This document shows, one piece after another, positions 1-34,979 of a stretch of 34,979 nt of DNA. The translations under genes and the position numbers were made by a program. The stretch lies in the NCBI RefSeq assembly GCF_001194135.2, contig NC_068986.1, positions 80,769,295-80,804,273 on the forward strand. The letters run 5' to 3'. The notes beneath the pieces were generated by a model, which saw nothing but the letters and a program-made list of their open reading frames with translations, was not told where the DNA came from and ran no database searches. This stretch comes from Octopus bimaculoides. Its lineage: Eukaryota. Within the stretch, counting starts at the first letter, position 1, and each line of letters opens with the position of its first letter.

Positions 1-83
1 ATATATATATATATATACATGTATGTATGTATGCGTGTGTGTGTGCACATATATACATAGAGTGAGGAAGAGAGAGAGAGAGA

Positions 84-420
84 GTTCAGTCCCACTGCAT
101 GATGCCATGGGTTCATGTCTTCTATAATAGCTTTGAGTTGACCAAAGCCTTGTGAGTGGATTTGGCAGATGTAAATTGAAAGAAATCCATTGTCTGTATG
201 TGTGTGTGTGTGTGTTTATCCCCCAACACGACTTGACGACCAGTGTTGGCATGTTTATGTCCCTGTGTCTTAGCAGTTCCATCTAAGAAACCTATGGAAT
301 AAGTACCATGATTTTAAAAAATAAGTCCTGAGGGCAATTCATTTGACTAAACATTCTTCAAGGTGGTGCCTCAGCATGGCCACAGTCTAATGACTGGAAC
401 AAGTAAAAGATAAAAGATAT
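84..420 (+). mobile_element. SINE family A copy
   Basis: cttgtgagtggatttggcagat...ggtggtgcctcagcatggcc...tgactggaacaagtaaaagataaaaga. Homologous to 5212-5608 on the minus strand. Confidence 0.7.
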
Positions 421-1369
421 TTATGAATTAACAACACATATACTCAACAGTATAGTGACTAAATTTCTTATATATTCATATTATTAATTATACATATTAA
501 TTAGCTAGTGTTAATTATAAATTGATGTTATAATGTATGTGTATACAATTTTAATTATGCATTGCTAGAACCAATTATATATAAGTATTGATTTCTTCTT
601 ATTCGTCACAATATGTCAGTGTGTTGCTGTTGAACATCTGATATAGTGATATTGGGGCCCTACTTAATACAAATGATATGAAAGGTGACAATTGGATTCA
701 AAATCAGGTCAGGGACAGTTCATCTGAAGTTTACTTCCCTTCTATACCACTCACCTTATTTATGTTTTATTAATTAAATATTAATAATCTAATCATATTA
801 ATTTTATTTATACATTTGTATTTTCTCATGACAGCATGGCTAAAAGACTTTTTTTTTTAAATTTGGACATTTGTACATTGTTTGGTGATCGTTATACATC
901 AATGCATTTTCTGCTGCTAACCATTCAACTGTGAAGTGGGTGTGGCACTGCAGTCACTCTATTGTACCATGTTAGACAGCAACACAACTGGATTGACTAT
1001 ACTTTTCCTCATGTCCACATAGGTTGGATGAGTCTGCAGTACTATGATACATATCATTATTACACCACTTAGTTTTTTGTTATTTCATTTGTAGGGAGCC
1101 TGACAACCTAATTTCACACCTCTTCACATTTACTTCATGTTTTCTTTGGTCTTCCACTACCTAACTAGCCTTTCTGTTACCACCACGACTAACAACTCTC
1201 ATCATTCAATCATATCACCTACCTTTCTGTCACGTGTCTGCTGACATCTTTCCTAAACAGCTTCCCAGTTGCCTCATTTCTATCCCACCTGAGTCAACTT
1301 GACCCTATCCATAATGTCACAGTTTCTTATTCATACATGTCTTATACAGTCTGTCATTTACATTGAGTT

Positions 1370-1535
1370 AGATGCAGCTTTGTCCAGATGGTTAAGAAGT
1401 TCTCTTCACAACCATATTCTTCAGAGTTCATTCCAACTACATGGCACAGTTGTTCAGTGTTTTTTACTAAAATCTTAGGTTGACCGATGTCTTGTGAGTG
1501 GAATTGGTATTCAGAAACTGTAAGAAACCTATTGT
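1370..1535 (+). mobile_element. Degenerate SINE family A 5' fragment
   Basis: ggttaagaagttctcttcacaacc...cttgtgagtggaattggta...gaaacctattgtgtatg. Confidence 0.5.
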
Positions 1536-1599
1536 GTATGTGTGTGTGTGTGTATCATCATTATCATCATCGTTTAATATCTGCTTGCCATACTGGCAT

Positions 1600-1655
<56 letters not shown>

Positions 1656-1952
1656 TATATATATGAGTGCCATGTTAGAACACTTAATACTGCATTATTA
1701 GCCTCAAAGGATCTTTCATATAGGCAGTTGATGCATAAAAGCACACACATAGATCATAACAGATGAAATTGGTCTGTCATTGGCACTGGAATTCCCATAT
1801 CACATGACTTTGTTCTATTGGAACTTATCAGTAAGGAGGACCAGGTGACTGCATGATAACCAGATCTTACTGCTACGATATATAGAATTTCATCATCTTT
1901 TCAGATGCTGATGTCACAGCTGGCTTATTAAAAATTAATTATTAGCGACAGA

Positions 1953-2206
1953 TGTAAAAAGCACCATTCAAGCATGGTCGATGCCAGTGCTGCCTGACTG
2001 GCCCTCGTGCCGGTGACACATAAAAAGCACCTTACTACACTCTTGGAGTGGTTGGTGTTAGGAAGGGCATCCAGGGCATCCAGCTGTAGAAACCTTGCCA
2101 GATCAGACTGGAGCCTGGTGCAGCCTTCTGGCTTTCCAGCCCTCAGTCAAACCGTCCAACCCATGCCAGCATGGAAAGCAGACCTTAAACAATGATGATA
2201 ATGATG
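1953..2206 (+). mobile_element. RTE-type 3' tail / RTE-related SINE copy
   Basis: taaaaagcacc...ggaagggcatccag...ccatgccagcatggaaagcagaccttaaacaatgatgat; same tail as 27117-27292. Confidence 0.75.
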
Positions 2207-2510
2207 AATTTTGTCTGCTATGATCTATGTGTGTGCTTTTATGCACCAAATGCCTATATAAGAGAATCTCTCACGGCTAATAACATAGTATTTGGTGTTC
2301 TAATAAGGTGTCCAAGTGGAGCTGGCTATAAAGATTACCTTTTGGTATTGATGCTGCTTCTGTTGCCAATAATTTCTAACAAAGCCTGCTGGCTGTCTGC
2401 AACATCAACATCTGAAAAGATGCTGGAATTCTGTATATTGCATAGAATATAAGAAGTGAGAGGACAAACACAAACACATACATGCATTCATGCATACATT
2501 CATACATACA

Positions 2511-2542
<32 letters not shown>

Positions 2543-2996
2543 ATAAAAATTAACAAATGAGTTATCTGGTATTGATGCAATTGTTCCTGTTAAGAGTCCT
2601 TATTCTGATGTAAACAGGGCACAGTCAGTTTGTAGTATGCACGACATCTAAAAGATTATATAATATGTTAAGCAACCCTGAACTCATCAGGTTTACCAAA
2701 TAAAAAAAGTGAACAGTAACATGTTAATTCATCAAAAGATCATCAACCCAACGCATCTGTTTTTATTATGCTTTTACACCATGCTTAAGGTTCTATTCAT
2801 CATCGGATACTTTTGGACATTACTAGAGTTGCAGATTACCAAATGGCAGTGACTTCCCTTCCTCGATACATTCCTGTTCTATGAAAATGGATTACTTAAC
2901 TGCCTGATTTGTATCATTCTGTTTACCCAATAGTTGCAGTGTACTTCACTCTAATATGCCTGGATCCTTTGTGCATACACTGCAATCAAATACTTC

Positions 2997-3029
<33 letters not shown>

Positions 3030-3404
3030 NNNNNNNNNNNNNNNNNNNNNNNNNNNNNNNNNNNNNNNNNNNNNNNNNNNNNNNNNNNNNNNNNNNNNNN
3101 NNNNNNNNNNNNNNNNNNNNTATATATATAGGTGCCTTGTTAGAACACTGGATGCTGCGTTATTAGCCTTGAAATGGCCATAATGTATTGACACCTGTAC
3201 ATCCTTGTTACTTATCTATATATATATATATTAAATACGTGTGTGTGTGTGTGTATACATATATAAATAATTATTCAGACTTTGGGTATAACGTAACCAG
3301 ATGTACTATATCCCACCTGTAAGGGACAGATGCAGGATGGGTCAAAATGATCATTGTGCTGAATAAAGATTCTGGCTAAATCCATTTTCCAGCGTTTCCC
3401 TCAT

Positions 3405-3597
3405 TCATGATATGTTGTGTGTGTGTGTATACGTGCACACATACACAGTTTCCATCAATCAAATTTACTGACAAGGTACTGGTCATCCTGGGGCTATAGT
3501 AGTATAGTAGAAGATACTTGTACATGACACCATGAAGTGGTACTGAACCTGAGAACACATGGCTGTGAGGCAAACTTCTAAACCTTACACCCATACC
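3405..3597 (-). mobile_element. SINE family A 5' fragment
   Basis: cagtttccatc...ctatagtagaagatacttg...ctgaacctgagaacacatggctgtgaggcaaacttc matches 5495-5608. Confidence 0.6.
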
Positions 3598-3616
3598 TAC
3601 ACCTATACTATGCAGA

Positions 3617-3670
<54 letters not shown>

Positions 3671-4139
3671 AGAGAGAGAGAGAGTTACTGTTATAAATAC
3701 TACATATATATGTGGCTTGTTACCACTGAACATACCATGCATATGTGGTTAGTCATCTGTTCTGTGTATCAAAAACAGTACAACTGTTTGACTTACTCAG
3801 CAACAATAATAGTGAGTTGCAGTAGTCCTCAACCATTTGTTATCTATGGACTCTCTTGATTACTATCTTATGATACTATCATTGATTACTATCCTGTGGA
3901 CCCCACTAGACATTCAATGTTTAAAAACTAGTTTTAATGATATTTCTTTGAAAATTGCTATTTTGATTTTCACATGTTCACTTGTATAGGCTTGCAATAG
4001 AACTCTCTGAGAGAACATGTTTCAGTGGCTGGAAACATGTTAAACTATGTATAACATTAGAAAAAGTCTCTAACATTTTGTCTAACACAAGATCACCTCC
4101 AATGCCCATTCCCCTCTCCAAGATTCCTTGTCTTGCAAG

Positions 4140-4446
4140 TTACTTGGTAACCTTTCCAGTGCTGATGCCACATAAAAAGCATCCAGTCAACATTGTAAAG
4201 TGGCTGGCATTTGGAAGGGCATCCAACTATAGAAACCATGCCAAAACTGACCTTGCCTGTGTTGGTGTCATGTAAAAAGCCCTTTGTCCACTCTGCGAGA
4301 TGGATGATGTTAAGAAGGGTATCCAGCTGTAAAATCCATGCCAAAACAGAGACAGAAGTCTGGTGCAGTCTTCTACCTAGCTGGTTCCTGTCAAACCATC
4401 CATCCCATGCCAGCATGGAAGGCAGACACTAAGTGATGATGATGAT
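4140..4446 (+). mobile_element. RTE-type 3' tail with an internal partial duplication
   Basis: Two successive aaaaagc...gaaggg(c/t)atcca...aa(a)ccatgccaaaac blocks, ending gccagcatggaaggcagacactaagtgatgatgat. Confidence 0.7.
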
Positions 4447-5211
4447 TTGGCTGTTTCTTGCAATAAATACATCTTAATCAAAACCTTTCATGGGCCCATA
4501 AAATATTACTGTGGATCTCCAGGTTACCATTTTGCTTATGTGGACCCCCCCCCCCCNNNNNNNNNNNNNNNNNNNNNNNNNNNNNNNNNNNNNNNNNNNN
4601 NNNNNNNNNNNNNNNNNNNNNNNNNNNNNNNNNNNNNNNNNNNNNNNNNNNNNNNNNNNNNNNNNNNNNNNNNNNNNNNNNNNNNNNNNNNNNNNNNNNN
4701 NNNNNNNNNNNNNNNNNNNNNNNNNNNNNNNNNNNNNNNNNNNNNNNNNNNNNNNNNNNNNNNNNNNNNNNNNNNNNNNNNNNNNNNNNNNNNNNNNNNN
4801 NNNNNNNNNNNNNNNNNNNNNNNNNNNNNNNNNNNNNNNNNNNNNNNNNNNNNNNNNNNNNNNNNNNNNNNNNNNNNNNNNNNNNNNNNNNNNNNNNNNN
4901 NNNNNNNNNNNNNNNNNNNNNNNNNNNNNNNNNNNNNNNNNNNNNNNNNNNNNNNNNNNNNNNNNNNNNNNNNNNNNNNNNNNNNNNNNNNNNNNNNNNN
5001 NNNNNNNNNNNNNNNNNNNNNNNNNNNNNNNNNNNNNNNNNNNNNNNNNNNNNNNNNNNNNNNNNNNNNNNNNNNNNNNNNNNNNNCAATATTATCAAAA
5101 TTATGATGTTTTTTTTATTGATCAATTGTGATATTTGTTTTTCATTTCTCTTCCTGAAATATCCAAATCAGTTTTTTTAATTTATTTTATCACATTTTGT
5201 TGTAAGATGGT

Positions 5212-5608
5212 ACTCTTTACTCCTTTACTCTCTTACTTGTGCTCCAAGTAAGAGTAAGGCAGTGCGGCCATGCTGGAGCACTGCCTTAAAGGGCTTTTTA
5301 GTTGAAGAAATCAAACTCAGAACTTATTCTTTGTAAGCCTAGTACTTATTCTATCAGTATCTTTTGCCAAACTGCTTAGTTACGGGGACATAAGTATGCT
5401 AACATCAGTTGTCAAGTGATAGTGTGGTGGTGGTGGGGGGACATACAAAGACACACACACACATTTATACATATATATATGGATGACAGGCTTCCAGTTT
5501 CCATCTACCAAATCCACTCACAAGGCTTTGGTTGGCCCAAAGCCATAGTAGAAGACACCTGCCCAAGCTATCACATGGTGAGACTGAACTCAGAACCATG
5601 TGATTGTG
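5212..5608 (-). mobile_element. SINE family A copy (near complete)
   Basis: Reverse complement of the family at 84-420 (ggccatgctggagcactgcc; ccaaatccactcacaaggctttgg). Confidence 0.75.
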
Positions 5609-6084
5609 AAGTGGTGTTCATGGTGGTGGTGGTGCTAGTAATGATGGCTGGTGGTGGTGATGGTGTCAGTGTTGGTGGGGTTTATGACGATGATGATGAT
5701 GTATGTAATGATAACTTCAAGCCTCATTAATAGCAGGGCCATAAGTATTTAAATTTCTGTGTACCGTAATATCCCTTCGACCCCCCCCCCCCNNNNNNNN
5801 NNNNNNNNNNNNNNNNNNNNNNNNNNNNNNNNNNNNNNCCCCCCGCCATTTTTCTTATTCCCGTATGCCTATTAGTAGGACATCAGGCTGGTATATGGTA
5901 AGTATAAAACATCACGATAATAAACAAACAAAAAAATAAGATTAAAACCTTAGCTAACCTATAAAGAAACTGTTGAAATTATCTCCCCTTTCTTTTAAAC
6001 TTGGTGATTATCTACTTTCTTACTTTACTTATGTCAAGTGATCAAAAAAGGCTTCATAAACTGTGATATGTATTGAGTTCTAAT

Positions 6085-6720
6085 AAGATAGGAACATATC
6101 TGTGACTATTACCAGCTTTACCTGTCAAATATTTTCACTATATTCTACCAAGTATAAAACATCTGCTTCAACTATAGCAAGTGTTTATATTGTACCTAGT
6201 ACAAAATACCTATTTTAATTATAATTAGTATTTATACTCTATTGTACGTAGTATAAAACACCTGTTTCAATGATACCTACGATTTATATTGTATCGTATC
6301 GAGTATAAAATATCTAAGTCAACTATAGTTAGTGTTTATTTTGTATTGTCAAAGATCAAAAGCCCTTCCTGAGCGATAAGGCTCATAAGGCCGGTTTCCT
6401 GGATTCTGTGGCGATATAATTTCCTCCTGGATGGGACACCAGCCTGTTGCAAGATTACTTGTTTTTGCCAGCTGAGTGAACTGGAGCAATGTGAAATGAA
6501 GTGTTTTGCTCAAGAATACACTGGTCCAGGAATCAAAGCCACAATCTTATGATCATGAGTGCAACACCTGAACTACTAAGCTATATCCCTCCACATTTTG
6601 TACTGCACCTAGTATAAATTTGCTATTTCAACTATACTTAGTATTTATACTCTTTTGTACCTAATATAAATATTTATTCCAGCTATAGCTACTCTTTATA
6701 CTCTGTTGTACTTAGTATAG
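6085..6720. repeat. Degenerate ~47-bp minisatellite (agtataaaac...aactatag...tttatattgtacct)
   Basis: Recurring agtataaa, ctatag and tttata..tgtac blocks on both sides of the SINE at 6352-6592. Confidence 0.6.
6352..6592 (-). mobile_element. SINE family B copy inserted in a minisatellite
   Basis: Reverse complement of 24771-25010 (ctcataaggccggtttcc; ctgagtgaactggagcaatgtgaaatgaagtgttttgctcaag). Confidence 0.75.
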
Positions 6721-6721
6721 T

Positions 6722-7120
6722 ATGAGAATCCATCAACAATGCCAATCATATACAAACATCATATAACCTGCCTTTCACTCTGAGCAAGAGTCTTTTTGTT
6801 GCCAACAGAGGTAATAGTTCTCTGAACTTCTTCCATCCTATTCTTATTCTAGCAATAATACTTTCAGAGCATCCTCCACCACTGCTAATTTGATCACCTA
6901 GGTAACAGAAACTATTTACAGTCTTGTGGGAGCCTCCTGGGCATTTAAGAGAATCTAATTCCTATGTGTCCTTAGTGCTTATTGTTCTTGTGCATCTGCC
7001 ACATACAAAGATGACTCTCTCTGTTAACCTATCTGTGATTCTACTGCACCTCTTATGCGTCTACAGCTTGCACTGGATGCAGCACCTTTCCTACATTTAC
7101 TTGATGGAAAGTGAATTTTA
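6722..7120 (-). mobile_element. RTE-clade LINE fragment (Cys-rich insert and post-RT region)
   Basis: Minus-strand frames give CRKG..CIQCKL*THKRCS, FVCGRC, NSFCYLGDQISSGGGCSESIIARIRIGWKKFRELLPLLATK, RVKGRLYD. Confidence 0.85.
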
Positions 7121-7581
7121 CCTGCTTATTTGCTAACAACAACTTTGATCTATATATAGACATATATATATATATATATANNNNNNNNNNNNNNNNNNNN
7201 NNNNNNNNNNNNNNNNNNNNNNNNNNNNNNNNNNNNNNNNNNNNNNNNNNNNNNNNNNNNNNNNNNNNNNNNNNNNNNNNNNNNNNNNNNNNNNNNNNNN
7301 NNNNNNNNNNNNNNNNNNNNNNNNNNNNNNNNNNNNNNNNNNNNNNNNNNNNNNNNNNNNNNNNNNNNNNNNNNNNNNNNNNNNNNNNNNNNNNNNNNNN
7401 NNNNNNNNNNNNNNNNNNNNNNNNNNNNNNNNNNNNNNNNNNNNNNNNNNNNNNNNNNNNNNNNNNNNNNNNNNNNNNNNNNNNNNNNNNNNNNNNNNNN
7501 NNNNNNNNNNNNNNNNNNNNNNNNNNNNNNNNNNNNNNNNNNNNNNNNNNNNNNNNNNNNNNNNNNNNNNNNNNNNNNNNN

Positions 7582-7703
7582 AGCTGTTTCGGCCTAGTTT
7601 TAGCAAGCCCCATTCTATCCGAATATTCCTTTCCGGAGTGATTATTGGACAACATTTTGAAATGGGGTTACATGCCCGAACCACTAGGCCTCTTCAGAGA
7701 TTC
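7582..7703 (-). ncRNA. Hammerhead ribozyme motif (type I, Penelope-pLTR-like), 3' end lost in N gap
   Basis: Minus strand reads GAAUCU-CUGAAGA-GGCCUAG-[86 nt]-CUAGGCC-GAAAC-AGCU-NNN. Core CUGANGA and GAAA are present, stem II is a perfect 7 bp, and the stem III loop is palindromic. Confidence 0.72.
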
Positions 7704-8029
7704 ACAAAGAGTTTCATACAAATGTAGAGCAAGAGGTAAAAACAGAGGTGTGGTAGAGACCAGAAGAAAAACAACAGCAAAAATAAGATAGAAATAAAAA
7801 TAGAATTAAAATCAAAATAAAAATAAAAATAAGAACAAAAATAAAAATAAGGGTACAGCAGGAAAAAAAAAATAATAATAAAGAATACATAAATGAAAAA
7901 TGAAGGTATAGCATGTGGGACTGCACCTAGTATAGCACTAGTGTAGCAATAATTGGGTACCCTCCCAGCAGTATACTGGATAGATACTATCCCTTAGTGG
8001 GTTGAACCCCCAACCCCTAACTCTCTCAC

Positions 8030-8073
<44 letters not shown>

Positions 8074-8114
8074 TACATATCTATATATTTATATATTTTA
8101 CATGTAGTATAGTT

Positions 8115-9394
8115 TTAGAGCTGCCACCATCAATGTTATCATACTGAAAGGTAGATCAGGTGTGTTAGGGGAGTTGATGTATGCTTTGTATGAAAGATAA
8201 GATTTTTAAAAAATGGTTTTTAGCCAAAGCCCTCACTGGTAAAGAACAACAGAACAAATTTTTCTGGGTTGGTAGCAGCAATGAAGTGGATGGTATAGGT
8301 ATATTAATAGCTGAGGAATGAATAGATAAAGTAATTGAGATATTGAAAGTGAATGATAGGATAATTAAGTTTAGACTAACTATTGGCAATTTGACAGTAA
8401 TACTCTTTCTTCTATAGGCAAAAAGCCTGAAATTTTGTGGAAGGAGGCTAGTCTATTACATCAGTCTCAGTCCTCAACTAGTATTTATCTAATTTATTGA
8501 CTTTGAAATGATGGGAGGCAAAGTTAACCTCAGCAGAATTTGAACTCGGAACATAAAAACATATGAAATGCCATTAAGCATTTTGCATGGTGTACTAATG
8601 ATTCTGCCAGATTTCTGCTTAATTTGACAGTAATTCTGATCTCTGTATACATACTGCAGCAAAGCAGGCCAATCAATCAAAAGACCACTTCTATGTGATC
8701 CTTCTACAGACTACTTCAATGATGAATGACAGTGTCCTCATTATTGTTACTTGTGACTTTAATGCACATGTTGGACTAAATGATGAGATCTTCCAAACTG
8801 TACATGACAGCTATGGATATGGTATTAAGGAATGAGGAGGGATCAAGGCTCTTGAAGTTCTGTGATGCAAATCGTCTAAAGATTTGCAACACTATCTTCA
8901 GGAAATCAGCCAGCTTCCTGATCATGTATCACACAAGCAAACTCATGAACCAAACAGGCTTCATTCTCTACAGAAAATAAGACAGATGGTTGGTTTTTGA
9001 AGAATGTGCTATCAAGTACAAGTTAATGATTAGTAACTTTAGAAGAAGATCTAGATGGATACAGAGTTTAGAGAAGAAAGATATGGAAGCTTAAAGAGCC
9101 ATCAAACTATCAGCATTTCAGATATGCATAAGTTGAAGCATTTGAAGAGAAGGAAGAGGAGAGAGAGACCTGTAACATGGAAGAAAATTGGGATTTTCTA
9201 TGAGACAACCTGCTAAGGCCTCAAACCAAATGTGTGACTGGCGCAAGGTCCCAACCTTGTGGAAGGTGACATTGAAGTGAAATACTGCTGTTGATAGAGT
9301 CATCTACTTCTTCCAAACTTGGATATACTACAAGAAGAGGGGTTACATAAAAAACAAACTATGAAGAAGATAAGAGAAACAAAACATCAAGTAT

Positions 9395-9434
<40 letters not shown>

Positions 9435-9640
9435 CAGAAAGAAAATAACCTTGCATATATTTTGCAATGTGCGAATCAGAATTGTGAGGTGTTCAGAAGT
9501 GCTAGGTTGTGCACAAGAGAAAATTGAGATCTCATTGGGGAGATGTGTATATGAAATGATAATGGCATATTTGCTCTCATTGATGTTAAAAAGAAAGAGA
9601 CATGGAAATACTACAATAGGAATTTGCTAAACGTAGACCC
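8115..9640 (+). mobile_element. Degenerate RTE-clade LINE, APE endonuclease region, interrupted by a SINE and a (GA)n tract
   Basis: Broken frames give TINVIILKGRSG, KFFWVGSSNEVDGIGILIAEE, DRIIKFRL, DFNAHVG, RNEEGSRLLKFCDANRLKICNTIFRK, WKLKEP, KHQVYLA. Confidence 0.85.
8478..8635 (-). mobile_element. SINE family C copy inserted into the RTE fragment
   Basis: ggcaaagttaacctcagcagaatttgaactc...aagcattttgc...aatgattctgccag. Confidence 0.7.
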
Positions 9641-9696
9641 AACATAAGAATCAGCCATATATATATATATATATATTTATATATTATTTTCAAATT

Positions 9697-9830
9697 TTGG
9701 CACAAGGCTAACAGTTTTGTGGGAGGGGGTAAGTTGATTACATCGACCCCAGTGCTCAACTCGTACTTATTTTATCAACCCTGAAAGGATGAAAGGCAAA
9801 GTCAACCTCAGCAGAATTTGAACTCAAAAA
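9697..9830 (-). mobile_element. SINE family C copy
   Basis: gattacatcgaccccagtg...gaaaggatgaaaggcaaagtcaacctcagcagaatttgaactc. Confidence 0.75.
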
Positions 9831-10090
9831 TGTACGAGTTCATATTTGAGAAAAGTTTTTATGAATGCAATTACTACAATATATCAAAGACTGTGTATAA
9901 TGTTTTTAATAAAACCTGTCTCTTGATTGCGTTTGTGTTTGCATGAGGTTGCATCAAAAAGTGTATGCATATGAGTTGTGAATACCATTTACGTTGATAA
10001 TGTACCTGGTAGGAACTGGAAAAGAACTTAGTGATCATATTCCAGATCTATTTATTGCTATAGCAAGATTCAAAATGACAAAGAGTTTGT

Positions 10091-10637
10091 TTAAGCCTTT
10101 TAGCATCCAAGTTACTCTGTCAAATGCAATGCTTATTTATTCACATTGTTTTTAAATAATCATGCATTATCTCGTGGCTTTGAGATTTTGATGTGATTGT
10201 ATTTGTTTAGAACTAGGGTGGGGGAACCTTTTCAACCAATTACCCCAATATATATATATATTTACACCGATGTTACCCCCTTGATTTGAAAGGAAGAAAA
10301 TAATAGATTCTTAGAATTCAGAAGGTTTATTGAATTTATTTATGTGAATCTATTTACACGTTCATTACATTGAACAGATACAATGTTGTCGGAAGAAACA
10401 TTTTTGTCATTACAAGGAACATGTTTTTTATGTAATTTTACTTATGTCTAATGAGTCCTCATTACACCCAAGAATTTCATTTTTACCCCACTTGGGGTAA
10501 TTTGCCCTGGTTCACTGACCCTTGGTTTAATATGATACTGTAGGATAGGGGTGAGAGGCTGCACCTGGCTGATTTGAACATAAAACCAATAAAATATTCC
10601 TGTAGGAAATGGCTAGTTTAAATGCTAAGAAGGTTAA
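10091..10637 (+). mobile_element. piggyBac-type MITE split by a nested hAT MITE
   Basis: TTAA-gccttttagcat...aatgctaagaagg-TTAA. It aligns to the other two copies once 10213-10532 is removed. Confidence 0.75.
10213..10524. mobile_element. hAT-type MITE with 8-bp target site duplication
   Basis: Termini ctagggtgggggaacc / ggttcactgacccttg. TSD gtttagaa (10205-10212) / gtttaata (10525-10532). The paralogous MITEs show the empty site. Confidence 0.75.
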
Positions 10638-11465
10638 GAAACATAGAGAAATATGTCATTTGATTAGTTGAAATCAGTCATGTGACCAGACTGTATTGTT
10701 TTGCTGCTATGTTAGTTATGTATTTTGGTCCTAGTTGTACCCCAAAATAGACTTTAACCAATCAAAATGGATATAAGCAGTTTAGGTTGTTTGAAGCTGC
10801 AGTTGTAAATAATAACCAATGGAATCACAGCTAATGTGCATGTAATGGTTGAACAAGGCTAAACTGAATGTGAGCAAAAATTTATGTGCAGCCATGTATA
10901 CGTGTGTATAAATTTGACTATGTGTATGTGAGCATCAGCTTATGGATATTCTCACTGTGTCTTTGTGTTCGTGCTATTTTTCGTATTGTGCAGAAAAGGT
11001 GTGAAACAAGTATGAAAGACCAAGAGGAGCAGAAAATGGTCACAAAGTTTTGTAATACATCAACAGCCTGGTTTTTGATATTGTTCTTTTGTATCAGTGT
11101 CAGAAACTAGGTTGTACAGAATACAGAAATTTTTTGATAAAATTTGCTGATAGTTTGTAGTATATAATCAAGAAAAAGAACAAAAATAAATATACCTGAT
11201 GTGGCGTATATACTTACACATCATGCATTTTATCATAAAATTTAAAAAAACGTTTTAAGTTTTGATTAATGAAAGTTTACAGATTGTTTTATTTGTTGAC
11301 AATAGTTACAATTCAAAATGGCCACATTCTCCTTTCCTTATAACCCTTAACCTTTTCTCAACTGAAGTGTATGATTTATGTTTAAATATAATGAGTAAAT
11401 ATATATGCCACACCCTGTAATTGTGTGTGTGCATGTGTGTACGTGCATACCTGCATGTATAATGT

Positions 11466-11546
11466 TTGCACTATGTAAAATATATTACTGATATGCTTTA
11501 CTGTGGTTATATTGCTACTCACACACACACACACACACATATATAT

Positions 11547-11607
<61 letters not shown>

Positions 11608-11915
11608 NNNNNNNNNNNNNNNNNNNNNNNNNNNNNNNNNNNNNNNNNNNNNNNNNNNNNNNNNNNNNNNNNNNNNNNNNNNNNNNNNNNNNNNNNNNNN
11701 NNNNNNNNNNNNNNNNNNNNNNNNNNNNNNNNNNNNNNNNNNNNNNNNNNNNNNNNNNNNNNNNNNNNNNNNNNNNNNNNNNNNNNNNNNNNNNNNNNNN
11801 NNNNNNNNNNNNNNNNNNNNNNNNNNNNNNNNNNNNNNNNNNNNNNNNNNNNNNNNNNNNNNNNNNNNNNNNNNNNNNNNNNNNNNNNNNNNNNNNNNNN
11901 NNNNNNNNNNNNNNN

Positions 11916-11987
<72 letters not shown>

Positions 11988-12030
11988 ATATGTATGTATT
12001 TATGTATATAGGCATACATCCATGTATATA
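11466..12030. repeat. Compound (CA)n/(TA)n/(TG)n microsatellite around an N gap, representative of many such tracts in the window
   Basis: Directly visible. Similar tracts at 1-84, 1603-1664, 3000-3130, 3620-3685, 8030-8100, 17765-17850, 21850-22011. Confidence 0.95.
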
Positions 12031-12137
12031 TGAAAGGTACAGTTATAGACTTACATAACTGTATCAGTCAATAAATATAGCTATCTATTTCCAATGATAT
12101 TGAGGTCTATGTGTTTTGTCATCACGTGCAGTTTGTC

Positions 12138-12271
12138 ATCATCATCATCAACATCATTTAACGTCCATCTTCCATGCTGGCATGGGTTGGACAATTTGAC
12201 AGGAGCTGGCAACCCACAAGACTGCACCCTGCTCTACTGTATACTTAGGTAAGGTTTTTACGGCTGGATGC
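12138..12271 (-). mobile_element. RTE-type 3' tail copy
   Basis: (cat)n-ttaacgtccatcttccatgctggcatgggttgga, the reverse complement of the tail. Confidence 0.75.
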
Positions 12272-12424
12272 CTGTCTTGACAGTAAGACCCGGCAAGCCA
12301 AGTGAGACCGTAATTGTGGCCTATGCCAGTGCAACATAACTGGCCCATTTAAGACTACCTTTCAGTCATTGGGCAATAAACTGTGCTTGCGAAGACCTAT
12401 TGAGTCGAGTAAAGTCATTGTCAT

Positions 12425-12667
12425 GGCCAATGCCAATACTGCCTGACTGGCACCCATGCCAGTGGCACATAAAAAGTGCCATTTGAGTGTGATCATTGCT
12501 AGTGCCGCCTGACTGGCTCCTGTGTCGGTGGCACGTAAAAAGCACCATTCAAATGTGGTCATTGCCAGTGCCGCCTGCCCGGCTCCCGTGCTGGTGGCAT
12601 GTAAAAAGCACCATTCAAATGTGGTCATTGCCAGTGCCGCCTGCCCGGCTCCCGTGCTGGTGGCATG
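12425..12667. repeat. 66-bp GC-rich minisatellite running into an N gap
   Basis: Units start at 12470, 12536 and 12602 (taaaaagcaccattcaaatgtggtcattgccagtgccgcctgcccggctcccgtgctggtggcatg). Confidence 0.9.
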
Positions 12668-15474
12668 NNNNNNNNNNNNNNNNNNNNNNNNNNNNNNNNN
12701 NNNNNNNNNNNNNNNNNNNNNNNNNNNNNNNNNNNNNNNNNNNNNNNNNNNNNNNNNNNNNNNNNNNNNNNNNNNNNNNNNNNNNNNNNNNNNNNNNNNN
12801 NNNNNNNNNNNNNNNNNNNNNNNNNNNNNNNNNNNNNNNNNNNNNNNNNNNNNNNNNNNNNNNNNNNNNNNNNNNNNNNNNNNNNNNNNNNNNNNNNNNN
12901 NNNNNNNNNNNNNNNNNNNNNNNNNNNNNNNNNNNNNNNNNNNNNNNNNNNNNNNNNNNNNNNNNNNNNNNNNNNNNNNNNNNNNNNNNNNNNNNNNNNN
13001 NNNNNNNNNNNNNNNNNNNNNNNNNNNNNNNNNNNNNNNNNNNNNNNNNNNNNNNNNNNNNNNNNNNNNNNNNNNNNNNNNNNNNNNNNNNNNNNNNNNN
13101 NNNNNNNNNNNNNNNNNNNNNNNNNNNNNNNNNNNNNNNNNNNNNNNNNNNNNNNNNNNNNNNNNNNNNNNNNNNNNNNNNNNNNNNNNNNNNNNNNNNN
13201 NNNNNNNNNNNNNNNNNNNNNNNNNNNNNNNNNNNNNNNNNNNNNNNNNNNNNNNNNNNNNNNNNNNNNNNNNNNNNNNNNNNNNNNNNNNNNNNNNNNN
13301 NNNNNNNNNNNNNNNNNNNNNNNNNNNNNNNNNNNNNNNNNNNNNNNNNNNNNNNNNNNNNNNNNNNNNNNNNNNNNNNNNNNNNNNNNNNNNNNNNNNN
13401 NNNNNNNNNNNNNNNNNNNNNNNNNNNNNNNNNNNNNNNNNNNNNNNNNNNNNNNNNNNNNNNNNNNNNNNNNNNNNNNNNNNNNNNNNNNNNNNNNNNN
13501 NNNNNNNNNNNNNNNNNNNNNNNNNNNNNNNNNNNNNNNNNNNNNNNNNNNNNNNNNNNNNNNNNNNNNTTATCGGTAAAACCATTTATAATCATAAATA
13601 TACAGGGATTAGCATGAGTTGCTTCTCCAACATACTGAAAATTTAGAAATAGCAGTCAAAGAACTACTGATTCCAAACTACAAATTTTTTTCTCTAACGG
13701 ATGGCGATATTTATGGCACACACAGAACAAAAAACAGAAGAGAAAAGCAAAAACAAATCTGCCTTTAGTTAATTGAGTACGATGTTTCATGGTTAAGAGT
13801 ATGAAGGTACTCTATTCCGATCTTCAGCCCAATATTCGAATAAATTTGAAAGTGTCTATATAACTCATGGGAATTTTGACCATGCGACATCAAAAACACA
13901 TGAGGAAGGCACTTACAAAATTTATTGGCTAGTACGTTCAAATACTTCACTCCAAAGAATCTATTCCATGTGCGCCGCAAATAGTCCCGCATAAAAAGTC
14001 CCGTATAAAAGGGTTACAGTTTAACCATCCAATTAGAGGCATCAATATAAATATACAGATATAGGGCAGGGAATCGTCAATTAGTAATAAAATTAATAAC
14101 TAACAATTTTGCCAAGTAGTTCAGTATANNNNNNNNNNNNNNNNNNNNNNNNNNNNNNNNNNNNNNNNNNNNNNNNNNNNNNNNNNNNNNNNNNNNNNNN
14201 NNNNNNNNNNNNNNNNNNNNNNNNNNNNNNNNNNNNNNNNNNNNNNNNNNNNNNNNNNNNNNNNNNNNNNNNNNNNNNNNNNNNNNNNNNNNNNNNNNNN
14301 NNNNNNNNNNNNNNNNNNNNNNNNNNNNNNNNNNNNNNNNNNNNNNNNNNNNNNNNNNNNNNNNNNNNNNNNNNNNNNNNNNNNNNNNNNNNNNNNNNNN
14401 NNNNNNNNNNNNNNNNNNNNNNNNNNNNNNNNNNNNNNNNNNNNNNNNNNNNNNNNNNNNNNNNNNNNNNNNNNNNNNNNNNNNNNNNNNNNNNNNNNNN
14501 NNNNNNNNNNNNNNNNNNNNNNNNNNNNNNNNNNNNNNNNNNNNNNNNNNNNNNNNNNNNNNNNNNNNNNNNNNNNNNNNNNNNNNNNNNNNNNNNNNNN
14601 NNNNNNNNNNNNNNNNNNNNNNNNNNNNNNNNNNNNNNNNNNNNNNNNNNNNNNNNNNNNNNNNNNNNNNNNNNNNNNNNNNNNNNNNNNNNNNNNNNNN
14701 NNNNNNNNNNNNNNNNNNNNNNNNNNNNNNNNNNNNNNNNNNNNNNNNNNNNNNNNNNNNNNNNNNNNNNNNNNNNNNNNNNNNNNNNNNNNNNNNNNNN
14801 NNNNNNNNNNNNNNNNNNNNNNNNNNNNNNNNNNNNNNNNNNNNNNNNNNNNNNNNNNNNNNNNNNNNNNNNNNNNNNNNNNNNNNNNNNNNNNNNNNNN
14901 NNNNNNNNNNNNNNNNNNNNNNNNNNNNNNNNNNNNNNNNNNNNNNNNNNNNNNNNNNNNNNNNNNNNNNNNNNNNNNNNNNNNNNNNNNNNNNNNNNNN
15001 NNNNNNNNNNNNNNNNNNNNNNNNNNNNNNNNNNNNNNNNNNNNNNNNNNNNNNNNNNNNNNNNNNNNNNNNNNNNNNNNNNNTATGTATGTATGTGCAT
15101 GTATATATATATATATATATATAAAGTAAAAGATGGCAATAGGAAAAGCATCAAGCCATAGAAACCAAACTGAAATGGCCTTTAAGTAAGACATGGTCTC
15201 TGATCCTTTTAGGAGGGTAGTATTTCCAAATAAGAACTAACTCATTCATGAGTATCTATCAAACCTCTATCTAGTAAAGTAGGAATAAAATATGGGAAAT
15301 GCTGGTGATATATATTGCTTGAAGAATCATACTTAGTAATGGTGTCATAGTAATAATTGTGTGACTCATCAGCTTCAAATGAATATATGAACTTTATTAT
15401 ATACATTGAATACTCGTTCTCTTTTTGTATATCTAAACATCTTGTCCATATCGTTGTCCACAGCTGAACTGAAC

Positions 15475-15609
15475 ATGGGTAATGAAGAGATATTATATGA
15501 AGAAAGCTGTAATAAATTGTTCGTCAAATTACCAGACAGATGGGAAATTGTATGGAAAGTAACCAACTTGGTTATGGCAGTTTTCTTCTTCTTGGCTGCT
15601 TTTGTTAAT
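15475..15609 (+). CDS. TMEM220: TMEM220-like protein, coding exon 1 (MGNEEILYEESCNKLFVKLPDRWEIVWKVTNLVMAVFFFLAAFVN)
   Basis: Acceptor ttgtccacag ends at 15463, in-frame ATG at 15475, donor AAT|gtaagt at 15610. VWKVTNLVMAVFFFLAAFVN resembles the vertebrate TMEM220 N-terminus as I recall it ([20 protein letters not shown]). The true start could lie in an upstream exon. Confidence 0.88.
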
Positions 15610-16030
15610 GTAAGTATTCAGTGTGTTTGTGGAATGGTGTTGTAGTAATAATGTTGTTAGTGTTATTTTTGTTGTTTAACACCAGGTCAGCCCTGATCAA
15701 GTAGAGCTATGATCAGAGTTATTGTACAAGCTATGGTCAGAGTCAGGACAATATTTCCCTGTGTGTCCTTTTCTTTAAGAAGATATGGTATGGTTTGATA
15801 GAAAGATTTGGCTGTTATTTCTGCATAGAAGTTCATACATTGGTCAGTGGTGGTGGTGGTGGCTGTAGTGTTTTCGGGAATGATATGTTTTGGCATGGCA
15901 TAGTAACATTTCAGTGGTGGTGGAGTGTATTGGAGTCTGGTGGTGGTGAAAGTAGTGGTTGTAGTGTTTGGGGGNNNNNNNNNNGGGGGGGGGGGCGGTG
16001 TAGTGGTATGTTGTGGCTTGGACTAGTAAA

Positions 16031-16348
16031 ATACACCTGTTTACACCAGCACACACACACACACGCACACACACACGCACACACACACACAGGTACACAA
16101 AAATATAATATTAGTGTCAACAGCGATGAGAATAGTCAGAATGGCAGGTAACAGGTAGACAGGCTGTGAATAGAGATAAAAGACATTGATATGATTGATG
16201 AACTCTCCTGTCTTTATTGCTACAGAAATACAATCCTTCTGGGCCAATTAGCTTAGAGAATAATCAAGTATTTGGAAGATTTTAGTGAAATAATTAACAT
16301 TTTCATGATTAACCTGGTCTTTGGAACATGACTTAAGCAAAGGTTCAG
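16031..16348 (-). pseudogene. Inverted duplicate of TMEM220 intron 2 end, exon 3 and intron 3 start (copy of 19285-19630)
   Basis: The reverse complement aligns to 19285-19630. The 58 exon nt at 16106-16163 are identical to 19472-19529. The intronic part has 7 substitutions plus a 2-nt indel over ~187 nt. A 36-nt deletion (19530-19565 equivalent) removes the donor. Confidence 0.93.
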
Positions 16349-16459
16349 TATTGGTCTGGAATTTGACAGTGTTGACAGGCCAGAACTTGGGTTGAGTCCT
16401 TCTCTGGAAATACTCTACCCTTATACCCTACCAGGATCAAAGATATATACATATATATA

Positions 16460-16934
16460 CACAGGAGTTGGGCAAAATAATGGAAACACCTGGCATCATA
16501 GCATCATAATTTTGAAATATCTATAAAACTGTCAAAAGCTTGTTTATTTTTATGTTTTTTGATTTAGTATTAGTGTTGCTTAATGTTTTGCTAAAATTGC
16601 TGTTTCTTTTCAGATATCATCAGCAAAGGTAATTAAAATTCATTAAAATGACAGATCTAAGGGACTTTCAAAGAGGTCAAATTGTTGGTGCTCTTATGGC
16701 AGGCGCTAGTGTAACAAAAACAGCCGAAATGTTTAGTGTATCAAGAAGTATTGTCTTGAAAGTAACGACAACCTTTGAGAAAGAGGGAAAAACCTCCTCG
16801 TTGAAACAAAACTCCGGAAGAGAACCAAAACTTTTTGATAGGAACCGTCAGACTCTTACACGAATTATTAGAAAGGATCACAAAAGTACAGCTCCCAAAA
16901 TTACTGCAGAGCTTAATGACCACCTTGAGAACCC
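16460..16934 (+). mobile_element. Tc1-family transposon, 5' half (left TIR + HTH domain, truncated)
   Basis: TA|cacaggagttgggcaaaataatggaaacacc TIR. ORF from 16648, MTDLRDFQRGQIVGALMAGASVTKTAEMFSVSRS...SGREPKL, is a Tc1 paired-like HTH. Homology stops at LNDHLENP. Confidence 0.88.
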
Positions 16935-17470
16935 GGAGATAAAAGGACTGTCATGGACACATGTTTCTGGCTCAATAACAGATTCTCTTATTTCAAGGAT
17001 TCTGTGAAAACATGTCTGGTCCTGGGGAAATATGACCTTGCTTGGCAACAAGCCAGGCATCAAACCATAGAAAATCTACCTTAATAAATTATATCTAACC
17101 CTTGCAAGCATAGAAAAATGGAAGATAAATAATGATGATGTACTTTATTCATTCCAGTTTCATCAGTTAATCCAGTGATATCTTTTAACCAAACATCCTT
17201 TAATCCATTGCATTATTTTATCCAGAGATACTCTCTTATCCAATAACATCTATCCAATATCCAGTATATCTCTTGATCTAATAATACATATTGGATGATA
17301 TCCTTTGATCTCACAACAATATCATGTAATGCTATAAAATGTTCTCTGTTTTCTTAATATTAATCTTACAATGAGTAATCTACTATTGATCTCACTCTTT
17401 AAATGTTTTTAGTCTTATCACTCTTTATGCAGTATTATTAATTAATCTCATTCTATATCATTTCTTATAG

Positions 17471-17500
17471 CACAATGACAGTGATTGGTACATCTGGATT
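17471..17500 (+). CDS. TMEM220: TMEM220-like exon 2, 30-nt micro-exon (HNDSDWYIWI)
   Basis: tttcttatag|CACAAT...TGGATT|gtaagt, phase 0-0. Matches the family VNDPD..W motif. Confidence 0.88.
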
Positions 17501-18651
17501 GTAAGTAGGATTTATTTTAATCTCAATCTCCATCTCTGATAATCATCTCTCTGTATTATGAATATGACTTAATCATTTCTCTTTTTAACCCTTCTTAAGT
17601 AAAACATAACCCCTTATTCTTCTGACCCCTTCGTAATTCATTGAAAACAAAGTTTAGCAAAGTTTCAACATTGGTGTTTCATGTTTGTGAGATACAAAAC
17701 TATTCAGTGAGTTGTTTAAAATTATAGAAAACAATGTGCGAATCTCAATATACAAAGGAAAGCACACGCACACATATGTATGTACATACGTACATACATA
17801 CATACATACATACATACACACATACGTACGTACGTACGTACATACATATTACTTGTGTGTATGTATATTAGATAATTAATGAAATAAATTACTCTGATTT
17901 AATCTTTACTTTAATCATTAACACTCAATCCCTGTTAACCCTAATGTCTTATCAATCCTTAGTCACAATGTATTAAAACCAGTAGCTCAGTCATATATCT
18001 TCAATAATCACTGACTAAAACCTCATTAATCACTGACTAAAAGTTCCTTAATCACTTAGCACAAATTAAAGATTCTTTAATCACTATTTGTTAATCTACT
18101 TTAAACATTTGCATTAAATTTTCTCTAATCTCTCTAATTTAATCTTCCTAATTACTTTCTCTTAATCTTTTTAATCTGTATTACCTAAACTTTCTTAATC
18201 TCACTTTATTCTATGTAATTGGAAGATGTTTGAGTTACAGAAATAGTAACACACCAGATCAAATATTGTAGAGTGTTTGATTTCAATGCTCTGAATTCTG
18301 AGTTCAAATCCTATTAAAATCCATTGTTTCCACAACCCCTCTGGGGTCAACAGAATAGATCCTAGTCATACACAGTGACCTGTACAAGCAACTGTATATC
18401 TCACATATCTTGACTTTGTGTCAGTATTCTCTAAAAAATTTGGTTTCAGTTCTTCTTCATTAATCTTCTCATATCCCTGTGTGAGTTTATGCTCATCATA
18501 TAATTTCTATTCTGCCTACTCTGTTGGAATGACTACCAGTCCAGTTACTGGTGCAGCCATACCTCCCACAAATGGTCACATCTTAGTTGTTCTGCTGGAT
18601 CAAGGACTGTAGTTCTGTCTACTAATGACTACATGGTACCTAAAACTATTA

Positions 18652-18878
18652 GCGAGCTGGCAGAAACGTTAGCACGCCGGGCGAAATGCTTGGCGGTATT
18701 TCATCTGCTGTTACGTTCTGAGTTCAAATTCCGCTGAGGTCGACTTTGCCTTTCATCCTTTCGGGGTCGATAAATTAAGTACCAGTTATGCACTGGGGTC
18801 GATGTAATCGACTTAATTCCTTTGTCTGTCCTTGTTTGTTCCCTCTATGTTTAGCCCCTTGTGAGCAATAAAGAAATA
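18652..18878 (+). mobile_element. tRNA-derived SINE family C (Meta-domain-like), well preserved
   Basis: A-box TGGCAGAAACG, B-box GAGTTCAAATT, central gactttgcctttcatcctttcggggtcgataaattaagtacc, A-rich tail. Confidence 0.8.
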
Positions 18879-18959
18879 TAAAACAATTAGCAAAAGCATG
18901 GTATATTACAAAGTCAATCCTCAATTCTATGTGATGACTATTATATAATTTCTAACTCA

Positions 18960-19165
18960 AGCACAAAGTGACAGGTTTTGGATGACAGCTGTAGTTGACT
19001 AAATTGTCTCCAGGATCAGACTGGTACTTATTTTATTAATCTTAGTAGGATGAAAGGCAAAGTTGACAGCTGAAGGAAATTGAGTACCAACTCTGGAGGG
19101 ATGTAACTAAATACTGAAAAACATTTAGTCTAACTCACACTGGTTCTATCAATCAGTGACTTCAT
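18960..19165 (-). mobile_element. SINE family C, degenerate, inverted next to the 18652 copy
   Basis: ctggtacttattttatt...aggatgaaaggcaaagttgac. Confidence 0.65.
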
Positions 19166-19471
19166 TAATAGGACTGGGTTAATTCTTTTAATACCAAGTA
19201 TTCCAAGATAGACTTTGCTTCTATTATATATAACTATCAATATCAAAATGTTTGTATTTAAATCAAAATATTATAATTTTAACTCTGAACCTTTGCTTAA
19301 GTCATGTTCCAAAGACCAGGTTAATTATAAAAATGTTAATTATTTCACTAAAATCTTCCAAATACTTTATTATTCTCTAAACTAATTGGCCCAGAAGGAT
19401 TGTATTTCTGTAGCAGTAAAGACACAGGAGAGTTCATCTATCATATCAATGTCTTTTATCTCTGTTCACAG

Positions 19472-19532
19472 CCTGTCTACCTGTTACCTGCCATTCTGAC
19501 TATTCTCATCGCTGTTGACACTAATATTACGG
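19472..19532 (+). CDS. TMEM220: TMEM220-like exon 3, 61 nt (PVYLLPAILTILIAVDTNIT + G)
   Basis: tctgttcacag|CCTGTC...ACGG|gtttgt, phase 0-1. Resembles [20 protein letters not shown]. Confidence 0.88.
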
Positions 19533-19580
19533 GTTTGTAGATATATATACACACATATATATATATATTTTTGTGTACCT

Positions 19581-19611
<31 letters not shown>

Positions 19612-19839
19612 ATGGTTTGAACAGGTGTATAGCATTATATCTATTTATGTGAAAAAATGACTTAACTGTTTCGTAAACAGATATTGATAAAATAAATACA
19701 ATTTGGATTGATATGTTTGACTAAACCCTTGAAGGTAGTACCCAGCATGGCCAGAGTCAATGACTGAGACCATTAAAAAAGTAAAGAAAGAAAGAATATA
19801 ACATTAGTGTGCAACTGTTTTATTATTATTATAGAACTA

Positions 19840-21440
19840 TTTATATGATACTATACAACTGTCATTATATTACAATACAACCATTACAGTTGCTCTATAG
19901 TCTATGCTATTGAAACAAGTACTATATCACCATACCACTTATAGTACTATTGTTCTATTGCTTTAGAGGCAAGGACTATTATCACAGTATCATTACAACA
20001 TTCCTTTTCTATTGCTTCAGAAACAAGAAATATATCACTGTATTACTATTGGGTTGGCAAGAAAGTGATTTTGTTCTTCACAAATAGATAGAGTTACAAT
20101 TTTTTTTTAACGACTTTTGTCAATGTTATGATATTTCCCTTTTGACATTTGATAGTTGTTACTTTTAGTTTACTTTAGAAGCAAATTGCGCATAATTTTT
20201 TTGTCTACAGCTGATAGTTCAATGTCAATTTTAACATGGAGTGCAAAAACAAACATTTTCGCCATAGTTTGCTTTTTTTATTTCTGTAAAGGCAAGAAAG
20301 CTGCTGAGGCTCACAAAGAGATGTGTGAAGTTTATGATGTTGATTGCTTAACAGAATGCACATGTCAGAAATGGTTTGAAAAATTCTGTTCTGGAGATTT
20401 TTCACTCAAAGATGACTAACGTTCTGGTCAACCTACTGAAGTTGATGATGACCGAATCAAAGCCATAATTGAATCTGATTGTCATATAACTGTGTGAAAG
20501 ATTGCAGAGAGGTTAAATGTATTATACACAACAATTTAAAATCACTTAAAATGTCTTGGACTTGTTAAGAAGCTTGATATTTGGGTTCCACATAAATTGA
20601 AAGAGATTCACTTAACACAAGGAATCAATGTTTGTGTTATGCTTCTCAAACGCAATGAAATCGACCTTTTTTTGAAATGAATCATCACTGGTGATGAAAA
20701 ATGGATTGTCTATAATAACATCAATTGAAAACGATCGTGCTCCAAGCATAATGAACCAGCACAAACCACATTGAAAGCTTAAATGCAAAAAATAACAGCA
20801 AGTCATGCTGTCAATTTGGTGGGATTACAAAGGTGATGTGTATTTTGAGCTGCTTCCAAAGAACCAAATGATAAATTCAGATGTTTACTAACAACAACTA
20901 ATGAAACTAGAGGAAGCAATCAACAACCAGAATTGGCAAATTGTAAAGAAATCGTGTTTCATCATGACAATGCTAGACCACAACATGCCTTTGCTAATTC
21001 ATAAAAAAATATCGGAGCTTGGTTGGGAAGTGATGTCACATCCACCATATAGCCCAGACCTTGCACCATCAGATTATCATTTATTTCGAAGTTTGAAAAA
21101 TTCTTTGAATGGTGAAACTTTCAATAACGATGATGACTTGAAATCGCATTTGCTTTAGCTTTTGGCTGATAAGGACCAGAAGGTCTCTGAACACGGAATC
21201 GTGAAGTTGCCAAAAGGATGGCAAAAGGTCATTGAATAAAATGGAAAATATATAATTGATTAAAGCTCATTCTTTGTATGAAAAAAGAAAATGGCATTTT
21301 TTCACACTAAAAAACTGAAATTACTTTCTTGTCAACCGAATATATTACTACTATTCTATTACTATAGATGCAAGGACTATATCATTGTACCACTATAGTA
21401 CTGCTGTTCTATTGCTATAAAAACAAGTGCTATATTATTA
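19840..21440. repeat. Degenerate minisatellite (ctatatca...ttctattgct...caag) split by the mariner
   Basis: Same motifs at 19840-20048 and 21341-21440. Confidence 0.6.
20049..21340 (+). mobile_element. Full-length inactive mariner (DD34D, mellifera-like) in TMEM220 intron 3
   Basis: TA target duplication at 20047-48 and 21341-42. TIRs ttgggttggcaagaaagtgattt / aaattactttcttgtcaaccgaa. Transposase from ATG 20236 with WVPHKL, ITGDEKW, HDNA and YSPDLAPSDYHLF, carrying many stops and frameshifts. Confidence 0.95.
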
Positions 21441-21650
21441 AAATATTAGTAAACTGGTATATAATTGTATCCCCTCAATTATATGATATTCTTTCTATAA
21501 TAGATTTTTTTTTATGGAGTAATATTTAATGTAGCATTTGGTAAATTTCTCCCAAATTCTCACTGAACTAAGAATATTCCCAGACTGATAGCAAAGATAA
21601 CAATTGAGAAATGGTAGGCAGCAGTCTGAGTGTATTGTTTGTAATTGCAG

Positions 21651-21783
21651 AAAATAAATATTGGAAGAATTTGGCTTTGGTGCACCTGCTGATGTGTTGT
21701 GCTTTCTCTGTCTACCAACTTATCATCCTACATGAAGTCTACAATGATAAATTCTCCAACCCACTTCGAGTGGAGGAAGGACG
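21651..21783 (+). CDS. TMEM220: TMEM220-like exon 4 ((E)NKYWKNLALVHLLMCCAFSVYQLIILHEVYNDKFSNPLRVEEG(R))
   Basis: aattgcag|AAAATA...GGACG|gtgagt, phase 1-2. Ends in the family EEGRE motif. Confidence 0.92.
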
Positions 21784-21977
21784 GTGAGTATTTTCTGCTG
21801 TCACAACCGCTTTGCTAACAGAACCTTTCAGACCACCTCGTGATCTTCTGCATACATACACACATACATGCATACACACATTTGCATGCATACACATGCA
21901 CATACACACACATGTACACTTGTGTACACACAAACACACACGCATGCGCACAAACACACACACACGCGCGCACACAC

Positions 21978-22011
<34 letters not shown>

Positions 22012-22361
22012 NNNNNNNNNNNNNNNNNNNNNNNNNNNNNNNNNTAAAATTTTCTTCGCTGCCCTAGCTGAAATTTTCTCCTTGTTCCTGTGTCTCCTTG
22101 AAATTTTCTCCTCTCAAAACCCCCACACATGCATAAGCCATACATCCACCCTTGTACTAAACCATTGTTTAGTACAGCGATTGGTACTCCACTGCCACCC
22201 ACTCCACTCCACACCGATGCACCACTCATATCATATGCTCCCCTCCCTTCTTCATCTCATCACTATCAGAACTCCTAAGACAATATAAATTGAATACCAT
22301 CTAAACCATGAAGAACTCTTGAAGGTTATGTCACCCACTTATTCCATACTGTTAAATCATC

Positions 22362-22393
<32 letters not shown>

Positions 22394-22535
22394 TTAGCAT
22401 GTTTTCTATGCTGGCATGGGTCAGATGGTTTGACTGGAACTGATAAGCCAAGGAGCTTGGTTTCTACAGCTAGATGCCCTTCCTAATGCCAACCACTCTA
22501 CAGAGTGTAGTGGGTGCCTCTTATGTGTCACCGAC
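22362..22535 (-). mobile_element. RTE-type 3' tail copy
   Basis: (cat)n...ctatgctggcatggg...gatgcccttcctaatgccaaccactc. Confidence 0.75.
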
Positions 22536-22576
22536 ATGGGAGTGAAAGATCAACTCTGCCTCTGATTAAGTATAAC

Positions 22577-22720
22577 TGTGTTGTTATGTAGTTTGCTTCA
22601 CAGCCATAAGGTTTTGGCTTCTGTCACATTGTGCAGCATTTTGGGTAAGTGTCTTTATCGTAACCCTCAGGTTAGCCCAAACTTGGCAGTGAAATTGAGT
22701 AGATGGAAATTGTGGATCCC
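22577..22720 (+). mobile_element. Degenerate SINE family A 5' fragment
   Basis: gtagtttgcttcacagccat...ttgggtaagtgtctt...gagtagatggaaatt. Confidence 0.5.
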
Positions 22721-23340
22721 TGTCAAAATTACCATATCTGGTTTGAAAAATTTATGCCACCACTTGGCACCTGGTACTTTTTCATTTTGTAGAAAGTATT
22801 GAACAGTGTGCCTATTTCTTTCTTCCATTCCTCCAGTCTGGAAGACCTTAAAAAAAAACAACAAAAAAAACAATCAAAAAGTTTGGGGCCTTTCCATCAC
22901 TGACTGAATGATAAAAGATATCATTTTGTTGATAGACCCAAATTCCATGTAAACAGTGAGTGTAGAATCATATGCATACAGTGAAGTGCTGGCTATAGAT
23001 TTGAACTAAAGATCTGTGAACTAACAGTCCAATCTTAACTAGTTACACCCGATTTGATGATGTAGTGTTCATACTCCTACAAAGAGTATATGGGTTTAGG
23101 TCTGCTCACTCAGGGTTGACTTTAGGCAAAACAACGACAACAACAACAATGTTCAGAGGTGAGTTTCCTTGAACCTCTTCCACTTCACCCACCTTCCCCA
23201 CCCTTCACACCAAACTTGGTCATAATTTGAAACCTGGCCTATATCTTCTGGTCTCTTTTACCCACAGTCACATGTCTTCTATCTCACTACTTGACCTCTA
23301 ACTCACTTCCTCTCTCTTACTACTCTTACTCTTATTTAAA

Positions 23341-23548
23341 TTAACCCTTTAGTATTCAAATTGTTCCATCAAATGTTTTGAATTAATAATGCATTATCTT
23401 GCAGTTTTGAGATTTCAATGATGTGATTGTTTTATTTTTAGAATTACATTGTAAGGTAAGTGCAATATATTGGATCTGACCAGTTTGAACATAAAACAGA
23501 CAGAATATTTTGAGCCTGATATGACCAGTTTAAATGCTAAAGGGTTAA
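23341..23548 (+). mobile_element. piggyBac-type MITE (TTAA target, CCC...GGG termini)
   Basis: TTAA-CCCTTTAGTATT...AATGCTAAAGGG-TTAA. Paralogs at 10091 and 28677. Confidence 0.8.
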
Positions 23549-24118
23549 GTAAACAAGAAATTTGAAAATCTCTAATTATTCTAGCCAACACCAATTCCCC
23601 TCTTTCCCCAATTTTCTCCACCAAAGTCCTTTCACTTCATTACTTTGATTCACCTGCTAGAAACAGTAGCCAAATCTCTTCAAGTTCCCCCTCTTACACT
23701 CTCTCTGAATTATCTATCTTACTTCATTTGGTATACAGACATATGCACATATACACATACATTCACACACAGGCATGCACTCACACTCTCACGTGCATTC
23801 ACACTTGTTCTCTCTTGCTCTACTTTACTTAACATCTTCACTGAAACAAACCTTCACTCTTCCATTTCACCTCATCTCACATCTTCACTTAATTTTCCTT
23901 TCTCCTTCTCTCCACCTTCTCACTTTTCTCTCTCTTTGCTCCACATTTCTTGCTTCACATTTTATACCCACACACCTCTATTCCATTCCACTCCATCTCT
24001 GCACACTCTCATTCACACACCTCATAATCTCACCCTTTCCTCATCCTTCTTCACTTCTCATCCCTCCCCCTTATCCATTGGTTCTCTCTCTAAACCATGT
24101 TTTCTATTATATTTACAG

Positions 24119-24184
24119 AGAATTTGTTGGTCTTGCCATAATAGTTTTCTGGTTGTCTGTGTGTCGTTTCATGTCCCTGCCCAG
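24119..24184 (+). CDS. TMEM220: TMEM220-like exon 5 ((R)EFVGLAIIVFWLSVCRFMSLP(S))
   Basis: atatttacag|AGAATT...CCCAG|gtaata, phase 2-2. Resembles RELSGLVIITAWIILC. Confidence 0.92.
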
Positions 24185-24770
24185 GTAATATTCTATACAG
24201 TACGTACTTTTTTTTTATCATTGATCATGTCACACTTGTCCATAGCTACATGTTGATGGGGTAACTCTCCTACATGTGGTTATAGCTGCGGGACATAGTT
24301 ATACATGTAACGACAGCAACAAAATGTGCCACTTGTGTGTTTCTTTCATCTTACTTTTCAAATATGTTTGTTTTGTAGGTGATCTTTGTTCAACTTGTGA
24401 TAATGTGAAGTGGACAGTTTTGTGTTCTTCGTAGTCTGTGATAGAGGTATTAGAACCCAAGGCTGGGTCTGGGCATATTCCATGATGGATTTATGGATTT
24501 ATGTTATTGTCTGTGTACCATTGTTGTTGTGTCTTTTTGTTACTCAAATGTAGTACCTGGGATTACACTGGGTATGTTTGTGTTTCGTTTTCCTTTCTTT
24601 AGTATGTTTTATGTGCTGTGAATGTTGGGTTGTGCAGTATGTAACTTCAAGTATTTTTGTCTTCAATGCATGTGTTAATGTTGTCGAGTGGTATGCATTT
24701 GTTAAGCTGCACCATGGTCAATGCTCAATGGAGAGCTGAAGAAGATCAGATGAAGAGCAGTTGAAGGAAG

Positions 24771-25010
24771 TGGAGGTGTGTGACTTAGCGGTTAGGATGT
24801 TGGGACTCATGATTGTAAGATTGTGGCTTTGATTTCTGGACTGTGTGACACATGTTCTTGAACAAAACATTTCATGTTGCTCCAGTCAACTAATTGGGCA
24901 AAAATGAGTAATCCTGTGACCGACCAGCACATCGTCCAGGTGGGGAATATATACGCTATGGAAATCGGGAAACTGGCCCTTATGAGTTGGCATGATTTGA
25001 TAAAGAAACT
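24771..25010 (+). mobile_element. SINE family B copy
   Basis: gacttagcggttagg...cttgaacaaaacatttcatgttgctccagt...gggaaactggcccttatgag. Confidence 0.7.
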
Positions 25011-25901
25011 TCTTCAAAAGGACTCTAAGGAAGTGCAAGGTCAGTCCTAACTACCTGTCAGATGTTACTGTTGACTGTATCACTTGGGGGAAGCTGCCTA
25101 AAGATGGGATGTTCATGGAAAGAACAACAACTGAAGAGAGCCAGGTGAGACACAACCATATTTTCTACTATTACTGTCACCATTGAACTTATGTGCTTGA
25201 CAGGTTACAGAACTTGTGGGTTAAGTAGGACTGTTTCAGCCATCAAAGATCTCAGCATTAAAGAAGCGGATGTCATCATCAGTTATTTGATAACATATAA
25301 GATGTACTTTTTCCCCCAAAATATCTCAAAAACCACCCTGGGTACTATGTGTGAAGTTGGGCCTATGATGCTTTATAGCATCAAAAACTTTCCTGAAAGT
25401 GTGTTGCTGAATTTGGGGTGCATCTAATCTGTATGTATGCCATTTATACCATCAGTTATGGTTACTGATGTTTTGTTTTAGAATTGTCTTTCTCATTGAC
25501 TGAAATAGACTTCAAAGAGGTATATAGCAACTCACGTCAGGGTAATGATGGCTAGAAGTCATAGGGATGCCACATATGAGGATATGTGTATGATTTGCAA
25601 ACTGTTTGAAGCTCATGCGATTATGATTTTAAAAGCATTGGGGAAGGGAACAACTTGTTCAGAATATTACTAATTCTTCCATCTGCATTTATTGAATATG
25701 CTATGTAAGATAGATGGCATGACAAAAATTAAGAAAGTGATTTGTATTATGTTTTTATGACTAGCATGAAAGCAATTTGAAATCTTTGTTGATCTCAATG
25801 GTATTTGCAGTTGTACATTTTAGTTGGAAGTTGTGAAAGCTCTCTTAGTATAGAACAACATTGATTTTGGATTTTAACATTTAGTATGATATCTGACATG
25901 A

Positions 25902-26228
25902 AGGCGCATGGCTCAGTGGTTAGAGCATCAGGCTCACAATCATGTGGTAGTCCAGTTCCTGGACCAGGCTCTGTGTTGTATTCTTAAGCAAGACACTTTA
26001 TTTCACATTGCTCCAGTTCACTCAGCTGTAGAAATGAGTTGTGACATCACTGGTGCCAAACTGTATTGGCCTTTGCCTTTCCCTCTGATAACATTGGTGG
26101 CATGGAGAGGGGAGACTTGTATGCATGATCGAATGCTGGCCTTCCACAAACAATCTTGCCTGGGTTTGTGTCTCAGAGGGTAACTTTCTAGCTGCAGTCC
26201 CATGGTCATTCATGACCAAAGGGGGCCT
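25902..26228 (+). mobile_element. tRNA-derived SINE family B (CORE/V-like central domain)
   Basis: A-box TGGCTCAGTGG and central cttaagcaagacactttatttcacattgctccagttcactcagctg. The domain name is from recall and is tentative. Confidence 0.75.
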
Positions 26229-26234
26229 GTGTCC

Positions 26235-26575
26235 TTTTATGACATCTGAGGTATTTTGACTGCATCAGCTATGACTTCCCTAGGTTTTGACTGCATCAAC
26301 TATGACATTTTTATGTTTTGATTGTTTGTTATGACATCTGTATATTTTGACTGTATCAGCTTTGACATCTGTGTTTTGATTGTGTCAACTAAGTTATTAG
26401 CTATGATATCTGCAAGTTATTAGCTATGATACCTGCATGTTTTGACTGTCATTTATAAAAGTTGTGTATTTTAATGTCAACCATAACATCTGTGCATTCT
26501 TAACTGTCAGTTATGATGTGTATCTTTTGACTGTGGCTGGCTGTATGTTTTGATAATCAATTCTGACATTTAGAT
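26235..26575. repeat. Degenerate ~32-bp minisatellite (tatgacatctg...ttttgactg.atcagc)
   Basis: Repeated tatgac...ttttgact motif. Confidence 0.65.
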
Positions 26576-26948
26576 AATGTGCTTCACTATACTGAAGACT
26601 TGCATGTAAGTGTTGAAAAATAGATTTTCATGGATTATTTACTCTACACAAATATATCATAAACTGAATTCTATAGAACAATGGTATTAAAGGTTTCACA
26701 GAATAAAATATACAGATGGTCAGCATCTACATTCTGTCTGTCTATTTATCGAACTAATATGTTGATTGGATATGTAAATATTGTCTCTATATCTAGTCAA
26801 GCATCTACACTTGTATTTATCCAGTTAACATCTACACATCATATCTACCTACCTATCCAGTAAATGCTGGCAACATGTACACAGTGTGCCAATTTATTTT
26901 GTCAGCTTCTATACACCACATCTGTCTCTCATGACACTATATATATAC

Positions 26949-27292
26949 AGACATGCAAAGACTTGAAGGAAATGAAACCAGTATGCTTCACTGGATAAGT
27001 AATGTCAGTGTGCACATACGACAGAGTGTAAATGATTTGAGAGGAAAACTGGGTTTACATAGCATTAGATGTAATGTGCAAGAGAGAAGACTGTGCTGGT
27101 ATGGCCTTGAAATGCAGTTATAGTGCACCCTATCCACTCTGTAAAGTAGTTGGCATTAGAAAGGGCATCCAGTTGTGAATACCATGCCAAAACAGACAGT
27201 GGAACTTAGTGTAGACTTCTGACTTGCCAGCTCCTGTCATGCCATCCAACCCATGTCAGCATGGAAAACAGATGTTAAATGATGTTGATGAT
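26949..27292 (+). mobile_element. RTE LINE 3' end: C-terminal ORF fragment joined to the 3' tail
   Basis: DMQRLEGNETSMLHWISNVSVHIRQSVNDLRGKLG..RCNVQERRLCWYG, then a tail ending ccatgtcagcatggaaaacagatgttaaatgatgttgatgat. Confidence 0.85.
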
Positions 27293-27583
27293 AGTACATA
27301 CACTGTGTCTATCTGTTCAGTCGATATCTACACACTATGTCAATCAAAATAGTATTTACACACTGTGTCTATCTGTCTTTTTGTTCAGTTGCTGATGTCT
27401 CCCTGTCTGTTTGTTCAGTTGATGTCTACACAATGTGTAGATATTGAATGGATCATTCAATATCTACATACTGTGTCTGTCTATTCAGACACATTGTTTT
27501 TAATTTATCATCATGTAGTTATGAAAGAAAATCTGTTTTTCTATCCAATCATTGATATGATATTTCTATTGTCTTTTTTTCAG

Positions 27584-27725
27584 CCTCAGTGGACAGAGAA
27601 CCATAAAGGTGTTGTTTCTTTTATCTGTTGGTGTATCCTTGGTACCTCTGTTTTCCTGGGCACTCTGCTATGTTGGCAACTGGCACCAGGTCTTAGGGCA
27701 CTGCAAAGGAATGTTTGAATCTTGA
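27584..27725 (+). CDS. TMEM220: TMEM220-like exon 6, terminal (LSGQRTIKVLFLLSVGVSLVPLFSWALCYVGNWHQVLGHCKGMFES*)
   Basis: tttttttcag|CCTCAG...TCT TGA. Resembles LFPFISWVYIY...HCKTVI. The six exons total 567 nt = 188 aa + stop. Confidence 0.9.
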
Positions 27726-28516
27726 TTGATCACTTGGTTGATCTGCTTGGAACAGGACCGATTATATACCAGTTACGTGGGATTTCTATGTGAACTTCAA
27801 CAACAAAAAGCCTCTCTCTACACCTGAAACCTCTGTGATATACGATATATTTACATCACATTCATTGACCATGATCAAGTGACATAACATGGTACAGTGG
27901 TGTGTTCTCTGTAAGCCTGTATCTCTGGCACACTGTCAGTTCCTACTTGGAACCACATCATTTCATTTATATAGTAAAAGATCCATAAACATCACCACTA
28001 CTATTTTACACACCATTTTAAAATATAGGCTTCCTATATACATATATGAACAAAAATGATTATTAGCAATCAGAAAATAGACTTTGTGCAGCTTGAACTC
28101 ACAAACTTTTAGTTTACATAGGCTAAAATTTAATCATCTGTGGAATAAGTATTTAAACTTCATTTGAAGGTTCAGTCTTTAGCCAAATATGTCTATATAT
28201 TAATTTCTTATATACACATAGATACAGGTTTTACTATATATGTGTGTGATGGTAGTGGGGTTGGGAGATAATTATGTATGGACTTCATACCTCTCTTTAG
28301 AGCTTTAGTGGGTGAATTTTGGTGGAGGAAAGGTGTCTGGAGCCTCTTTAATAGAGTGTTCATGTTGTTGGGTGGTAGACTCAATTCATTGTTTGACACC
28401 AGCATCTAATCACCAAGCCAAGTCAATGGTTTAAAGATAATTCCCTCTTTTCCTGCCATCAGTCTTAGTGACCACCCAAAAGAGTCATCATTTCCTCTCT
28501 GCATAAACAAACTAAT

Positions 28517-28522
28517 AATAAA
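28517..28522 (+). promoter_or_regulatory. Candidate polyadenylation signal of the TMEM220-like gene
   Basis: AATAAA about 0.8 kb past the stop, followed by a genomic A-run at ~28539-28550. A second AATAAA lies at 28596-28601. Position-based inference only. Confidence 0.3.
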
Positions 28523-28676
28523 GTAATTGCAAATTTGTAAAAAAAAAAAATGATATGACAGACATATGAAATATATGTCTTGTTAAAACTATGAGAATAA
28601 AGTGGGCAAATGAAATCAAGTCGTTAATTGGATACCTATAGTTTAACGACAACACTCGTTACACATAGTGTATAGA

Positions 28677-28907
28677 TTAACCCTGTTGTAATATTCAGAT
28701 TAATTTATCAAATGTAATGCTTATTTATTAACATTTAAAAAAATTAATCATGCTGTATCTTGTAACTTCAAGATTTTGAAGATGTGATTGTTTAAGTTTA
28801 GAATGACATTGTAGGGTAGGTGTGCGAGGCTGAATCCAGCCAGTTTCAACATAAAGCTGGTAGAATATCTGGGTCGGTAATGGCTAGTTTAAATGTTAAA
28901 GGGTTAA
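28677..28907 (+). mobile_element. piggyBac-type MITE, same family
   Basis: TTAA-CCCTG...AATGTTAAAGGG-TTAA. Internal gatgtgattg, tttagaa and aacataaa blocks are shared. Confidence 0.75.
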
Positions 28908-30344
28908 GCAATAATAATGAAATACCTGAAGATGATTGCATGTGTAACCAGTTGAAATTTATTACATAGCATAACAATGTTACAAAGATATGTCTAATAT
29001 GAAATCTCATGAATCTGTTGCATTAAAATTCTAAGTTATGAGCTTCAAGTTGTTGATAGTAGATTAGAGTTTCACAATTAAAACTGATGGCTATGACTGA
29101 TATTTAAGACATGTAGGTATAATACTACTATTTATGACTTGCAATTGAAATCCACTGTTATGATCAGTCCCTACACTAACATTCCGAACTTATTGTTTGA
29201 TTGACACTGTAAGAATTTAGATGACTATGCTGATACTGAAAACTGAAAAGCTGAGTATGCCACAAGCTTAGAAAATGTAATAGTTTCATTCCCTGGCCAA
29301 ATCTATTTCATTTCATTAACACTAATTAAGCTTTTGCAAAAGGTATAAATATTAGAAGTCACATTTCTCATGCCCACATAATATATGTTATTAGATTAAT
29401 ATTTAAGATCAGTATATAAAATCAATAATCCTATGCATAGATTATGATCCCACGATAATTCTTCCACATCACAGTATAATTAAATTCAAGTCAATCTATT
29501 CAAAAGTCAGGTGTTTATATATTTCTATACAAAACCCCACTCTGACTGAAACTGACCTTTTTTTTTTCCAAATTTGTTTCCATTGAAAATATTTTCTTGT
29601 TTAAAAAATTGAGACACTTGATAATCATGACCAAACACTCTTGGATTAGAATTTCAACAAATTTTGAAACAAAATGGAAACTGCCTTAAAATTCCAATAA
29701 ATGTTTTAAGTTCTGGAACTCTAATGCTGATTTTCTGATTTTAATTTGATGAGTTTTCATTCCATTTCTTGAAATAAGGTTCCAGAGCTGAAGAAATCAG
29801 CAAATATTCCTCAGTTGATATAATCCCAGTATATCCTCAATATATTTCCTTGTGATAATGACATATGAATTATAAAATTGAAGAAATAAATGTATTTATC
29901 TGCAAATACTTTTGCTCTTGTTTCAGTTGTTTTACTTCTTGTTTAAAGTCAAGCACTTTTATTACATAAAATCTCTATCAATTTCTCTCACAGTCTGGCA
30001 CTATACAACACCAAACCATCTCTTCCATTAGAGCAGTAGAATAGGTAGAAGTGTGGTTCAGGTGAGATTAAAAGCAACACAGCGAGTAGCAATTTTAATT
30101 GCAGCTGGGAGTAAAAGAACTCAAGGGCTAAGAATATGGCTGTAGCTGGGATCAAAAACTATAAAATGATTAATAGATATTATGAAATATGGCAAGGAAC
30201 AAAATGACATAAGATACATGAGTATTGTAATTTGATTGAAACATTGCAATGTCTGTAAATGACATAAATGCCTGTAAAAAATCTTTTGAGCAATGCAGAT
30301 TATAAGTTATGCAAAATATGTTAAGTGATGTCAATGAATGAAAA

Positions 30345-31452
30345 CAGAAAAAATTGCGAAAGGTTAGATTTGTATTTTTGGTGGCCACAAAGCACTGACG
30401 AAACAGGTGTTTGATGTACAATTTCTTGAAATTAGAAATCACCTGCTGGTCCATGGGCTGCAAGATAGGGGTGGTGTAGCGTGAAAGGTATAGATAGGGC
30501 TTTTATGAATTTAAATTCGTCCAGGATGTCATCTTCGAAGTTAGAAAGGTGAACAGGAGCATTATCGAGGATGAGGAGGGCCTTGAGAGGAAAATCGTTC
30601 TCCAGATCGTACATTTTTACTGCTGGTCCGAAGATAAGTTTGGTCCACATGGTGAAGAATTGCTTGGTGACCCAGGTTTTAACGTTTGCCTTCCACATCA
30701 TCTGCAGCTTCTCCTTCAAGATTTTGTGCAACTTGAACGCTTGTGTATTTTCGAAACGGTAGATGAGGAGCGGCTTAGTCTTCAAGTCTCCATACGCAGT
30801 GGAACAAAGGGCGACAGTTAGCCTATCTTTCATAGGTTTGTGGCTTGGCGTTTTCTTCTCCTCTGCAGTTATGTAGATTCTTCAGAGCTTTTTGTGTTTT
30901 TTTTTTTTTTTCAAAAATGGTCAGTTTCATCACAGTTAAATATCTGTTGTGCGATGTACCCCTCGGCTGCGATGAGTTGACGGAATTCACGCACGAAATC
31001 CTCAGCTGCCTTNNNNNNNNNNNNNNNNNNNNNNNNNNNNNNNNNNNNNNNNNNNNNNNNNNNNNNNNNNNNNNNNNNNNNNNNNNNNNNNNNNNNNNNN
31101 NNNNNNNNNNNNNNNNNNNNNNNNNNNNNNNNNNNNNNNNNNNNNNNNNNNNNNNNNNNNNNNNNNNNNNNNNNNNNNNNNNNNNNNNNNNNNNNNNNNN
31201 NNNNNNNNNNNNNNNNNNNNNNNNNNNNNNNNNNNNNNNNNNNNNNNNNNNNNNNNNNNNNNNNNNNNNNNNNNNNNNNNNNNNNNNNNNNNNNNNNNNN
31301 NNNNNNNNNNNNNNNNNNNNNNNNNNNNNNNNNNNNNNNNNNNNNNNNNNNNNNNNNNNNNNNNNNNNNNNNNNNNNNNNNNNNNNTGGTCTGGTTTTTA
31401 AATTTTTTTTCAAGATGGTGCAGGTCGTCGACGTGCTTCGGTCGTATTGACG
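30345..31452 (-). mobile_element. Tigger/pogo-family DDE_1 transposase remnant (frameshifted, gapped, interrupted by the LTR)
   Basis: Motifs IFNCDET, HKPMKDRLT, KPLLIY, WKANVKTWVT, KALLILDNAPVH, QPMDQQVISNFKKLY. Confidence 0.9.
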
Positions 31453-32495
31453 TGTAGTGAAACCACCTCTCTCGGTTATTTATTTACAAATGCGAACGTA
31501 GCGGGTAACATCTAGCCTTCAGTCTGCCTTGGACCCTGCTGATTGGCTCTTATTTGCGCGGCATTTGTCACCGGTTCTGTTTCGCGCCAGGGTGCATACC
31601 GACTAATCGTGGCCTTCTAATAAGGTCACGTGAGATAGTGTTTTTCTGATGTTTCTGGAGCCCCTTTTTACCTATAAATAGCCTGCTTTATCCACGCCAG
31701 TCGCGATTTCAGACCTCTCTGAGGTCTGGTCGTTGACCACCCAGCACCAGCAACAGTTTCCAGCGACGACATCAACACCACCGTTCAACTGTTTACTACA
31801 GTCTCGTCGCCAACGTCAACACGACGCTACTATTTACACAAGCCAGCAACCGCGGTTCATCTCGATACTGTTTGTGTGGATTGTTTCCACCACGAAAATA
31901 ACAGCCAGAACAACCTGCGAGAGTCTTCTGTATCCAAGTAACCGGTCGCAGCATCGTAGCCTCAACTTCTTCTCACATGTGACACTTCAGCTCTGCTATT
32001 CGGCCACAACCTCTTATGTACAGACATTCTATCTACTGTGTAACTCAACTATGAACTGGTACTTCCTTATTTTTGTGTTCAGGACGCTTATCATCCATAT
32101 TACAGACTATGAACTGGTATTTTCTTATCTTTGTGTCCAGGACGCTGATCGTCCATGTTACAGACTCATTTCCATGCTCTGTATTTCTCATTCACACGCA
32201 TACACATATTTATGTATACACTCTCTTGTTTGCACGACGGCCTGTCATATATATTGTGTTATTATTAGTATGCCACATTCACGTACACACAGACACACAG
32301 TTTACAACTCTAAATAAACTTACTCTTTATATATATTTAACGGTTGTGTCTCTCTCTTTCCTTGCTGGCATTTCCTCGCATTTCTTATGCGAGTTCTCTT
32401 ATGTTATTTTATATTTTGTGTCGACCATGCGACGCGTTAAAAGGAGCCTGTTCCATTCGTCGCCATCTCCTTGGTTCGCACGGTCGTTTTCTACA
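31453..32495 (+). mobile_element. 5' LTR (~1043 bp) of an LTR retroelement
   Basis: Termini TGTAG...CTACA, TATAAATA at 31673-31680, AATAAA at 32313-32318. A primer binding site starts 3 nt downstream. The first 47 bp are repeated exactly at 32641-32687. Confidence 0.85.
32049..32167 (+). repeat. 58-bp tandem duplication inside the LTR
   Basis: ctatgaactggta(c/t)tt(c/t)cttat(t/c)tttgtgt(t/c)caggacgct... repeats at 32049 and 32107. Confidence 0.85.
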
Positions 32496-32498
32496 AAC

Positions 32499-32519
32499 TG
32501 GTGACCCCCGACGTGATTC
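32499..32519 (+). promoter_or_regulatory. Primer binding site complementary to the tRNA-Trp 3' end
   Basis: TGGTGACCCCCGACGTGATTC compared with the reverse complement of the eukaryotic tRNA-Trp 3' end, TGGTGACCCCGACGTGATTC: one extra C. Confidence 0.85.
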
Positions 32520-32640
32520 TGTTCACGTAGCTTCTCTTAAATGGTGACTATAGGACCAACCGTTCTTTCAGTTTTTTTTACTGCAATTATTTCCTGTGTC
32601 GTCTGTTTTGTTTTTGTCAAACCGACTGGTGTGAGGCTAT

Positions 32641-32687
32641 TGTAGTGAAACCACCTCTCTCGGTTATTTATTTACAAATGCGAACGT
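32641..32687 (+). mobile_element. First 47 bp of the 3' LTR, cut by the Penelope-like element
   Basis: Identical to 31453-31499. Preceded by a weak purine-rich GGTGTGAGGCTA. Confidence 0.8.
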
Positions 32688-34740
32688 GAGGTGGAGAAGT
32701 GCGTGGAGATGATCAGGGAGAGCAAAGTGGAGTTCTGCAGTGTCAACACAGAGGAACTGGGCCTCCTACTTAGACTGACATATGACTATGAACATCGAGA
32801 CAAATATGACCTTAGACGTTTCTGCCTCAGTAGACGTTTAAGAGGTAGATCCCCTACAATTACTTCTATGACTAGGAAGACCCCTATAGAGAGATGGAGC
32901 GGATGGACCAGACCCATACGGATCACCGGAAACCAATATCAAGTAAAGAAAATGATCACACATGCACTAGGAGCTAGACTAAGAGTTATCCTAAAAGGCC
33001 ACACATTTAAGTTTAACAACAAAATATACACCCAGGACGAGGTGGCGGTCATTGGGGTTAGCATCACCGGTGATGTGGCCAACCTTTTCATGGTATGGTG
33101 GGACAGGAGGTTTAAAGAACGCCGATACAGAACTCCATACTCATGAATATGTACTCTCGCTATGACAATGATATCAACATAGTGGTAAAGGCATCCCCAC
33201 AAAAGAATACTCTTGAAATAGAAATAGAAACTAATATTATGGAGAGCATCCAGCAAATAGCTAACTCCATCTACCAGAGTATCAAAGTCACGATAGACTA
33301 CCCTGGGAAACACCCTAAACGTAGACTACCAGTACTAGATACAGAACTCTGACTGGAAACTGTGAATAATAAAACCCAAATCCTCCATTCTCCCTATGCC
33401 AAACCTATGGCCTCCAAATACCTGATCCACCGGTACTCAGCTATCGTGAACAATGCCAAACTCAACATATTGATGGCAGACCTCATCAGAATAATGAGAA
33501 ATGTGTCCCGCATGTGCGACCCTACTGAGACACATACAACACTTCGTTCACTGTATGCAGCTCTCAGGATACAGCCATAGATAAAGGATCAGAGTATATA
33601 AAGGAGCCATGGGGAAATTTGAAACTATCATACGTAACGATAGGAATGGGATTTGCTCACTCTATAGGAGCAAGTCATGGAATACCATTGAAAGGACTAA
33701 GAAGAAAATAATGAAGGCCAATTCATGGTATGATAGAAACAAATACAAGTGTCATGTTCGTAGACACCACAGCGAGGCGAACTGGCGTACCGCTTTAGAA
33801 GGGCCCTAGACAAACTTAAGTTAAGAATTAATGTTGTAGAAAGGCTAGGTAACCCTATCAAATCCCTAATCGGTAGAACCTCCTGTACTGATTGGAGCTG
33901 TAGTACATTTAACCCACAAACAAACTGTAAACCTAGGAATGTAGTTTATGGTATAATATGTACAGAGGGACGGTGCAGAAACAAGATAACGACGTGCGTA
34001 GGGGAGACAGCACGGAGCACAGGAGAGCGGGTAAATGAGTATTGGCGGGAACTTAAGGAAGAGAAGAGCTCATCGGTTCTATACCAGCACGCCGAGCGGG
34101 AACATTGGGGCTCACTCAACAACATAGAAGTTAAAATCTTGTCCACACATGGAACAGACGCAACGCTTAGGCAAATTATAGAAGCGATACACATAATAGA
34201 GGATAAACCAAGCCTAAATGGAAAACTAGAATGGAACATTAGCACCACCCCACCACACACACACCACAACCTATGACAGAATAAGATCCCCATAAGCTGA
34301 TAATAATATGAAGCTAATACAATACACAGATAAATAAATAGAATTTAATAATTATACACATAAACAAAATAAGATAAATTAATACAAAAAAAGGAAGAAA
34401 TGAAAAGTAAGTAAATAAAAACAAATGAATAAAATAAATAAAAGTAAATTAAACGAACGTGTATAAACAGGGGTACTGATAATGCAGGTACCATACACAT
34501 TCCCACACAAACACTTATTAAACATAGACACACACAGGGATATACGCATGTGCAAATAAAAACACACAGGAATATACGCACGCGCAAATAAAGACACATA
34601 CAACAGGAAAACAAAATGGCAGATCGTTAGTAAAGAGAGACACAAAAAAGAAAGAAGAAAGCAAAGGACCACTGATGAGGTCACAGAAGTGTGACGAAAG
34701 AACTCTGGCCGAAATACGATTAATGTAAAATAAAGCTGAA
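32688..34740 (+). mobile_element. Penelope-like retroelement (RT + GIY-YIG endonuclease), 5'-truncated and frameshifted
   Basis: RT motifs FKFNNKIYTQDEVAVIGVSITGDVANLFM, SRYDNDIN (YxDD degenerate), RRLPVLDTEL and YAKPMASKYLIH. Endonuclease motifs NVVYGIICT..CVGETARSTGERVNEY..SVLYQH..EAIHI..KPSLN, stop at ~34282-34284. An A-rich 3' UTR, hammerhead motif and AATAAA follow. Confidence 0.9.
34666..34710 (+). ncRNA. Minimal type I hammerhead ribozyme motif in the Penelope 3' terminal repeat
   Basis: GGACCA-CUGAUGA-G-GUCACA-GAAG-UGUGAC-GAAA-G-AA-CUC-UGGCC. It has a 6-bp stem II, a 2-bp stem III and a stem I of 3 bp + mismatch + 1 bp. AATAAA follows at 34729-34734. Confidence 0.6.
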
Positions 34741-34819
34741 GCAAGTGAACACCAAATATATAGTGCGTGTGTTTTCATTGGTTAAACTGGCAACATGACC
34801 ATCCCCAAATACAACAATA

Positions 34820-34845
34820 TCTATATATATATAAATGAGAATGTG

Positions 34846-34888
<43 letters not shown>

Positions 34889-34979
34889 GTGTGTGAATCC
34901 CTAAAACTCGAGAACTACGCAACCAATTTCATTCAAATTTTACAGATGCCTTACTTAGGGTTCCAGTTGTGTTTTAGTA
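34820..34979 (+). mobile_element. Probable non-autonomous Helitron-like 5' end
   Basis: a|TCTATATATATAAA start, (ctgt)n tract, then aaactcgagaac...aaccaatttcattcaaatttt. The element runs off the window. Confidence 0.5.

What the first reader, a model, noticed from the sequence alone, without database searches (positions are those of the whole stretch)
16031..19630. Antisense near-perfect copy of TMEM220 exon 3 inside intron 1: a built-in exon-complementary arm for a long pre-mRNA hairpin
Seen: 16031-16348 is the reverse complement of 19285-19630. It covers ~187 nt of intron 2 including the pyrimidine tract and AG acceptor (7 substitutions + 2-nt indel). It then covers 58 of the 61 exon nt with no mismatches, while the donor is removed by a 36-nt deletion. 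The two arms lie in the same pre-mRNA about 3 kb apart and would loop out the 30-nt exon 2. Established: long intramolecular duplexes between an exon and an intronic complementary sequence are ADAR substrates, and coleoid cephalopods recode heavily by A-to-I editing. Inference: the duplex could drive clustered recoding in this transmembrane segment (TAC Y>C, ATT/ATC I>V, ACT T>A, GAC D>G, AAT N>D/S). It could also mask or edit the acceptor; skipping 61 nt would frameshift the protein. The 58/58 exon identity against ~96% flanking identity is suggestive but not statistically strong at this length.
Basis: partly seen in the sequence, partly recalled or inferred. Interest (0 to 1): 0.8.

Follow-up and report, generated by a model that had tools for sequence, protein, structure and literature searches.

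The report
Inverted exon copy in octopus intron
The octopus gene TMEM220 carries, in an upstream intron, a backwards copy of one of its own exons; the copy is real and inherited (a sister species has it too) and could fold the unspliced RNA into a long double strand, but it looks like a slowly decaying duplication, and whether it causes RNA editing is untested.

Summary
Window 16031-16348 is the reverse complement of 19285-19630. The match covers 187 intron nt with 7 substitutions and a 2-nt indel, then 58 of 58 exon nt. A 36-nt deletion removes the last 3 exon nt and the donor.

The gene is Octopus bimaculoides TMEM220. It is not an assembly artefact. Both arms lie in one gap-free contig. The nearby N gap sits in a poly-G run. 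The gap-free O. sinensis assembly has the same inverted copy, with the same outer boundary, in the orthologous intron.

The ancestral unit was about 518 nt and predates the split of the two species. It has decayed differently in each lineage. O. bimaculoides has the donor deletion and a Tc1/mariner-like fragment replacing the inner end. O. sinensis has a SINE insertion and 3 mismatches in the exon part.

The copy evolves at about the intron background rate. The 58/58 identity is expected (P about 0.29).

The arms would form a very stable duplex of about 300 bp. It covers exon 3, its pyrimidine tract and its AG. ADAR hyper-editing or splice-site masking is therefore a reasonable inference, but no RNA data could be reached. 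Selection for that role is not supported.

The parts
16031..16348 (-). Left arm: inverted (antisense) copy of the exon-3 region, lying in the intron between the 135-nt and 30-nt coding exons
   Evidence: The orthologous copy in O. sinensis is at L002 10593-10965 plus 11196-11285.
16106..16163 (-). Antisense copy of exon-3 nt 1-58, with 0 mismatches to 19472-19529
   Evidence: A tblastn hit on the minus strand reads VYLLPAILTILIAVDTNI.
16164..16348 (-). Antisense copy of the last 187 nt of the upstream intron, including the pyrimidine tract and AG (7 substitutions, 2-nt deletion)
16031..16105 (-). Outer part of the copy. It corresponds to 19566-19630 (intron downstream of exon 3) and contains a (CA)n tract. 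The junction of the 36-nt deletion is at about 16105/16106.
19285..19630 (+). Right arm (the source): 3' end of the intron (19285-19471), exon 3 (19472-19532), and the start of the next intron with (TA)n(CA)n and (TG)n tracts
19113..19284 (+). Part of the ancestral duplicated unit. It still has an inverted partner in O. sinensis but has lost it in O. bimaculoides.
19530..19565 (+). The 36 nt absent from the left copy (last 3 exon nt, GT donor, microsatellite). O. sinensis keeps this region in its copy.
16349..16934 (+). O. bimaculoides-specific Tc1/mariner-like transposon fragment that truncates the inner end of the left arm. The ORF at 16648-17007 has a transposase-type HTH.
15975..15984 (.). 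10-N gap inside a poly-G run. O. sinensis is collinear on both sides, so the scaffold join is sound.
15475..15609 (+). TMEM220 first coding exon of isoform X2 (ATG at 15475)
17471..17500 (+). TMEM220 30-nt exon (HNDSDWYIWI), inside the 2.9-kb loop between the arms
19472..19532 (+). TMEM220 61-nt exon (PVYLLPAILTILIAVDTNIT + G). It has 12 adenosines, 11 of which would recode if edited.
21651..21783 (+). TMEM220 next coding exon (133 nt)
24119..24184 (+). TMEM220 66-nt exon
27582..27725 (+). TMEM220 last coding exon, with stop

Best explanation
This is a real, inherited inverted segmental duplication. A piece of about 518 nt of O. bimaculoides TMEM220 (equivalent to window 19113-19630: end of one intron, the 61-nt exon, start of the next intron) was copied in reverse orientation into the upstream intron. 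This happened in an ancestor shared with O. sinensis, not long before the two lineages split.

Since then the copy has drifted roughly neutrally and has been damaged differently in each lineage.

Because both arms are transcribed in the same pre-mRNA, they can pair into a near-perfect duplex of about 300 bp. The duplex contains exon 3 with its pyrimidine tract and AG, and it loops out the 30-nt exon.

The likely consequence (inferred, not shown) is incidental. Molecules in which the upstream intron is still unspliced when exon 3 is made would be hyper-edited by ADAR on both arms, as at any intronic inverted-repeat pair. That would give some clustered recoding of the transmembrane segment, and possibly some interference with the exon-3 acceptor.

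I see no evidence that the arm is maintained for this purpose.
For: Shown:
- Arms and their details.
- Gene identity.
- Both arms lie in one gap-free contig, 15985-22011.
- The gap lies in poly-G, and O. sinensis is collinear across it.
- O. sinensis (locus L002, no Ns) has the inverted copy in the orthologous intron with the same outer boundary. Differences specific to left copy versus right copy are shared by both species.
- The inner boundary and a SINE insertion with a target-site duplication are defined in O. sinensis.
- A Tc1-like fragment replaces the inner end in O. bimaculoides.
- Site patterns give a near-star tree: 1-2 sites separating left copies from right copies, 2 species-specific sites, the rest singletons.
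- Left copy versus left copy between species is 4.9%, against an intron background of 6.4% (p = 0.20).
- The 58/58 identity is expected (P = 0.29).
- Argonauta has no such copy.
- Predicted duplex energy is -512.5 kcal/mol in O. bimaculoides and -550.5 in O. sinensis. The helix is kept in the global MFE: 301 pairs, 56/61 exon nt, and 22/22 nt of pyrimidine tract plus AG.

From the literature:
- A-to-I editing occurs mostly in dsRNA before splicing (abstract of PMC9105294).
- Most metazoan editing, octopus included in the survey, is clustered hyper-editing of long dsRNA formed by young, little-diverged repeats (PMC9989829).
Against: - No RNA-level data were available, so duplex formation in vivo, editing and any splicing effect are inferred.
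- Co-transcriptional removal of the upstream intron (1.86 kb) could occur before the right arm is transcribed about 1.8 kb later. The duplex may therefore form only in a minority of molecules.
- Two sites (19391 C/A in the intron, 19510 C/T in the exon) are shared by the two arms within a species but differ between species. Only 0.12 are expected from parallel mutation (P = 0.006). This hints at gene conversion or compensatory change, so evolution may not be purely neutral. One of the two is a CpG.
- The neutrality tests have little power (12 against about 16 expected substitutions).
Confidence: 0.7

Rival explanations
1. Selected editing complementary sequence. The arm is maintained because it directs ADAR to exon 3 and gives useful recoding of the transmembrane segment, and/or regulated masking of the acceptor.
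For: - A strong predicted exon-intron duplex exists in two species.
- There are 12 exon adenosines, 11 of them recoding, and 7 have a favoured 5' U or A neighbour.
- Two within-species co-varying sites exceed the expectation from parallel mutation.
- Left-versus-right divergence within O. bimaculoides (3.8%) is slightly below the between-species background (p = 0.09).
Against: - The copy diverges at about the neutral rate.
- The exon part in O. sinensis has 3 mismatches, so it is no better than the flanks.
- Each lineage has lost or interrupted part of the arm.
- 58/58 is unremarkable.
- One covarying site is a CpG, and gene conversion explains both sites equally well.
- No editing record for this gene was found.
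- Annotated isoforms in three Octopus species never skip the 30-nt or 61-nt exon.
Confidence: 0.12
2. Splicing or circRNA device. Pairing of the arms brings the ends of the loop together. This would promote skipping or back-splicing of the 30-nt exon, or hide the exon-3 acceptor to produce a frameshifted, NMD-targeted transcript as a means of dosage control.
For: - The arms flank the 30-nt exon.
- The acceptor and pyrimidine tract are fully paired in the predicted fold.
Against: - No annotated isoform lacks either exon.
- A 30-nt exon is very small for circularisation (own knowledge).
- The neutral-decay evidence applies here as above.
Confidence: 0.06
3. Hairpin-RNA / endo-siRNA source. The intramolecular duplex is diced into small RNAs that silence TMEM220 itself. 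This would resemble Drosophila hpRNA loci and plant proto-miRNAs, both born by inverted duplication of target-gene fragments.
For: - The geometry fits: an inverted duplication of a gene fragment, with a long near-perfect stem.
Against: - No small-RNA data were available.
- The 2.9-kb loop is long.
- The stem is half intronic and nuclear.
- ADAR editing would antagonise dicing (own knowledge).
Confidence: 0.05
4. Assembly artefact: a mis-scaffolded allelic haplotig or fold-back chimera next to the N gap.
For: - The copy starts 46 nt after a 10-N gap in a short-read scaffold that has 10 gaps in 35 kb.
Against: - There is no gap between the copy and the rest of the 6-kb contig that also holds exon 3.
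- The gap is a poly-G run, and O. sinensis is collinear across it.
- An independent gap-free assembly of a sister species has the same copy with the same boundary.
- The arms differ by about 4% plus indels.
Confidence: 0.01
5. Both arms are copies of a dispersed repeat family, and the 'exon' is an exonised transposable element.
For: - SINE-like and Tc1-like elements abound nearby.
Against: - No third copy exists in 63.6 kb of O. bimaculoides, 31.5 kb of O. sinensis or 35.7 kb of Argonauta.
- The exon encodes a conserved segment of the TMEM220 Pfam domain, present in all octopod orthologues.
Confidence: 0.01

Closest known systems
Exon-intron editing duplexes with an intronic editing complementary sequence (ECS), e.g. 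the GRIA2 (GluA2) Q/R site and Drosophila Syt1 (ECS concept: PMC5705066; details from own knowledge)
   Same: An intronic sequence is complementary to a coding exon of the same pre-mRNA. The duplex must form before splicing. It would place coding adenosines in dsRNA.
   Different: - Classical ECSs are short, imperfect, usually in the adjacent downstream intron, conserved, and give site-selective editing.
- Here the partner is a near-perfect, roughly 300-nt literal inverted copy, 3.4 kb upstream across another exon.
- It evolves neutrally, and no editing has been shown.
Intronic inverted-repeat pairs (inverted Alu/SINE) as hyper-editing substrates. Young repeats are the main ADAR targets across metazoans, octopus included (PMC9989829).
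   Same: Two little-diverged copies in opposite orientation lie a few kb apart in one transcript. The expectation is promiscuous clustered editing on both arms, probably without function.
   Different: - The arms are not transposable elements. They are a unique segmental duplication.
- One arm contains a constitutive coding exon and its acceptor, so by-product editing would reach the protein.
Drosophila hpRNA loci and plant proto-miRNA genes born by inverted duplication of target-gene sequence (own knowledge)
   Same: The origin is inverted duplication of a gene fragment, giving a long perfect hairpin complementary to the parent gene.
   Different: - Those are separate loci with short loops, and they are processed by Dicer.
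- Here one arm is the parent exon itself, the loop is 2.9 kb, and no small RNAs are known.
Intronic complementary sequences that promote exon circularisation or skipping (own knowledge)
   Same: Reverse-complementary sequences lie on both sides of an exon.
   Different: - The right arm runs into the next exon.
- The enclosed exon is only 30 nt.
- No back-splice or skipping evidence exists.

Membership tests
Intronic ECS / exon-intron ADAR substrate | Stable base-pairing between the exon around the edited site and an intronic sequence of the same pre-mRNA | tested here: met
   Cofold is -512.5 kcal/mol against -95 +/- 6 for shuffled arms. In the global MFE, 56/61 exon nt pair with the left arm. 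This is a prediction only.
Intronic ECS / exon-intron ADAR substrate | A-to-I editing observed in the exon (A>G in cDNA against genomic DNA) | not testable with these tools
   No RNA-seq reads or cDNA contigs of Octopus TMEM220 could be reached. Literature and supplement searches were negative but incomplete.
Intronic ECS / exon-intron ADAR substrate | ECS conserved above the neutral intron level, or complementarity kept by compensatory changes | tested here: not met
   Left copy versus left copy is 4.9% against a 6.4% background (p = 0.20). There are 3 exon mismatches in O. sinensis. Lineage-specific deletions and insertions are present. Only 2 covarying sites exist, one of them a CpG. Power is low.
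Intronic ECS / exon-intron ADAR substrate | Editing depends on the ECS (mutation or deletion test) | not testable with these tools
   This needs a minigene or genome edit.
Inverted-repeat hyper-editing substrate | Two copies of one sequence in opposite orientation within one transcription unit, a few kb apart, with low divergence | tested here: met
   96% identity in the 255-nt core, with 2936 nt between the arms. Both arms lie inside TMEM220 introns and exon on the + strand.
Inverted-repeat hyper-editing substrate | Arms derive from a dispersed repeat family | tested here: not met
   No further copies exist in the loci held. The arm contains a conserved coding exon.
Ancient inverted segmental duplication (pseudo-exon) | Present at the orthologous site, with the same boundary, in an independent assembly of a related species | tested here: met
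   O. sinensis L002 10593-11285. The outer junction ...AACAGGTGTAT|TTTAC is shared. Differences separating left copies from right copies are shared by both species.
Ancient inverted segmental duplication (pseudo-exon) | The copy accumulates disabling changes independently in each lineage | tested here: met
   O. bimaculoides has the 36-nt donor deletion, a 2-nt deletion and the Tc1-like replacement. O. sinensis has the SINE insertion with a target-site duplication and exon substitutions.
Assembly artefact (haplotig or fold-back chimera) | The copy is bounded by gaps, or is absent from independent assemblies | tested here: not met
   The contig 15985-22011 is continuous. The gap is in poly-G with conserved flanks. 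The copy is present in O. sinensis.
circRNA-promoting flanking inverted repeats | Back-splice junction reads for the enclosed exon | not testable with these tools
   No RNA data were available.

The most novel reading that the evidence does not exclude
The inverted copy is a newborn, Octopus-lineage-specific editing complementary sequence. It would create clustered recoding (Y>C, I>V, T>A, D>G, N>D/S) in the second transmembrane helix of TMEM220, but only in species that carry the arm. Its complementarity to the exon would be actively kept (two co-varying sites; 58/58 in O. bimaculoides). That would be a caught-in-the-act example of how a cephalopod recoding cluster is born by inverted duplication of an exon.
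Probability: 0.12. Interest if true: 0.6.

Novelty: new member of a known kind. Interest (0 to 1): 0.35.

Why it matters
How new ADAR recoding sites arise is an open question, especially in coleoid cephalopods. There the required dsRNA is usually assumed to be formed by the coding sequence itself.

This locus is a clean natural experiment. It has a dated, unique inverted duplication that puts a constitutive coding exon into a near-perfect duplex of about 300 bp. Two species carry differently damaged versions of the arm, and Argonauta lacks it.

Existing RNA-seq and DNA-seq of O. bimaculoides, O. sinensis and O. vulgaris could show the following:
- whether such an arm is sufficient to impose clustered recoding;
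- how editing depends on mismatches and on distance to the partner;
- whether the pairing disturbs splicing.

The pair would have been missed by a published screen that looked for reverse-complement partners only within +/-2000 nt (PMC9989829). The exon and its partner are about 3.4 kb apart.

If there is no editing, the locus is an ordinary decaying duplication.

Tried and rejected
1. Haplotig or mis-scaffold: rejected.
2. Dispersed-repeat origin: rejected. No other copies were found.
3. Extra conservation of the exon part as a sign of selection: rejected.
4. O. vulgaris locus: one gene model spans 113 kb so no DNA was returned, and the other isoform is not on record.
5. An independent raw-read contig across the copy, sought by looking up the copy-specific 68-aa minus-strand ORF: not on record.
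6. Evidence of editing from transcript-derived protein variants. The O. bimaculoides/O. sinensis/O. vulgaris cluster holds only genome-annotation proteins. The Logan transcript cluster is from other octopods, and its variants are not A>G-type.
7. Literature. No paper combines TMEM220 with RNA editing. PMC5499236 is not held. The recoding table of PMC9989829 has no 'transmembrane protein 220' entry, but it is truncated as stored. No precedent paper for an ECS born by inverted exon duplication was retrieved.
8. An Rfam scan of the whole window found no known RNA family.
9. The loss of the donor as a meaningful feature: rejected. The copy's splice signals are on the other strand. The deletion lies in a microsatellite that has instead expanded in O. 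sinensis.
Full report
**1. Observation**

The repeat finder reports inverted arms 16209-16348/19285-19424 (140 nt, 96%) and 16097-16211/19424-19538 (115 nt, 95%). There is also a lower-identity outer extension to 16031/19630. A gapped alignment joins them into one match with E = 2e-99.

Column by column:
- The 187 intron nt upstream of the exon differ by 7 substitutions and one 2-nt indel.
- Exon nt 1-58 (19472-19529 against 16163-16106) are identical.
- 36 nt (19530-19565) are missing from the left copy. They comprise the last 3 exon nt, the GT donor and a (TA)n(CA)n(TA)n run.
- Then come 16 identical nt, a (CA)n/(TG)n tract and a common outer end.

Every number in the finding is correct. This pair is the only high-identity repeat pair in the 35-kb window.

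**2. Gene and species**

A tblastn lead and inspection of splice sites give these exons on the + strand:
- 15475-15609
- 17471-17500 (30 nt)
- 19472-19532 (61 nt)
- 21651-21783
- 24119-24184
- the last coding exon at 27582-27725

The conceptual protein is 100% identical to O. bimaculoides TMEM220 isoform X2. It matches Pfam PF15071 (E = 2e-25). The window equals CM046606.1 at about 80.769-80.804 Mb of assembly GCA_001194135.2.

Isoforms X1 and X3 add a 5' exon upstream of the window. The 142-aa and 159-aa forms read through the donor of the 66-nt exon. No annotated isoform in three Octopus species skips the 30-nt or the 61-nt exon.

**3. Artefact or real?**

The window is a short-read scaffold with ten N gaps. 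Both arms nevertheless lie in one uninterrupted contig, 15985-22011. The 10-N gap at 15975-15984 sits in a poly-G run inside a GTG-rich tandem repeat. O. sinensis is collinear on both sides of it.

The decisive point is O. sinensis. Its TMEM220 locus (L002, GCA_006345805.1, no N at all) carries the same inverted copy in the orthologous intron:
- L002 10593-10965 matches window 19568-19196 on the opposite strand at 94%.
- The outer junction is identical in the two species.
- Several differences that separate left copies from right copies are shared by both species. These are 19368 T/G and three sites in the outer 14 nt.

The duplication therefore happened once, before the species split. It is not an assembly error.

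Argonauta hians (L001) has the exon but no inverted copy.

**4. History of the copy**

In O. sinensis the copy runs further inward, to the equivalent of window 19113. The ancestral unit was therefore about 518 nt.

Later events differ by lineage.

In O. bimaculoides:
- the 36-nt microsatellite-associated deletion;
- a 2-nt deletion;
- replacement of the inner 172 nt, plus about 300 nt of flanking intron, by a 586-nt Tc1/mariner-like fragment (16349-16934; its ORF has HTH_23/HTH_28).

In O. sinensis:
- a SINE insertion with a target-site duplication inside the copy;
- a 179-nt insertion and a tight cluster of 8 substitutions plus a 4-nt deletion in the right arm;
- three mismatches in the exon part of the copy, whose donor region survives as ATGA|GTTTGT.

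**5. Tests for selection**

The four-sequence site patterns are almost a star. There are 1-2 sites separating left copies from right copies, 2 species-specific sites, and otherwise singletons.

Divergence figures:

| Comparison | Divergence | Test against 6.4% background |
|---|---|---|
| Intron background, O. bimaculoides vs O. sinensis | 6.4% (473/7388) | - |
| Left copy vs left copy, between species | 4.9% (12/246) | p = 0.20 |
| Left vs right arm, within O. bimaculoides | 3.8% | p = 0.09 |
| Left vs right arm, within O. sinensis | 6.6% | not lower (one-sided p = 0.61) |

The exon itself is held by coding constraint, so only the copy can change. On that basis 1.25 differences are expected in 58 nt, and P(0) = 0.29.

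The only non-neutral hint is two sites where both arms agree within a species but differ between species. These are 19391 C/A in the intron and 19510 C/T, a synonymous exon site. Parallel mutation predicts 0.12 such sites (P = 0.006). However, 19510 is a CpG. Inter-arm gene conversion would give the same pattern as compensatory selection.

**6. What it would do**

- The arms cofold at -512.5 kcal/mol. The core alone gives -411. Shuffled left arms give -95 +/- 6.
- In the MFE of the whole 3676-nt segment the long-range helix persists. It has 301 inter-arm pairs, covers 56 of 61 exon nt, and covers all 22 nt of the pyrimidine tract and AG.
- The O. sinensis arms give -550.5 kcal/mol.
- Exon 3 has 12 adenosines, all inside the perfect 58-bp stretch, and 11 would recode. 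Two intronic adenosines (19329, 19381) face C, a favoured context (the preference is own knowledge).

Long near-perfect dsRNA is promiscuously edited by ADARs. Editing precedes splicing (abstract of PMC9105294). Young, little-diverged repeats are the main targets across animals (PMC9989829).

The most likely outcome is by-product hyper-editing, and perhaps some acceptor occlusion, in those pre-mRNAs that still hold the upstream intron when exon 3 emerges. That fraction is unknown. The upstream intron can be spliced once the 30-nt exon is made, about 1.8 kb before the right arm.

All of this section is inference.

**7. Comparison with known systems and verdict**

It works like an intronic inverted-repeat dsRNA, and it is geometrically like an exon-intron ECS. 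It does not meet the ECS criterion of conservation, and editing is untested.

It also resembles the way hpRNA and proto-miRNA hairpins are born by inverted duplication of gene fragments.

It is a new member of a known kind. It is of moderate interest, mainly as a cheap natural experiment on how recoding clusters could arise. The artefact alternative is refuted. The adaptive reading is not supported, but it is not excluded.

Noticed in passing
window 16349-16934 (ORF 16648-17007, + strand): A Tc1/mariner-like transposon fragment with an N-terminal transposase HTH (Pfam HTH_23/HTH_28). It is present in O. bimaculoides but absent from the orthologous O. sinensis intron. It abuts and truncates the inverted copy.
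   Followed up: partly
window 16042-16092 and 19580-19611: The outer part of the duplex is a (CA)n:(UG)n alternating purine-pyrimidine tract of about 30-50 bp. Such tracts are prone to the Z conformation, and ADAR1-type enzymes carry Z-binding domains. This is speculative and was not tested. In O. sinensis this part is mostly (TA)n.
   Followed up: no
window 16145-16159 (+ strand): Read in the sense direction, the antisense exon copy contains two strong 5' splice-site-like motifs: CAG|GTAAC at 16145-16152 and CAG|GTAGA at 16152-16159. They lie inside the intron and could act as cryptic donors or U1 decoys.
   Followed up: no
window 15847-16010: A GTG-rich minisatellite (unit of about 67 nt) ends in a poly-G run that contains the 10-N gap. 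O. sinensis has one unit fewer and a short G run.
   Followed up: partly
L002 14595-14630 (equivalent to window 19304-19337): The O. sinensis right arm has a cluster of 8 substitutions plus a 4-nt deletion within about 34 nt. The other three copies are identical to each other in this stretch. It looks like a local multi-nucleotide mutation event.
   Followed up: no
window 18652-18880; also 8450-8610 and 9730-9829; L002 10965-11195: A SINE-like element of about 220 nt has several copies in both orientations in the locus. One copy inserted, with a target-site duplication, into the O. sinensis inverted arm.
   Followed up: partly
window 24184/24185: Read-through of the donor of the 66-nt exon (CCC AG|G TAA) gives the annotated short isoforms ending ...SLPR (142 and 159 aa). 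The same short form dominates transcript-derived proteins of another octopod (P0011, 67 contigs). One O. vulgaris model (P0002) instead skips this exon.
   Followed up: partly
window 31453-31499 and 32641-32687: A perfect 47-nt direct repeat with copies 1.2 kb apart, just downstream of the N gap at 31013-31386.
   Followed up: no
L001 (Argonauta hians) 12478-12797, 15479-15785, 16136-16456 and others: The Argonauta TMEM220 introns are packed with SINE-like repeats of 250-320 nt in both orientations (80-86% identical). One starts 35 nt downstream of exon 3. That species therefore has ordinary TE-based inverted pairs near the same exon, but no exon copy.
   Followed up: no
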